A stretch of 64,000 bases of DNA, taken from NCBI GenBank assembly GCA_963675745.2, contig CAXXWX010000028.1:32001-96000 (forward strand), given 5' to 3'. Positions 1 through 64,000 of this stretch are shown piece after piece. Both the position numbers and the translations under genes were made by a program. Numbering within the stretch: the stretch's first letter is position 1; every line of letters begins with the position of its first letter. This stretch comes from Phycisphaerae bacterium. GTDB taxonomy: Bacteria > Planctomycetota > Phycisphaerae > UBA1845 > Fen-1342. The notes under the pieces were generated by a model. The model was not told the origin of the DNA. It worked only from the letters and a program-made list of their open reading frames with translations, and ran no database searches.

Positions 1-1
1 C

Positions 2-865
2 GCGGGTCAGGAGTGGTCCGCCGACGACCTGATAGTGGTTGAAGGAAGCGTGATTCCGTCGCTTGACTTGAACGACATCCTGAATGCACACCGCCAGTCG
101 GGCGCCGGTCTGACCGTTGTCGTGGAGCAGGCCGCCGCCAAGCGCGTTGACACGGCCGTGGGTTTGCGCCCGGTCGGGATCTATCTGCTGGCGCGGCGGG
201 TGCTGGATCTAATCCCGGAGACCGGCTATCAGGACATCAAGGAGGGCCTGATCCCGTTGTTGTACCGGGCTGACGAGCCCATCCTGCCGTATCGCACCGA
301 CGCGCCCTGCCCGCGCATCACAAACGTTGACACATATCTTGCGGCAAACGAGTGGGCGATTCATCAGATCGTCGCGGATGAGGCAAGCAACGCATGGGGC
401 CCCCGCCGGGGCAACACACGCATCCACGCGACCGCCGAGGTGGCTGCGGACGCCAGGTTCATCGGCCCGGTGCTGATCGGACCCGGGGCGAGGATTGGGG
501 CGGCGACAACCATTGTGGGCCCCACAGTGGTCGGACGCGGCTGTGAAGTTGGCAGCGACGTGTTGATTTGCCGTTCGGCGTTATGGGATCAATGCAAGGT
601 CGGCGCGGGGGCGACTGTTGACCACTGCATTCTGCCGTTTGGCGCAACGGTGAAACCGAACACAGGCATCATGAATCGCCTGTGCACTCCGGGGCCCATA
701 ACCACGTACGGGTCCGAATCCGTAGCCGACCGGGAAGCACGCCCCGGCGACATCAAGCATGCTAAACATGACGGCCGGGACAGCCGATCAGCGAGGTATC
801 CGCGAACTAAGCTGCCGATTCTTGATGCCGTTGCGCGGTGGATGAGCGTAGGCGATGCCCGATAG
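2..865 (+). CDS. NDP-sugar pyrophosphorylase family protein with C-terminal left-handed beta-helix (5' partial)
   Basis: Frame is open from base 2 (AGQEWSADDLIVVEG...). Shows GIYLL and DIKEGLIPLL segments of the mannose-1-P guanylyltransferase type, then hexapeptide repeats (IGPVLIGPGARIGAATTIVGPTVVGRGCEVG). Confidence 0.75.
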   Translation, partial: AGQEWSADDLIVVEGSVIPSLDLNDILNAHRQSGAGLTVVVEQAAAKRVDTAVGLRPVGIYLLARRVLDLIPETGYQDIKEGLIPLLYRADEPILPYRTDAPCPRITNVDTYLAANEWAIHQIVADEASNAWGPRRGNTRIHATAEVAADARFIGPVLIGPGARIGAATTIVGPTVVGRGCEVGSDVLICRSALWDQCKVGAGATVDHCILPFGATVKPNTGIMNRLCTPGPITTYGSESVADREARPGDIKHAKHDGRDSRSARYPRTKLPILDAVARWMSVGDAR

Positions 866-3119
866 CATGAAACCGGATTCAGTGTCCGACGAGTGGTCTG
901 ATGCGCTGGTGCCGAGTGGCCCCGCGCCCGCGCCCGCCGTCCTGGCCGGCCATTCTGAACATCACCACACAATGCCTCACGGCATGTCAACCGCGCGGCT
1001 GCTTCAACACAAGTGGTTGGGACTCGCCGTGTTTCTGGTGGTGGCCGTCCCGGTCATTGGCGTAGTCATCTTCACGCACGTCCCGGTATATGAAGCGCGC
1101 GCAACGATCGAAGTCTCTCCGACCGTCGAGAACATCGTCAGTGATCCGACCTCTGTGCCGCGCTATCGCCAGTACCTGAACGACCAGGCCGCCCTGATCC
1201 AGAGCGACCGCATCCTTCAGCGCGTACTCGATCAGGCCCCGGTGCGCGAGACCGAGTGGTTCAAAAGCGCCGCGGCGTTGAACGGCTCGCGATTGCATGG
1301 AATGCGCAGCGCGCTGAGTGTGAGTCCCCGAAGCAACACGTCACTGATCGACATCAGCATGTCGGCTGAATCCCCATCCGAGGCGACGTTGATTGCCAAC
1401 GCCGTGATGGATGAGTACCTGTCCGAGGTGTATGGCCGCGCGAATGAGACCGGGAACATCCGTCTCAGTCGCATTGAGGATGAGCTCAAGACCTTGCGCG
1501 GGAATATCGACGATCTGCGGGCCGGGATAACCGCGCAGCGCGCCGACGCCGGCCACTGGTCTCCCGAACAGCTACTGGCGCAACAACGCATGCGTCTTGA
1601 CCAGCGTCAGGTCGAGCGCGAGGCCATTCGCAACCGGATCACGATCGCCACGTGGCGCCTGGACCAGCTCAAGGCGCGGCAAGAGCGCCTGGCCAATCCG
1701 GAGGATGCGTCGACCACGCAACCATCCGAGTTGGAGGACATTCTGCCGCCGCCCCCCTACGAAGCAGATCCGGAGTGGCGCCGCTTGAATCTGGCCTGTC
1801 AGTCGGCCAAGGACGCAATAGAGCTGGAAACTCATCTGGGTGACGAGCACCCGCGCATGGTCAAGCTGCGTACGGCGGAACAGCAGGCGGAAGCCAAGCT
1901 CAGAACGCACGAGCAGCAGTTGGACGTCGCCTGGAGCGTCGCCCCGCCGACGAGCGGCGATGCGACCGTTGCCGGCGGGGTACCCCAGCCTACCGAACAT
2001 GATCTCCGCGAGCTGATCGCACTTACGCAGGAGGAGCTGAAGCTGCAGGAGGCGGCGATCCGCGACGAGGAAGAGCGGGTTCAACGCAGCGCCAAAATCG
2101 CAGCGCGCCTGCAGGAACGGCTGAACGAACTCGCACACTTCGAGCAGCGCTACGAGGAGCTGCGCGATCGCAAGGTCACGATGGTCATGGAGAGTCGGGC
2201 GCCCGCTTCCATTCGCGCGTTTGATCGCGCGATGGTGCGTCCCGAGCCGGTCAACACGCGCACGCGCCTGATGATGATCGCCGCGGCCCTGTTTGGCAGC
2301 CTGTTTCTTGGCGTGGGCGCCGCGTATGTGCGGGCACGCGCCGCCACGGCGATTCAGGACTTCGATGAGATGGCCTTTACCAAGGCCCCGTTCCTGGGCT
2401 TCATTCCCATCGTACGCAGTCCCGAGTTAGCTGAATCGGCCGTGCGTGCCGAGCACATTCGCATGGTACGTACCGCCTTGCTCCAGCGCCTTGCCACCGG
2501 ACATGGCAAGACCATTCAGATCACCAGCGCCGGCCCCGGGGCCGGAAAGTCCACGCTTGCCGTGCTGCTGGCCGACAGTCTGGCGCGTTGCGGCAAGAAG
2601 GTGCTGCTGGTTGACGGCGATCTGCGCAACCCCAGTCTGCACGAGCGCTGCCAGATCAAAGCCGAACCCGGTCTCATAGACGTGCTCCGCGCGCGGGCTT
2701 CCGACGCCGAGGCAATCACGGCAATGACCGGCTCCGGCATCGCCATTCTGCCCGCGGGCCACATGCAGGGCGCCGCGGATGCCGAACTGCTGGCGAACGG
2801 GGTGCTGTCCCGCGTCGTCCAGCGCTGGTCGGACCAGTTTGACATCATCCTGTTCGACAGCGCCCCGCTGCTGCCGGTCGCCGACGCGCGCATTCTCGCG
2901 ACGCAGGTAAGCGGGACGTTGATGGTTGTGCGCCAGAAACACTGTCACCGCGCGGACGTTTCGGATGCCATGCGGCAGCTCACCATGTCAGGCGCGACCG
3001 TGATGGGCATGGTGTTTGTCGGCGAACGACGCTACGGCACCTACCGCAACGCCTATTACGCCGAAGGGTATTACGGAACTGGAACCGACCATCTGGCGCT
3101 CGATGCCCGGGAGGTCTAG
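855..3119 (+). CDS. wzc: Polysaccharide co-polymerase / BY-kinase (Wzc/GumC family)
   Basis: Two TM segments flank a coiled-coil periplasmic region. Walker A GPGAGKST, Walker A' VLLVDGDLRNP, Walker B IILFDSAPLL and a C-terminal Tyr cluster RYGTYRNAYYAEGYYG. Confidence 0.9.
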   Translation: MPDSMKPDSVSDEWSDALVPSGPAPAPAVLAGHSEHHHTMPHGMSTARLLQHKWLGLAVFLVVAVPVIGVVIFTHVPVYEARATIEVSPTVENIVSDPTSVPRYRQYLNDQAALIQSDRILQRVLDQAPVRETEWFKSAAALNGSRLHGMRSALSVSPRSNTSLIDISMSAESPSEATLIANAVMDEYLSEVYGRANETGNIRLSRIEDELKTLRGNIDDLRAGITAQRADAGHWSPEQLLAQQRMRLDQRQVEREAIRNRITIATWRLDQLKARQERLANPEDASTTQPSELEDILPPPPYEADPEWRRLNLACQSAKDAIELETHLGDEHPRMVKLRTAEQQAEAKLRTHEQQLDVAWSVAPPTSGDATVAGGVPQPTEHDLRELIALTQEELKLQEAAIRDEEERVQRSAKIAARLQERLNELAHFEQRYEELRDRKVTMVMESRAPASIRAFDRAMVRPEPVNTRTRLMMIAAALFGSLFLGVGAAYVRARAATAIQDFDEMAFTKAPFLGFIPIVRSPELAESAVRAEHIRMVRTALLQRLATGHGKTIQITSAGPGAGKSTLAVLLADSLARCGKKVLLVDGDLRNPSLHERCQIKAEPGLIDVLRARASDAEAITAMTGSGIAILPAGHMQGAADAELLANGVLSRVVQRWSDQFDIILFDSAPLLPVADARILATQVSGTLMVVRQKHCHRADVSDAMRQLTMSGATVMGMVFVGERRYGTYRNAYYAEGYYGTGTDHLALDAREV

Positions 3120-3125
3120 CGCGCC

Positions 3126-4895
3126 ATGTCCGTATTTCCGGTATTCGTTGATTCGCGGCCGACATACTTCGGTGAGGTCGAGACCTCGCTACTGCAGATG
3201 CCCTATGGGCACGGCACAATCCTGACCTATTTGCGCGATCACGTTTCTCCGCCCGATGCGGGCGCGCCGCACGTATTGGCCGCCTTCAATCCTCCGCCCG
3301 GCTACGAAGAGGCTATCCGACGGAGTCTGCCGCACGTCGGCTCCATTGTTGGCTCGGGGCGCTTCGGGCGGCTCCTGGATGAGTTTGAACCCTCGGACTG
3401 GCTGCTGTTGATCGACCCGGCGCAGTTCCCACGTGACGGCTACGTGCGTCGCGACCTGTTGCACCTGATCGCGGACACCCATCCGGTCAGGCACATGGTG
3501 TCCACCGACCGCGGCAGCGATTGTGCGCAGGAACGTGTGCTGCTGGACGAACGCGGCGCCGTGCGGCGTATTCAGCGTTACTACGCGGGTGTCACCTGGG
3601 TCGATAGCTGCGCCGTATCCTACTCGCTGGTCTCCGCCTCTGCCGCTCGCGTCGTCGGCGATCACTCGGTGTCGAGTTTGGGCGACCTACGGCATATCCT
3701 CATGACACGCGGCATCTCCACGCGGGACTGGTTTCTGAGTAACGGCACGATCGATCTACGTCAGGAATACGGGCTGCTGCATCTCAGCGATCTGAACCTC
3801 CAGCAAGCCGAGTCGCGCGGCCAGCGCGTCACGCCACGCGAAAACGGATGTACCGTCGACAAAACAGCACGCTTGCGCGGGCCGTGCACGCTGCAAAACG
3901 GCGTGGTGGTGGAAGCTAATGCGCTGATCATCGGGCCGACCGTTATCGGGGCGCGTGCGCGAATCGGGCGTGACGCCGTGGTCGCCCAGTGCGTCGTGGC
4001 CGAAGACACTGTCGTACCACCGGGGGCGCAGTTGCGACATCACGTGTTGCTGCCCAACCACACGAATCATGAGGCGCGCGTTTGCGCCCAGCGCGAGCCG
4101 GCGGCCGCGCTCAGAGATGACTTTGTCAGCGATGGTCACACGACGCGCGGCGCCGCACGTTCGCGGCTCGGTACGCGGGCATTCCTCGCGACCAAGCGCT
4201 GCGTCGACACGTTGCTGGCCCTGGTCGGCCTGATCCTGCTGTCCCCGCTGATGTTGCTGACGGCGGTCGCGATCAAGCTGACCTCCCCCGGGCCGATACT
4301 CTTTGGCCACGAGCGCGAGAGCGGCGGTGGTCGCGGGTTCAAGTGCTGGAAATTCCGCACGATGGTCTCCGACGCCCACGCCATGCAGCGTGAGCTCTAC
4401 CGGCAAAACAAGCTTGACGGCCCCCAGTTCAAAATGACCTCGGACCCGCGCATCACCCCATTGGGACGCATCTTGCGCAACAGCAACGTTGACGAGCTAC
4501 CGCAGCTCTTGAACGTACTCAAAGGCGACATGAGCCTCATCGGGCCGCGGCCATCTCCGTTTCGCGAGAACCAGATCTGCGTGCCCTGGCGTCAGGCCCG
4601 GCTCTCGGTGCGCCCCGGTATCACCGGACTCTGGCAGGTTTGCCGCAGCGATCGTGCCACGGGCGACTTCCACCAGTGGATCTACTTCGACACGCTTTAC
4701 GTGCGCCACATGTCCGTGGCACTTGATCTCAAGATTCTCCTCGCGACAATCCTCACTCTTGGTGGGCGCTGGAGTATGCCGCTCGAGTGGCTGATCTCCG
4801 CGCGCCGTTTAAACGCCGATGCGTCGGCCACCTTGCCATCCCGCGTCCCCATGTTGGCTGACGGCGATATGCCCGTAGCGCCTGCCGCCGACTGA
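3126..4895 (+). CDS. Priming sugar transferase (polyprenyl-phosphate phosphoglycosyltransferase) fused to nucleotidyltransferase-like and hexapeptide-repeat domains
   Basis: C-terminal Bac_transf motifs [54 protein letters not shown] central LbH repeat [19 protein letters not shown]. Confidence 0.85.
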
Positions 4896-4934
4896 TCAGC
4901 GGTACGGGTACACTAATGATGTCGTGAGGCTCCC

Positions 4935-6053
4935 ATGACAACCAGCGCTGCTGTTGACTGCAACCGCATAACACGCCTGCGAGAGATCGCGCTGCGCGCC
5001 TTGCCGCGCATGTACCTGCCTGAGCAGCGGCGCTTCGTCTTCCGCGTGCGCCGATCCGCCGACGGCGTTGTCCCGCAGGGTGTGAGCCTGCGTTACACGG
5101 CGATAACGCTGATCGGATTGGCTGGTGAGCAGGAACATGTGGCCGCGGACGTGCTCGGCGCGGGGTCTGTCGGCAGCGTCTGCCAGGATCTACTGGCCGC
5201 CGCACCAACTCTGACCAACGCCGGTGACGTCGCGCTGTCGATCTGGGCGGCGCATCGCGCCGGACAGCACGACACCGACCGCGCACTCGCGCACCTGCGA
5301 AGCCTGCTCCACCAACCAGGGCTGCCCACGGTAGAAGTCGCCTGGGCGCTTACAGCCTTGTCGCTGGCCCCCAATCACGCGGCGGTCGAGTCGTTGCGCG
5401 CCGAGGTCGCGCAGCGGCTGCGATCGGCGTTTGTGGCGACTACGGGGTTATTCAGACATCATGTAGACAATCCCAGCGGGCTGCGCGCACACGTCGGCTG
5501 TTTTGCCGACCTCGTTTACCCGATCCAGGCGTATGCGCACTATGCACGCGTCGCGCCGGATTCCGACGCGCTGGTGCTGGCCGGGCAGTGCGCCCAGGCC
5601 ACCTGCGACCGGCTCGGCGCCGCCGGGCAATGGTGGTGGCACTACGACGTCCGGAGCGGCCAGGTGCTGGAGGGCTATCCGGTGTACTCTGTCCACCAGG
5701 ATGCGATGGCCCCCATGGCCTTGCTGGATCTGGCGGACGCCGGCGGCACGTTGCATCGTGAGGCCATTGATCGGGGCCTGGCCTGGCTGGCCGCATCCCC
5801 CGAGCTCAATGGGGCATCGCTGGTGGACGATAAGATAGGGATAATCTGGCGCAAAGTGGCACGCCGCGAGCCGCGCAAGCTGGTCCGCCGCTCCCAGGCA
5901 CTGGCGGCGCGCGTGCACTCGGCGTTGCGCGTTCCCGGCGTGAACACGTTATTTCCACCCGGCGCCATCGACGACGAATGCCGGCCCTATCATCTCGGTT
6001 GGCTACTGTACGCCTGGCCGCAGCAGCGTGCCACGGATTGGTGTGCCGCGTAA
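4935..6053 (+). CDS. Hypothetical protein, probably all-alpha (alpha/alpha toroid-like), in the EPS operon
   Basis: 372-aa ORF co-oriented and tightly spaced in the operon. Has aromatic-rich motifs GQWWWHYD, YPVYSVHQDAMAPMAL, PYHLGW. No family recognised with certainty. Confidence 0.6.
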   Translation: MTTSAAVDCNRITRLREIALRALPRMYLPEQRRFVFRVRRSADGVVPQGVSLRYTAITLIGLAGEQEHVAADVLGAGSVGSVCQDLLAAAPTLTNAGDVALSIWAAHRAGQHDTDRALAHLRSLLHQPGLPTVEVAWALTALSLAPNHAAVESLRAEVAQRLRSAFVATTGLFRHHVDNPSGLRAHVGCFADLVYPIQAYAHYARVAPDSDALVLAGQCAQATCDRLGAAGQWWWHYDVRSGQVLEGYPVYSVHQDAMAPMALLDLADAGGTLHREAIDRGLAWLAASPELNGASLVDDKIGIIWRKVARREPRKLVRRSQALAARVHSALRVPGVNTLFPPGAIDDECRPYHLGWLLYAWPQQRATDWCAA

Positions 6054-6065
6054 GAGACTCGATAG

Positions 6066-6839
6066 ATGGGCCCTGAAGCAAACACCAAGGTCGTCGTGCT
6101 GGGAGTGCCGATCGATGCGCTGACCATGGACCAGATGGTCGCGCATGCCGCGCGCGTGATCGAACAGCGCGAGCATATGCTCGTCGGCGTGGTCAACGCC
6201 GCCAAGCTGGTGAACATGCATCGCCAGCCGAAGCTGCGGGCCGCCGTCACCGCCGCTGACGTGATTCTGGCTGACGGTATGGGAGTCGTGTGGGCCGCCC
6301 GTTTTCTGCGGCTGCCGTTGCCGGAACGCGTGCCGGGCATTGACTTGATGATGCGTCTGTTGGCGCTGGCGCACGAGCGGCGTCACCGAGTCTTCTGTCT
6401 TGGCGCAACGCAAGAGGTGCTGGACGAGGTACTCGCGCAGATTCGGCGCGACTATCCCGGTGTGCAAATCGCCGGCGCGCACCACGGATACTTCGACGAG
6501 GCCAACGATCAGGATGTCGCCGAACAGATCATGTCGGCCAAGCCGGATATGCTCTTCGCGGCCATGAGCTCACCGAAAAAGGAGGAGTTTCTGGCGCGCT
6601 GGAGCAAGCAGATGAACGTGCCGGTGTGTCACGGGGTGGGCGGCGCGTTCGATGTGATGGCGGGCAAGGTCCGCCGCGCTCCGCACATTTGGCAGCGTCT
6701 GGGTATGGAGTGGCTCTATCGCACGCTGCAGGAGCCGAGGCGGCTGTGGCGACGATATCTGGTAACGAATACACTGTTCGGGTGGATGGTGTTGCGGCAG
6801 TGGCTGGGGGCGCGACACCATGCGGAGGCGCTTCATTGA
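6066..6839 (+). CDS. WecB/TagA/CpsF family glycosyltransferase (GT26)
   Basis: Motifs ADGMGVVWAA, ERVPGIDLM, AGAHHGYF, SPKKE, GVGGAFDV, RAPHIWQRLGMEWLYRTLQEPRRLWRRY. Confidence 0.92.
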   Translation: MGPEANTKVVVLGVPIDALTMDQMVAHAARVIEQREHMLVGVVNAAKLVNMHRQPKLRAAVTAADVILADGMGVVWAARFLRLPLPERVPGIDLMMRLLALAHERRHRVFCLGATQEVLDEVLAQIRRDYPGVQIAGAHHGYFDEANDQDVAEQIMSAKPDMLFAAMSSPKKEEFLARWSKQMNVPVCHGVGGAFDVMAGKVRRAPHIWQRLGMEWLYRTLQEPRRLWRRYLVTNTLFGWMVLRQWLGARHHAEALH

Positions 6840-6900
6840 CGGGTGCCATGACGCCGGACACAACCGCGTCCGCGCGACCGGTAGGGCGCCACGAGAGACC

Positions 6901-8187
6901 ATGGCCCAGGAAGTGAATCCAGTGGAGTCCTGCGCGACGCAGCGCGCCGAGCCGGATGCACCGCTGTGCGGGGTGACGCCGGCCGGTGGCGCATCTCCCG
7001 CTGCCCCCATCCGCCTGATGTATCTGATCAGCAGTCTCGAGCATGGCGGTGCCGAGCGCCAGGTGGTACTGCTCGCCAATCGACTGGATCCCGCACGTTT
7101 TGATGTGACAGTGTGCTCGCTGGCGCCGTATGTCCCGCTGGCGGCCACCTTGCGCGACCGCGAACGAAGGCTGCACATCGTCGAGAAACGTTGGAAGGCT
7201 GACGTCGGCCTCGTACGACGCGTCGCCCGACTGATGCGCGCACAGCGCACGCAGGCTGTGCATTGCTTCCTGTTCGATGCCGAGATGGTCGGTAGACTGG
7301 CGGCGTTACTGGCCGGCCGGCCGGTAGTCTTCGCTTCCGAACGCAACACCGACTATGTCATGCCCAAGTCGCACTGGATCGGGCGACGGCTGACACGCTC
7401 GTGCTTTGACCTGATGATCGCCAATTCGGAGGCCGGAAAGCGCTTTAACATGCGTACGCTCGGCATTGCTGAAGACCGTATCCACGTTATCCGCAACGGC
7501 GTTGATCTGGAGCGGTTTCAACCTGTCGACAGGCTGGTGGCGCGGGCATCACTCGAACTGCCGGCCGACGTGCCCGTAATCGGGATGATCGCAACGTTCA
7601 AGCGGCAGAAAAACCACGGCGACTTCCTGCGCGCGGCCGAGCGCCTGCACAAACGCTTCCCCGAGGCGCTGTTCGTATGCGTCGGTGAGCCAATGCGGGC
7701 CAACCAACAGGGCGCCGCAACCTATCACGGCGAGATCCTCACGTTGCTCGAAACACTGTCCGTGAAGAAACAGTGTCGATTCCTGGGCACACGCGACGAC
7801 ATGCCCGCTGTCTACAGCGCTCTGGACATCCTCGTGCTGCCCTCCGAGCGCGAAGGAACACCTAATGTGCTGCTCGAAGCGATGGCCTGCGGTACGCCGG
7901 TAGTGGCCACCGATGTGGCAGACAACGCGGCTGTCGCACCGGACGGCCAAGTCGGTTACATCGTGCCCTTTGGAGATGTTGACGCTCTGACCAACCGGCT
8001 GGAACGACTGTTGTTGGACGTGGAAACCCGTCACGCATTCGGGCGCGCCGCGCGCGCCTGGGTCAGTTGCGAATTCTCCACCGACCGTCTGGTCGAGCAA
8101 ATGAGCGCTGCTTATGACAACACCGTGCGACGCGTGCGCTCGAGTGGCGCGCGGCGCCCAGCGGTATCGACCGCCCAGGCGGATTGA
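6901..8187 (+). CDS. Glycosyltransferase family 4
   Basis: GGAERQV, IRNGVD, KRQKNH, EGTPNVLLEAMACGTPVVATDV. Start is uncertain (6820 or 6901). Confidence 0.88.
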   Translation: MAQEVNPVESCATQRAEPDAPLCGVTPAGGASPAAPIRLMYLISSLEHGGAERQVVLLANRLDPARFDVTVCSLAPYVPLAATLRDRERRLHIVEKRWKADVGLVRRVARLMRAQRTQAVHCFLFDAEMVGRLAALLAGRPVVFASERNTDYVMPKSHWIGRRLTRSCFDLMIANSEAGKRFNMRTLGIAEDRIHVIRNGVDLERFQPVDRLVARASLELPADVPVIGMIATFKRQKNHGDFLRAAERLHKRFPEALFVCVGEPMRANQQGAATYHGEILTLLETLSVKKQCRFLGTRDDMPAVYSALDILVLPSEREGTPNVLLEAMACGTPVVATDVADNAAVAPDGQVGYIVPFGDVDALTNRLERLLLDVETRHAFGRAARAWVSCEFSTDRLVEQMSAAYDNTVRRVRSSGARRPAVSTAQAD

Positions 8188-8358
8188 CCAACAAGGGAAA
8201 CGAATCACGAGCGTGTATGACTGGCTCAAAGCGACACTCGCCCACTCGATGCTCATGATGATTCTCATGACCGTGGCGAGCACACCGCGCCGTGTTTCAC
8301 AGACAACGCAGGGACGCGTTCCCTATGTTCCATTCGAGCAGTTGACCTTTCCGACCCC

Positions 8359-9741
8359 ATGACGATTGCACACGCGACAACCCAGGATGAAAGCCCGGCG
8401 ACGTCCGTGCCACCATGCTGCACGCGTTCCACCCCCCCACCCAATCCACTGGTCTCCTGGGTGGCCCGCATCATCGTGACCGGCATCTACACCGCCGTCG
8501 CGCTGGTTGTACACACCGGCACGTGCATCCGGCGGCTTCTGCGCCTGGGCGTGCGCGGTCAACGGGCCAACCAGCGATGCCTGTTGCTGACGGGTACGTT
8601 TTACAACCGTGGGTGGTTTTGCTCACACGTGTTGCCATTCACGCGCGTGGCCGAGCTCGATGAGGTCATCGTCGTGGGTGACGAGCCGCTGTTTCAACTG
8701 GACAAAGTTACCTACGCGTATCCTCCGGCGTGGCTCAAGCGTGTTCTCGGGCGCGGCGGTGCCCGCCTGCTGCTGATTCTGTACACGGCCTGGCGACGGC
8801 GCCCGGCGACGCTGATGGGCTATCACGTCATGCCCAACGGCCTGTTCTGCCTGATCGCCGCCAAAATCCTGGGTTTGCGCGCCATTTACCAGATGACCGG
8901 CGGCCCGATTCAAGTCTGGGGTGGCGGACACGGCAGCGAGAATATTCTCCTGCGACAACTCGGGCGGCCCTCCTCGCTGCGGCAAGCGTTGCTGTATCAC
9001 ATCGTGCGGCAGTTTGACGCCGTCGTTGTCCGCGGCCGCCGCGCGCGGGAGTTTGTGCGCTCGAATCGGCTCGCGATGCGCTGCCTGATCGTCCCTGGCA
9101 GCGTGGACTGCGAGCGTTTCGCTCCAGGCAGCGGCAAAAAGACGTACGACCTGGTCTGCGTCGGACGGCTGGTTTCAGTGAAGCGCTATGACCGGGTGGT
9201 ACGGCTGGTTGCCGCATTGAATGAGCACGGAACCGCGGTGCGCGTGGCCATCATTGGAGACGGCCCGTTGCTGGCTGAGACTCAGGCGCTCGCAAGCGAG
9301 CTCGGCGTCAGCGAACAGCTCGAGTTCCTCGGCAAGCGTCAGGATGTGGACGAGTGCCTGAAGCAGGCGCGCGCCTTTCTGATAACATCTGAGAATGAAG
9401 GGCTTTCTATTGCGATGATCGAAGCGATGGCCGCCGGTTTGCCGGCCCTCGCCCCCGATGTCGGCGACCTGAGCGATCTGTTGATTGACGGCGAAACCGG
9501 CCTGTTCTTTGATCCGGAGAACCTGGAATCAGAGGCCGCCGGCATCGCCGCGCTGCTGGCGGACAGCGGGCGCCTGGCCCGAATGTCCGCGGCGGCGCGG
9601 CGCGCCGCGGTCGACCATGCCAGCATAGAAGCGGTCGCGGCGCGCTGGTCGCACCACCTGACATCCGCCATGTCAGACGTTACAACGATCGCCGAGTCCG
9701 GCGCGACGCACGCGCACGGCGCAAGCTCGAAGTCCACCTGA
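8359..9741 (+). CDS. Glycosyltransferase family 4
   Basis: VGRLVSVKRY, IIGDGP, EGLSIAMIEAMAAGLP, DGETG. Confidence 0.85.
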   Translation: MTIAHATTQDESPATSVPPCCTRSTPPPNPLVSWVARIIVTGIYTAVALVVHTGTCIRRLLRLGVRGQRANQRCLLLTGTFYNRGWFCSHVLPFTRVAELDEVIVVGDEPLFQLDKVTYAYPPAWLKRVLGRGGARLLLILYTAWRRRPATLMGYHVMPNGLFCLIAAKILGLRAIYQMTGGPIQVWGGGHGSENILLRQLGRPSSLRQALLYHIVRQFDAVVVRGRRAREFVRSNRLAMRCLIVPGSVDCERFAPGSGKKTYDLVCVGRLVSVKRYDRVVRLVAALNEHGTAVRVAIIGDGPLLAETQALASELGVSEQLEFLGKRQDVDECLKQARAFLITSENEGLSIAMIEAMAAGLPALAPDVGDLSDLLIDGETGLFFDPENLESEAAGIAALLADSGRLARMSAAARRAAVDHASIEAVAARWSHHLTSAMSDVTTIAESGATHAHGASSKST

Positions 9742-9757
9742 TCCTGCTGAGTCACAG

Positions 9758-11182
9758 ATGGCCGCGCTGTCAAAGAAGAACATCTGGGAAGCAACGCCGG
9801 TATGTGTCAAGCAGACCGTGGGGCGCGTTGTGGGTCTGCTCCCACCGCGGTTGCTGCTCGGGCGGCGTTTCCGTGAGATGCAGCGCCTGGTCGAGTCCTC
9901 GCACTCGTGGTCGGCGGAACAGGCGCGCGAGTTTCAGCTCTCGCATCTTCGTCAGGCCCTCAGCCTGGCCTATGACAAGACCAGTCACTACCGCCGCTCC
10001 TTCGACGCGGTCGGGTTTGACCCGCGCGACCTCAAATCACCCGAGCAACTCGCGCTCTTACCGACCATCGACAAACAGACAGTCCGCGACCACCTCAACG
10101 AGTTGGCCACAATGCCGCTGACCTCGCGCGGCATCGATCGGGTATCCACCGGCGGAAGCAGCGGCCAGCCGTTGCGTTTCTACATCGATGCGAATCGTTC
10201 CGCCGCCGAATACGCCCACCTTGTGGCCGGCTGGCAGCGCATCGGGTATCGCCTTGATATCCCGCAGGTCGTCATTCGCGGACAGGTCGTTCCGCCGGAC
10301 CGGCGCGGCCTGCGCCACATGTACGACCCGGTGCTAAGACGCCATTATTACAGCAACTTCCACATGTCGGATGAGAACATGGGGCGGTACGTCGAGCACC
10401 TGCGCACGGTGGGCCCCTGCTTTCTGCACGTGTACCCGTCGTCGATAACGATGTTGACGTGTTTCATCATGCGCGCGGGGCTCGAACCGCCGCGCAACGT
10501 CAAGGGTGTGCTGGCCGGCTCGGAGAATGTCTACGCCGAGGATCGGGCCACGGTCGAACGGGTCTGGGGCGTCCCGTACCACTCCTGGTACGGTCACTCT
10601 GAAAAACTGGTGCTGGCGGCCGAGTGTGAGCACACGCGTAACTACCACGTCTGGCCGACGTATGGTTACTTCGAATTGCTGGACGACGATGGCAAGCCGA
10701 TCACGACGCCCGGTGTGCGTGGTGAGATCGTGGGAACGGGGTTCATCAACACCGTGATGCCGTTCATACGCTACCGCACGGGGGACTACGCGACGTTTGT
10801 TGGCGATCGATGTGTAGAATGTGGCCGGGAACACCCGATAATATCTGATATAGAAGGACGCTGGCCGTCAGGGGCCCTGGTCGCCGCTGACGGCGCGCTG
10901 GTCACTACGACAGCGCTGAACGTGCATGACGACACATTCGAGCGCGTGCGGCAGTATCAGTTTTACCAGGATACGATCGGTGAGGTCACCGTCCGCGTCG
11001 TGCCCACGGAGGATTACTCCGATGATGATCATGACAGAATCCTGCGCACGCTCGAACGTCGCCTGGGTCGGCGCATGCTGCTGAAGATCGAGGTTCGGGA
11101 GACGCTCCCACTGACGCAGCGCGGCAAGGCGGTCTGGGTCGTGCAGAAACTCGACGTCGGTAAACTGTCCCGCCAGGAGTAG
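9758..11182 (+). CDS. Phenylacetate-CoA ligase family / CapK-like adenylate-forming enzyme
   Basis: STGGSSGQP (ANL P-loop), YGHSE, MPFIRYRTGD, IEGR. Confidence 0.85.
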   Translation: MAALSKKNIWEATPVCVKQTVGRVVGLLPPRLLLGRRFREMQRLVESSHSWSAEQAREFQLSHLRQALSLAYDKTSHYRRSFDAVGFDPRDLKSPEQLALLPTIDKQTVRDHLNELATMPLTSRGIDRVSTGGSSGQPLRFYIDANRSAAEYAHLVAGWQRIGYRLDIPQVVIRGQVVPPDRRGLRHMYDPVLRRHYYSNFHMSDENMGRYVEHLRTVGPCFLHVYPSSITMLTCFIMRAGLEPPRNVKGVLAGSENVYAEDRATVERVWGVPYHSWYGHSEKLVLAAECEHTRNYHVWPTYGYFELLDDDGKPITTPGVRGEIVGTGFINTVMPFIRYRTGDYATFVGDRCVECGREHPIISDIEGRWPSGALVAADGALVTTTALNVHDDTFERVRQYQFYQDTIGEVTVRVVPTEDYSDDDHDRILRTLERRLGRRMLLKIEVRETLPLTQRGKAVWVVQKLDVGKLSRQE

Positions 11183-11188
11183 ACCATC

Positions 11189-13369
11189 GTGAAACAGGTT
11201 GTCCAGAACTACAACAGCGGCGAGCTGTGGATCGAAGATGTACCCACGCCGCTCTGCAAATCGGGCGGTGTGCTGGTACGTTCGGCGTATTCACTGGTCA
11301 GCATCGGCACCGAGCGCATGAAGGTCACGCAGGCCCGCATGAGCAAGCTGCAAATGGCCCGCGCGCGACCCGACAAGGTCAAACAGGTCATCGAGACCGT
11401 CCGGCAGACCGGCGTGATTGAGACCTACAAAAAGGTGCGCGAGCGGCTCGATGCGCTCACGCCGCTGGGCTACAGCCTGGCCGGCGTTGTCGAGGAAGTC
11501 GGCGCCGGGTTGGATGAATTCCGGGTCGGCGACCGCGTCGCCTGCGCGGGCGAGAAGATCGCCTGCCACGCCGACTTCGTCTCCGTGCCGCGCAATCTAT
11601 GTGTGCATGTGCCGGACGCCGTCGACCTGAAGGACGCGGCCTTTGCCACAGTCGGCGCAATCGCCATGCAGGGCGTGCGGCAATCGGGAGTGATGCTGGG
11701 CGATACCGTGCTGGTGGTCGGGCTGGGCCTGGTCGGGCTCCTGGGAGTGCAGATTCTCAAGGCGGCCGGCTGTCAAGTGATCGGCGTGGATCTCGACCCA
11801 AAGAAGGTCGAGTTGGCCCGCAGATGCGGCGCCGACCTGGCCGTCACGCGCGACAACACCGGGCTGAACGACGACCTGGCGCGCTTCACCGGCGGACGTG
11901 GTCCCGACGTCGGCTACATCGCCGCAAGCGCCAACACCGCCGACCCGATGGCGCTGGCCGGCGAGGTGGTGCGCGACCGCGGCAGGGTCGTCATCGTCGG
12001 AATGGTCAAGGTCGAAGCCGACTGGCAGGTCTACTACGAGAAGGAACTGTCGGTCGTCATGTCGCGCTCGTACGGCCCCGGTCGTTACGATCCCAACTTC
12101 GAGCAGAAGGGCATCGACTATCCGGTGGGCTACGTGCCCTGGACCCAGCGACGCAACATGGAGGAGTTTCTGCGGCTGATCGGCGCCGGACATGTCGATC
12201 CACAGGTTATGACGCCACAGGTCTATGACTTCGCCAACGCGCCGGAGGCGTATGACCGCGTAAGCGGCAAGTCGGGCGCGGCGGCGCCGATAGCGATCCT
12301 GTTCGAGTATCCGCCCGACGCACCAAAGTCGTTGAGTGTGACATTGCCAGCCACCGCGGCGCGGCGTCCACCGACCGCCGGCCAGGTGAACGTCAGCCTG
12401 GTCGGGGCGGGCAACTTCGCCACGGGCACATTGATACCCGCGCTGAAGAGCATCCCCGAGGCACGCCTGAGAACGATCTGTTCGGCACGCGGGCTTTCAG
12501 CGGCGAGCGCGGCCCGGCGTCATGGCTTTGCGCACGCGGCCAGCGATCTTCAGGAACTGCTCACCGACGTCGATACGCACGCCGTCGTGATCGCCACGCG
12601 CCATGACACGCATGCGCATTTCACCGGCGACGCGCTGCGCGCGGGCAAGCACGTGTTCGTTGAGAAGCCACTGGCCCTGACACGTGAACAGCTCGACAAC
12701 GTGATTGCCGCACAGGCGCAAAGCGATCGGATTGTGCTGCCGGGCTTCAACAGGCGCTTCAGCCCGCTCAGTGAAGCCGTCCAGACGTTCTTCTCCGGTC
12801 GCACGAGCCCCATCGAAGTGGTGTGCCGCGTCAACGCCGGCGCTTTGGGGTCCAGTTCGTGGTATCAGGATGCGGATGAGGGCGGCTGGCGCATCATCAG
12901 CGAGGGCTGCCACTTCGTCGACCTGATTCAATACCTCTGCCAGTCCCCGCCCGTGTGGGTAAGCGCGACTATGATCGGCGGAGCGGCGCGCGGTCAGCAG
13001 AACGACAACTGTGCCGTCACGCTGCGCATGGCGGATGGGTCGCTGGCCGTGTTGATCTACATCGCCAATGGCGACTCCTCGTTCGAAAAGGAGCGTATTG
13101 AGGTTTTCGGCCAGGGTCGCGTCGCGGTCATCGAGAATTGGCACGTCGCGCGCCTGGTCGCCAATGGACATACAGAAAAGGTCAGACCCCACGGTTCGGG
13201 CAAGGGCCACGGCCATGAAATGGCCGCATTCATCAACGCCATCCAAACCGGCCATCCGTCGCCACTACCATTCGATCAGGCGGTGGCGACCACACTGGCA
13301 ACCTTTGCCGCCGCCGAATCGTTGACCAGCGGCCAGCCGGTGGAGTTGCCCGCACTGATGGGGACGTGA
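11189..13369 (+). CDS. Bi-domain oxidoreductase (Zn-ADH-like/MDR + Gfo/Idh/MocA)
   Basis: MKQVVQN start, SLVSIGTE, LGYS, GLGLVG, SRSYGPGRYD. Second domain has GAGNFA, IATRHDTH, GKHVFVEKPL, GFNRRFSP, EGCHFVD. Confidence 0.9.
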   Translation: MKQVVQNYNSGELWIEDVPTPLCKSGGVLVRSAYSLVSIGTERMKVTQARMSKLQMARARPDKVKQVIETVRQTGVIETYKKVRERLDALTPLGYSLAGVVEEVGAGLDEFRVGDRVACAGEKIACHADFVSVPRNLCVHVPDAVDLKDAAFATVGAIAMQGVRQSGVMLGDTVLVVGLGLVGLLGVQILKAAGCQVIGVDLDPKKVELARRCGADLAVTRDNTGLNDDLARFTGGRGPDVGYIAASANTADPMALAGEVVRDRGRVVIVGMVKVEADWQVYYEKELSVVMSRSYGPGRYDPNFEQKGIDYPVGYVPWTQRRNMEEFLRLIGAGHVDPQVMTPQVYDFANAPEAYDRVSGKSGAAAPIAILFEYPPDAPKSLSVTLPATAARRPPTAGQVNVSLVGAGNFATGTLIPALKSIPEARLRTICSARGLSAASAARRHGFAHAASDLQELLTDVDTHAVVIATRHDTHAHFTGDALRAGKHVFVEKPLALTREQLDNVIAAQAQSDRIVLPGFNRRFSPLSEAVQTFFSGRTSPIEVVCRVNAGALGSSSWYQDADEGGWRIISEGCHFVDLIQYLCQSPPVWVSATMIGGAARGQQNDNCAVTLRMADGSLAVLIYIANGDSSFEKERIEVFGQGRVAVIENWHVARLVANGHTEKVRPHGSGKGHGHEMAAFINAIQTGHPSPLPFDQAVATTLATFAAAESLTSGQPVELPALMGT

Positions 13370-14154
13370 ATGTGGAGAGAGACGCCACGATGCCGACCAC
13401 GCAGCAGAAATGCAAGGCAATCCGCAATCGGCTTTATCCGGAGTCGGAGTGGCCAAGTGTGCGGCATCGGGGGAACATCCTGAATCATGCCTCTCCCGAG
13501 CTGGTCTACCTGGAGATCGGCGCCGGGCGGATGGGTAGGCTGCTGCGTCAGGTGGCTCCGCGATTCAAATTTGCATGGGGAATGGACTATGAAGCGGAGG
13601 GCGATGCTGACGCGAATGGCCGCTGGAAGCTGATTCAGGGCGATGCCCACAAGCTGCCGTTCGAAGCGAACGAGATCGACGTAATCGCCATGCAGGATGT
13701 GGTTGAGCACCTGGCCGACCCGCACCTGGTGTTCCGCGAGTGCGCCCGGGTGCTGCGGCCGGGCGGGAGTGTGTTGATCGCCACGGTCAATCAGTGGTTT
13801 CCGCCGATCGTGCTGGGCCGGGTGATGCCGCATTGGCTGCGACAAAAACTCAACAAGATCGCCACCGGCACGGCGGAAGAAGACACGTTTCCCGTCTATT
13901 ATCGCGCGAACAGCGCCCGCAGTCTGGTGCGCGCCGCCCAGGCCGCCGGCTTCGAGACGGTCCGCATGGAATATGTGAGTACCCACCCGCAGTACCTGAT
14001 GTTCTCGGTGCTGGTTTATCGCGCCGGAATCGTGATCGAGCGACTCGTTCGACGGTATGAGTGCCTTCGGGGCCTGCGACATTTCCTGCATTGTGAATTC
14101 AGGCTGAAGGACAACCAACCGGCTGGCCGGGTGAGCGACGGAGCTGCACGATGA
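13366..14154 (+). CDS. Class I SAM-dependent methyltransferase
   Basis: LEIGAGRMG (motif I), GDAHKLPF, VVEHL, RVLRPGG. GTGA overlap with the upstream stop. Confidence 0.85.
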   Translation: MNVERDATMPTTQQKCKAIRNRLYPESEWPSVRHRGNILNHASPELVYLEIGAGRMGRLLRQVAPRFKFAWGMDYEAEGDADANGRWKLIQGDAHKLPFEANEIDVIAMQDVVEHLADPHLVFRECARVLRPGGSVLIATVNQWFPPIVLGRVMPHWLRQKLNKIATGTAEEDTFPVYYRANSARSLVRAAQAAGFETVRMEYVSTHPQYLMFSVLVYRAGIVIERLVRRYECLRGLRHFLHCEFRLKDNQPAGRVSDGAAR

Positions 14155-14245
14155 GCGATCGGCTGAAGCAGGCGACAGCGCGAGCATACGCCACGCAACC
14201 GGCAATAAGCGGCGGCGTAGCGCCAGCGGCGCGGGAGACACATTC

Positions 14246-15103
14246 GTGAGCAATCCGCCGCCACAGGCCGGCCAGCGCGAGATCGTGCGCGAACACTTCG
14301 ATACCGCCAGCACAGAGTGGGGCCAGCGCTACGAGCGCCAGCCTCGGCGGATGTCCGATCTGGACCTGCAAATGCGGCGTGAGACTGCGCTGGCGATGTT
14401 GGAGGACATCCTGGCCGATGCGCGGACATACCCGCTGGCCGCGTTGGACCTGGGCTGCGGCCCGGGCGGTCTGCTTGCTGGGATCGACGCAAGCCGCCTG
14501 ACGGTGCATGGCGTCGATCTCTCACCCGAGATGATCGAGACGGCCCGGCGCACGTATCGCGATCACGACTACCGGGTCGCCGACGCGACCGATCTTCCAT
14601 ACGCCGACAGCAGCATGGATGTGGTTTTCTCGACAGGTGTGCTCGAGTACATTCCCGAGCCGGAGCGCGTGCTGGCGGAGGTACTACGGATCTTGCGGCC
14701 GGGCGGAAGCTTCGTGGTATCGTTTCCGAATCTCCAGAGCATCATGCGCAGCTTGTCGCGGATGGAGGTGGGCGTCGAACGTTTCACCTGGCGCGCGCTG
14801 CGCCGGCTGCGCGGCCGGTCACTCGAGGGGGATCCCGCGCCGCACTATCGACATAAACAATGGCGGCCACAACATGTGCGACACCTGCTGGAGCGTGCCG
14901 GTTTTACGATTCAGCGACGGGTGTTTCATACGATTGGGCTGTACGGAATGCTCGGTCGACTGTCCGCGAGTCTCTGGCTCTCTCGCGCGCTCTCACGCCG
15001 CCTGCGCGACAAGCCGGCCATTGCCGCGTGGCTTGGGACGACGATGGTGGTTCACGCGCGTGTTGTGAAAGCGTCGGCGCCGGATGGGGGACAGGCGCCA
15101 TGA
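14246..15103 (+). CDS. Class I SAM-dependent methyltransferase
   Basis: LDLGCGPG, GVDLSPEMI, ADATDLPY, VLEYI, RILRPGG. Confidence 0.88.
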   Translation: MSNPPPQAGQREIVREHFDTASTEWGQRYERQPRRMSDLDLQMRRETALAMLEDILADARTYPLAALDLGCGPGGLLAGIDASRLTVHGVDLSPEMIETARRTYRDHDYRVADATDLPYADSSMDVVFSTGVLEYIPEPERVLAEVLRILRPGGSFVVSFPNLQSIMRSLSRMEVGVERFTWRALRRLRGRSLEGDPAPHYRHKQWRPQHVRHLLERAGFTIQRRVFHTIGLYGMLGRLSASLWLSRALSRRLRDKPAIAAWLGTTMVVHARVVKASAPDGGQAP

Positions 15104-16494
15104 TCAGACTTAGCGCGCTGGCGATCCTGCTGGTGGTGCTGCTCGTGCTGTCCATGCGGCGCTGGTATTGGGGACTGTGTGGTCTGGTCATGCTGACCGT
15201 GTTGAATCAGCATCCGGACTTTCCCACGAACATCGCGGGAATTCAGGGCGCGAACCCGTGGAATCTCATGCTCGTGATCGTCGTGCTCGCGTGGTTGGCG
15301 CAACACCGCCGCGAACCACCTCGGGCCCGCATGTCGTTCTGGATCGTTGGATTGCTGATCGCGTACATCCTGGTGGTGGCGGGGACGGCGTTGGTGGCCG
15401 TGTTGGACGCGAACGCGTTTGTGCATGGTCCGCGGTCGCCGATCGAGGTTGCCGTTGATGCGTTCGTCAATCCGATCAAGTACCTTGTGGTCGGCATCCT
15501 GTTTTTCGACGGAACGTGTACGCGCGGCCGAGCGCGCCTGGCATTGTTCACGGCCATCGGCAGCGGACTCACCTACGCGTTCCTCGTCTTCAAAAGCATC
15601 CATATGCGCGTATTCACGATCGACTACGCCGATGCGCGACGCCTGACCGACAAGCTGGTCGGCCTGTACGCGAACGACATGGCCGAGTTACTGGCGTTTA
15701 CGATCTGGGCCGGCCTGTTCGTGGTCATTCTGCTCAACCGCAACTGGCAGCGCGCGGTGTGGCTCGGCGCCGTCGCCGTGGCCGTGCCCCCGTTTCTTAT
15801 GCTGAAATCCAGAGCCGGCTACCTCGCGGCGATAATGGTCGGGCTCGTGTTGGGAGTCATGCGTCATCGCTGGCTGCTGATCGCCTTTCCAGTGGCGATC
15901 GTGCTGACCGTCGTCTTCGTACCGAGCGCGCAAGAGCGTTTCATGTCCGGCCTTGGTCAGGGGGACGCTACGGATTGGGATCAAGTTTCGGCGGGGCGGA
16001 CTACATATCTCTGGCCGGCGGCGATCGAACAGATCCGGCGCGCCCCGCTGCTGGGCGATGGGCGCTATGCGATCCAGCGCAATCCAGACGTCTATTTGCG
16101 CATCATGGATTTGGGCGGCCGCAGTATTCCCGCGCATCCACACAACTCATACCTGGAGATCCTGCTCGACGCGGGCATTGTCGGCCTCGCGGTGTGTCTG
16201 GCGTGCGTGATAGGGCTGTTCGTGGCTTCGGCGCGACTTATGTTCATCTCGGAAGATCCGCTCATCCGCACGGCCGGCAAGGTCGCGATAATTGCGCTCG
16301 TCGCCGAATTGGCCGCCGGCGTGGCCGGATCGAGTTTCTACTTCTCGCAAAGCGCCGTCCCCTGTCTCTGCGTTTGGGGCGTAGCACTTCGATCGCACGT
16401 TGAGTTGGCCGCGGCGCGCGCGCGACACCCGGCGATGTTCACGCGGGCCGCTCATGTGACCACCACCAGCACCGCGCGGATGGCAACGAGATGA
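15100..16494 (+). CDS. wzy: O-antigen ligase / Wzy polymerase family membrane protein
   Basis: About 12 hydrophobic segments, SRAGYLA, SAGRTTYLW, HPHNSYLEILLDAGIVG. True start is the ATG at 15100 overlapping the upstream TGA (ATGA). Confidence 0.8.
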   Translation: MIRLSALAILLVVLLVLSMRRWYWGLCGLVMLTVLNQHPDFPTNIAGIQGANPWNLMLVIVVLAWLAQHRREPPRARMSFWIVGLLIAYILVVAGTALVAVLDANAFVHGPRSPIEVAVDAFVNPIKYLVVGILFFDGTCTRGRARLALFTAIGSGLTYAFLVFKSIHMRVFTIDYADARRLTDKLVGLYANDMAELLAFTIWAGLFVVILLNRNWQRAVWLGAVAVAVPPFLMLKSRAGYLAAIMVGLVLGVMRHRWLLIAFPVAIVLTVVFVPSAQERFMSGLGQGDATDWDQVSAGRTTYLWPAAIEQIRRAPLLGDGRYAIQRNPDVYLRIMDLGGRSIPAHPHNSYLEILLDAGIVGLAVCLACVIGLFVASARLMFISEDPLIRTAGKVAIIALVAELAAGVAGSSFYFSQSAVPCLCVWGVALRSHVELAAARARHPAMFTRAAHVTTTSTARMATR

Positions 16495-17396
16495 TTCCAC
16501 TGCTCTATATCGCTTCGCCGAGCTACTCGGGCTCGACACTGCTGACGATGCTGCTGAACCCCCATCCGGACCTGGGAACGGTGGGCGAACTGAAGTGGGG
16601 CGACATCGATCTGGCCACGTACCAGTGCTCGTGCGGCACCCTGCTCAGCGAGTGCGCATTCTGGCGCGAAGTCGGGGAACGCGTGCGGGCGCGGGGGTTG
16701 CCGTTCAACCTCAACCGACCGGCGACCAGCTTTCGCTTTCCCGGCAATCCCTTCGCGAACCGTGTCGCACAGGCGCGGCTACGAGGACGCCTCTTCGAGT
16801 TGCTGCGCTCCGCCGCACTGGCAGTCCACCCTGTCAGCGCCCGCGAGTGGCCGGTGGTACAGGCAGTCAATCGCGCGGTCATCGAAACCACGCTCGAGAT
16901 CCAGCATGCGCGAATCTTCGCCGACGCCTCTAAAGATCCCGTTCGAGCGCGGCACATGTTCAAGACAGGCGACTACGACGTGCGCCTGATTCAACTGCTC
17001 CGCGACGGCCGCGCGGTAATGAACTCAGCGATAAAGAACGCCAGTGAGTCTCCAGAGATTGCGGTGCGCGAGTGGGTACGGACCCACCGACAAATCGAAC
17101 GACTCCGCGGAGAACTGGGCGACGAGCGCGTACTCCGGGTGCGCTACGAGGATTTGTGCGCGAGCCCGCGCGAGACACTCGCCGCGATCTTCACCTTTGT
17201 CGGCCTGGAGCCGCAAGACACAACTGCGCATTTTCGTTCAACTGAACACCATGTTCTGGGCAACCGCATGCGTTTGCGCAGCGAAACCGCGATCACGCTC
17301 GATGAGAAGTGGCGTGGCACGCTCACGGCAGACCAACTCCGGTTGTTCGAGCGCGGCGGACTGGCGGCCAACGCCGCCTATGGATACCGAGATTGA
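16491..17396 (+). CDS. PAPS-dependent sulfotransferase
   Basis: 5'-PSB-like SPSYSGSTLL, DASK, 3'-PB-like RDGRAVMNS, VRYEDLCASP. Confidence 0.85.
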   Translation: MIPLLYIASPSYSGSTLLTMLLNPHPDLGTVGELKWGDIDLATYQCSCGTLLSECAFWREVGERVRARGLPFNLNRPATSFRFPGNPFANRVAQARLRGRLFELLRSAALAVHPVSAREWPVVQAVNRAVIETTLEIQHARIFADASKDPVRARHMFKTGDYDVRLIQLLRDGRAVMNSAIKNASESPEIAVREWVRTHRQIERLRGELGDERVLRVRYEDLCASPRETLAAIFTFVGLEPQDTTAHFRSTEHHVLGNRMRLRSETAITLDEKWRGTLTADQLRLFERGGLAANAAYGYRD

Positions 17397-18967
17397 TGAT
17401 GGCCGAGCCGTCCCCATCCACAGCGCGCACCCCATCGCTGGTCCGCAGCGTCGTAACAAACTGGATCTGGTATGGCTTTGTGATGATCAGCGGGTTTCTG
17501 CTCCCGCGTTTCATTGACCGCGCGCACGGGCAGGAGTTGCTTGGTGTCTGGGACTTCGGCTGGTCGCTCGTGATATACGTGAGCATGCTGGCGCTCGGCG
17601 TGCAGTCCGCCGTGAATCCGGCCGTCGCGCGCTGTCGCGCAACCGCCGACTGGAAACAACTCAACGTGGCAGTGTGCGCCTGCCTCGGACTGTTGACGTT
17701 CAGCCTTGCCGGCGGGTTGCTGATGACCGCCGGTTTGTGTGTGGCGCTGCCAATGGTGTTGATGGATGCGTCACCGGAGCAGGTCGCGATCGGGCGATGG
17801 GTCATGGCGCTGCTGGGCCTCAGCGCCTGCTTGAGATTTCCCGGCAATGTTTTCAATGGCATAATCACCGGTTATCAGCGCTTCGACCTGCTGAACGTGA
17901 TCCGTGTAGCGCGCGATGTTGGTGTGCTGGGCGGCTGCCTTGCGCTCATCTACGCTGGATATGGCCTGGTGGCGCTCGCAACGCTGGTGCTGATTGGCGA
18001 CTTTCTGGCCGGCTTTGCCAAGTTGCTGCTCGCCCAGCGCCTCTGTCCGCAACTCGAAATCAGCCCCCGCCACATCGAATTGCGCGCGATGCGCAACATG
18101 GTCGGTTTCGGCGGGAAGACGATCCTGCAATCGTTGGCCGCCAGCGCTCACTATCAGCTCAGCAGCATTTTCGTCGGCATATTTCTGGGACCGGCAGTCC
18201 TGGCGGTGTTCGCTCGCCAAAGAGCACTCGTGATGCACTTGCTCCGCTTCACCCGTCAATACGCCCAGGTGTTGATTCCCTCCGGAAGCGATCTCGCGGC
18301 CCGAGGGCGCGATGAAGAACTCCGCCAGTTGCTGGTCAAGACTTCGCGCTATGGCTTCTATCTCGTGACTCCAATCGTCGCCATCTTTGTCATCATGGGA
18401 GGCCCCCTGCTCAATCTGTGGATGGGACCGGACTATGAGGCGCCGCTGACTCTCGCGATTCTGGCACTCGGTCACCTTGCGTCGGCCTCGCAGCATGGGG
18501 CCTACAGCCTACTGATGGGCGTTGACAAACATGGCTATCCGGCCCTATTCGAATTGCTTGCCGCGATCGGCGGCGCATTGATCGGACTGCTATTGCTCAT
18601 CGGAACCGATCTCGGTATGTGCGGCGTGGCAATCGGCGTTACCGTCGGCGTTGCCGCTGCCGCCGGAATTCTGACACCATATTACGCCTGCCGGCGATTC
18701 GGGCTCTCGTACACTTACTATCTTCGCGGGGTACTCGCGGGGCCGGCAATCGCGGCGCTGCCGATGATTGCCTGCCTGCTGGCCGCCCGAATGTACTGGG
18801 CCGATGCACCGCAAATGGCGTTGTTAATCGGCGTTCTCGCCGGCGGGCTCGGCGCCGCCCCGTTTTACTGGCGCTGGGGCATGCCTGATTCGATTCGCGC
18901 CAAAGTGCTGGCGTTAATCGGTCACGGTCGACCCCGCCATCCATCGGCCGGCGCTAACGCGCCATAA
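17396..18967 (+). CDS. wzx: Wzx-type polysaccharide flippase
   Basis: 12-14 TM segments with the typical PST-family layout (GYQRFDLLN, NLWMG). Start ATG at 17396 overlaps the upstream stop. Confidence 0.82.
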   Translation: MMAEPSPSTARTPSLVRSVVTNWIWYGFVMISGFLLPRFIDRAHGQELLGVWDFGWSLVIYVSMLALGVQSAVNPAVARCRATADWKQLNVAVCACLGLLTFSLAGGLLMTAGLCVALPMVLMDASPEQVAIGRWVMALLGLSACLRFPGNVFNGIITGYQRFDLLNVIRVARDVGVLGGCLALIYAGYGLVALATLVLIGDFLAGFAKLLLAQRLCPQLEISPRHIELRAMRNMVGFGGKTILQSLAASAHYQLSSIFVGIFLGPAVLAVFARQRALVMHLLRFTRQYAQVLIPSGSDLAARGRDEELRQLLVKTSRYGFYLVTPIVAIFVIMGGPLLNLWMGPDYEAPLTLAILALGHLASASQHGAYSLLMGVDKHGYPALFELLAAIGGALIGLLLLIGTDLGMCGVAIGVTVGVAAAAGILTPYYACRRFGLSYTYYLRGVLAGPAIAALPMIACLLAARMYWADAPQMALLIGVLAGGLGAAPFYWRWGMPDSIRAKVLALIGHGRPRHPSAGANAP

Positions 18968-19092
18968 CGCGAGGTGCCGATTGTGAGAAACCCGTCTGCC
19001 GAACACCCGACCGTAACCCACCGCGCCATACGCCGCCCGCGCCCTGATGCTGCGTGCTCGGCGCACCAGAGCGACTGGAGAAGATTCACCGG

Positions 19093-20232
19093 ATGACCGC
19101 GAGCGCCCGAGAAGAACCGAGCATCTGCTTCGTGGCCCCCAAGGCATACCCGCTGTTGTCGCAACGGACCGACTTGCGACACATCGGCGGCGCCGAGGTT
19201 CAGCAGCTCTTGATCGCGCGCGAGCTGGTGGCACGCGGCTGGCGCGTGACGTTCGTGACACTCGATCACGGTCAACCCGACGGCGTCCGCCACGACGGGA
19301 TTCAGGTGTTTAAGACCTACCGTCCACACGCCGGCCTCCCAGGCTTGCGGTTCTTCCATCCACGCTGGTCGTGTTTGCTGGGCGCGATGCGCCGCGCGCG
19401 GGCCACGGTGTATTATCAACGCAACAATGGCGCGGAAACCGGCCAGGCAGCGTACTGGTGTCGTCGCCAGCGCCGTCGTTTTGTCTTCGCCGTGTCATCG
19501 ATGACGAACTGCCTACCACAACTCCCGGGGCTGCCCACTTTGCGCGAACGCTGGCTCTATCGCTACGGACTCCGCCGCGCGGACAGCGTCGTGGTGCAGA
19601 CGGAACAACAAGCAGCGCTGATGGCAAGTAACTTTCGGGTCACGGCGGTCGTCATCAACAGTTGCTGCCCAACGCCGGCCGCCGCAAACCTGCCGGAGTC
19701 AGCGGCACCACCGCCCCGCCGCATCGTCTGGGTTGGACGCAACATCCCCGAGAAACGCCTTGACTGGTTTGTCGAAATGGCCCGTGCGCTGCCGTCGGTT
19801 CAGTGTGACGTCGTCGGTGTCAACCAGGAGGCGCTTGGCAGCATCGCCGTCCCACCCAACCTCGATTGCCTTGGCCCGCTGCCCTACCACGTTGCGGCGC
19901 GTAGCTATGCGAATGCCCGATTGCTTGTCAGCACATCCAGCATCGAGGGCTTCCCAAACACGTTTCTGGAGGCTTGGTCGCACGGCGTGCCGGTCGTGTC
20001 GACTGTCGACCCGGGCGGCATCATCTCGTCGCAGGGGTTGGGAGCCGTCGGCGACTCGATTCCCGAATTGACTCGGGCGGCCGCGCGCTTGATCGAGGAT
20101 GGGGAGTACTGGCGCGCCGCGAGCATGCGTTCACGCGACTATTGCCGCGCGCATCATAGTATCGCCAGCGTGTGTGATGCGTACGAGACACTCCTCTCCA
20201 ACTTGGGTGTTACGCGAGTACATGCGACGTGA
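19093..20232 (+). CDS. Glycosyltransferase family 4
   Basis: IGGAEVQQ, WVGRNIPEKR, EGFPNTFLEAWSHGVPVVST. Start is uncertain (19054 or 19093). Confidence 0.87.
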   Translation: MTASAREEPSICFVAPKAYPLLSQRTDLRHIGGAEVQQLLIARELVARGWRVTFVTLDHGQPDGVRHDGIQVFKTYRPHAGLPGLRFFHPRWSCLLGAMRRARATVYYQRNNGAETGQAAYWCRRQRRRFVFAVSSMTNCLPQLPGLPTLRERWLYRYGLRRADSVVVQTEQQAALMASNFRVTAVVINSCCPTPAAANLPESAAPPPRRIVWVGRNIPEKRLDWFVEMARALPSVQCDVVGVNQEALGSIAVPPNLDCLGPLPYHVAARSYANARLLVSTSSIEGFPNTFLEAWSHGVPVVSTVDPGGIISSQGLGAVGDSIPELTRAAARLIEDGEYWRAASMRSRDYCRAHHSIASVCDAYETLLSNLGVTRVHAT

Positions 20233-20264
20233 TGCCGCTGCCAAATACGCCGCAGGAGACCATC

Positions 20265-21221
20265 GTGAACAAGCGCAGCTTAGTGGGCATCGGAATCGAC
20301 ACTGCCGGCTGGTGGCAACGATTCCGCGATTATTGCGTCGAACGGGATATCCCCCACAAAGTGGTCGAGTTCGAGCGTTCGGACTGGCGTTCGCAATTGG
20401 AGGCGTGCGACGCCGTCATCTGGCGCCCCAATCTGGATCCACCGTATCTGGAAGAGGGACGTGAAAAGCTCTATCACCTCGAACACATTGAAGGCAAGCG
20501 CGTGCTGCCGAATTGGCACAGCTTCTGGCACTACGACAACAAGCGCGCCCAGAGCTATCTGTTTCGCGCCCACGATATCCGGTGTGCCGATACGTTTGTG
20601 TCGTATTCCGCCGAGGAGGCGCGCGAGTACTCCGAGCACGCGACATACCCGCTGGTGTCGAAAAACAGCAGTGGCGCGGCCTCCGCGGACGTGCGGCTCC
20701 TGCGCTGCCCGGCGGATGCCTTGCGTGAGGTGCGCTTGACTTTTGCACGCGGGTGGACTGAGCGCGCGCTGAAGCGCGCCGGCATTACGCTACGACTGTC
20801 GCGACGCGAAAAACGCGGCTACGTTCTCTGGCAGGAGTTCGTTCCCGGAAACGACTCGGACATCCGCATCACCGTCATTGACCGGCGTTACGCCTTCGCG
20901 TTTCGCCGCTTCAATCGCCCGGGTGATTTTCGGGCCAGCGGCAGCGGTCGCATCTCCTATCCCGATAGCGGCTTCGAGGCGGAGTGCGCCTACTGTGCCG
21001 ACATCTGTCGGCGCCTCGACTTCGACGTTATGTGCTTCGATTTGCTGTATCGCGATGGCGAGTTCATCATTGTTGAGATGTCTTACACGTTCATGGCACA
21101 GGCGGTCCATAACGCCGCTTGGCACTATGAGATCGACACCCAGGGACAACTCGTGCGCCACGACGGACACGTTTGGCCCCAGGATCTGCTGATGGCTGCG
21201 CTACTCGGCCACCGCGCCTGA
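20265..21221 (+). CDS. ATP-grasp (RimK-like) protein
   Basis: YDNK, YPLVSKNSSGAAS, WQEFVPGNDSDIRITVI, DFRASGSG, FDLL...VEMS. GGAG RBS precedes the GTG at 20265. Confidence 0.8.
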   Translation: MNKRSLVGIGIDTAGWWQRFRDYCVERDIPHKVVEFERSDWRSQLEACDAVIWRPNLDPPYLEEGREKLYHLEHIEGKRVLPNWHSFWHYDNKRAQSYLFRAHDIRCADTFVSYSAEEAREYSEHATYPLVSKNSSGAASADVRLLRCPADALREVRLTFARGWTERALKRAGITLRLSRREKRGYVLWQEFVPGNDSDIRITVIDRRYAFAFRRFNRPGDFRASGSGRISYPDSGFEAECAYCADICRRLDFDVMCFDLLYRDGEFIIVEMSYTFMAQAVHNAAWHYEIDTQGQLVRHDGHVWPQDLLMAALLGHRA

Positions 21222-21287
21222 CGGGAGAACGCGCCCGCGGCCCGGGCGCAACGCGCACCCGGGCCGCGGATCGTCATCACTCGCGCC

Positions 21288-24200
21288 TCAATCCGCCGAG
21301 GACTCAAATGCACCAATATCCGGCGCTGCGCCCTCGAATGGCAATCCAACATCGACACCGGCGTCGACCAGCGGCGCGCCGCTCGGCGTCAGTGCCTGTT
21401 CAACCTGCTCGAAAAGCTGATCCAACGTAATCGTCCGTTGCTCAAACTCATCCGCCGCGGTCAAGGCCGCCGACTTGTTTAGCCCCGGGTCGCCGTAGAT
21501 GGACGCCGCGCCTTCATTGGGCGGCATATCACGCAGCACACCGTCGGAGTCCTTCCAGAGATTGTGGTTGGAGGAATCGAACGTGTGCGTGCTGCGCCAG
21601 TCGTAGCTGAACAAGCCGTCAATCTCGTGATGGTTGTCGAAGACACAGTTGTTTAGGTAGGTGCCCTCATCCATCTGGATTCCGCAGCCACTACCAGCGC
21701 CGCCACAGTCGAAGATAGTGTTGTTCACGACTTGCACGCCCGGCGAATTCGAGATGCGAATCCCCATCATATCCGCCGCAAACGCCACTGACTTTTCGAG
21801 TTTGTTTCCACTGCCATAACCATGCAGGCCGATCTTGTAGCCGTTGCCGTCCGTGCCGGGCAGGTTGCCCCACACGATACACTCGCTGATCGTACTGTCC
21901 TTGCAGTCCTGCATGCCGATGTTCATGCCGTTGTCGTAAGCGACGCACTTCCGGATCGTGATCCGCTCGGTATGTCCTGCCGTGGAGTTCGTCTTCCACG
22001 AGGCCACGATTCCCTGCGCCCAAGCCAGGTGCGCCCAACCGTTTCGATACGAGACGCACCGCTCGACCAGCACGTCCTGGGCAAAGTCGTCCGATCCGCC
22101 GAGGAAGATGCCCGAGAACCCGTTGTCGTGAGACTCGCAATCGCGGATCGTGGAGAACGTCGTACCGCCTGATCCGCCCATCAGGATTCCGTGTCCCCCA
22201 CCATTGCGCGTGACGCAACGTTCGATGTCGATGTGCGTGGAATTGGCGACCTTGATGATGTAACTCTCGGCGAACTCGCAGGTCAGACCCTGCAACGTTA
22301 CGTACTCCGCGTCTACGAGCTCGAAACAGGCGCGCCGCTGGCCACCGCCGTCCTCCGCCCCGGTCACGATGACCGCTCCCGGATTTCCGCTCTCGCTTCG
22401 GATCGTCAATCCGGCGGCTTCCGTCGCATGAATGTCGACACTCACCAGTTCCGCGTAGGTTCCAGCGAAAATGACAATCGTGTCACCCGCACCGGCAGCG
22501 TTCACCGCGCTCTGGATCGTGTCGAACGGGTTGTTGTAACTGCCCAGCGGCTGGCCCGAGTCGTACCCGGGCTGGCTCGCCCCATCATCATCCACGTAGA
22601 AAATATCTTCGCACTCGTCCAGCAATCCGTCGCCGTCCGCGTCCGTGCTGGTTCCGTTAGCTATGTCACACTCGTCGGGAATGCCGTTGCCATTGCAGTC
22701 TGAACTCGTCCCGGCGGCCAGATCGCACTCGTCTGGCACACCGTTACCATTGCAATCCTCAGCCGTGCCCTGGGAGATTTCCATACTGTCGGGCACCTGG
22801 TTGGCGTTGCAGTCGGTCTGGCAATCGTCAGGGACTCCGTCGCCGTCAGCGTCGCTGCTCGTCCCATCCGCCAAGTCGCAATCGTCGGGCACTCCGTTGC
22901 CGTTGCAGTCCTGAGCCATCCCCTGGGCGATCTCCCAGGCATCCGGCATGTTGTTCCCGTTGCAGTCAAGCTGGCACTCATCCGGCTGGCCATCACCGTT
23001 CAGATCCGCGCTCGTGCCGGAAGTGATGTCACACTCATCTGGAATACCGTTCTCGTTGCAGTCCTGACTCGTGCCGGCGGCCAGATCACATTCGTCCGGC
23101 ACGCCGTTCTCGTTGCAGTCCTGGCTGGTACCGGCGCCGATCTCGCATTCATCGGGCACGCCGTTACCGTTGCAATCCTGGGCCATCCCCTGGGCAATCT
23201 CCCAGGCGTCGGGCATATTGTTCCCGTTACAGTCAAGCTGGCACTCGTCCGGCTGTCCGTCGCCGTTGAGATCAGTGCTCGTGCCGGACGCGATATCACA
23301 TCCATCCGGAATGCCGTTCGCATTGCAGTCCTGACTCGTGCCGGCGGCGATGTCGCAATCGTCTGGAACACCGTTGCCGTTGCAGTCGGGGGTCATCCCC
23401 TCTGCAATCTCATACGCGTCGGGGACTGAATTGCCGTTGCAGTCGAGTTCGCATTCGTCAGGGATGCGATTGCCGTTGACGTCGGAACTGTCGCCTGACT
23501 GAATATCACACTCATCGGGCGTCCCATTGCCGTTGCAGTCCTGGCTGGTGCCCAGTTCGATATCAGCGTCATCCGCCACACCGTTGCCATTGCAGTCGGG
23601 GGTATCCACTTCAGACGTTTGTTCATCCCTGGGCTGCATGGGCAAGCTGTTCGGATCGGATTCGCAACTGTCGATGATGCCGTTGCCGTTATCATCGATC
23701 GCGGTGCCGGCCGAGATGTCGCAATCATCGGGCACGCCGTTACCGTTGCAGTCACGGTCCGGGTTGTCCGCGATTTCCTGAAGGTCGGCGATGCCGTTTC
23801 GGTTGCAGTCGACTGGGGCCGGCGTGTCTTCGCTGCTCGGCAGGTGAATCGGCTGCGCGTCGTTCAGAGAGATTTGGAGTTGCTTATCGCTCGACGTGTC
23901 CGTCGTGCAGCTTATCTCGCCGGCCATGCCGAACAGAAGCACCGAGAGAGTCACGGTGTGAACCCCGGCGCGCGCGAACGTATAGTAACGCTTACCGTGC
24001 GTTGACACGGGGCCGGACTCCTCCACTCCGTCAAACGTCCAACTGTAGGTACCATCGGGTAGGGACGCGCCGGTCACTGTAGAGGCCTCGGCATAGACGG
24101 TCAAGTCGCCGGGTTCGCCGACCTGCGCCGCGCCGAATTGGATCTCCGGGTACACCAGAATCGAGACAGTACCTACGTTGGATTCGTGCCGTCCATCAGA

Positions 24201-24658
24201 GGCGATGTACGTGAGTTCCGTCCACCCGGTAAACTGCGGTTCGGGCGTGAACACCACGCTGGTGTAACCGAATTCCTCCTCGACGATTTGCAATTCACCG
24301 TGGTCAGGCTGCGAGATAATCGAACCGTCACACGAGAACCGCTATCAGTAGCCAACACCGCTTCAAGCGGGAGTGCCTGCATGGTGGCAAGGCTCAGATC
24401 GGGCACAGTGAGTTCGCCGCCCGCCCCCGCCAGGTCACCCGCCGTAGTCGCACCGTTGGTGAGATCGCCCGGTCGGCCATCGAACAGGATGCTGTCGTCC
24501 AATAACCCGAGATCGCCGCCGATGACGTCAGCACCCGGGCAGCCACCCATGGTCAGTGTGGCAAGTCCGATAGTGATAATGACGCCCAGCAGGGCAACCG
24601 GGTGCGAATGGCGGGTACCGCAATCGCGCACGTTCCTCCAGCAGAGCTGATGTTGCAT
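21288..24658 (-). pseudogene. Large lipoprotein (Ig/cadherin-like + PKD-like + Cys/Asp repeats + right-handed beta-helix), split by a single-base frameshift near 24323
   Basis: Upstream frame (GGAGG RBS, ATG 24658, lipobox LTMGGC) reads ...GSRVTV. The downstream frame continues SIISQPDHGELQ...FTPEPQFTG...TYIASDG. Adding one T restores one ORF. This could be a sequencing error rather than a true pseudogene. Confidence 0.75.
22608..23810 (-). repeat. 22 Cys/Asp-rich coding repeats (DCNGNGxPDECDIxxGTSx)
   Basis: Counted directly in the translation. Units are mostly 19 aa, with shorter block-closing units. Confidence 0.95.
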
Positions 24659-24990
24659 TCTCCCGGTCCTCCAGGTTAGGTCGTGCACCCGCATATAGAG
24701 TTCAAACTGTCCGACGCCTTAGCAAACCGCTGCCGGGCTGTGGCCGATCAGTACGGGGTCATTGCCGCGCCGACCGCCTGACCTGACAAGAAACTCGGAC
24801 CTCGCGTGGATATGAATCTCGAATCGCGCGCTGCGACCGTGCGGTGCGAGAGGCACGATCTATCGGGCGGGGCTGCAAAAGCGGGCCCCACACAAAAACA
24901 GGGCAACCGTGCGCCCCCCGACTGGCGACGTCGCGAAAAATGCCGGATATTTCCTCACTGAGACCCGAAGACGCGGCGACCGGGCAATCC

Positions 24991-25001
24991 GGCTATAATG
25001 C
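24991..25001 (+). promoter_or_regulatory. Putative -10 element (GGCTATAATGC) for epsI-exosortase
   Basis: TATAAT at 24994-24999, 50 nt before the ATG at 25049. No clear -35. Confidence 0.4.
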
Positions 25002-25048
25002 CACACCCACCCAGATGGTCGGTTGTCGGAACAGAAAGGCGGCGAGGC

Positions 25049-25819
25049 ATGCCGAAGCCGGATCACGACAGAATGAGAGAGGCGGTCTCCCCCGCACATC
25101 TTTGGCCAGCGACCATCGCGGCTGTCGTGTTGCTCGCGGCAACGGGCTTTGGCAGCCGTGCGTTAAACCAGGCGCTCAACGCCCGGCCGGCGCACGCTGG
25201 ACAGGTAAACGCCGCGCTTGGCCGGGTTCCACTGGTCATTGGCGACTGGCACGGACGCGACATCAATGTGGAGCAGTCGGTGCGTGCCGCCACCGATACG
25301 GATGATCTTCTGAACCGAGAGTACATCCGCGGCAACGGTCTCGACACAGTCGGGCTTTACGTAGCTTACGGCGTACGCGTACGCGATATGATGCCACACA
25401 GGCCCGAGGTGTGTTATGTTGGCGGCGGCTGGACCCGCGAACGCGTGGAACAGATGGAATTGCCGTTATCAGACGGCAGGACACTTCCATGCCGCCTGCT
25501 GCACTTCTCTCGCGGCGGGTTCGATTCCCGCCTGCTGGTCGTGCTCAATTACTACATAGCCGACGGCGTCTTCTACACCGACGTTGATTCACTGCGCCTC
25601 CGAGCCTGGCGCGGATCGCGGAGCTTTAGATATCTACTCCAGGTTCAGATCGTGTCCAGCACAAGTGAGTTTCGCGATGCGGACGACGCCGTACAACTCG
25701 TGCGGACGTTCGCCGCCAAGAGCGTCGAGCATCTGAGGGCGATTCTCCCAAGTTTGAAGCCAGCAGAGACGGCACCCGGCACATCGGCTGCCGGGGCGAC
25801 CGATGGAGAGCAGCCATGA
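25049..25819 (+). CDS. epsI: EpsI family exosortase-associated protein
   Basis: N-terminal TM, VPLVIGDWHGRD, LNREY, signature HRPEVCYVGGGW. Coupled (ATGA) to the exosortase. Confidence 0.85.
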   Translation: MPKPDHDRMREAVSPAHLWPATIAAVVLLAATGFGSRALNQALNARPAHAGQVNAALGRVPLVIGDWHGRDINVEQSVRAATDTDDLLNREYIRGNGLDTVGLYVAYGVRVRDMMPHRPEVCYVGGGWTRERVEQMELPLSDGRTLPCRLLHFSRGGFDSRLLVVLNYYIADGVFYTDVDSLRLRAWRGSRSFRYLLQVQIVSSTSEFRDADDAVQLVRTFAAKSVEHLRAILPSLKPAETAPGTSAAGATDGEQP

Positions 25820-26718
25820 AGCGAAGCCCCGCTGCCTCCGCCCCCCCCGCGGCCCCCCGCCGTGTAACACGCCTTTACGCGGGCTCGTTCGCGGTGGTGG
25901 TAGCTGCCCTGGTTCTGAGCTATTGGCGAGTAGTGGTCCAGTTGTTCAGTGATTGGCAAAACGATGCCAACTACTCAGTAGGCAAGCTCGTGCCGCTCGC
26001 TGCGTTGTATCTACTCTGGCACGATCGCGAGCGGCTCAGGGGCGTAACGGTGGGGCCGTGCTGGTGGGGGCTGGTCCTCATTGTCGGTGGCCAGGCACTC
26101 CGCTTCGCCGGACTGCTGTTGCTCATTGAGTCCGCCGAGCGGTATTCGCTCGTAGTGACGCTCTGCGGGCTGGTGCATTTGATATTCGGCCCGGCAGTGC
26201 TGTGGAAGACGCGCTGGATCCTGGTCTTCCTGCTGCTCATGGTGCCGCTGCCGGGTCGGGTGCACAATGCGATCTCGGGGCCGCTACAGGGCTGCGCCAC
26301 GGCGGGGACGGCGTATCTGCTGGAAATCGCCGGCGTGACGGTCGCGCGTGAGGGCAACGTGCTGGTGCTGAATGACACGACGCAAGTGGCAGTAGCCGAA
26401 GCCTGTAGCGGCCTGAGAATGCTAAGTGCCTTTTTAGTAGTGTCTTATGTACTCGCGTATATCGTCGGTCGCCCCAGGTGGCAGAAGGTGACGGTGTTTT
26501 TGTCGAGCATTCCGGTGGCGATCATCTGCAATCTGGCGCGCCTGATGATCACGGCGGTGCTGTACATGGTGACGTCATCCGAGCTGGCAGAGCGTTTCTT
26601 CCACGATTTCGCCGGCGTGACGATGATGCCCTTGGCTGTTCTGCTGTTGGTTGGCGAATTGTGGCTATTGGCAAAACTGGAGGTTGCTGAGCAGCCGAGC
26701 GCGTCCGATAATACATAG
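25816..26718 (+). CDS. Exosortase (EpsH/Xrt family)
   Basis: About 8 TM segments. Cys-Arg-His triad in VAEACSGLRML, ICNLARLMIT and FFHDFAG; also REGNVL. Confidence 0.93.
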   Translation: MKRSPAASAPPAAPRRVTRLYAGSFAVVVAALVLSYWRVVVQLFSDWQNDANYSVGKLVPLAALYLLWHDRERLRGVTVGPCWWGLVLIVGGQALRFAGLLLLIESAERYSLVVTLCGLVHLIFGPAVLWKTRWILVFLLLMVPLPGRVHNAISGPLQGCATAGTAYLLEIAGVTVAREGNVLVLNDTTQVAVAEACSGLRMLSAFLVVSYVLAYIVGRPRWQKVTVFLSSIPVAIICNLARLMITAVLYMVTSSELAERFFHDFAGVTMMPLAVLLLVGELWLLAKLEVAEQPSASDNT

Positions 26719-26832
26719 AGGCCATCAGTCCGTTAAACGCCGCCCGCAATGCCCGTCAGGCCGGTACGGCAATCGCCGCAACATCAGATTATTTCAGGAT
26801 CTGCGTTCTCAAGCACCTCTCTCAGATCCGCC

Positions 26833-26861
26833 TTGACTTTCGCCCCGTTATGGAATTGAAT
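26833..26861 (+). promoter_or_regulatory. Putative sigma70-type promoter for ORF 26920
   Basis: TTGACT-N17-TTGAAT, about 60 nt upstream of the GTG start. Confidence 0.35.
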
Positions 26862-26919
26862 AGACAGTGGAAAGGCCGATGTCTTTGTCTGCGCAAATGC
26901 GCGGCGATGAGGGTGTAGG

Positions 26920-27498
26920 GTGCGCAAACCGTTGTTGTTGGTGGTGGTTGGCTTCGTGTTGGTCGGCGTGACGACCGCACAGGCTGGCTTTGCGCCGACG
27001 CCGCACTTCACGCCGAAAGACAACGGCAACACGCCGGCCAACAAGCTAACCCCGACCTTGCTCGGCCAACCGCTTGGCGAGGGTTCTGGTCTTGGCGCCT
27101 ATCAGCCCGTTGCGGACGGCTCGGCATACGCCGCTCGCGATGAAGGTTCCAGCCAGATTCGGGTACTTCCGCCCGCACCAGAGAGCGCCGCGCTGTGTCT
27201 GTGGGCGCTGAGCGGTCTGGGCGCATGGCGTCTCGGTCGCAACGCGCGGCAGATGCACCTGAACGCCGTTCCTGAGTGGTATGCACGGCACGCGCCACAG
27301 GTCGGCTCGACGAAGCCGTTTGATTTTGTGACCGGCTTTGAGTTGCTGGTCTTGCCGGAGTGCCTGGCAGCAAGCGTCACGATTGACAGCGAGCCCGCGC
27401 CGCCCGTTCGGTGGCGGGATCGTTTGCCTCAAGATCGCATTCACACCCGAGATTTCCTCGTGGACAAAGATCCACGAGGCCCCCCCATCGTTCACTGA
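26920..27498 (+). CDS. Secreted/membrane protein with internal PEP-CTERM-like segment and C-terminal PRGPP motif (candidate arrest peptide)
   Basis: Signal peptide MRKPLLLVVVGFVLVGVTTAQA, internal VLPPAPESAALCLWALSGLGAWRLGRNAR, ends DKDPRGPPIVH. Confidence 0.7.
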   Translation: MRKPLLLVVVGFVLVGVTTAQAGFAPTPHFTPKDNGNTPANKLTPTLLGQPLGEGSGLGAYQPVADGSAYAARDEGSSQIRVLPPAPESAALCLWALSGLGAWRLGRNARQMHLNAVPEWYARHAPQVGSTKPFDFVTGFELLVLPECLAASVTIDSEPAPPVRWRDRLPQDRIHTRDFLVDKDPRGPPIVH

Positions 27499-27640
27499 GT
27501 ACACGTGGTTCGCAGTTGCGGGCCATGTTGGGTCGCGAAGCGCTGCTGTCAGGCGTTTTGCGGATCTTAGTGAACCAGCGCCACGGCCGCAGTTTTTTGC
27601 CTTGAAAGGTCGGGCGCGATGCTAGTGAGAATTATTAGTC

Positions 27641-28144
27641 ATGCGTAACGTGTATGCGGCATTAATGGCCATCAGTGTCGTCGCAGTCGCGTCGGGCGAA
27701 ATGAGCGATATTCGCCTGCGTGTCGCGCCGGACGCCGGCCTGGTCGCGGTTCGGGTTGAAGCGTCAGTGACGCCGACCCCCATCCTTTATGCCGGTAAGC
27801 TGGACGCGCCGTTGGCGTCTGACCGGTATGATTGGCGAACCGGCGGCACAGATCGGAATACCGGCTTCGGCACCGCGACCGGCGACCAAGCCGGGCGTTT
27901 CGCGAGGGATAGAAGCAGGTGGCTACCTGCGAATCTGACGGCGGCTTCCAGCAGCGCAATCGACGGCGCATCAGACGGTGCCAATTCGGCAGCGGGGTAT
28001 GCGTTTGGAAACACAGTGGGTAGTCAGATGCGACCGGCGAGCGGAATCGCTTTGCCGGTGCGATCAGTGCCGGTGCCGGGCGCATCCCTACTCGGTGTGA
28101 TTGGTCTCGGTTTGGTTTTGCGTTTGCGACGCCCAATCGGATGA
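27641..28144 (+). CDS. PEP-CTERM-like (VPVPG variant) exosortase substrate
   Basis: Signal peptide. C-terminus SVPVPGASLLGVIGLGLVLRLRRPIG = Pro motif + TM helix + Arg cluster. Confidence 0.82.
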   Translation: MRNVYAALMAISVVAVASGEMSDIRLRVAPDAGLVAVRVEASVTPTPILYAGKLDAPLASDRYDWRTGGTDRNTGFGTATGDQAGRFARDRSRWLPANLTAASSSAIDGASDGANSAAGYAFGNTVGSQMRPASGIALPVRSVPVPGASLLGVIGLGLVLRLRRPIG

Positions 28145-28209
28145 TCTGGAGCAATCTGAAGCAATTTTCCCCGCCGCGATAGTCGGCGGGTTTCAAGGAG
28201 TTAACGACG

Positions 28210-28902
28210 ATGAGAACTTTCGGAATAGCAGCGGTCGTGATCGCAGCGGCGATGTTCGGTTCGACGGCGATGGGCGATCTTGCGTCAATTACCTTCGACC
28301 TCATGGATGCCGATTACAATGGCGCCGGCGCTTTCACGCTCAATGCTGAGCAAGATACGTACGGCGAAGTATCGCGCATCGTGCCTGTGGCCGGACAGGC
28401 GAAGTACGACAACGACGTAGCCAACGGCTATGTCGGCAGTTGGTTCAACCTTGGCACGTCGGCCGGCGTGGCGGTGAGCATGAGCATCTCCAACATCACG
28501 GCAGCCACTGCGGATGGCAGTGGCTCGTTCACCGTGATTGACGCCGACGGAGACACGATCACCGGTAATTTCAGCGGTACGTGGCTGAACCTCGGCGGAG
28601 CCGCAGCATTTGCCGGCAACGCCAGCAGCGTGTTCTTCAACGACATTACCGCGGCGGATACGACGTTTGACGGCCCCAGCGGCGGCAATTTCAGCACGAA
28701 TTTCGCGGCCGCTCAGCCGTTTGGCGGTTGGGTCATCGACCTCACCACCAGCGGTTGGTTCGTTGATGCCGGCGGTGCCGCGCGGCCGTATTCCAATATG
28801 AATACGCACTTTGACGTACGGGTCATCCCGCTGCCGGGTGCGGCACTGCTGGGCATGATCGGTTTTGGCGCTGTATCGTGGGTGCGTCGTCGGTTGGCGT
28901 AG
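28210..28902 (+). CDS. PEP-CTERM-like (IPLPG variant) exosortase substrate
   Basis: AAGGAG RBS, signal peptide, Thr/Ser/Asn/Gly-rich beta-type body, C-terminus VIPLPGAALLGMIGFGAVSWVRRRLA. Confidence 0.9.
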   Translation: MRTFGIAAVVIAAAMFGSTAMGDLASITFDLMDADYNGAGAFTLNAEQDTYGEVSRIVPVAGQAKYDNDVANGYVGSWFNLGTSAGVAVSMSISNITAATADGSGSFTVIDADGDTITGNFSGTWLNLGGAAAFAGNASSVFFNDITAADTTFDGPSGGNFSTNFAAAQPFGGWVIDLTTSGWFVDAGGAARPYSNMNTHFDVRVIPLPGAALLGMIGFGAVSWVRRRLA

Positions 28903-28938
28903 CTGACTGACACCCTCGTATTGCTGTACTGCCTTTTA

Positions 28939-28983
28939 AACCCGCCGTCGGGCAAACATGATTCCCGGCGGCGGGTTCTTTGT
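28939..28983 (+). terminator. Intrinsic terminator after the PEP-CTERM genes
   Basis: 14-bp stem AACCCGCCGTCGGG / CCCGGCGGCGGGTT (one G-U pair) followed by CTTTGT. Confidence 0.7.
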
Positions 28984-29255
28984 GCGCCTGCCGCCGTGCC
29001 GCGGCACGGCGGAATCCGAAAGCCACGCACCTGGCACGCCGGACCTTTGGCCGGCAATTCGCGCTTCCTGACCAATCGGATCTGACATTACCGCAATAGA
29101 GGAATAACCCAACGGGCGCGCCCACGCGGCCGGAGCATCCGGTTGCCAAGGTCAGACATCGCCGGATAACATGACACGTTGTTGTTTCTTTCGCGCACGT
29201 CGGGTGAACACACGCAGGCGGCCGAGCTGCCTCGGTACCAGATAGGGATCAACTC

Positions 29256-32200
29256 ATGAACACGGCGATTCGATCCGGCCGGGTGAATATCAGGCTGGTT
29301 GTCATTCTCGTGGGCATCCTCGCGGTGATAGGCGTGGCCGGCTTCATCGCACACCGGGTTCGCAAGCAGGCAATTGCAAGTGACGCCCTGACCAACGGGC
29401 GCGCGGCGATTGCGGCCGAAGACTGGGCGCTGGCCACCAAGGAACTCCTCAGGTACTTGTCGAAGTTTCCCGACGACGAAAGCCACAATGGCGCGGTCTT
29501 GAAGGAGTATGCCGAAGCACATATGGCGGTACGCCCGCTGGATCCGACCAATGTCGGTGCCGCGATTGGTGCATATCGGCGGATTATCCGGGTGTACCCG
29601 GATCCTGAACATGTTACTCCGTCATTGCGTGAGCTGACGCGGCTGTATGAGTACATCGGAGACATGGCGGAGCTGGCGTACACGGCGCGCCGGTGGAAGC
29701 AGTTGGACGAGAGCAGTGCGGCGGCACGCCTGGTGCTCTGCCAGGCACTGGTCGCGCAACGGAAGTACGACGATGCTCTCCCCGAACTTCATGAGCTGAT
29801 CTCCATGCTCGAGGACGACCCGCAGCATCCGACGGAGTACGTGGACGCCTGTTTGCTCGTCGCCGCGATAGCGGCCGAGGCCGACCTCGATATATCGCGT
29901 GCCGACACGCTGGTCTGGATCAACCGCGCGCTCGACTATGCGCCGAGCTCGGCACGTGCGCTAATGACTCGGGCACGCTATTGGCTGGCACCGGTGGATG
30001 GCGTGGAGCCGTCGTTGATCGCGGCACGTGCTGATCTGGAGAGCGCCAGTGAGCTGGAGTCGCTGGAGCCGGCGGCACTGGTTGCGCTATGCCAGCTCTG
30101 GACCGATCTCGGTGAGTTTGAGCGTGCCGACGCGATTCTGGCGCGGATCCGCGCAGTGTCACCGGAGACGGTCGCAGCGAGTTTCATTGATCCGGACGTG
30201 TGGGCGCCAACGTGTTTTAATGTGGCGGCGCGTCTGGCCAGATCGCGCGGGGACACGGCAGCCGCGCTCCAGTTGGCCGACAGCGCACTAGCGCCAACCG
30301 AGCCGGACGCCGCGAAAATAGTCCATGCGCGATACCGTTTGATGGCACTGCCGCGCGCGACCGAGGTATATACGACTGCGGGCGATCTGGAAAAGGGCCG
30401 CCTGTGTCTGAATGAATATCTTGCATTAACCGCCGGCCGTGATCTCACGCCGGCCACCGAAGACGCCCTAGCGGTCTTGCAGGCGCGCGTTGCGCGCGCG
30501 GAAGGTGACTGGCGCGCGGTGATTGAGCTGCTGCGTCCGGTCGCCACGCGCGCTCCCGACAACGTCGATGCCTGGTTGCTGCTATCGGAGGCGTATGCGA
30601 GCACGAACCAGCATGGACGCGCGATTGAGGCGTTGCGCACCTATCTGGATGCGCGTCCGACCGACCGCAACATGACGTACAACCTGGCCGAGTCGTTTTT
30701 CAGGCAACGGTTGTTCGCCGAAGCTGAGCTCAACGCGCGGCGTGCCGAGGCGCTGGGAATCGCCGACAAGATAGCCACGCAGCTTGGCATGTGGGGGGCG
30801 CCGCCGCGGCTGCGAATAACGGCGAGCCTGTTGGATCATGATGATCCGGCCGTGGCGCTGACGGACGCCGGCGTCGCATCGTCACCTGAGGAAGGCGCCG
30901 ACCTGTTGCGGATTGTGCCGCCAATCGACATTGATTGCCGCCTGCTGCAACTCGAGTCGCGGTTGGAGTTGGCGCTGCAGCGCAACGACGTTGAGGCCAT
31001 CGCCGCGCTCAGGGGTGAATTGCGTGACCTGCGCGACCAATACCCGGAGCAGGTCGACATCAGCTTGATGCTGGCGCGTCTGCTGACGCGTGACCTGAGA
31101 CAGCAGCCGGATCAGACCGAACTGGTTGCGACCATTGAGCGGAATCTCCAGCAGGCGATCGCCACCGCGGATGACGACTTGCCGGCGCGGCTTGCCCTGG
31201 CGCGTTTCTATTCCGAACCGCGTTCGGGCGAATCCGAGCAAGATGCACAGGCGCGCCGTGAGAAAGCGCTGGCCACGATGAACGACGCGTGCGCGGCGCA
31301 CCCGGAAAGCACCAACGCCTGGCTGGTGTTGGCTCAGCTCGAGGCTGACATGGTCGACGATGATGCGGCCAAACTCGCCGCCGTCAGGCGTGTTTTGCAG
31401 CCGAGGGTGGAAGCCACTCAATCAGCGACGGACAAGAGTCGCCTGGAAATCGAGCTGGCGGCATTCGAGATCGGTTTTGGTGACACGGAGGCGGGCATTC
31501 TCAGGCTAAAACAGCTTGCCGATGCCGACCCGCTCGAACTGACGGCCCGCTCGCTGCTACTGGAGATCGAGGCGGTCCGCTCGGCAGCCGTAGCAGCGCT
31601 GCCCGAGGGCTATGCCCAGCGCCTGGTCGACGAAATCCAAGCGATAGAAGGCGATAGCGGAGTTCTCTGGCGTTATCACCAGGTCGCGGTTTGGATGGCC
31701 AACGAGGGGTGGTCTGAACATTCACACGATATCGAGAGTCTGCTGTCTTACTGCATGCAGGTCGACGGAGCCTGGGAGGCACCGGTTGTTTTGCTCGGCG
31801 AATACTACGAGCGCAGCAACGAGGAGGACCGGGCCATCGACCTGTACCGCCGCGCGCTACGCAAAAACCCGGGGGCGGCAGTGCTGGCGGATCGTCTGCT
31901 GGTGCTGCTGGAGCGCCTGGGGCGTTATCCCGAAGCTCAGGAGATTCTCGAGCAGATTCGGCTGCGCGCCGGCGCCGCTGACGCGGCTGAGATCCTCGAT
32001 GCGGTTGACGCGGGCCGTATCGATGAGGCGATCGAGAAGCTTACGTTCAGGGTGCGCGGGGCGCCGGACGACGCCGGCGCGCGCATCGGGCTGGCGCGTT
32101 TGATCTATCAATCCAAGCGTGACGCAGTCACGGCACTGCGTCTGCTTGATGAAGCGGCGTCGCTGGATCCGGTCCGCGTGGGGTCTGTCGCGGCGCGTGT

Positions 32201-33896
32201 GGAGATCCTGCTGGCAGAAGGCCGAAGCGACGAGGCGGAGGCCCTGATTGATGAGTACATCGAGCAGCGCGAGGCCGCATTGGCTGATGACGACTCGGCT
32301 GCCAACATCAGCGCCGTCACCAACGCGCACTTGCTGCGCGCGAGCTATCTGGTCGGTCGCAGCGAGTTTGACGCGGCAGAGCAGGTGCTCACCAACCTCC
32401 GCGAGCGGTTCGCGAGTAATGGGCTCACCACGGAGACCCTCGGCCACTTCTATTTCAATCGCGGCCGCTTGGACGAAGCCGTCAGCGCGTTTGAGCAGGG
32501 TCATGCGGCGTTTCCCGACAATCTGACGCTACAGCAGAAACTGGTTGAGTCGTTGCTGATTCGCGGCGGCGCGGATGACAAGAAGCGCGCGGCCCAAATG
32601 CTCGATGACCTGCGCGCGGCGCGTGGTGACCATCCTGACGTGTTGATGGTCGAGGCCGCACTCGCCATGGACGAAGGTACGGCCGAGGGAAACGCGAAAG
32701 CCGAGCAACTCTACAAACGCGTGCTGGAGCAGCAGCCGCGTCGCGTGGCCGCTCACGCCTGGCTGGCCAGCCTCGCCCTGGGCGCGCGTGATTACGATCG
32801 GGCCGCCGAACGGGTGACGGCCGCCTTGGCGGTTGCGCCCACGAACGTGCAGGTTCTGCTGCTGAGTGCGCGTACCGAGCTGGCTCTCGGGCGTCCACGG
32901 CGCGCCTGGCAGGTCGCGCAACGGATCCTGCGAAGCGACCCCACCAACGCGGCGGCGGTGCGCATGATACTGGCGGTTTGCGAGGATACAGGTGATCCGG
33001 AGATGCGCCGCAACGCCGCGGGCGGCCTGCAATCGATTGTGGAGGCGGACACGGATCGACAAAACGCCGCGGCTCGCGCCGGGCTGGCCGGCATATATCT
33101 GCTGGACGGCGCGCTCGATCAGGCGGCGGACCTGCTCAGCGACGCGATGTCGATCGATGCGGACAGCATCGATGTGCTGCGTGTGCGGATCGCGCTGCTG
33201 GCGGCGCGCGGTGAGCTGACGGAATTGCTGGAGCTGCTGGACGACTATCGTACACGGGCACCGGACGATATTCGTCTGCTGGTAGTCGCGGCCACAAGCC
33301 TGGCCACGTCACCTGATGCCGACCACCGCCGACAGGCCGGCGCGCTGTGTGAGGAAATGCTCGCAACACGCCCCGGGCTGCCCGCAGCCCGGCATCTGCT
33401 GGCACGGTTGGCCTGGATGGACGGCGATGCGGCCGACGCCGAGCGGCAGTATCGAGAGATGCTTGAGGAAATGCCGGACTACACGCCGACACTGAACGAC
33501 CTTGCCTGGGTGCTCGCGCAGGGGCATTCTGACGATCCTAACGCCCTGGAGGAGGCCTTGTCGCTTGCGGACCGGGCACTCGTCCGTGATTCGCGCAACC
33601 GCAGCTATCTTGACACGCGTGCGACGATTCTGGAGATGATGCCGAATCGTCTGCAGGCGGCCCGTGACGACCGCACGCGGTGTGTGGAACTCTCGACGCA
33701 GACCCCCCCCGAGCATGCCCGGGCGCTGCTTATGCTCGCAGCAGTTTGCGTCAAACAAGGCGACCTGGAGTCGGCTGACCGGCATTTGTCCGCGGCGGAG
33801 GAGATAGACGCCGCCGCGAACAGCTTCAGCCCGGCCGAGCGCGAGCGTGTCAGGGAGCTTCGCGCACAGATCAATTCGCCGAGCGACCGTCCCTGA
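29256..33896 (+). CDS. Giant membrane-anchored tetratricopeptide-repeat protein (PrsT-like position)
   Basis: 1546 aa, single N-terminal TM, many TPR-like units (e.g. AWLLLSEAY...AIEALRTYLDARP, LNDLAWVLA...YLDTRA). Confidence 0.8.
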   Translation: MNTAIRSGRVNIRLVVILVGILAVIGVAGFIAHRVRKQAIASDALTNGRAAIAAEDWALATKELLRYLSKFPDDESHNGAVLKEYAEAHMAVRPLDPTNVGAAIGAYRRIIRVYPDPEHVTPSLRELTRLYEYIGDMAELAYTARRWKQLDESSAAARLVLCQALVAQRKYDDALPELHELISMLEDDPQHPTEYVDACLLVAAIAAEADLDISRADTLVWINRALDYAPSSARALMTRARYWLAPVDGVEPSLIAARADLESASELESLEPAALVALCQLWTDLGEFERADAILARIRAVSPETVAASFIDPDVWAPTCFNVAARLARSRGDTAAALQLADSALAPTEPDAAKIVHARYRLMALPRATEVYTTAGDLEKGRLCLNEYLALTAGRDLTPATEDALAVLQARVARAEGDWRAVIELLRPVATRAPDNVDAWLLLSEAYASTNQHGRAIEALRTYLDARPTDRNMTYNLAESFFRQRLFAEAELNARRAEALGIADKIATQLGMWGAPPRLRITASLLDHDDPAVALTDAGVASSPEEGADLLRIVPPIDIDCRLLQLESRLELALQRNDVEAIAALRGELRDLRDQYPEQVDISLMLARLLTRDLRQQPDQTELVATIERNLQQAIATADDDLPARLALARFYSEPRSGESEQDAQARREKALATMNDACAAHPESTNAWLVLAQLEADMVDDDAAKLAAVRRVLQPRVEATQSATDKSRLEIELAAFEIGFGDTEAGILRLKQLADADPLELTARSLLLEIEAVRSAAVAALPEGYAQRLVDEIQAIEGDSGVLWRYHQVAVWMANEGWSEHSHDIESLLSYCMQVDGAWEAPVVLLGEYYERSNEEDRAIDLYRRALRKNPGAAVLADRLLVLLERLGRYPEAQEILEQIRLRAGAADAAEILDAVDAGRIDEAIEKLTFRVRGAPDDAGARIGLARLIYQSKRDAVTALRLLDEAASLDPVRVGSVAARVEILLAEGRSDEAEALIDEYIEQREAALADDDSAANISAVTNAHLLRASYLVGRSEFDAAEQVLTNLRERFASNGLTTETLGHFYFNRGRLDEAVSAFEQGHAAFPDNLTLQQKLVESLLIRGGADDKKRAAQMLDDLRAARGDHPDVLMVEAALAMDEGTAEGNAKAEQLYKRVLEQQPRRVAAHAWLASLALGARDYDRAAERVTAALAVAPTNVQVLLLSARTELALGRPRRAWQVAQRILRSDPTNAAAVRMILAVCEDTGDPEMRRNAAGGLQSIVEADTDRQNAAARAGLAGIYLLDGALDQAADLLSDAMSIDADSIDVLRVRIALLAARGELTELLELLDDYRTRAPDDIRLLVVAATSLATSPDADHRRQAGALCEEMLATRPGLPAARHLLARLAWMDGDAADAERQYREMLEEMPDYTPTLNDLAWVLAQGHSDDPNALEEALSLADRALVRDSRNRSYLDTRATILEMMPNRLQAARDDRTRCVELSTQTPPEHARALLMLAAVCVKQGDLESADRHLSAAEEIDAAANSFSPAERERVRELRAQINSPSDRP

Positions 33897-34049
33897 TTCG
33901 CCTCCAGGCCGTCCAAAACCCGCCAGTTGCGATCCAGGCGACGGACGCCGATGACGCGCCCGCCGTTTGGTGGTAAAGTTGCGGCCATTGGGAGACCGAT
34001 AATGCATGCGGGTTCCGGTTCTGCCTTCATCGATAGGAAGGAGCGCACT

Positions 34050-35273
34050 GTGCAAAGACGCCGGTCAATTTGGGACGGGCCGTCCCATCTGCCTGACAAT
34101 CCAGCTCACAGTGGACCGCGCGAGAATCTCGGCGGACGCATCGGGCGACTGACGGTGATCCCGGTCATGATCGCTCTGACCGTGTTTCAGGTTGCCTGCA
34201 ATGATACGCGTATCAGGTACCTGGAGCTGCGTGACCGCGAGGCAGAGCTGGCGGCCGCGGTTGAGCCGGTTCCGGTCAACACGGCAGCGTTGCCGTTGAC
34301 CGATCTTCAGCCCTACACGGTTGGTCCCGGCGATGTGCTTACGCTGACGCTTATCGGACTACAGGATGAGTACTCACAGCTCACCTTGCAAAGCAGAGTA
34401 CGCGACGATGGCATGCTCGCCCTGCCACTCGTCGGCCTGGTGAAAGTCAGCGGGCTGGGGCTGCAAGGCGTCGAACGCGCCGTCTACGACGCCCATGTGC
34501 CACGCTTCACGAAGTCACTCTCTGTGTACGCGGAGTTGTCCGGGCCGGAACTGACCACCGTGGTGGTTGTCGGGGCGGCGGGCGAACCCGGACTGGTCGC
34601 ACTGCGCAGCAACCAGCGTAACCCGCTGTATGCCGTGGCTCTTTCCGGCGGCTTCTTCTCCGGAGCCTCTGGTCGCGTGATTGTGAAGCCCATTCGCACG
34701 GAAGCGGAAGAAGTGGCCTACAACCTGCTGGACGTCAACGATCTGCGGCGCGTGCTGAACGCCCCGCCGCTGCAATCCGGCGACATGGTAACGATCGAAT
34801 CGGCCGGCGCGAGCGTTGTGTATGTCACCGGGCTGGTCAACCTGCCGCAGGCGATCATCGTGCCGCGCGAGGGCAGCATTTCCCTGGCACGCGCGGTGGC
34901 GGCGGCCGGTGGACTGCGCGATTTTCTCGACCCGCCCGAGGCGACACTCTGGCGACGCCTGAGCAACGGCGAGCAGGTCCGTGTCAAGATCGAGCTGGAC
35001 AAACTGATGAACGGCGAGATCGAAGACGTGCAGTTGTGTGCTGGCGATATCCTCGACGTGCCGCACACCATCGAGACACGCGCCCGCGAGTGGTTTGCCG
35101 CCAACATCCGGCTCGGACCGTTCGGCGTTACTGGCATGTATGATCCGGTCGCTGACCAACGCGCGCGGATTCTGGCGAACGATGACAACGATCAGTATTT
35201 CCGACGCGCGATACTACAGTCGCTGGGAACCGGCGTACCGCAACTGTTGATCCCGCCGGTGCAGACGCCGTAG
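34050..35273 (+). CDS. wza: Polysaccharide export protein (Wza/OPX family, SLBB domains), probable lipoprotein
   Basis: YTVGPGDVLTL, RVRDDGMLALPLVGLVKVSGL, VYVTGLVNLP, AVAAAGGL, lipobox-like FQVAC. AGGAG RBS precedes GTG 34050. Confidence 0.85.
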   Translation: MQRRRSIWDGPSHLPDNPAHSGPRENLGGRIGRLTVIPVMIALTVFQVACNDTRIRYLELRDREAELAAAVEPVPVNTAALPLTDLQPYTVGPGDVLTLTLIGLQDEYSQLTLQSRVRDDGMLALPLVGLVKVSGLGLQGVERAVYDAHVPRFTKSLSVYAELSGPELTTVVVVGAAGEPGLVALRSNQRNPLYAVALSGGFFSGASGRVIVKPIRTEAEEVAYNLLDVNDLRRVLNAPPLQSGDMVTIESAGASVVYVTGLVNLPQAIIVPREGSISLARAVAAAGGLRDFLDPPEATLWRRLSNGEQVRVKIELDKLMNGEIEDVQLCAGDILDVPHTIETRAREWFAANIRLGPFGVTGMYDPVADQRARILANDDNDQYFRRAILQSLGTGVPQLLIPPVQTP

Positions 35274-35360
35274 AAGCGTGTGAGCACGGGATTGGCTTCT
35301 CGGCATCCGGTCAGACGACGGCTCGGGCGTTCGCAGGCTTGCAGGGCAGGAGTGTTCGGC

Positions 35361-36587
35361 ATGCGTAGAGTGGTGTGGTTGTTAGTGCTGGGACTGGTGC
35401 TTTCGCAGAACGCCGGCTGTCCGTACGTCGTCGATGCCACGCGCCCCGGCGCTGAGGTGGTCACGACCGCCGGATCATTCACGTTCGTATTCGACACGGA
35501 ACAGGCGCCGGCGTCGGCCGCCGGTTTTACCGGTCTGGTCGAGTCCGGTTTTCACGCCGGAACCGTGATGCACCTGGCGACGAGTGCGGAGGTCGCCGGC
35601 GGCGCATACACGTCGGGCCTGATCACCAAGACGACACGCGCGCCGATCGCGAGTGAGGCCGACAACGGCAAGAGCAATCTGCGCGGTACGATCGCGATGG
35701 CGCACGGCGACACGGCCGCCAGCGCCGCCGCCCAGTTCTTTTTCAATCTGGTCGACAATCCCGAACTTGATCATTCGGACACCGAGGCCGGCTACACGGT
35801 GTTCGGCAGCGTTACGGAAGGTCTGGACGTGCTCGATCAGATCGGCGCCGTCGAGACAACCGCCCGCGCCGGGTTTGAAGCCCTGCCGATAAACGACGTC
35901 ACGATCGTGGCCGCCGAGCGTCTTGATCTGGGCGATGGTATCCTGCGTGTGCGACTGACCACATCACTCGGCGTGATCGTCGTGTCTCTCTTCGATGTCG
36001 AGGCACCGCTGACCGTCGCCGACTTTCTGCAATATGTCGATGAAGGCTTCTACGTCGGTACGATCTTCCATGGCGTCTTGCCGGGAGCGCTGGTCCAGGG
36101 CGGCGGGTTTGAGCGCGGCCTGATCGCAAAGCCGCCGGCCGGGTCGGCGTTGGCAAACAGCACCGACGCCGGCGGAGCGCGTATCCGGGGCAGCGTAACA
36201 CTGCCATACACAACTGACGTCACGACGGCGACCGGCGAGTTCGCGGTGCTGCTCGCGGACGGCGGCGCTGCCGACCCCGCAACGACTGCGCCGCTGGGCG
36301 TGGTCTTCGGCCACGTGGTCAGCGGACTTGATGTGCTGGATCAGATCGCGGGCGTGGACACGGTCACCCGGTCCGGGCTGGCGAATGTGCCCGCGGATGA
36401 CGTCGTCATCGAACGCATCGAGCTGCGCGATGTGAGAACCGGCGAAACTGAGCTTAATCCGGCCTTTCAGCAGATCATCGATAATGACCCGAACTATGTC
36501 GAGTACCGCACCGCGTACAACCTGACCATCGTCCGGCAGATGATCATAGACATCGTCCTCGGCGCCATGCTGAGTCTGGGGGGCTGA
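35361..36587 (+). CDS. Lipoprotein with two cyclophilin-like (PPIase) domains
   Basis: Lipobox NAGC; SNLRGTIAMA, QFFFNLVDN, GYTVFGSVTEGLDVLDQI; second domain APLTVADFLQYVDEGFYVGTIFHGV. Confidence 0.8.
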   Translation: MRRVVWLLVLGLVLSQNAGCPYVVDATRPGAEVVTTAGSFTFVFDTEQAPASAAGFTGLVESGFHAGTVMHLATSAEVAGGAYTSGLITKTTRAPIASEADNGKSNLRGTIAMAHGDTAASAAAQFFFNLVDNPELDHSDTEAGYTVFGSVTEGLDVLDQIGAVETTARAGFEALPINDVTIVAAERLDLGDGILRVRLTTSLGVIVVSLFDVEAPLTVADFLQYVDEGFYVGTIFHGVLPGALVQGGGFERGLIAKPPAGSALANSTDAGGARIRGSVTLPYTTDVTTATGEFAVLLADGGAADPATTAPLGVVFGHVVSGLDVLDQIAGVDTVTRSGLANVPADDVVIERIELRDVRTGETELNPAFQQIIDNDPNYVEYRTAYNLTIVRQMIIDIVLGAMLSLGG

Positions 36588-36668
36588 GTCGCAAAGGAGC
36601 TGACCTGCGATAAAACGTAGCGCTGCCCTGGTCACTGAGTGCAACACGCCGAACAATCGACATTTGCC

Positions 36669-36753
36669 GTAGCGTCCGACCCCCGAGTCGGACGTTTTTT
36701 TTTTTCTGAATCGTCGCCCGATGGAGACGGCCGGCTCGGGGGCCGGCCGCTAC
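36669..36753. repeat. Inverted pair of 26-bp GTAG-type REP-like palindromes, the first followed by T11 (may also act as terminator)
   Basis: GTAGCGTCCGACCCCCGAGTCGGACG at 36669-36694 (+) and GTAGCGGCCGGCCCCCGAGCCGGCCG at 36728-36753 (-), between convergent genes. Confidence 0.75.
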
Positions 36754-36800
36754 GCCGATCGGTGAAGTGCGCGCATGGAACTGCCTGGCTCGCCGCGTCG

Positions 36801-37487
36801 TCAGGCGATCAGCACCCACAGCCCGACGGCGATTATCAAAACGCCCGCGGCGCGACGCAGATAGTCGATGCCGCGGTTCCAGCCCCTGGAATCGGCCATA
36901 CGCTGCACCAATCCCATCGACGTGCCGCCAACCAGAATCAGGGCACAATGCCCGAAGCTGTAGGCCGTCAGTAGTGCAACGCCAAACAAGACCCCCTTGA
37001 GCGGAACGACGGCCAGCAACGCCAACAGAACCGGGCCCGCGCAGGGCAGCGAGACAAGCCCGAACAGCATGCCGAGCAGCAGCGCGCCGATGAAGCCGCG
37101 CTGCCTGGGCTGAAGCCCCCTCGGCGTGGGGATCGGGATGTCCAGCACGCCGAGCAAATGCAGCCCCATCAACAGGCACACGCCGCCCGCGATGTACGCC
37201 CACCACGCCGCCTGCAACACCGAACTGGCCGCCCACGTGGCGAGAAACATAAGCCCGAACGTCGTTGTGATGCCGATGGTGAAGGTCAGGGAGAGCAGGA
37301 ACGAGTGGACGACGCGACGCTTGGGTCGGGTTTCGTTACCGGCGACGTACGCAATCATGAGCGGAACCATCGCGATCACGCACGGACTCGCGGCCGTCAA
37401 CAGCCCGCCGACAAACGCCGCCGCAACGGCGATCAGCGGCGTGCCGCTAATCTGGTTGGCGAGGTTTTCCGCAAGCGAATCGAGCAT
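36801..37487 (-). CDS. ccdA: Cytochrome c biogenesis CcdA / DsbD-beta family protein
   Basis: Six TM segments with two PC motifs (AASPCVI, SLPCAGPVL). Confidence 0.88.
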   Translation of the reverse strand: MLDSLAENLANQISGTPLIAVAAAFVGGLLTAASPCVIAMVPLMIAYVAGNETRPKRRVVHSFLLSLTFTIGITTTFGLMFLATWAASSVLQAAWWAYIAGGVCLLMGLHLLGVLDIPIPTPRGLQPRQRGFIGALLLGMLFGLVSLPCAGPVLLALLAVVPLKGVLFGVALLTAYSFGHCALILVGGTSMGLVQRMADSRGWNRGIDYLRRAAGVLIIAVGLWVLIA

Positions 37488-37991
37488 CTATTTGACACCG
37501 ACCTTATCCGCGAAAATGGCCGTCAGCTCTTCTCGCGAGATGAATCCCTCGTGCCGCCATAGCTCGCGGCCGTCTTTGTCATACAGGATCTGCGTGGGGA
37601 TCAGGCGGATGCCATACAGGGCCTTGGCCGGCGGATTCTTCCAGACGTCGATGAACTCCACCGCGAGACGCCCTTCGTACTCCTTGCGCAGTGCGTCCAG
37701 GATCGGCGCTAGTTTCTTGCACGCCACACATTCGTCGGCCCCAAGGTCAACCAGCCGCGGCAGTTTCGCCGTGGCCGAAGCGGCGGCAGGTTGTGTCGTG
37801 GCCGGCGCGCCCTGCGCATCAACGGCGTCCACCGCCGACTGTGATGCCGGCTGTTCGGCGCGGGCAGCCACCGGCTCTTCGGCGCCAGGCTCCGGCGCAC
37901 TCGCGCGTTGAGACTTGTACCATGCGGCGCCGGCCACAATCGCGGCAACGGCTATGATCACGGCGATGTTGGTGGCGGTTCTGGCACTCAC
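37488..37991 (-). CDS. Membrane-anchored thioredoxin family protein
   Basis: N-terminal TM, LVDLGADECVACKKL, IPTQI, RHEGF. Confidence 0.88.
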   Translation of the reverse strand: MSARTATNIAVIIAVAAIVAGAAWYKSQRASAPEPGAEEPVAARAEQPASQSAVDAVDAQGAPATTQPAAASATAKLPRLVDLGADECVACKKLAPILDALRKEYEGRLAVEFIDVWKNPPAKALYGIRLIPTQILYDKDGRELWRHEGFISREELTAIFADKVGVK

Positions 37992-38032
37992 GACAGCATC
38001 TCCTCTTCACGCATCAGACAGGCGATCATCAG

Positions 38033-38275
38033 CTACTCGGCCGCCGCGGATAAGACAGCCGTAAGGTCCGCATCACTGGGCAGCTTGCCAGCAATCTTGA
38101 CTGCGCCATCGACTACCAACGCCGGTGTCATCATGACGCCATACGAAGCGATCTTGGCCAGATCGGTCACGTGTTCGAGTTCGTATTCGAGCCCGAGCTG
38201 GTCGGCGACCCGTTCGACCGCGCCGGCCAGCGCGTTGCATTTCGCGCATCCGGTGCCGAGGACCATTAGTTTCAT
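38033..38275 (-). CDS. Small redox-active disulfide protein (MTH895-like thioredoxin)
   Basis: VLGTGCAKC, YGVMMTPALVVDG. Confidence 0.9.
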   Translation of the reverse strand: MKLMVLGTGCAKCNALAGAVERVADQLGLEYELEHVTDLAKIASYGVMMTPALVVDGAVKIAGKLPSDADLTAVLSAAAE

Positions 38276-38290
38276 GCGAGCTTCTCCTTG

Positions 38291-39490
38291 TCAGGTGATT
38301 TGGCCATAGACGATGCCAGCAACGGTGGATAGCAGCACAACGAGCACGATATAAGCGAGTGTCCGGCGCTTACCGAGCACTGAGGCAATCACGAGCATGT
38401 TCGGCAAGGAAACGGCCGGTCCGGCGAGCAACAGCGCCAGTGCCGGCCCCTTGCCCATGCCGGAGCCGATCAGACCTTCGACAATCGGCACCTCAGTGAG
38501 CGTGGCGAAGTACATCAGCGCCCCGGCCAGGGCTGCGCACAGATTCGCGCCGACCCCGTTACCGCCCACCAAGCCGGCCACCCATTCCTCACGTATTAAC
38601 CCTGGATGTCCCGGTCGCCCCAGCAGTAGTCCCGCCACGAGCACGCCGACGAACAGCAGCGGCATAATCTGCTTGGCGAAGAGCCAGGTGGCGGCGATCC
38701 ACTCGCGTAATTCCGCAACTCTAAACCAGGCCGCGATCATCACGGCCAGCCCGGCGGCAAACACGCCGGTGATATACCATTTGGCTGACCAGATAGCCGC
38801 GACCACGCCGGTTTCGTTCAACCGGGTCCAGTTGGCGAAGACGAGGATGCCGATCATGGCCAGGAAATAGAGCCCGTTCTGCCACAGCGGACGCGTTGGT
38901 TCATCGTGCGGCACAACGATGTCACCGGCGGTCGTTCGAGCGTTCTCGGCTCGGCGAAACACCAGGTGCATCGTGAGACCAATGAGCACGCTGATGAGAA
39001 TGGCCGAGATCGCGCGGGCCAGGCCCAGTCGCCAGCCGAGCACGCGCGCGGTCAGAACGATCGCCAGCACGTTAATCGCGGGGCCGGAATACAGAAACGC
39101 CGTCGCCGGCCCCAACCCCGCGCCGCGCGTATAAATCCCGGCGAACAGCGGCAGAATCGTGCAAGAGCAAGCCGCCAGCACGGTGCCGGACACGGCCGCA
39201 ACACTGTACGCAACAACCTTGTGCGCCTGCGCACCGAAGTACTTCATGACGGCGGCTTGCGAAACAAAACACGAGACCGCCCCGGCAATGAACAGCGCGG
39301 GAACAAGACAGAGCAAAACGTGCTGCCGGGCATAGTCCTGGAGCAGAAGCAGAGCTTCGCGCCCTGACACGGCGATCCGCGAGCTGACTTCAAGCGCCCC
39401 GAACGGCAGGCTGTAGACCAGCGCGAAAACAGCTAACATCAGGGCGCCGATGATCAGGTCGCGCGTGGCGACCCGTGCGTTAATGGCCAT
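38291..39490 (-). CDS. DUF318/ArsP-family permease
   Basis: HVLLCLVPALFIAGA, CSCTILPLF, FLYSGPAIN, YFATLTEVPI, LLAGPAVSLP. Start re-assigned to the ATG at 39490. Confidence 0.88.
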   Translation of the reverse strand: MAINARVATRDLIIGALMLAVFALVYSLPFGALEVSSRIAVSGREALLLLQDYARQHVLLCLVPALFIAGAVSCFVSQAAVMKYFGAQAHKVVAYSVAAVSGTVLAACSCTILPLFAGIYTRGAGLGPATAFLYSGPAINVLAIVLTARVLGWRLGLARAISAILISVLIGLTMHLVFRRAENARTTAGDIVVPHDEPTRPLWQNGLYFLAMIGILVFANWTRLNETGVVAAIWSAKWYITGVFAAGLAVMIAAWFRVAELREWIAATWLFAKQIMPLLFVGVLVAGLLLGRPGHPGLIREEWVAGLVGGNGVGANLCAALAGALMYFATLTEVPIVEGLIGSGMGKGPALALLLAGPAVSLPNMLVIASVLGKRRTLAYIVLVVLLSTVAGIVYGQIT

Positions 39491-39525
39491 AACGCCATGA
39501 ATAAGCTCAAAAAAACGCCGGAATA

Positions 39526-39861
39526 TCAACCCTCGATCTCCGCCTGACACGCCTTGAGGTTTTCCTTCAGCACTGATTCGATGCACTCCCACAGCGCCGC
39601 CAGGCAGCAGATCTTCAGCCGATAGTAGGTCATGGTGCCGTCTTTGCGGTCTTCGACAATGCCGGCCTGCCGTAACACGGCAAGGTGTTTGGACACGGTC
39701 GACTGGTCGGCTCCGACTATCCTGGTGAGTTCGCACACACAGAGCTCTTGCGCTTGCAGAGCGTCCAGCATGATCAGACGGCTGGGATGCGCAAGGGCTT
39801 TTGCGATGCGCGCCCGCGCCTCGTAACGTGCCCGTGGGTACCTGGCAATCTTCATGGCCAT
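39526..39861 (-). CDS. ArsR/SmtB family transcriptional regulator
   Basis: KALAHPSRL, ELCVCEL, STVSKHLAVLRQAGIV, C-terminal CC and C. Confidence 0.92.
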   Translation of the reverse strand: MAMKIARYPRARYEARARIAKALAHPSRLIMLDALQAQELCVCELTRIVGADQSTVSKHLAVLRQAGIVEDRKDGTMTYYRLKICCLAALWECIESVLKENLKACQAEIEG

Positions 39862-39895
39862 ATGGCCATTATAGAATGAATCACCCCGCTGTCAA
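39854..39895 (-). promoter_or_regulatory. Consensus sigma70 promoter plus overlapping 16-bp palindrome (probable ArsR operator)
   Basis: Minus strand TTGACA (39895-39890)-N16-TATAAT (39873-39868). Perfect palindrome ATGGCCATATGGCCAT at 39854-39869. Confidence 0.75.
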
Positions 39896-39914
39896 GGCAG
39901 CGCCGGCCCGGATG

Positions 39915-41267
39915 TCAACTCCCGGCGCGCAGCAGTTCGAGGGCCTTGTCCAGGACGGGGTCGCCGTCGTGAAAGTCCTCTTCGCTGGTCTCGACGGCAA
40001 CGTCCGGCGCGATGCCGCTCCCCTCGAATTCCTTGCCATCCGGCCCCATCGACTTCCACGACGGCAGGTACACGACGACCTCGTTCGGCAGTTCGTACGG
40101 CTTCGGGTTGCCGGAACTGCCGTACGAATTGGCGCCCACCAGCGTGCAATTCGGGACCGCCTTCATCATGAGCAGAAAACCCTCGGCACTGCTCATCACG
40201 TATGGTCCGGTGAGAACCGCGATCCGGCCTCGGTACCTTGGGCGCCCCTTTGTCGGGTTCAGCACACGCTCGTGCGGCTTGCTGAAGCCGCCGGGTGCCT
40301 CGGAATCACGATAGACGTGTTTGGCATAGACGACGGGCTTGTCGATGAAACAGCCGGCGAATTCCTGGGCCAGCGTTTCGGAGCCGCCGGAGTTGAACCG
40401 CATGTCAATGATCAGCGCGTCGCAATCGCGCAGATCATCCAGGGCAACGAACGCCTGGTCGAGCGCGTCTTCATGTTTGGTTTCCCAGCTACTGATCATG
40501 ATGTAGCCGATCTTGCCCTCGTCATAACGGCCGCGGAACACGGCCGCACTGCTCTGCTTGAAACCCGGCACGAGATTCGGCAGGTTTTTGAAGTTGCCGT
40601 TGGGCGGGACTTTGCGCCGATGAGAGGCGTGCAGCGTCTCGCCGACCTTCAACCAGATGTGTATGTCTTCGGCCTTGGCCAGCAAGCGACCGGCGTAGCG
40701 CGCGAACTGGTCGCGCGACTTGGCCTTGGCCAGCTTCGGGCCCAGGCGAGCGAATTCCTGGCCCCAATCCACGCCGCGCAGATCGCGATAGGAGTAGCAT
40801 TCGTCCACGGCGCGCCGCAGTTCGTCGACTGACTCCTTCTGCAAGGCGGGCGTCAACTTCTGCTCCTCGCCGGCCGCCGTCGTGAAACTGATGGGATAGG
40901 GCGTTGCCGGACTGCCATTCACACCGACGAAGTTCTGGGCGGCGGGACAGTTGATACTGTAGGCGTACTCGTGGTCGGGTTGGAGGCGCACGCGCCACAC
41001 GACGGTGCGGTCATCCTTCCAGCGCGGCTTGCCGATGAGCTTGGGGAAGTTGTCACCACCGCCACAGAACGAGTAACCGCCGTGGCGCATGTCCTGGTCG
41101 AACTCGATCTGGATTTCCTTGAGGCCGGGATCGACATCGGTCGCGCCGTTGTCGGGAATGGCCTTGACAACTTGCGGTGAGGCGGCGAATGCCGGCACGG
41201 CCAGCAGGATTGCAACTAACAGAAGTCCGCGTGTCCGCCGACTCGAGCAAACGGTTGCACTGCGCAT
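39915..41267 (-). CDS. S41 family peptidase with N-terminal Ig-like domain, secreted
   Basis: Signal peptide, PDNGATDVDP...IEFDQDM (Big_5-like), IIDMRFNSGG, MSSAEGF, GANSYGSSG, EGSGIAPDV. Confidence 0.87.
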   Translation of the reverse strand: MRSATVCSSRRTRGLLLVAILLAVPAFAASPQVVKAIPDNGATDVDPGLKEIQIEFDQDMRHGGYSFCGGGDNFPKLIGKPRWKDDRTVVWRVRLQPDHEYAYSINCPAAQNFVGVNGSPATPYPISFTTAAGEEQKLTPALQKESVDELRRAVDECYSYRDLRGVDWGQEFARLGPKLAKAKSRDQFARYAGRLLAKAEDIHIWLKVGETLHASHRRKVPPNGNFKNLPNLVPGFKQSSAAVFRGRYDEGKIGYIMISSWETKHEDALDQAFVALDDLRDCDALIIDMRFNSGGSETLAQEFAGCFIDKPVVYAKHVYRDSEAPGGFSKPHERVLNPTKGRPRYRGRIAVLTGPYVMSSAEGFLLMMKAVPNCTLVGANSYGSSGNPKPYELPNEVVVYLPSWKSMGPDGKEFEGSGIAPDVAVETSEEDFHDGDPVLDKALELLRAGS

Positions 41268-41399
41268 GGTGAAACACCTCCCTGGTTCCAACATTCTGCT
41301 GCGGGATGAAGACGAGAGACCTCACGTACGTCGGAGGGACAGCGTGAATCGCACATGGGGACCAGCACACCTGATGATGAGAATGTGCTCATCCACCTG

Positions 41400-42425
41400 T
41401 CAATCGGGCAGGTTGGCGTTGTATTGTGCCCAATACCCGTCCCATGGTTTCATTGGCCAGAACGTCCACCCGGTTCCAAACACGTACCGCGTATCGAATT
41501 TCTGGTAGCGCCCGCTGCCATCGAGGAAGCCGGCCACGTGCCGATCCCACTCGCGGTGCCAGCCGATGAGATTCTTCGGTTTGCTGCCGTCACCGGTATC
41601 CTCCGGATCGGCGCCCGGCGGAACCGCCCCCTCAATAGCGTAGTTGAGCCGGTTCTCCATGATGATGACGAACTCCGAGGCCCAGCGCCCGTGGATCTTG
41701 TCGGCGATCATACGCCGCCCCAATCCCGCGGGCGATTTGTATGCACCCAGTATTGTGAGGTGATGCCGACGGCGAGGATCGTTATACGGCATCGCGTCCC
41801 CCGGCGGCACTTTGCGATAGTAATACGGCCAATACCAGTTGATCGCGTAGCTGTTGCCCCAGTATTCCCACGTTTTGTACGGCGTGCGGCCGTCGACATC
41901 GATGTTCGCCTCATCAGCGGTCGGGATTGCGGCGCTGGAATCGGATGGACACTTGAAGAATCCGGGGATGTCGGCCGGCCGCTTGTAGCGATCCTCAGGA
42001 TCGCGATCCCAGCTTACTGTGGCGCTGATGTAGGGGTTGAGCGCACGGTCGCGCGGACGGACCTTGGACACATCCGCCCCCTGCGGCCCGAGGGCGTCTA
42101 TACCGGTGGCGGCCCACGCCGTGTTGTCCTTATCCGGCATACCGCCGCCCCAGACGAACTCGGTGATCACCAGAAACGGCGACCAATAGCCGTCACGAGT
42201 CTTGTAGGCCAGGCCCATCGTCCAGGGCAGGTCTTCGTAATCGTTGAGGTAGGCCGTTGTCGCCTGGGCGTGCGTGCGAATGTTGGACAGGCACACGGCG
42301 GCTTTTGCTTGTTGGCGCGCGCGGGACAAGGACGGCAGCAGTATTGACAGCAGCAGCGCAATAACTGCAACGACGACCAGCAGCTCAATCAGCGTGAAAC
42401 CGCGATCTCGGTGCGCACAACGCAA
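41400..42425 (-). CDS. Prepilin-type N-terminal methylation domain protein (DUF1559-like)
   Basis: RGFTLIELLVVVAVIALLLSILLPSLSRARQQA, CLSN, FKCPSD, C-terminal WH...FLDG. Confidence 0.88.
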   Translation of the reverse strand: MRCAHRDRGFTLIELLVVVAVIALLLSILLPSLSRARQQAKAAVCLSNIRTHAQATTAYLNDYEDLPWTMGLAYKTRDGYWSPFLVITEFVWGGGMPDKDNTAWAATGIDALGPQGADVSKVRPRDRALNPYISATVSWDRDPEDRYKRPADIPGFFKCPSDSSAAIPTADEANIDVDGRTPYKTWEYWGNSYAINWYWPYYYRKVPPGDAMPYNDPRRRHHLTILGAYKSPAGLGRRMIADKIHGRWASEFVIIMENRLNYAIEGAVPPGADPEDTGDGSKPKNLIGWHREWDRHVAGFLDGSGRYQKFDTRYVFGTGWTFWPMKPWDGYWAQYNANLPD

Positions 42426-42464
42426 GACGACGTGCCCTTTCGGTCCCCCAGGTCCGGCATCTGG

Positions 42465-42473
42465 ATTATACCA
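42465..42473 (-). promoter_or_regulatory. Extended -10 promoter (TGGTATAAT)
   Basis: TGnTATAAT on the minus strand, 40 nt upstream of ORF 42425. Confidence 0.45.
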
Positions 42474-42839
42474 CGCCGCAGCGCGAGAACGGAAGTACCA
42501 GATTCACCAAAATGGCGATCGAACGGGCACGGTCGGCCGTGGGCGCTCTTGCGGCGCGATTTTATCGTCCTGTAGGTAAGCGAAGGGGTCGCCGATAAGA
42601 AGTCATCCGGCTACAATGTGCGAGTTCGGGCATTCAGCAATAGGTGTGACGCCCGAAGTCCCATGCGGACACGCAAAACTGCGAGCGTACCTGTTGAGCG
42701 AATCGTCCGGCCCAGACGTCAGCCGCCAGCCAGAGGCGGCAGGTCCCGATAGGCTGATTGGACTGCGCGGAAGCACTGGCGCCGCCAACCAGCGTCAAAG
42801 GAACTGGTCAAATACGGCGGCAAACACAGGGGCGGGGCA

Positions 42840-43457
42840 ATGAGCGTGGAATCAACCGTATATGTGATAGATGACGACGTTGCGGTTCGGCAGACGATCG
42901 TTGCGTTTGTCGAGTCGGCCGGTCTTCCCGCGCGGGCCTTCGCATCCGCCGAGGAGTTTCTGGATGCCTATGAGCCGAGTTGGATCGGGTGTCTGATACT
43001 GGATATCTGCATGCCGGGCATGAGCGGGCTGGACTTGCAGCAGCAACTGGCAACGATGCCGCAGAGTCTGCCGATCATCATGGTAACCGGGCAGGCGGAC
43101 GTACCGATGGCGGTCCAAGCGATGCGGACTGGCGCGGTGGATGTGATCGGAAAGCCGTTCAGCCGACACGCCCTGCTGGAGCGTGTTCAGGAGGCGTTCG
43201 CGCGTGACGCCGGCGCGCGTAAACAGCAGGCCGAGCGCGCGGACACGCTGAGTCGTATTGCGCGCCTCACGCCGCGCGAACACGAAGTAATGGACCTGAT
43301 TGTGGCCGGACGGCACACCAAGGCAATCGCCGCCGAGTTGAAGCTCAGTCCCAAGACAGTGGAGTCCTATCGAGCCAGCCTGATGGTCAAGATGACCGCC
43401 GAGAACGTCGCCGACCTGGTGCGCCGGGTGGTGGCGTGCGGCGCGGCCAAGGACTGA
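42840..43457 (+). CDS. FixJ-type response regulator (REC + LuxR HTH)
   Basis: VYVIDDD, LILDICMPGMSGL, MVTGQADVPMAV, KPF, LTPREHEV, LSPKTVE. Confidence 0.93.
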   Translation: MSVESTVYVIDDDVAVRQTIVAFVESAGLPARAFASAEEFLDAYEPSWIGCLILDICMPGMSGLDLQQQLATMPQSLPIIMVTGQADVPMAVQAMRTGAVDVIGKPFSRHALLERVQEAFARDAGARKQQAERADTLSRIARLTPREHEVMDLIVAGRHTKAIAAELKLSPKTVESYRASLMVKMTAENVADLVRRVVACGAAKD

Positions 43458-43597
43458 CTCTGCACATCGCACTCGACGCACGCCGGAAGACCGACCAAAG
43501 CACGTTCAGCAGACCCGTAACGTAAGGCGTTCCCACCTGACGTTTCTTGCGCTGGTCAGGCAGGGACGCGTCACGCCACAGTCGGGTTGCAACGGCG

Positions 43598-45028
43598 TCA
43601 GCTCACCGGCGCCAGGGCGACTTCCCGCCGGAGATACTCGTCAATGGACTTGGCCACGACCTTACCGTCGCCCATGGCGAGGATGACCGTGGCGGCGCCG
43701 CGCATGATGTCGCCGCCGGCAAAAACGCCCCGCTTGGTCGTCATCAGCTTGTCATCGACTTCGATGTATCCCCACTTGTTGAGCTTGATGTCCGGCGTGG
43801 TCGACGTGAGCAACGGGTTCGCACCGGCGCCGAGGGCCTCGATAACCACGTCGCAATCAACGGTGAATTCTGATCCCTCGATGGGAACCGGGCGCCGTCG
43901 ACCGGAAGCGTCCGGCTCACCAAGCTCCATGCGGATACATTCGAGACCTTTGACCCACCCATCTTCGGTGCCGAGGATGCGCCTGGGATTGCACAACAGG
44001 TTGAAGATGATGCCCTCTTCCTCGGCGTGGGCGATCTCCTCGTTTCGCGCGGGCATTTCGGCACGGCTGCGACGGTAGATCAGCATGGCCTCCTTCGCTC
44101 CGAGCCGTTTGGCGGTGCGCACGGAGTCCATCGCCACGTTGCCGCCACCGATGACTGCCACGTGCTCACCCTTGATGATTGGCGTGTCCGTCGCCGGGAA
44201 CTCGTAAGCCCCCATCAGGTTGGTGCGCGTGAGATACTCATTGGCCGAGTACACGCCCTTGAGATTCTCGCCGGGGATGTTCATGAAGATCGGCAAGCCG
44301 GCACCGATGCCGACAAAGACGGCGTGGAATCCCTCTTCGGCGAGCAGTTCGTCAACCGTGAACGTGCGGCCGACCACGACATTGCAGACGATCTCGACAC
44401 CCATCTCGACGAGACGTCCGACCTCGGCCTCGATGACCTTGTTGGGCAGCCGAAACTCGGGGATGCCGTAGACCAGCACGCCGCCCGGTTTGTGCAGCGC
44501 CTCGAAAATCGTGACCTTGTGTCCCATCTTGGCGAGTTCGCCGGCGGCGGTCAGGCCGGCCGGCCCCGAACCCACGATGGCCACCTTGTATCCGGTCGGC
44601 TCGGGAATGATCTGCTTCACGTCGTAGTTTTCGCGCGCCCAGTCGGCGATGAAGCGTTCGAGGTGACCTACGGCCACCGGAACCCCCTTGCCCTTGCCAC
44701 GCACGCACACCTGCTCACACTGCTCCTCCTGCGGGCATACGCGGCCGGTGATACCGGGTAGGGCGTTGGCCGACAGCAGAACCTCGGCGGCCTTGTTGAA
44801 ATTCTCCTCCTCGATGTAACCCATGAACTCGGGGATATTGATACCGACCGGGCAACCATTGATGCACTGACCACTCTCGCAGTGCAGGCAACGAGCCGCC
44901 TCGGTCAGGGCCATCTTCTCGGCGAACCCCAGATTGACCTCGTTGAAATCCACGTTGCGTTCGTCGGGGTCGCGCTCGGGCATGTGCTGGCGTTGGATTT
45001 TCATCCGTTCTTTGGGCGTTAGTGCCAT
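43598..45028 (-). CDS. nfnB: NfnB / SudA (GltD-like NADPH-dependent flavoprotein)
   Basis: RCLHC...CINGCP, GRVCPQEEQCE, GSGPAGL, YGIPEFRLP, GGGNVAMD, FAGGDIMRGAATVILAMGDG. Confidence 0.88.
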   Translation of the reverse strand: MALTPKERMKIQRQHMPERDPDERNVDFNEVNLGFAEKMALTEAARCLHCESGQCINGCPVGINIPEFMGYIEEENFNKAAEVLLSANALPGITGRVCPQEEQCEQVCVRGKGKGVPVAVGHLERFIADWARENYDVKQIIPEPTGYKVAIVGSGPAGLTAAGELAKMGHKVTIFEALHKPGGVLVYGIPEFRLPNKVIEAEVGRLVEMGVEIVCNVVVGRTFTVDELLAEEGFHAVFVGIGAGLPIFMNIPGENLKGVYSANEYLTRTNLMGAYEFPATDTPIIKGEHVAVIGGGNVAMDSVRTAKRLGAKEAMLIYRRSRAEMPARNEEIAHAEEEGIIFNLLCNPRRILGTEDGWVKGLECIRMELGEPDASGRRRPVPIEGSEFTVDCDVVIEALGAGANPLLTSTTPDIKLNKWGYIEVDDKLMTTKRGVFAGGDIMRGAATVILAMGDGKVVAKSIDEYLRREVALAPVS

Positions 45029-45123
45029 TGCGGGGGGACTCTCCACTCTGCTATCGGGCACCGAAAGTGCGCGGCGCCCGGGGGACAAATATCATGAATC
45101 TCGGTGATACATCGACACCACGG

Positions 45124-45978
45124 TTACGCGGGGACCTGGGAATCCAGGCGGCATTCGTGTGAGGTACGTTCCACGGCGACTCGCTCCTGGTCGCGGTATG
45201 CCGTCAGCCGATCCGCCAACTCCGCGAAGTCGACGCTGTGGCCGTCAAACTCCGGACCGTCCACACAGGCGAACTTGGTCTCGCCGCCGACGGATACCCG
45301 GCAACCGCCACACATGCCGGTCCCATCCACCATGATCGGATTGAGCGAGACAATGGTCTTGATGCCCGCCGGACGCGTCGCCTCGGCGAGGTAGCGCATC
45401 ATGGGTACCGGGCCGGCGGCGTAGACGGCGCCCAGCGGACGCTCCTGGTCCGCCATCAGCTCGTTCAGCTTGTCGACCACGGTGCCGTGAAACCCGTGGC
45501 TGCCATCATCTGTGCAGGCATAGACCACATCAGAAACGTCACCAAGCGCCTCTTCGAGCACCACCAACTCTTTCGTGCGGCCCCCGGTGATCGCGGATAC
45601 ATAGTTCCCCGCTTCGCGCAGCGCCTGGGCCAGTGGATATATGACCGCGGCGCCCACGCCGCCACCAACGACGCAAGCGTGGCCGACCTTCTCGATCTCC
45701 GTCGGTTTTCCGAGCGGGCCCATCACGTCGCTGATGGTGTCACCTTTCTCTTTCTTGCAAAGTTCGATCGTGGTCTTCCCGATGGCTTTGACAATGATCT
45801 CAATGAACCCCTGCTGCTTGTCCGAGTGCGCGATCGTCAGCGGGATACGCTCGCCCGTCTCGGAAAGCCTGAGAATGATGAACTGCCCCGGTTGGCGGTG
45901 TTTGGCCACCAGCGGCGCATCTATGCGAAACCACTTCACGTCAGAGGCCAACTGCTTCGTGTCGAGAATCTTGAACAT
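45124..45978 (-). CDS. nfnA: NfnA / SudB (PyrK-like FAD/[2Fe-2S] subunit)
   Basis: PGQFIILR, GERIPLTIA, GPLG, GGGVG, DDGSHG, SLNPIMVDGTGMCGGCRV...CVDGPEF. Start is 45978 or 45993. Confidence 0.9.
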   Translation of the reverse strand: MFKILDTKQLASDVKWFRIDAPLVAKHRQPGQFIILRLSETGERIPLTIAHSDKQQGFIEIIVKAIGKTTIELCKKEKGDTISDVMGPLGKPTEIEKVGHACVVGGGVGAAVIYPLAQALREAGNYVSAITGGRTKELVVLEEALGDVSDVVYACTDDGSHGFHGTVVDKLNELMADQERPLGAVYAAGPVPMMRYLAEATRPAGIKTIVSLNPIMVDGTGMCGGCRVSVGGETKFACVDGPEFDGHSVDFAELADRLTAYRDQERVAVERTSHECRLDSQVPA

Positions 45979-46116
45979 GTCTTGCTGTCCCATGGAGGAG
46001 CCCACGGTTCGGCGTCCACGGCCGCGCCGCACCCCGGACTCACGCGAAATAGTGAATTATGCATCCTAGCACAGACCCGCGGCGGAAAACAAGCGGGCGA
46101 GAGGGGAAGCGGAGAC

Positions 46117-46158
46117 AGGGAACAGGGAACGGGGAACGGGGAACAGGGAACAGGGAAC
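46117..46158. repeat. Six tandem copies of heptamer RGGGAAC
   Basis: AGGGAAC x2, GGGGAAC x2, AGGGAAC x2, read directly. Confidence 0.95.
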
Positions 46159-46165
46159 AGCTCTC

Positions 46166-46648
46166 TTACCACCAGCCAGTGTATGGTGGGTTGGGGTCGC
46201 GGCAGGTTTCGCCCAGGTGAAAGCGCTCGTAACCCTCGAAGACGCGATCCAGGAAATAGCTGGATCGCTCCGACTCGAAGTAGCTCTTGCCTGTATTGGG
46301 CGCTTCACGCTCGGACCAACCGGGCGTGTCTTTCGGGCAGTGGAAAATGCGCGTCTCGACATCGACATATCCCTGCAGGACATCAGCGACAAAGATGGGC
46401 GTGTCGCCCTCGACCGGGGCGGGGCTGATCGAAGGCATACGCGAAGCGATCGGCCGCTGTTCGGTGGCCTCGCTGTACATTGCTACAGCGACGTTAAGCT
46501 GGTGGAGTTGCCCACTGCAGATCTCTCGAAGCGCGTGCTCGCGGGCTCGTCTGAGAGTCGGCAGCGCCAGCGCGAGCAGCAATCCGATCAGCGCAATCAC
46601 GATCAGCAGCTCGACCAGGGTGAATCCGACTCGCGTCCTCCGGCACAT
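46166..46648 (-). CDS. Short prepilin-type N-terminal methylation domain protein
   Basis: GFTLVELLIVIALIGLLLALALPTLRRARE, CSGQLHQL, FHCPKD. Confidence 0.82.
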   Translation of the reverse strand: MCRRTRVGFTLVELLIVIALIGLLLALALPTLRRAREHALREICSGQLHQLNVAVAMYSEATEQRPIASRMPSISPAPVEGDTPIFVADVLQGYVDVETRIFHCPKDTPGWSEREAPNTGKSYFESERSSYFLDRVFEGYERFHLGETCRDPNPPYTGWW

Positions 46649-46782
46649 CGGCAGTCATTACCCCGCGGCGCCAGCACCCAATCCGCTGGTCATTCGCTCA
46701 CAAACAGGCTTGAAGCAGACCCGCCAATTGTACACGTTTCGAGCGAACCGTGCGCCGCGGCCGCCAATGCGGATGTCGGCCG

Positions 46783-47742
46783 CTACGGTCTGTCCGGCTT
46801 CGGCGTGGCACTGGTTATGATTTCGGTGGCGCGTTTGACGACGTCGGCAACCGCGATTTCGCCGGCAATGTCGATCCAGTGGACATCCTGCAAACGACGC
46901 ATCCAGGTACGCTGGTGCTTGGCGAGCCGGCGGGAGTGGATCTTGATCTGCTCGATGGCGTAGTCCAGCGAGCATTTGCCCTCAAAGTGCTCAAACAGCT
47001 CGTAATAGCCAACCGCCTGAATCGCCTGATCGCCGACTCCACGCGGGTTTTCCCAGAGTCGGCGGGCCTCTTCAACCAGGCCGGCTTGCACCATGCGCCG
47101 CACACGTTGGTTTATGCGCCGGCTGTTGAGTTCGCGCTCGTGGCGGATACCGATCAGCGTCCAACGCCAATCGGGCCGGCGCCGATGGTGCCCACCCCAC
47201 TCCTGCTGTAGCTCACTGATGCGCTGACCGCTGACCCGGTAAACCTCGATCGCCCGTTCAATGCGCCGAAGATCATTGGGATGGATGCGCTCGGCCGCCA
47301 GGGGGTCGATTTGCTGAAGTTCGGCGTATACCGCGGCGATCCCGTCATTTTCCACGCGCCGGCGAATCTCGGCGCGTACGGCCGGATCGGACGACGGCCC
47401 TTCAAAGAGCCCCTCGTACAGCCCCTTGAAGTAGAGCATTGTGCCGCCGACCAGGATGGCCGGCTTGCCGCGTGCGTGCATGTCGTCGATGGCGGCGTCG
47501 GCGAGTTCGACATAGCGTTTGACGCTGAACGACTCCCATGGATCGACGACATCGATCAGATGATGCCGCACTTCATCGAGATGTTCCTTTGACGGCTTGG
47601 CGGTGCCGACATCCATGCCGCGAAAGACCTTCATGGAATCCATGCTGACGATTTCGCCGCCGAGCTCGAGCGCAAGGCGGTGGGCAAGCTTGTTCTTACC
47701 GCTGGCGGTCGTGCCCAGGATGACGATGACACGCGTTTCCAT
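46783..47742 (-). CDS. miaA: tRNA dimethylallyltransferase
   Basis: GTTASGKN, DSMKVFRGMDVGTAKP, HHLID, VGGTMLY, IHPNDLRRIERAIEV, AKHQRTW. Confidence 0.96.
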   Translation of the reverse strand: METRVIVILGTTASGKNKLAHRLALELGGEIVSMDSMKVFRGMDVGTAKPSKEHLDEVRHHLIDVVDPWESFSVKRYVELADAAIDDMHARGKPAILVGGTMLYFKGLYEGLFEGPSSDPAVRAEIRRRVENDGIAAVYAELQQIDPLAAERIHPNDLRRIERAIEVYRVSGQRISELQQEWGGHHRRRPDWRWTLIGIRHERELNSRRINQRVRRMVQAGLVEEARRLWENPRGVGDQAIQAVGYYELFEHFEGKCSLDYAIEQIKIHSRRLAKHQRTWMRRLQDVHWIDIAGEIAVADVVKRATEIITSATPKPDRP

Positions 47743-47864
47743 GACCGGACAGTGTGCCGGCCATCGCCGCCGGCGGCAAGCCGCCGTGGTCGTGGCCTTT
47801 GACCAAACGCCATCCTTGGCCGATCATACGCAAGCGAATCGGTAACCCCGCAGAGGAGTACGCC

Positions 47865-48173
47865 ATGCGCGCACGATGGGCAATAGCACTAGCCGCCACG
47901 ATTCTGTTCCTGCCGCTCACCGGCTGCCTGACGGTGCAGGCGCCTGAGCGCATTGAGGTCGGTAGCCGCTCACCCGAACCGGTGGACAGCAAGCGTCTGC
48001 CGGCGACGAGTTCGCATGCGGACTGCCGGTCCGAGCTCGAAAAAGCGTACCAGAACATTCAGTGGCTCGAGAGCGAGAACGAGAAGCTGCGTGAAAAAGC
48101 GGCGCGGTATAAAGACGAGCGCGACCGCTGTAAAGATGACCTGGAGCGCCACGAGGACCGGTACGACGACTAG
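47865..48173 (+). CDS. Small hypothetical lipoprotein with coiled coil
   Basis: GAGGAG RBS, MRARWAIALAATILFLPLTGC lipobox, charged coiled-coil tail. Confidence 0.7.
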   Translation: MRARWAIALAATILFLPLTGCLTVQAPERIEVGSRSPEPVDSKRLPATSSHADCRSELEKAYQNIQWLESENEKLREKAARYKDERDRCKDDLERHEDRYDD

Positions 48174-48370
48174 CGGGACGCCGCAGCCGCGACGCCGGCG
48201 GGACGTGGTTCGCGGGCCGCTCGTGCTGGGCGGCATCGTTGAATCTCCACGGCCGGCGGGGCGCCGGCCGCATTGGTGCTACCGGCCGCTACATTTTGGG
48301 GAACAGCCTCTGATCAGGCCGGGCGGCCACGCCGGGGATGGCTGCAACGGGCTTCTTGGGGTGGCATGTC

Positions 48371-51300
48371 ATGGCGGTGCGGTTTGTCCTGGGCCGAGCG
48401 GGAAGCGGTAAGACGCATCACTGCGTTGAAGCCGTCCTGGCCGCGTTGGCGCGTCGCGACGACGGCCGACTGATTCTGCTGGTCCCCGAGCAAGCCAGCT
48501 TTCAGATGGAACGTACGCTGGCGCTGCGCTGCCCCGGGGGCGGCTACTGCCGGGCGGAGGTACTCAGCTTTTCGCGGCTTGTTCATCGCGTCTGGGACGA
48601 GCTGGGCGTCGAACCGCCGTTGCTCAGCCGCGGCGCGCGCGCATTGGCATTGCGTGCCGTCGCGACCCGTCACGCCGGCTCCCTGCGTCTTTTTCGCACG
48701 GCCGCCGACAGCAGCGGCTTTTTCGCCGAACTCGACCGTCTGATTGAGGAACTGCTGCTCGATAACGTCATGCCCGAGGACCTCGCGGCTACGTCGGAGG
48801 CTCTGCCGGACAAACGCCTGCGGCGCAAGACGGCCGAGATCGCGCGCTTGTATCGCGCGTATCTTGACTGGCTCGGCCCGCATCGCGTCGATCCGGCGTT
48901 GCGGCTGAGAGTTCTGCGCGAGCGGCTTGAGCGGTCGGATTGGCTGCGCAACACCGAGGTTTGGGTTGATGGCTTTGCGGGATTCACCGGCCAGGAGCGG
49001 CTGACACTGGTAACGCTCGGACGCCTGGCGCGCGAGGTCTCGATCACGCTGCTCCTCGACCCCGAGCGAGACGTTTCAGAGGAACGACCCGACCCACTCA
49101 CCCTGTTCGGGCGCACGGTAGTCACATATCAGCGTCTGCGCGCCGAGCTGTCAGGCGCCGGCGTGGCGCTGCGCGCCCCCCTGCTGCTCACGCCACGTGT
49201 GCCCGCACGTTTCACGCACGCACCGGAACTCGCACACCTGGAGTCCAGGCTCGCCGGCGAAATGACTGGTGGCGCACAACGCGAGACCGCTGATACGGGC
49301 GCCGTCCGCGTACTGGCCTGCGCCACGCATCGCGCCGAGGTGCGCCAGGCCGCACGGTTTATTCGCCAGAAGCTGAGCACATCCACCAGCGACTTGCGAT
49401 TTCGTGACTTCGCCGTCATCGCGCGGGATTTGGAGCCGTTCGCTGACACGATCGCGGCGGTTTTTGGTGAGTACGAGATCCCCTACTTCCTGGACCGACG
49501 GCGACCGCTGCGTGGCCACGCGCTGAGCCGGCTTGTGCATGGCCTGCTGGACGCCGTGAATAGTGATTGCTCGGTCGCGGCAATGACGCTGCTGCTGCGT
49601 ACGGGGCTTTTGCCGATGTTGCACGATGAGGCCGACAAACTGGAGGAGCTGCTCGTCTATCAGCAGATGCACGGGTTGGCGACGTGGCAGCGACCGGCCT
49701 GGGACTTTCTCAGCGACGAGGCAACACTCAGTCGCAGCTCACAGTCACGACAGCGACGGCGCCGCGAAAGCGAGAGCATTCGCGCGGGGCGGCTGCGCAT
49801 CGCCGCGGCACTCGATCCACTGATGAGGCTCGCCCGTGGCGCCAGACCCGCCAGCGGCAGAGTTTGGGCCGCACAACTGTACGAGGCACTTGTCGCGCTC
49901 GGACTGCCCCGGCGGATTGAAGGCTGGATCAGCGCCGCGCGTGCCGCCGGTGAGTGGGAGACGGCGGAGACGCACCGTGCGGCGTGGGAAGCACTTTGCG
50001 ACAGCCTGACCGAGCTGCACGACGTGCTGGACGAGTCACCGCTGTCAACGTCCGATCTCGTGGACATCCTGTCATCGGCACTGGGCGAGCTGACACTGGG
50101 ACTGGCGCCGCCGACGCTGGATCAGGTGCTGGTCAGCTCGATAGACCGCAGCCGGCATCCGGACATCAAACACGCCTGGATACTGGCGTTTAACGAGGGC
50201 GTGTTTCCATCACGGCCAACGGAAGACACGCTCCTGACGACCGCTGATCGCGAATCGCTGAGCGCGGCGGGACTCGCCGCTCCCCTGCCACATCGTGACG
50301 ACGTCTTTGGCGAGCGACTGCTGGCCTACATCGCCTGCACGCGGCCGTCACAAAGCCTGACGATCAGCTACGCAACCACCGATAACGCGGGCGAACCACT
50401 GCCGCCATCGCCGCTGCTGGAGCACTTACGTCGCGCGCTGCCCCACCTGCGGCCCGAACGCGAGCAGGTCAACGCACCACCCACGACCATCCGCGAGTTG
50501 GTGCGCGATTACCACGATTGTCGCGCGAGCAATGACACTTCGCCCGCGATGGCGCGCTATATGGCATTGCGCGGAGAATTGGAGCGCGACCCAACTCACG
50601 CACCGCTGCTACAACGCCTTACGCGTGGTGAGCGCTATGCCAATAGCCCCGAGCTAATCGGCAACTATCGGCGGCGCGCCGAAGATGCGCCGGACGTGCT
50701 GTGGACAACCTCACCTTCCGAGCTGGAGACATACATCCAGTGCCCCTTCAAGCATTTCGTGCAGTACGGCTTGCGCGTCGCGGAGCAGCGCGGCCCGCAA
50801 CCGCTGAGTTGGGATCTCGGCAGTCTTGCACATGACTTACTTGCGGAAGTTACCCGCCGCGCGCTGGCGACAGGCCAAGTCGGCGACTTGAGCGATGGGC
50901 GTTGGCAGGAACTGCTGGACGCGACACTTGCAACGCAAGTCGGTTCGCGGCCGCCGGACCTGGACAGCCTCCAGCCGCGGCGGGGATTTCTCGGCGGGTT
51001 TCAGGGCGAATTCACGCGGGAGGTTCTTCAGGCCCATGTCAGTCGATGGCGCCGGGGTGAGTTTGAGCCATACCTGTGTGAGCAGTTGATCGATGATACG
51101 GACGGGGCCCTGCCGGTCCTGCGCGTGCCGCTGGCCGATGGCGGCGTCGTCCGCGTGCGCGGCCGGATCGATCGTGTGGATCGGCGGATCGATGCGCAGG
51201 GCACATGGCTGCTGCTGTATGACTACAAGACAAAGCCGCACGCGCTGACGGCACGTTTTCTCACCGGTGATCGGCTGCAATTGCTGCTCTATGCGCTGGC

Positions 51301-51793
51301 GCTGCGCGAAGCCGGTGGCGACACAGGGACCACGCGCATTGCGGGCGTGTTCCTCGCTCCATTGCGGCCGCAGACTGACACACTCAAAAGTGGTTACGTC
51401 GCCGAAGCCGACGACGAAACGCAGCGTATGTACCTCTACCGCCCACGCGGCCTGTTTACTCGCGCGGCGGCGCACATGCTGGACAACGGGCTCGGCCAGC
51501 AGATTTCCCCGGTGGCCCACATGAAACTCAAGAAGGACGGCGACTTCTCGGCGTCGTACAGGGATGTGATCGCTGACGACGCGCTCGACGCAAGGCTCGA
51601 ACTGGCACGCGCGACGCTCTGCACAGCCGCCGATGCAGTCGCGCGCGGCGTCGTTGACATCGCCCCGCTCGTTGAGAATGACACGCTCGCCTGCCGCGAC
51701 TGTTCCTACAACACGCTGTGTCGCTTTGACCGCGCGTTCAATCGGCCACGACCGGCTGAAACAGCCTTGCCGATGCTCGAGGACCAAAGCTGA
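48371..51793 (+). CDS. addB: ATP-dependent helicase/nuclease subunit B
   Basis: MAVRFVLGRAGSGKT, LLVPEQASFQME, VDGF, CPF, GRIDRVD...DYKT, CRDCSYNTLC (Fe-S staple Cys). Confidence 0.92.
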   Translation: MAVRFVLGRAGSGKTHHCVEAVLAALARRDDGRLILLVPEQASFQMERTLALRCPGGGYCRAEVLSFSRLVHRVWDELGVEPPLLSRGARALALRAVATRHAGSLRLFRTAADSSGFFAELDRLIEELLLDNVMPEDLAATSEALPDKRLRRKTAEIARLYRAYLDWLGPHRVDPALRLRVLRERLERSDWLRNTEVWVDGFAGFTGQERLTLVTLGRLAREVSITLLLDPERDVSEERPDPLTLFGRTVVTYQRLRAELSGAGVALRAPLLLTPRVPARFTHAPELAHLESRLAGEMTGGAQRETADTGAVRVLACATHRAEVRQAARFIRQKLSTSTSDLRFRDFAVIARDLEPFADTIAAVFGEYEIPYFLDRRRPLRGHALSRLVHGLLDAVNSDCSVAAMTLLLRTGLLPMLHDEADKLEELLVYQQMHGLATWQRPAWDFLSDEATLSRSSQSRQRRRRESESIRAGRLRIAAALDPLMRLARGARPASGRVWAAQLYEALVALGLPRRIEGWISAARAAGEWETAETHRAAWEALCDSLTELHDVLDESPLSTSDLVDILSSALGELTLGLAPPTLDQVLVSSIDRSRHPDIKHAWILAFNEGVFPSRPTEDTLLTTADRESLSAAGLAAPLPHRDDVFGERLLAYIACTRPSQSLTISYATTDNAGEPLPPSPLLEHLRRALPHLRPEREQVNAPPTTIRELVRDYHDCRASNDTSPAMARYMALRGELERDPTHAPLLQRLTRGERYANSPELIGNYRRRAEDAPDVLWTTSPSELETYIQCPFKHFVQYGLRVAEQRGPQPLSWDLGSLAHDLLAEVTRRALATGQVGDLSDGRWQELLDATLATQVGSRPPDLDSLQPRRGFLGGFQGEFTREVLQAHVSRWRRGEFEPYLCEQLIDDTDGALPVLRVPLADGGVVRVRGRIDRVDRRIDAQGTWLLLYDYKTKPHALTARFLTGDRLQLLLYALALREAGGDTGTTRIAGVFLAPLRPQTDTLKSGYVAEADDETQRMYLYRPRGLFTRAAAHMLDNGLGQQISPVAHMKLKKDGDFSASYRDVIADDALDARLELARATLCTAADAVARGVVDIAPLVENDTLACRDCSYNTLCRFDRAFNRPRPAETALPMLEDQS

Positions 51794-54700
51794 TGCGCTT
51801 GACAGAGAGTCAACGTGCCGCCATCGAGCATCGCGGGGCCAGTCTGCTGGTGGCCGCGTCGGCCGGCTCCGGCAAGACCGAAGTGTTGGCGCGGCGGTGC
51901 GTTGATCTGATCGCCGACCCACGCCGGCCCTGCCCGGTCGAACGTCTGCTGGTAGTGACGTTTACACGGGCGGCGGCGGCGGAGTTGCGCGTGCGCGTGG
52001 CGCGCATGCTGCGCGAAGCCGCGGACGACCCGCACCATCGGCCGGTGCGCGAGCATCTCCGCCGCCAGGAGATGCTGGTCGATGCGGCGGACATCGGCAC
52101 CATCGACAGTTGGTGCGGGCGCTTGTTGCGCGAGCACTTCGCCGAGGCCGGCGTCGATCCGGCATTTGCCGTGCTTGATGAACAAGAAGCGGCCATGCTG
52201 CGCGCCGAGACGCTTGACGCACTGTTCGACTGGATCTATCGCGAAGACGGTGATGAACTCGCCGCGCGTGGGCGCGCATGGATTCGCCGACACGAGCGGC
52301 CGTCCGACGAATTCCTGCGCCGTCTGGTCCGCGCGCTCAACCACGCCCGCGAACACCTGGTACTGCCCGAGCAGTGGCTGGCCCGTCAGTTGACCGCCTG
52401 CGAACGCGACGCGAGCGAAGTCGCCGCTGCTGATCTACGGTTGGCAACCGGCGCGCTGCGAACCGAGTGCATGTTTCAGGAACGGCAGATCGCCGCGCTG
52501 ACGGCCGGCCAGCCGGAGCTTGGCGCTGCTCTCGCAGACTACGCCACCGCGCTGGCGCGCTGGGCTGATCGCCTCACCAGTCCGGATACGACGCTTGAAG
52601 TCGCGGAGGAGATCGACGCATTCAAACTGGCCACACGCTCAACTCTCCCGGATAGCGCCGCGGCCCGGTTCAAGCAGGTGCGTGAGCGCTGGCTGAAACG
52701 CCGCTTGCAAGGCCGCTGGGGTGGTAAGGAGCTTGAGCCGCGTATCACGCACGCCGGCCGCACGGCGGCGCTGCTGCAAACGCTGCTGGGCCTGGAACAG
52801 CGCTACGAGACAATGCTCGCCGCCGCAAAGCGCGAGCGGGCCGCGTACGAGTTTGGCGACGTGCTGCGCCTTGCACTGCGCTTGCTCGGGACACCCCGCG
52901 ATGAGGGTACACTGGCGCCGACGGTAATCGCGCGTGAGCTGCGGCAGCGCTACGAACACGTGCTGGTGGATGAATACCAGGACACCAGCCCGGTGCAGGT
53001 CGAACTGCTCAGGCTTGTGACGCGCACCAAGCGTGGGGCGGCCAACCGCTTTATGGTCGGCGATGTGAAGCAGAGCATCTACGGCTTTCGCCATGCCGAT
53101 CCGCGCCTTTTCGCGGCCCAGGCCGCCGCGTTTGAGAATGGAACGGAAGATGGGCGGGTCATATACCTTTCCGACAATTTCCGCAGTCACCCTGATCTGC
53201 TCGGCGGGCTGAATCGGATATTCGCCGCCGTGTTCGACGCGCACCTGGGCGGTACACCTTTCAGCGAGCGTGAACAGCTCTCGGCCGGCCGTGAGGAGAT
53301 CGCGAATCCCACGCTCGACGGCACGCCGCGCATCCGGCTCTGTCTTCTGGAAAGCGAACGCGGGCGCAGCGCGTCAGCAGACACTGACGACGGCGGCGAG
53401 GTAACGCTCGAACGCATCGAGCGCGAAGCCGTCGTCACAGCCGCCGCCATCCGACAGATGTTGGCCGATGGCGTCGAGATACCCGACCGTGACGATAACG
53501 ACCAACTCTGCCTGCGACCGTTGCGCCTGTCCGACATCCTGATCCTGCTGCGGTCCGCCAAATCAAACGCCGCACTCGTCGCAAGCATGGTACGCGCCCA
53601 CGGCCTGCCCTGCGTGACCGGCGGCAAGGAGACGTTGCTCGATGCGCTGGAAGTGCAGGACGTGATAAACGTTTTGCGTCTGCTGGCCAGCCGCCGGCAG
53701 GAGATCCCGCTGGCGGCGTATCTGCGGAGCCCGTTGGCGGGCTTGACCGCTGCGGAGCTGTTGGCTATCCGCCAGTTAGCGCCCCACGACCACTTCTGGG
53801 ACGCCGTCAAGCAGTATCGTGCGAGCGGCTTGGATGCAGCCCTGGTTGCCAAGCTCGAACAGGCGCTGGGCCGGTTGGAGAACTGGTCGATCGCCGCCCG
53901 GGACAGTGATCTACCCACTCTGTTGCGGCGGATTGCCGGCGACTGCGACCTGGAGCACTTCGCCGCCGGGCTGCCTGGTGGTCGCCAACGGGCCGGCGTG
54001 CTGACGGCGTTGGTCGATTACGCGGTCGAGTTCGCGCACAAGGGGCAGCGCGGCGTGGCTGAGTTTGTCGAACACCTTGACCAGGTTGACGAGCAGGAGC
54101 TTGACTTACAGGCGCTGGTCCCCGCGGGTGATGACGCCGTTCGGGTGATGACGATTCACTCGGCCAAGGGGTTGGAGTTCCCGGTGGTTTTTGTCCTGAA
54201 CGCCGGCGCACCTTTTAATCGCCAATCGTTGGCGAATGCCCTGCAATTTGACGAGCAAGCAGGTCTGGGGCTGCGCTTCCTTGACTATCCATCACGGACC
54301 GAACTAACAAACACCGCCCATCTGTGCTGCCGGCACGCGCGCCAGGCACGCGACATCGAAGAGGAGCTGCGCCTGCTGTATGTCGCGACAACCCGCGCCC
54401 GCGAACGTCTGTTCATCATCGGGCACACGCAACGCGGCGCCTGGGACGAGGCGCTGGAGCTGTATCGCGACCAGCCGCCACTGATCACGCGCTTGTCCGC
54501 CGGCGGCATGCTGGAGTGGGTGTTGATGGGCGTTGCCGCCGGCCGGTTGACCGACGGCGAACAACCGTTGGCGCAGGTTGATATTCATGACTCAGCGGCG
54601 ATCACGGAAGAAGCGCGCGGCGGCGAGGGCCCGGAGCAATCCCCACCACCGCTGATGGACGCCGACCATGGCTGGATGACGGAGGCGCGCCGCCTGCTCG

Positions 54701-55407
54701 ATTCCCGGATTGACAGCGCGCTGTCGGGTTATCCGGCGGTGCTCTCGGTCAGCGCGCTCAAAGAGCTTGCAACGCGCGACAGTGCGGCTGATTGCCCGCA
54801 CATGCCGCGCGCGCGGGAATCACAGCTCGCAGCACCGGTGTTCGCCAGAGAAGCGGCCAGCGTGGACGGACGGGTATACGGGACGGCCTGCCACCGATTC
54901 CTGCAACACGCCGACCTCACAAAGCTCGCCGGTGAGATGGAGGTACAGGCGCAAATCGCATCGCTGGTGGCGGCCGGCCGGTTGGAGCATGACCAAGCGG
55001 CGTTGCTGTCGGTTGCCGATCTTGTGTGGTTTGGCCAATCCGCCGAGGGGGACCTGCTGGCCAAGCACGCCGACCGGTGTCTGCGCGAACTGCCGCTGGT
55101 GTACTCGTTGCCCACGGGTATCGGTGACGAGCGTTCGATCATTCGCGGCGTGGTTGACTGCCTGCTGGCGACTGATGCCGGGTACGTGTTGTATGACTAC
55201 AAGAGCGATGACGTCGCCGATCAGGCCACCATGCGCCGGCGCGTCGAAGGCTACAGCGTGCAGATGCAGCTCTATGCCGCCGCCGTTCGAGACATTCTGG
55301 GTCAGCCGGTCAAACGTGCGGCGCTGATCTTCCTGACGGCCCACACGGTTGTCGAAATCGGCCTGGAATCGCCGACACTGGGGCGGTTGCTGGAATCGCT
55401 GGGGTAG
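51793..55407 (+). CDS. addA: ATP-dependent helicase/nuclease subunit A
   Basis: AASAGSGKT, VTFTRAAAAEL, VDEYQD, VGDVKQSIYGFR, MTIHSAKGLEFPVV, EELRLLYVATTRA, RGVVD...DYKS. Confidence 0.94.
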   Translation: MRLTESQRAAIEHRGASLLVAASAGSGKTEVLARRCVDLIADPRRPCPVERLLVVTFTRAAAAELRVRVARMLREAADDPHHRPVREHLRRQEMLVDAADIGTIDSWCGRLLREHFAEAGVDPAFAVLDEQEAAMLRAETLDALFDWIYREDGDELAARGRAWIRRHERPSDEFLRRLVRALNHAREHLVLPEQWLARQLTACERDASEVAAADLRLATGALRTECMFQERQIAALTAGQPELGAALADYATALARWADRLTSPDTTLEVAEEIDAFKLATRSTLPDSAAARFKQVRERWLKRRLQGRWGGKELEPRITHAGRTAALLQTLLGLEQRYETMLAAAKRERAAYEFGDVLRLALRLLGTPRDEGTLAPTVIARELRQRYEHVLVDEYQDTSPVQVELLRLVTRTKRGAANRFMVGDVKQSIYGFRHADPRLFAAQAAAFENGTEDGRVIYLSDNFRSHPDLLGGLNRIFAAVFDAHLGGTPFSEREQLSAGREEIANPTLDGTPRIRLCLLESERGRSASADTDDGGEVTLERIEREAVVTAAAIRQMLADGVEIPDRDDNDQLCLRPLRLSDILILLRSAKSNAALVASMVRAHGLPCVTGGKETLLDALEVQDVINVLRLLASRRQEIPLAAYLRSPLAGLTAAELLAIRQLAPHDHFWDAVKQYRASGLDAALVAKLEQALGRLENWSIAARDSDLPTLLRRIAGDCDLEHFAAGLPGGRQRAGVLTALVDYAVEFAHKGQRGVAEFVEHLDQVDEQELDLQALVPAGDDAVRVMTIHSAKGLEFPVVFVLNAGAPFNRQSLANALQFDEQAGLGLRFLDYPSRTELTNTAHLCCRHARQARDIEEELRLLYVATTRARERLFIIGHTQRGAWDEALELYRDQPPLITRLSAGGMLEWVLMGVAAGRLTDGEQPLAQVDIHDSAAITEEARGGEGPEQSPPPLMDADHGWMTEARRLLDSRIDSALSGYPAVLSVSALKELATRDSAADCPHMPRARESQLAAPVFAREAASVDGRVYGTACHRFLQHADLTKLAGEMEVQAQIASLVAAGRLEHDQAALLSVADLVWFGQSAEGDLLAKHADRCLRELPLVYSLPTGIGDERSIIRGVVDCLLATDAGYVLYDYKSDDVADQATMRRRVEGYSVQMQLYAAAVRDILGQPVKRAALIFLTAHTVVEIGLESPTLGRLLESLG

Positions 55408-55472
55408 GTGCCTTGGCGGCCGCACGTGGACACACTAGCATGGAACCACATTTGCAATCGCGGGAGCCTTAG

Positions 55473-56474
55473 ATGTTGACCAAGGCAACAGTCGTCGGCA
55501 CGGGGGCGATGGGTACTATCGTGGCCCATTTGCTGGCCACGAACGGCATTCACGTGGCGCTGCTGGCGCGTGACCACGAACGGGCACAGACGCTGTTGTT
55601 CGAGCGTGAAAACAAGCGCTACCTCCCCGGCCTAGGCCTCTCGCAGCGCATCACGCCCACCGATAATGCGGCGGCTGCGCTGGCAAACACGGAACTGATC
55701 GTATCCGCCGTGCCGGGTCAACACGTACGCGCGGTATGGCAGGGTATTGGCGGACACGTCGATGCCGGCGTGCCGATATGCAGTGTGACAAAAGGGCTCG
55801 AGATAGACACGCTCGCGCGGCCCAGCGAGATCATCCTCACGTGCGTGCCCAAGTCCCCAATCGTGGTTCTCTCGGGACCGAGCATCGCCCCCGAACTGGC
55901 GCGCTGCCTGCCGGCGACAGTCGTGGCCGCATGTACCGACGACGCGGTCGCCGAGCTCACCCAAAGCGTGATGAGCACCTCGTGGTTTCGCATCTACACG
56001 AACAACGACACGCGCGGCGTCGAGTTGGCCGGGGCGCTCAAGAACGTGATCGCACTGGCCGCGGGGATACTCGACGGACTGCGTGCCGGTGACAATGCCA
56101 AGGCCGCACTGCTGACGCGCGGCCTGGTTGAAATAACGCGGCTGGGCACGGCGCTCGGCGCGCGCGCCGAGACGTTCGGCGGGCTCGCCGGCATTGGCGA
56201 CCTGGTAACGACCTGCATCTCGCCGGTGGGTCGCAATCGTTCCGCCGGTGAGCGCATTGGTCGGGGTGTCGCTCCGGACGACGTGGTGCGCCAGAGCCAA
56301 TCGGTGATTGAGGGTGTGCCGACGACGCGCGCGGTGATAAGGCTCGCGGAGCGGGCCGGCGTCGAGATGCCGATCACTCGCGCGGTTTTTGAGGTGCTGT
56401 TTGAAGAAAAATCACCGATCACGGCCATCAGTGAACTGATGAGCCGCCCCCAAAAGGCGGAGCAGAACCGCTGA
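55473..56474 (+). CDS. gpsA: NAD(P)H-dependent glycerol-3-phosphate dehydrogenase
   Basis: GTGAMGT, TKGLE, LSGPS, GALKNVIALAAG, GDNAKAAL, GIGDLVTTC, IEGVPT. Confidence 0.96.
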   Translation: MLTKATVVGTGAMGTIVAHLLATNGIHVALLARDHERAQTLLFERENKRYLPGLGLSQRITPTDNAAAALANTELIVSAVPGQHVRAVWQGIGGHVDAGVPICSVTKGLEIDTLARPSEIILTCVPKSPIVVLSGPSIAPELARCLPATVVAACTDDAVAELTQSVMSTSWFRIYTNNDTRGVELAGALKNVIALAAGILDGLRAGDNAKAALLTRGLVEITRLGTALGARAETFGGLAGIGDLVTTCISPVGRNRSAGERIGRGVAPDDVVRQSQSVIEGVPTTRAVIRLAERAGVEMPITRAVFEVLFEEKSPITAISELMSRPQKAEQNR

Positions 56475-56534
56475 CGCCGGTTCCAACTCGGCGTTTCGCC
56501 CGCGTCTCGCTTCGGCTTTCGACACGCCGCCGAC

Positions 56535-58289
56535 CTACAGGCCGCCGTCAAACACCGCCTGGAAATTAACGAAATCAGGCATGGAGATGTCGTCGTTTTC
56601 GTCGGCGTCACCATTCAGACATACATGGCCTTCGACGAATGTGTCGTCCGGCCCTTGCATGCAGAAGATGAAATAACCGAAGTCCGTGCCGTCGATGTCG
56701 CCGTCCACGTCGAAGTCGCCGGGGCCGGCCCACACATCACAGAGCACGATATCCAACTGGGCGAGTTCGCCCGGCCACACCGTGATGCCCGGATACGTCT
56801 TCTGCGAGCAAGCCGTCGATTCAGCCGTCACCGTATAGCTGGTCCCACCCGAGGCAGCCGGTATCAGCGTGACGACATAGATCCCGTTTCCGTCTGTCTG
56901 CACCGTCGCCAGACCGCCAACCTGGACGTCCGCACCATCAACGGGCAGCCCGGTGTTATCGTCGATCACCTGGCCCCACAGCGTGCCCTCGGTGGCCGTC
57001 GCCGGGTCACGCCACGGCATCACCGGCACGGTCGTGGCCGTCGTGAAGATGAACGTGGAAACGTACGTGTACCAGGTCCAGTCTGTTTCCGGCGTGCCGT
57101 TAATGTTCTCGTCGGCGGTCGCGTCATACGAGTAGTTGCAGGTGCCGTCCGCCCCGGCTGAGTAGCAGTATTGCAGTTGCGTCACACTGTCGATCTTGCG
57201 GTTCAGGTAGTTGCCCTGCCCGCAGATTACGTGTCGACTGTAGCTCCAGCCGATCGCCGCATCCACCCATTGGCGATACCAGGCGGCCTCGGTGGTATCA
57301 AACTCGCGCTTGTAGTTCATGGGGACGGCGATATCGAGCCAGCCGCGTTCCATCCACAAGCGCCAATTCTGGTGCAGGCGATAGGCGTCGGAGTTGCTGA
57401 AGTTGGCGGGGGCGCCGCCCCAGCAAATCAGGTCGGCCGTCAGGGCCAGTGGCTGGCTGGGATTGCTGGTAATCGATGGAATCTCCGCACGCAGACGCCG
57501 TACGAACTCATCGATGGTCTGCCGCCGGAAATTGTTCCAGGACGTCACTCCGGTGGGCGCCGGTGTGCCGACGTAGCCGGTCAGATCCTGAAAACGCGCC
57601 AGCGATGATTTGGCATAGCCGGCGTCGGCGGGATAGCCGGCGTCTTCCTGCGTATAGCGGATATAGTCGAGATTGATGCCATCGATCGCGTAGTTCTGCA
57701 CGAGTTCGCGCACGATGCTGACGAGGTATTCCTGCACGTCGGGCGAACCGGGATCGAGGGTGTACTTGCCGCCGATCGTCGCCGGCCCACCATCCATATC
57801 CGCCTGCTCGACCATCAACCACTCGGGATGGGCCGTGAGCTGGGTATTGTTGTTGGGTGGCCAGGATGTGCTGGCGCGGTAGGGGACGATCCAGGCCTGC
57901 ACCTCGATGCCGTTTGCGTGCGCCTGCGTGACAAGCACCGCCAGCGGGTCGATTCCGCCGGAAATATCGGTCGCCTTGGGCACGATACTCGAATTCCAGT
58001 AGGCCCCGTGGCCGCTGCTGCCGTTGTCGTGATAGGCCAACACCTCGGCGATGATCACGTTGTAATTGCCAGCCAGAGCGCGTGAAATCAGGGAGTTGAT
58101 CTGTGTGGTGCTTTTGAAGCCCTGGCTGAATGCGTCGGCCCAGAATGCACGATATTCGGGAGTTCGGTCGGGGAGGTATGCCCCGTCGTTCCAGGTGAGA
58201 TCATCGCTGCCAGCCCAGACCGCACCGACCAGCCCAGTTGTTATCAAGACCAAAATCCCGCAGCGAGCGCGCATAGTCTGTGCCAACAT
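56535..58289 (-). CDS. Secreted GHL10 (DUF187) glycoside hydrolase-like protein with carboxypeptidase-regulatory-like and dockerin-like domains
   Basis: EYRAFW, DPLAVLVTQAHANGIEVQAW, HPEW, LDPGSPDV, DGINLDYIRY, PMNY. C-terminal GDFDVDGDIDGTDF...GDADENDDISMPDF. Confidence 0.82.
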   Translation of the reverse strand: MLAQTMRARCGILVLITTGLVGAVWAGSDDLTWNDGAYLPDRTPEYRAFWADAFSQGFKSTTQINSLISRALAGNYNVIIAEVLAYHDNGSSGHGAYWNSSIVPKATDISGGIDPLAVLVTQAHANGIEVQAWIVPYRASTSWPPNNNTQLTAHPEWLMVEQADMDGGPATIGGKYTLDPGSPDVQEYLVSIVRELVQNYAIDGINLDYIRYTQEDAGYPADAGYAKSSLARFQDLTGYVGTPAPTGVTSWNNFRRQTIDEFVRRLRAEIPSITSNPSQPLALTADLICWGGAPANFSNSDAYRLHQNWRLWMERGWLDIAVPMNYKREFDTTEAAWYRQWVDAAIGWSYSRHVICGQGNYLNRKIDSVTQLQYCYSAGADGTCNYSYDATADENINGTPETDWTWYTYVSTFIFTTATTVPVMPWRDPATATEGTLWGQVIDDNTGLPVDGADVQVGGLATVQTDGNGIYVVTLIPAASGGTSYTVTAESTACSQKTYPGITVWPGELAQLDIVLCDVWAGPGDFDVDGDIDGTDFGYFIFCMQGPDDTFVEGHVCLNGDADENDDISMPDFVNFQAVFDGGL

Positions 58290-58584
58290 ATTCCCTTCCA
58301 AATCTGGGCCCAAAACGGCCCAACGGGTCCGGTCGCCGACCGCACGGGGTCGGCGAGAATGAACCCCCATTGTAGTCATTTACGACGTCAGGCGGGAGAA
58401 AAAACGCCGTTCAAGCCGGATTGGAGGGGGTATTCCCGGTGTCGGCGTCGCCGTTACGATCGGCGCCTCGCAGGCCGTCGGTCAGAAGCGATGCTTCCGA
58501 TATGCGACGGCCGACGAGGCGCCGGCTGTGACGGTTCGCGCCGAACCACGGTGCGAAACACGATGTACCCTTGGTAGAGCGGCG

Positions 58585-59691
58585 CTAAGGCCGGCTGCGC
58601 TCCAGGCGCTTGAGCGCCTCTTCGTACTGGGGCATCTGCTCGGCGTCGAGCAGCTTGGTGACCTTGGCCTGGAACTTGGTCGCCAGGGCGGCCTGGGCCT
58701 CGGTATCACGGCGTTGTATGACGCGTAACTCGACTTGGGCCTCGCGTTCGAGTTCGCGAACCTGCCCTTTCTGCGCCTCGGTCAGACGCACGCGCCGGGC
58801 GGCGCGCAGAACCGTTCGCACGTCACGCGGGCCGGTCCGCTCCTTACTCTCGGCGGCGGTCGCCTGCCCATAGCCGGTCTCCTGGCGAAAATCAGCCAGC
58901 GCCGCGCGCTGGTCCTCGCGCAAGATGCCGCCAACCTGATCCAGGAAGCCAGAGAGCGCGGCGTCCATATCGGGGCGATTGGCCTGCAACTCGGCTTCAA
59001 GCTCGGCGGCGCGTTGCATATCGCCGGCCTCGCGCGCCTCGCGAATCGCCTCGAAGGTCGGGCGCATGTCCTGCCAGTTGTCGCGCATGCCCTGGCGCAT
59101 GCTATTGACCATCTCGTCGTACTGGGCACGTTGATCATCGTCGAGATTGAGCGCATCGGGCAGTTCGCGAACCATGCGGCGGCGCTGCTGGAACGACTCA
59201 CGTTCGACTTGGCGCTGTGCCATGCGCTCGCGCATGTTGTCGAGCGTGGCCAACTGGTCCTCATTGAGGACCGGTTCCAGCTCGTCGAGTGTCTTCTCCA
59301 TGGCCTCCCAGGGCCCGTTCCATTCGGGCATCTCCGATCGCAATTGGGCGGCCAGCTCCGTGTTTCCGTCGCGTTCGGCCTGGCGGATTTCTCCCCAGCG
59401 CTGACCCATCTCGCGCATGGCCTCGCGTTGCGGGGCGGTTATGCGGTCAAACTCCGCGCGTTGGGTCTCATCGAGTGCAAGCTGATCGGCGATACGATCC
59501 AGCATGCGGCCGGGCCGCATCCCGCCGCGCCGACCACCGGGGCCACCACGACCCTCGGGGCCACCACGGCCCTCGGGGCCACCTGGGCCACGGCGTTCGC
59601 CATCGGGTGGCCCACCGGGGGCAAAGGGTTGTGCGGATGCAAGAACGCTGGTGAATCCGAATGCGATGATGACGGCAAGGATGGATCTCAT
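58585..59691 (-). CDS. Secreted helical protein with Spy/CpxP-like repeats
   Basis: Signal peptide, Gly/Pro/Arg linker (GGPEGR repeats), repeated L-x-x-x-Q helical hairpin motifs (LDETQR, LNEDQL, LDDDQR, LREDQR, LTEAQK). Confidence 0.6.
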   Translation of the reverse strand: MRSILAVIIAFGFTSVLASAQPFAPGGPPDGERRGPGGPEGRGGPEGRGGPGGRRGGMRPGRMLDRIADQLALDETQRAEFDRITAPQREAMREMGQRWGEIRQAERDGNTELAAQLRSEMPEWNGPWEAMEKTLDELEPVLNEDQLATLDNMRERMAQRQVERESFQQRRRMVRELPDALNLDDDQRAQYDEMVNSMRQGMRDNWQDMRPTFEAIREAREAGDMQRAAELEAELQANRPDMDAALSGFLDQVGGILREDQRAALADFRQETGYGQATAAESKERTGPRDVRTVLRAARRVRLTEAQKGQVRELEREAQVELRVIQRRDTEAQAALATKFQAKVTKLLDAEQMPQYEEALKRLERSRP

Positions 59692-60037
59692 GTCACGCGC
59701 TCCGTTAGGTTGCGAGTCGAGTCACCGAGTGCGCAGCCAGACAGGCAGCGCGAGAATACTGCGGCATTATAGCCTAACGGCCGCCCAGGCGTTTTATTCC
59801 AGCCCGGACAGACGAATTGGCATAGTCGGGCAGTTAAGAGGCGGCGAACGGCTCGTCGCTTCGCGTCGCACCAGCGCCGGGCATCGTCGAAGTCCCTCCG
59901 TATTTGTCAGAAAGCGTATACCGCGCTGGCAACGCGGCGCGCCCGTGGCCTATACTCGCCGCTTGGTCGCCGGCCCGGCCCGGTGACCTACTCACCCAAC
60001 TCGGAACAGCAAACTGCGAACCAGGAGGACGTATCGC

Positions 60038-62878
60038 ATGCGATCAGGAATGCGGGTGCTAGGGCTGATGCTCTTTGTTGCCGCCGCCGTGTCGGCGGTC
60101 CCGGCGGCTTGGGCTGAAGAAGGCAAGCTCTTTGATTTTCAGCAGATCGAGCTGGACAACGGTCTCGATGTGGTCACGCTCGAGGACTTCTCGTGCCCGA
60201 TCGTCACGGTACAGGTCTGGTACCACGTGGGCTCGAAGGACGAAGACCCCAACCGCCAGGGTTTCGCCCATATGTTCGAGCACATGATGTTCCGCGGGAC
60301 CGACCACCTCGGCCCCAAGGACCACTTCGAGCTGATTCGCAAGACCGGCGGCACCAACAACGCCGACACCAGCTTTGACCGCACACGCTACTACCAGACC
60401 CTACCGGCCAACCAGCTCGACCTGGCCCTGTGGCTGGAGGCTGAGCGCATGGCGTTTCTGGCGGTGAACCAGGAAAACTTCGACACCGAGCGCCAGGTGG
60501 TCGAGGAAGAGCTGCGGATGTACCGCAACCAGCCCTACGGCACGCTTGCCGACCAGATGCTCAATGAGCTCTTCAAGGTCCACCCCTACCGCTGGCTGGT
60601 CAGCGGGCGCATCTCGCACCTGCGCGCCGCCCACGTGCAGGAGTTGCGTGATTTCTGGATGAAGTATTACCTCCCCAACAACGCCACGCTGATCATCGTC
60701 GGCGCGGTCAAGCACGAGGACGCACAGGCCAAGGCCCGGGAGTACTTTGGCTGGATCTCCCGTGGGCCGGAGCCGCCGCGAGTAACCGCACGCGAACCGA
60801 TGCCGACGGCGCCGCGCGAAATCGAAATCAAGGAAGACAACGCCCCCACGCCTCTGGTCGGTTTGTTGTATCACGGCGTGCCGGCATCCCACCCGGACGC
60901 GATCGCCCTGAACCTTCTGACCACGATCCTTGGCGGCGGTGAGAGCAGCCGTCTGTACCGCGACCTGGTGGCCGAGTCTCAAACCGCCGCGATCGCGATG
61001 GCCGGGGCGTTCTCGCTGGAGCAGGCCGGCATTGTCGCCGCCGGAGCGGCTTTGCCCCCGTTGGGTGGCGAATCGGCGGACGCCGTCCAATCCACCATCG
61101 CGGAACACGTCGACCGCGTGCGCAACGAGCTGGTCAGCGAACGCGAGCTGACCAAGGCCAAGAACCAGATGCTCAAGGGCGTCATCCTGCCGCAGCTCAC
61201 CGTCGAGAGCAAAGCGATGGCACTGGGCAATACGGTGATCGACTATGGCGACGCTGCCGCGGTCAATGAGCAACTCGACCGCATCCGCGCCGTCACGCGT
61301 GAGGACCTCCAGCGGGTGGCGCGCGAGTATTTGGCGCCCGACCGCGTGCTGCGCGCCAGTGTGCCGCGCGCCGGCATGATGGGACTTGGGTCGCTGTTTG
61401 GCGGCGGTGGGAAATCGCCGTACCAGCAGGAAGGCCGCGTAACGGCCGAGCCGGAGGAAGAGGCACCGCCGCCCGGGCGTCCGGGCGTGGTACGCCCCGA
61501 TTCCTATCCGGCCACACCGCCCGTGGCCGACGCACGGCTCGACTTTGACTCGAGCATCAACCGCGTTGAGCACAAGCTGCCGAACGGATTGAAGATCATG
61601 GTGGTCGAGAATCACGAGGTGCCGTATGTCACCGCGATGCTTGGCTCGCTGAACGGCGCCTGGACCGAAGAAAAGCCGGGCACCGCATCGATGGCCCTCA
61701 GCATGCTCACCAAGGGCACCGAGGCACACGACGAGGCCACACTCGCGGAGGAACTGGAGACGTACGCGATCTCCCTGAGCGGCAACGCCGGGATGGACAC
61801 CGCCTCAATTGAGCTTGGCTGCCTGACCGAGCAGATCGAGCGTGGCGTGGATTTCATGGCCGAGATTGTCCTCACGCCCACGTTCCCCGAGGAGGAATTC
61901 AAGAAGCTGGTCAACCAGGCCCGCACCGGCATGACCATCCAGGAGACGCAGCCGGAGTACATGGCCGACCGCGAGCTGCGCCGGTTACTCTGGGGCGACC
62001 ACCCGTATTCGCGGACGCCCGAGGGTGAGCTGAAGGATCTTGATCACCTGCGCGTCAGTGACCTGCGCAACTGGTGGGAGGCCAACGCGCGCCCCGAGGA
62101 CAGCGTGCTGATCTTCTCCGGCGACATCGCCCCCAAGCACGCCATCGCCCTGGCCGAAAAGGCGTTCAGCTCGTGGGTCGCGAAGGCGCCCAAGCCCGAG
62201 CTCACGCTGGCCCCCTTCCCTCAACAGGAAGCGCGCCACATATACCTCGTCGATCGCCCCGGCAAGCAGGCACAGATTCGCGTGGCCCAGCTCGGCATCA
62301 CGCGTAACCATCCGCATTACTTCGTCAGCCGGGTCGTCAACGGCTATTTCGGCGGCTCCTTCGGCAGCCGTCTGATGGATTCCCTGCGCGTCGAGAAGGG
62401 CCTGACCTATGGCGTCGGTGGCGGGTATCGGGCGTATCGTTTTGGTGGTCGCTTCATCGTGTCCACGTTCAGCAAGAACCAGTCAACCGCCGAGGCGGTC
62501 CAGGCGATCTTCGATGAGATCGAGAGGCTCAGAGCTGAGCAGCCGACCGAGGATGAGATCGGCACCTTCCGGTCTTACGCGCTGGGGAGTTTCGCCGCCG
62601 AGCGGGAAACGCCTCAGCAGGTGGCCGGCAATCTGTGGCTGCTCGAGTACGCCGGGTTGTCGGATGACTACTTCCAGCGGCTGCTCGACGGTATATCGGC
62701 GACCAGTGCGGAAGATTGTCTGGAGCTGGCCAAGGCGACGCTGGACCCGGACAAGATGATTGTGGTCGTGGTCGGCAGTGCCAAGAAGCTCGAAGAGGAT
62801 CTGGCCAAGATCGCCCCGGTCACCGTGATCAAGCCCGGCGAAGAAAAGCCGAAGGAGGTCGCCCGGGCCGGAAACTAG
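60038..62878 (+). CDS. M16 (pitrilysin-family) zinc metallopeptidase, secreted
   Basis: AGGAGG RBS, signal peptide, YHVGSKDE, GFAHMFEHMMF (HXXEH), LWLEAERM. Second M16 half lacks the Zn motif. Confidence 0.93.
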   Translation: MRSGMRVLGLMLFVAAAVSAVPAAWAEEGKLFDFQQIELDNGLDVVTLEDFSCPIVTVQVWYHVGSKDEDPNRQGFAHMFEHMMFRGTDHLGPKDHFELIRKTGGTNNADTSFDRTRYYQTLPANQLDLALWLEAERMAFLAVNQENFDTERQVVEEELRMYRNQPYGTLADQMLNELFKVHPYRWLVSGRISHLRAAHVQELRDFWMKYYLPNNATLIIVGAVKHEDAQAKAREYFGWISRGPEPPRVTAREPMPTAPREIEIKEDNAPTPLVGLLYHGVPASHPDAIALNLLTTILGGGESSRLYRDLVAESQTAAIAMAGAFSLEQAGIVAAGAALPPLGGESADAVQSTIAEHVDRVRNELVSERELTKAKNQMLKGVILPQLTVESKAMALGNTVIDYGDAAAVNEQLDRIRAVTREDLQRVAREYLAPDRVLRASVPRAGMMGLGSLFGGGGKSPYQQEGRVTAEPEEEAPPPGRPGVVRPDSYPATPPVADARLDFDSSINRVEHKLPNGLKIMVVENHEVPYVTAMLGSLNGAWTEEKPGTASMALSMLTKGTEAHDEATLAEELETYAISLSGNAGMDTASIELGCLTEQIERGVDFMAEIVLTPTFPEEEFKKLVNQARTGMTIQETQPEYMADRELRRLLWGDHPYSRTPEGELKDLDHLRVSDLRNWWEANARPEDSVLIFSGDIAPKHAIALAEKAFSSWVAKAPKPELTLAPFPQQEARHIYLVDRPGKQAQIRVAQLGITRNHPHYFVSRVVNGYFGGSFGSRLMDSLRVEKGLTYGVGGGYRAYRFGGRFIVSTFSKNQSTAEAVQAIFDEIERLRAEQPTEDEIGTFRSYALGSFAAERETPQQVAGNLWLLEYAGLSDDYFQRLLDGISATSAEDCLELAKATLDPDKMIVVVVGSAKKLEEDLAKIAPVTVIKPGEEKPKEVARAGN

Positions 62879-62895
62879 AGTCTCTGCGCCAGGGC

Positions 62896-62978
62896 GTGGC
62901 GCTTGGCCCCCGAGTTGGACGTGCGCGGCGGGACAGTGCGCGAGCGGAATGACGGCCGGCTCGGGGGCCGGCCGCCAT
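62896..62978. repeat. Second inverted pair of REP-like palindromes (degenerate)
   Basis: GTGGCGCTTGGCCCCCGAGTTGGACG at 62896-62921 (+) and ATGGCGGCCGGCCCCCGAGCCGGCCG at 62953-62978 (-). Confidence 0.65.
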
Positions 62979-62996
62979 TACATGGGAGATGGCAAC

Positions 62997-63437
62997 ATGA
63001 CCGATCCGTTTTTGCTAGCCGCGCTCGATGAGGCTAAGCAAGGCGCGGTGGAGGGTGGCATCCCGATTGGATCAGTGCTGGTCATCGATGGACAGATCGT
63101 CGGCCGTGGGCACAATCGCCGCGTCCAGCGTGGCAGCGCGATTCTGCACGCCGAGATGGACTGCCTCGAAAACGCCGGCCGTTTGGGGGCGGCCGATTAC
63201 TCCCGCGCGACGCTCTATTCCACGCTGTCGCCGTGTGATATGTGCAGTGGTGCCGCCCTGCTGTACGGCATTCCGAAGATCGTGATCGGCGAGAACAAGA
63301 CCTTCCAGGGCCCGGAGGATTATGTGCGTTCGCGCGGCGTGCAACTGGAGATCGTCAACGACGCCGACTGCATCCGCCTGATGCGCGACTTCATCGAGGC
63401 GCACCCCGAGCTGTGGAACGAAGACATCGGCGAATGA
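62997..63437 (+). CDS. Cytosine/nucleoside deaminase (CDA fold, yeast FCY1-like)
   Basis: GGIPIGSVL, GHNRRVQ, HAEMDCLENAGR, TLSPCDMC, WNEDIGE. Confidence 0.9.
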   Translation: MTDPFLLAALDEAKQGAVEGGIPIGSVLVIDGQIVGRGHNRRVQRGSAILHAEMDCLENAGRLGAADYSRATLYSTLSPCDMCSGAALLYGIPKIVIGENKTFQGPEDYVRSRGVQLEIVNDADCIRLMRDFIEAHPELWNEDIGE

Positions 63438-63492
63438 GGCGCCGCCCCGCGGATGCGTAGCGTCCCAAAGACGCGTGGTGGCCCGAAGACAC

Positions 63493-63518
63493 GTAGCGTC
63501 CGATCCCCGAGTCGGACG
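63493..63518 (+). repeat. REP-like palindrome copy
   Basis: GTAGCGTCCGATCCCCGAGTCGGACG, 25/26 identical to 36669-36694. Confidence 0.8.
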
Positions 63519-63589
63519 TGCCTCGACAACGTGGCGTAGAGCCGCAGGGTGGGTCGAGCGCAGCGCGACCTGCCATGGCAACCGTTCCA

Positions 63590-64000
63590 TCACACCCGCA
63601 CATCACGCTGCGCCTGATGTGCCTTGCCGAGCTGCTTGCGCAATATCGCCAACAGCGTTGGCGTCTCGAGGTACGCTTTCGACAAGCGCCAGTGGACGGT
63701 CTTCGGATCGGGCATGCGCGGCGAGCCGGGGCCGTCGTTGAAGAGCTCGTCGACACGCGCCAGATCATCGACCGAAAATACAACGTCCGGCGGTCTCAGC
63801 ACCATCGCGCGGATGCCCCAGCCGGCCGCCAGCACGCGAATCTCGGCCAGATCGAGCAAGGTCTGCACATCGTCCGGCAACGCACCAAACGCGTCGCGCA
63901 GGTCGGCGTCAAGTGTTTTAAGGTCCTCCGGCGTCGCGCAGCTTGTCAGCCGCTTGTACACGTCCATGCGCTGCCGCTCTGAACGGATGTACGCGCGCGG
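63590..64000 (-). CDS. mfd: Transcription-repair coupling factor, C-terminal TRCF domain (5' partial)
   Basis: Frame is open to the window edge: PRAYIRSERQRMDVYKRL...LRDAFGALPDDVQTLLDLAEIRVLAAGWGI. Confidence 0.82.
   Translation of the reverse strand, partial: PRAYIRSERQRMDVYKRLTSCATPEDLKTLDADLRDAFGALPDDVQTLLDLAEIRVLAAGWGIRAMVLRPPDVVFSVDDLARVDELFNDGPGSPRMPDPKTVHWRLSKAYLETPTLLAILRKQLGKAHQAQRDVRV

Follow-up and report, generated by a model that had tools for sequence, protein, structure and literature searches.

The window analysed here is a stretch of 64,000 nucleotides from a Phycisphaerae bacterium. The genes listed in Table 1 lie within an exopolysaccharide cluster that encodes a Wzz/ParA-type chain-length protein, a sugar transferase, glycosyltransferases, Wzy and a flippase. 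The flippase gene is followed by the genes for EpsI and an exosortase, a leader open reading frame (ORF), two tail-bearing genes (cargo 1 and cargo 2), and the genes for a large TPR protein and a Wza-type export protein. The placement of this ORF between the exosortase and two PEP-CTERM-like genes is as an earlier note on this DNA had described it. Its two landmarks, a terminal P-R-G-P-P and an internal segment resembling a sorting signal, are likewise present in the sequence. The leader starts with GTG, has GAGGG 6 nt 5' of the start, and its ribosome-binding site forms a duplex of -6.1 kcal/mol with the 16S tail. This genome holds a single copy of it.

A scan for consensus promoters and terminators finds nothing convincing at the leader and does not report the weak promoter-like element given in Table 1. 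The hexamer CTTGAC is found 5' of 39 of 121 family leaders versus 4 of 132 downstream control stretches. Two RNA runs (X1, X2) give short contigs on cargo 2 only and none on the leader, and are uninformative about expression or co-transcription. A contig of run X3 is identical to the window over 24500-30000, and the window itself may come from it. The exopolysaccharide cluster also contains, in opposite orientation, a gene (21288-24293, minus strand) for a 1001-aa protein that has a beta-helix and numerous Cys/Asp-rich repeats of the form 'DCNxNGxPDxC'.

Table 1. Features of the leader locus in the window (positions counted from the first nucleotide of the window).
Feature	Position	Strand	Basis or remark
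EpsI-type exosortase-associated protein	24998..25819	+	TIGR02914, 47.8 bits against a cut-off of 42.8; PF11984
Exosortase, subtype co-occurring with the leader family	25816..26718	+	TIGR02602, 149.8 bits against a cut-off of 105.55; PF09721
Possible sigma-70-like promoter of the leader, weak (TTGACT, 17 nt, TTGAAT)	26833..26861	+	read from the sequence
Leader ORF, 192 aa, predicted ribosome-arrest peptide	26920..27498	+	sequence, homologues
Sec-type signal peptide, residues 1-22, ending AQA	26920..26985	+	read from the sequence; model helix 3-19
Internal sorting-tag look-alike, residues 82-110: PxP, weakly hydrophobic helix, basic cluster	27163..27249	+	alignment; model helix 89-109
Conserved P-x-W-Y-H...Q-[IV]-G-H...D block, residues 118-135	27271..27324	+	alignment of 133
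Semi-conserved Cys148	27361..27363	+	34-40 residues before the arrest Arg; 102/133
P-R-G-P-P, predicted arrest motif	27472..27486	+	R 130/133, P-P 132/133; stop three codons on
Predicted 10-bp stem, 27490-27499 with 27566-27575, spanning the leader stop and closing two hairpins	27490..27575	+	RNA folding
Cargo 1: signal peptide and VPVPG tail; atypical	27641..28144	+	sequence
Cargo 2: signal peptide and IPLPG tail	28210..28902	+	sequence
Hairpin and short T-run that may terminate the leader-cargo transcript	28939..28981	+	by eye; absent from the terminator scan

A single R[AG]PP end is not rare in random frames. Among the 48,486 stop-to-stop frames of this genome, 69 carry R[AG]PP within 10 residues of a stop and 85 carry A[AG]PP there, so that a conservation test is needed; a signal-like start is found in the leader frame only among the R[AG]PP-ending frames. 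As judged from sequence, the significance of the motif is a matter of conservation and not of its single occurrence. A word-index search retrieves 3 relatives of the leader. The full HMMER search, ranked with the whole query, retrieves 409 representatives at E ≤ 0.001, and the best 150 of these 409 were analysed. Within this set the conservation that the earlier note had proposed to test is borne out: R[AG]PP is C-terminal in 138 of the 150, with exchange between Gly and Ala, and RxPP in 145 (RGPP 116, RAPP 22, RSPP 4, RPPP 3, none 5). The motif lies 0-10 residues from the C-terminus, and 149 of the best 150 of 409 still pass after removal of the last 32 query residues. The alignment of 133 sequences used below consists of the query and 132 of the best 150, leaving out 18 that are mostly short, partial or long.

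We then pooled 106 regions fetched around matches to this alignment with 59 named loci and the window, which gives 178 matches, 153 of them unique and 148 with the stop in view. In these 148 closed frames we count 98 RGPP and 41 RAPP (R[AG]PP in 139/148), 3 RPPP, 2 RSPP and 4 other ends, with the motif at most 15 residues from the end and with a profile that includes the motif itself. A simple hydrophobicity rule gives a signal-like start in 121/132 family loci. The alignment profile matches 75/279 genomes of the order and 24/401 genomes sampled from the class; these genomes are kin, and P values are therefore overstated. The sample of 300 genomes from the phylum has one weak match (G235), which was rejected as a member because 215 residues separate the match from the end of its frame. 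All 59 named leader loci are from Planctomycetota, and those named below phylum carry the labels Phycisphaerae, Phycisphaerales, Sedimentisphaerales or Pirellulales/Planctomycetales/Planctomycetaceae. Scans of the 133 members with Pfam and NCBIfam, the window's leader among them, identify no family. The protein atlas returns scores under 0.8 only; one cluster with 35% PF07589 is a lead only. A 94%-identical version of the leader (P0002) stops at 155 aa, carries no RGPP and is either a frameshifted allele or an assembly error. A viral contig of IMG/VR (L001) has one weak match to leader residues 65-98.

Given its location in an exopolysaccharide/exosortase cluster, the ORF could also encode nothing more than a small membrane protein accessory to the exosortase system, with a structural or incidental RGPP end. 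We consider this highly improbable. RGPP is strongly depleted in Planctomycetota proteomes (mean bias 0.15; available text of PMC12992588) and yet is kept here with Gly/Ala exchange. The structure model contains two helices (residues 3-19 and 89-109) and no folded domain (mean pLDDT 66.6, pTM 0.31), and the choice among synonymous codons at the first Pro is skewed, as described below.

All parts of the leader follow a common layout: signal peptide, variable spacer, PxP-helix-basic segment, P-[ED]-W-Y-H...Q-[IV]-G-H...D, Cys-x-Phe and P-R-[GA]-P-P. The internal segment has the consensus L-P-P-x-P-x-S-A-x-L-F-L-S-A-L-x-x-x-G-A-W-Q-L-G-R-S-A-R, with P87 in 131/133, S89 in 129/133, L92 in 128/133, G101 in 129/133 and R107 in 121/133 sequences. 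Conservation thus extends to both the internal segment and the block behind it, which the earlier note had proposed to test, and P118 and W120 of this block are invariant (133/133). Spacing towards the stall is nearly fixed. The distances to the arrest Arg (5th-95th percentile) are 92-99 residues for P87, 72-79 for R107, 59-66 for W120 and 34-40 for C148, whereas the part N-terminal of P87 ranges in length from 73 to 122 residues. The ribosome tunnel holds about 35-40 residues. Cys148 would sit at the tunnel exit and the W-Y-H block just outside. From these distances and the chain lengths known from force profiles, we infer that the helix ends at too great a distance from the stall to supply the pull by inserting itself.

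The same block could be read as a sensor. In a ligand- or metal-sensing arrest leader resembling CruR, the W-Y-H...Q-[IV]-G-H block together with Cys148 would fold on a ligand outside the tunnel and pull the chain. His122 (120/133), His130 (116/133) and Cys148 are conserved at a fixed 36-62 residues from the Arg, the CXXC of CruR lies about 46-49 residues before its RAPP (PMC9426467, as available), and the PEP-CTERM protein ZepA serves zinc uptake (PMC10957091, as available). Against this reading, CxxC occurs in only 2/133 members and the window copy lacks both family His residues; the downstream genes encode 47 unrelated groups of passengers, and no metal-related family is found among the 131 cargo proteins scanned. 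We therefore regard ligand sensing as unlikely.

The shared feature of the downstream genes is their tail, since their passengers fall into these 47 groups. Among the 132 loci having at least 1.2 kb of downstream sequence, the next gene bears a VP[AV]PG-helix-basic tail in 130. In one of the two exceptions the tail scores below the cut (L123), and the other is a second copy without a tail (L071). The tail profile was built from the same downstream genes, and a plain listing agrees with it. These genes display what characterizes exosortase cargo: a signal peptide, a C-terminal motif, a helix, a basic cluster and an exosortase in the genome. The tails are a variant of the usual sorting signal, and none of 23 reaches the cut-off of TIGR02595. 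An NCBIfam cut-off is passed by 5/131 cargo proteins (XDD4, Npun_F0296, and choice-of-anchor C, L and N), two of which, XDD4 and Npun_F0296, are named exosortase-dependent; 10 more have weak matches to PEP-CTERM families and 116 have no match. In 8 loci the leader-plus-cargo cassette is repeated in tandem, 2-3 times each. At one locus (L218, G736:C55:1-12000) at least nine tail-bearing genes surround one leader, with the exosortase adjacent.

The internal segment of the leader appears to be partly a copy of this sorting tag, with a likeness to the cargo tails that is weak but non-random. The parts of both occur in the same order, and the PxP of the segment aligns to the PAP of the tails. A comparison of segment and tails with hhalign gives a probability of 31.5%, and its score is reached by 2/60 helix-shuffled and 0/60 fully shuffled profiles. 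When the segment profile is applied to non-family frames, cargo tails make up 32 of the 72 frames at 5 bits or more, though they are only 261 of 21,310 frames; none of 53 exosortase frames exceeds 2.4 bits. In the reverse direction, the tail profile finds none of the 178 leaders, and no tail appears in the top 15 matches of the segment profile in genome G000. The cut-off of PF07589 is reached internally by 1/133 members, which has P-E-P-D at that site. Two properties set the segment apart from a true tail: its hydropathy is 1.23 versus 1.90 for the tails, and it is not C-terminal, since the arrest Arg follows its basic cluster at a distance of 72-79 residues. In a divergent frame (L125:5451-6074, plus strand), 82 residues before the end, the corresponding IPAPPTS-helix segment is nearer to true cargo tails than is usual in the family and may be an intermediate.

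The genomic link to the exosortase itself is looser. The synteny proposed in the earlier note holds on the cargo side but not for the exosortase gene. Immediately upstream of the leader we find an exosortase gene in 31 of 126 loci, another cargo gene in 24 and something else in 71. With 31/126 only, adjacency to the exosortase gene was rejected as the defining link. At the level of genomes, an exosortase of the window's subtype (E below 1e-50) is present in 73/75 leader-positive versus 68/204 leader-negative genomes, while all 72 genomes of the taxonomic family carry some exosortase. This co-occurrence may just reflect the need of the cargo for the enzyme, and the 68 genomes that have the subtype and lack the leader weigh against the explanation favoured below. 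Prediction of a complex between the exosortase and leader residues 74-136 scores 0.27 against a mark of 0.32 and gives no verdict either way. The order has two exosortase subtypes separated by a clear score gap, one near-universal and the other patchy and leader-associated (window 25816-26718; G000:C3:145294-146403).

The output of a stall can be examined in the mRNA between leader and cargo. For this we used the 132 of the 148 loci in which the motif is close to the stop and the cargo begins with a signal-like sequence, leaving out the other 16; the median gap between leader and cargo is 112 nt. Our footprint model keeps all RNA as far as 15 nt from the first Pro codon single-stranded and takes the P-site position from ApdA/ApdP (PMC10951233, as available); the opening energy is that of the stretch -16..+6 relative to the cargo start. 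Its predicted median is 9.3 kcal/mol in the free RNA and 6.1 with the footprint. Per locus, the change has a median of -3.0 kcal/mol, being below -1 in 93/132 and above +1 in 16 loci. The median is still -2.5 in the 84 loci under 55% identity, and the control, 70 of 79 cargo-to-cargo pairs with a mock footprint, gives 6.8 and 6.9 with a change of +0.02. Pairing with a locus's own arm beats pairing with the arms of other loci mainly at the first Pro codon (125 loci; median z -0.68, 24 below -2), compared with a median of about 0 and 5-8 loci below -2 at 12-120 nt upstream; the z-scores of single loci are modest. The partner of the first Pro codon sits 10-20 nt 5' of the cargo start. This codon is CCT in 73/132 loci versus 19/174 for the first Pro in other Pro-Pro pairs, and CCT here creates the anti-Shine-Dalgarno sequence CCTCC. 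Pairing between footprint and start of at least 4 expected pairs is found in 63/132 loci only.

The suggestion of the earlier note that the mRNA downstream of the leader be folded therefore receives a divided answer: a switch is predicted at the level of the family, but the stem in the window misses the cargo start site. This 10-bp stem would, by the folding model, melt under a stalled ribosome, but the start of cargo 1 is about 65 nt beyond its end and stays uncovered. The window copy has 0.2 expected footprint-start pairs and the codons CCC-CCC; its ribosome-binding site ranks among the weakest 5%, and its footprint-start duplex is no better than shuffles (z +0.5). Its RNA output looks degenerate, or it uses another route. 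Such a route might be transcription attenuation, Rho-dependent as in CruR, with the same leader and at least in copies like that of the window. A C-over-G skew of +0.10 across the 90 nt that precede the Arg codon, versus -0.01 farther upstream, is in line with it, as are the long gap and the 69/132 loci without strong pairing between footprint and start. Pro-rich coding may itself cause this skew, and the start-site signal is clear at family level; we judge attenuation distinctly unlikely.

The predicted switch also bears on the idea that the leader is a constitutive tether, whose stall would keep the mRNA near the translocon or exosortase for local synthesis of cargo, without sensing any signal. 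A similar tethering role exists for SecM. A membrane anchor whose distance from the stall is fixed and the repeated one-leader-one-cargo cassettes would suit such a function. A stem that masks the start until the ribosome stalls implies two states, and the invariant block after the helix is not required for tethering, which makes a pure tether very unlikely.

Taken together, the best explanation is probably a conserved leader that precedes cargo of exosortase type, stalls its own ribosome at R-G-P-P and, in most members, is predicted thereby to unmask the start of the next gene. As its first step, the ribosome very probably would arrest with the first Pro in the P-site, by analogy to ApdA/ApdP. 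Second, and according to the folding model quite probably, the footprint of the arrested ribosome would melt the stem that joins the Pro-Pro and stop codons to the Shine-Dalgarno region of the cargo. The stall would thus turn the cargo ON and its release would turn it OFF. This direction argues against the trigger of the earlier note, in which handling by the exosortase pulls the chain free: with a stall that is predicted to mean ON, such a pull would shut the cargo off just when the enzyme is free.

A different trigger can be proposed for the third step from the layout of the leader, and here our estimate falls somewhat short of an even chance. The PxP-helix-basic segment would be a decoy tag, too weakly hydrophobic for a reliable stop in the translocon. 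Free exosortase/EpsI would capture the decoy, export would halt, the chain would not be pulled and the stall would persist. If it is not captured, Sec would go on pulling, the stall would be released and cargo synthesis would end. As a result, cargo would be made only while the sorting machine is free. We favour capture as the trigger because it would account for the PxP, the weak hydrophobicity of the helix and its fixed spacing, and because it agrees with a stall that means ON. The complete chain, an internal decoy whose capture by the exosortase holds the stall so that cargo is translated only with free sorting enzyme, is put forward as a rather doubtful possibility.

The main competitor of capture is a leader that monitors general export or insertion by Sec/YidC in the manner of SecM, MifM or VemP, its helix being an ordinary stop-transfer sequence with no exosortase role. 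A signal peptide together with a C-terminal R[AG]PP is indeed the layout of ApdA/ApdP (PMC10987492, as available), and both the weak likeness of the helix to the tails and the rarity of an adjacent exosortase gene agree with this view. We nevertheless find it rather unlikely: the downstream gene is never sec or yidC and is nearly always cargo, a stall that means ON would increase cargo under poor export, and the near-invariant PxP before the helix and the enrichment of tails among the profile matches are left unaccounted for.

Comparison with known systems places the family likely among the arrest leaders of RAPP/RGPP type, on sequence grounds, with exosortase cargo as a new class of target. 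RGPP is the strongest, EF-P-resistant arrest motif, and RAPP-like motifs alone are insufficient for arrest, according to the available part of PMC12992588. ApdA, ApdP and the RQH uORFs upstream of secA/secDF likewise have a localisation signal, a C-terminal RAPP/RGPP few codons before the stop and a stem predicted to mask the next start (PMC10987492, PMC10951233, both as available). They control the export machine itself, whereas the leader family precedes cargo of a sorting enzyme; unlike ApdA/ApdP, it adds a further helix, internal and tag-like, as well as a conserved block of no relation to theirs. In the same phylum, uA_LPPP of Phycisphaerales and related orders is also a signal-bearing arrest peptide, but it has an LPPP motif, lies upstream of secA and, on the available description, is separate from the leader family (PMC10987492). 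The small RAPP/RGPP proteins of Fujiwara et al. 2025 (PMC12992588, as available) resemble our family in being under 300 aa, exported, with the motif near the C-terminus and a target other than sec or yidC. Their targets are TonB receptors, YcnI, PCu(A)C, PepSY and DsbA/thioredoxin in place of exosortase cargo, and the words 'exosortase' and 'PEP-CTERM' are absent from the text of that paper and from 10 of its supplementary files.

CruR, a DUF2946 protein of Bordetella, is likewise exported, has a conserved sensor motif at a set spacing, ends with RAPP three residues before its end much as the leader does, and keeps downstream genes on by stalling (PMC9426467, as available). It differs from the leader family in having CXXC and in acting by Rho termination, where we predict a start-site switch (PMC9426467), and DUF2946 has no match among the 133 members at E 0.05. 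The PEP-CTERM/exosortase system shares the plan of the cargo and the clustering with EpsH, EpsI, a TPR protein and exopolysaccharide genes (PMC1569441, as available). Its control by PrsK/PrsR/sigma-54 is transcriptional and, in the available part of the same paper, limited to Proteobacteria. The leader loci depart from the classic system by their VP[AV]PG tail variant, which is below model cut-offs, and by the predicted control through a leader peptide. The earlier note knew of no described arrest peptide linked to exosortase, and our literature search likewise found no paper connecting arrest peptides to exosortase/PEP-CTERM; subscription papers, bioRxiv supplements and figure images, among them the ranked gene lists in Fig. 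4 of PMC12992588, could hold one.

The force-sensing arrest peptides known so far monitor Sec or YidC and induce the machine that they monitor. If our reading is true, the force-sensing principle would extend to the cargo of a protein-sorting enzyme, and the leader would serve as the substrate by which a sortase-like enzyme is monitored, feeding forward to the cargo rather than back to the machine. Processing by exosortases is largely inferred, and a leader-reporter fusion would be a simple genetic read-out of tag engagement. The family also provides about 150 natural variants with fixed spacing for the study of RGPP stall release, a point left open in the available text of PMC12992588.

In the genome of the window, 2/7 tail genes lie behind the leader; 5/7 are without one, which also weighs against the favoured explanation. 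The passenger domain of cargo 2 has relatives among other cargo genes (best E 5.7e-26). Cargo 1 is the shortest of the 132, has a weak ribosome-binding site and no clear relatives. A mini-ORF of 9 codons (27619-27648, plus strand) overlaps its start, with a binding site of -6.2 versus -3.5 kcal/mol for cargo 1. This mini-ORF could provide translational coupling to cargo 1, or it could be a remnant of an older start.
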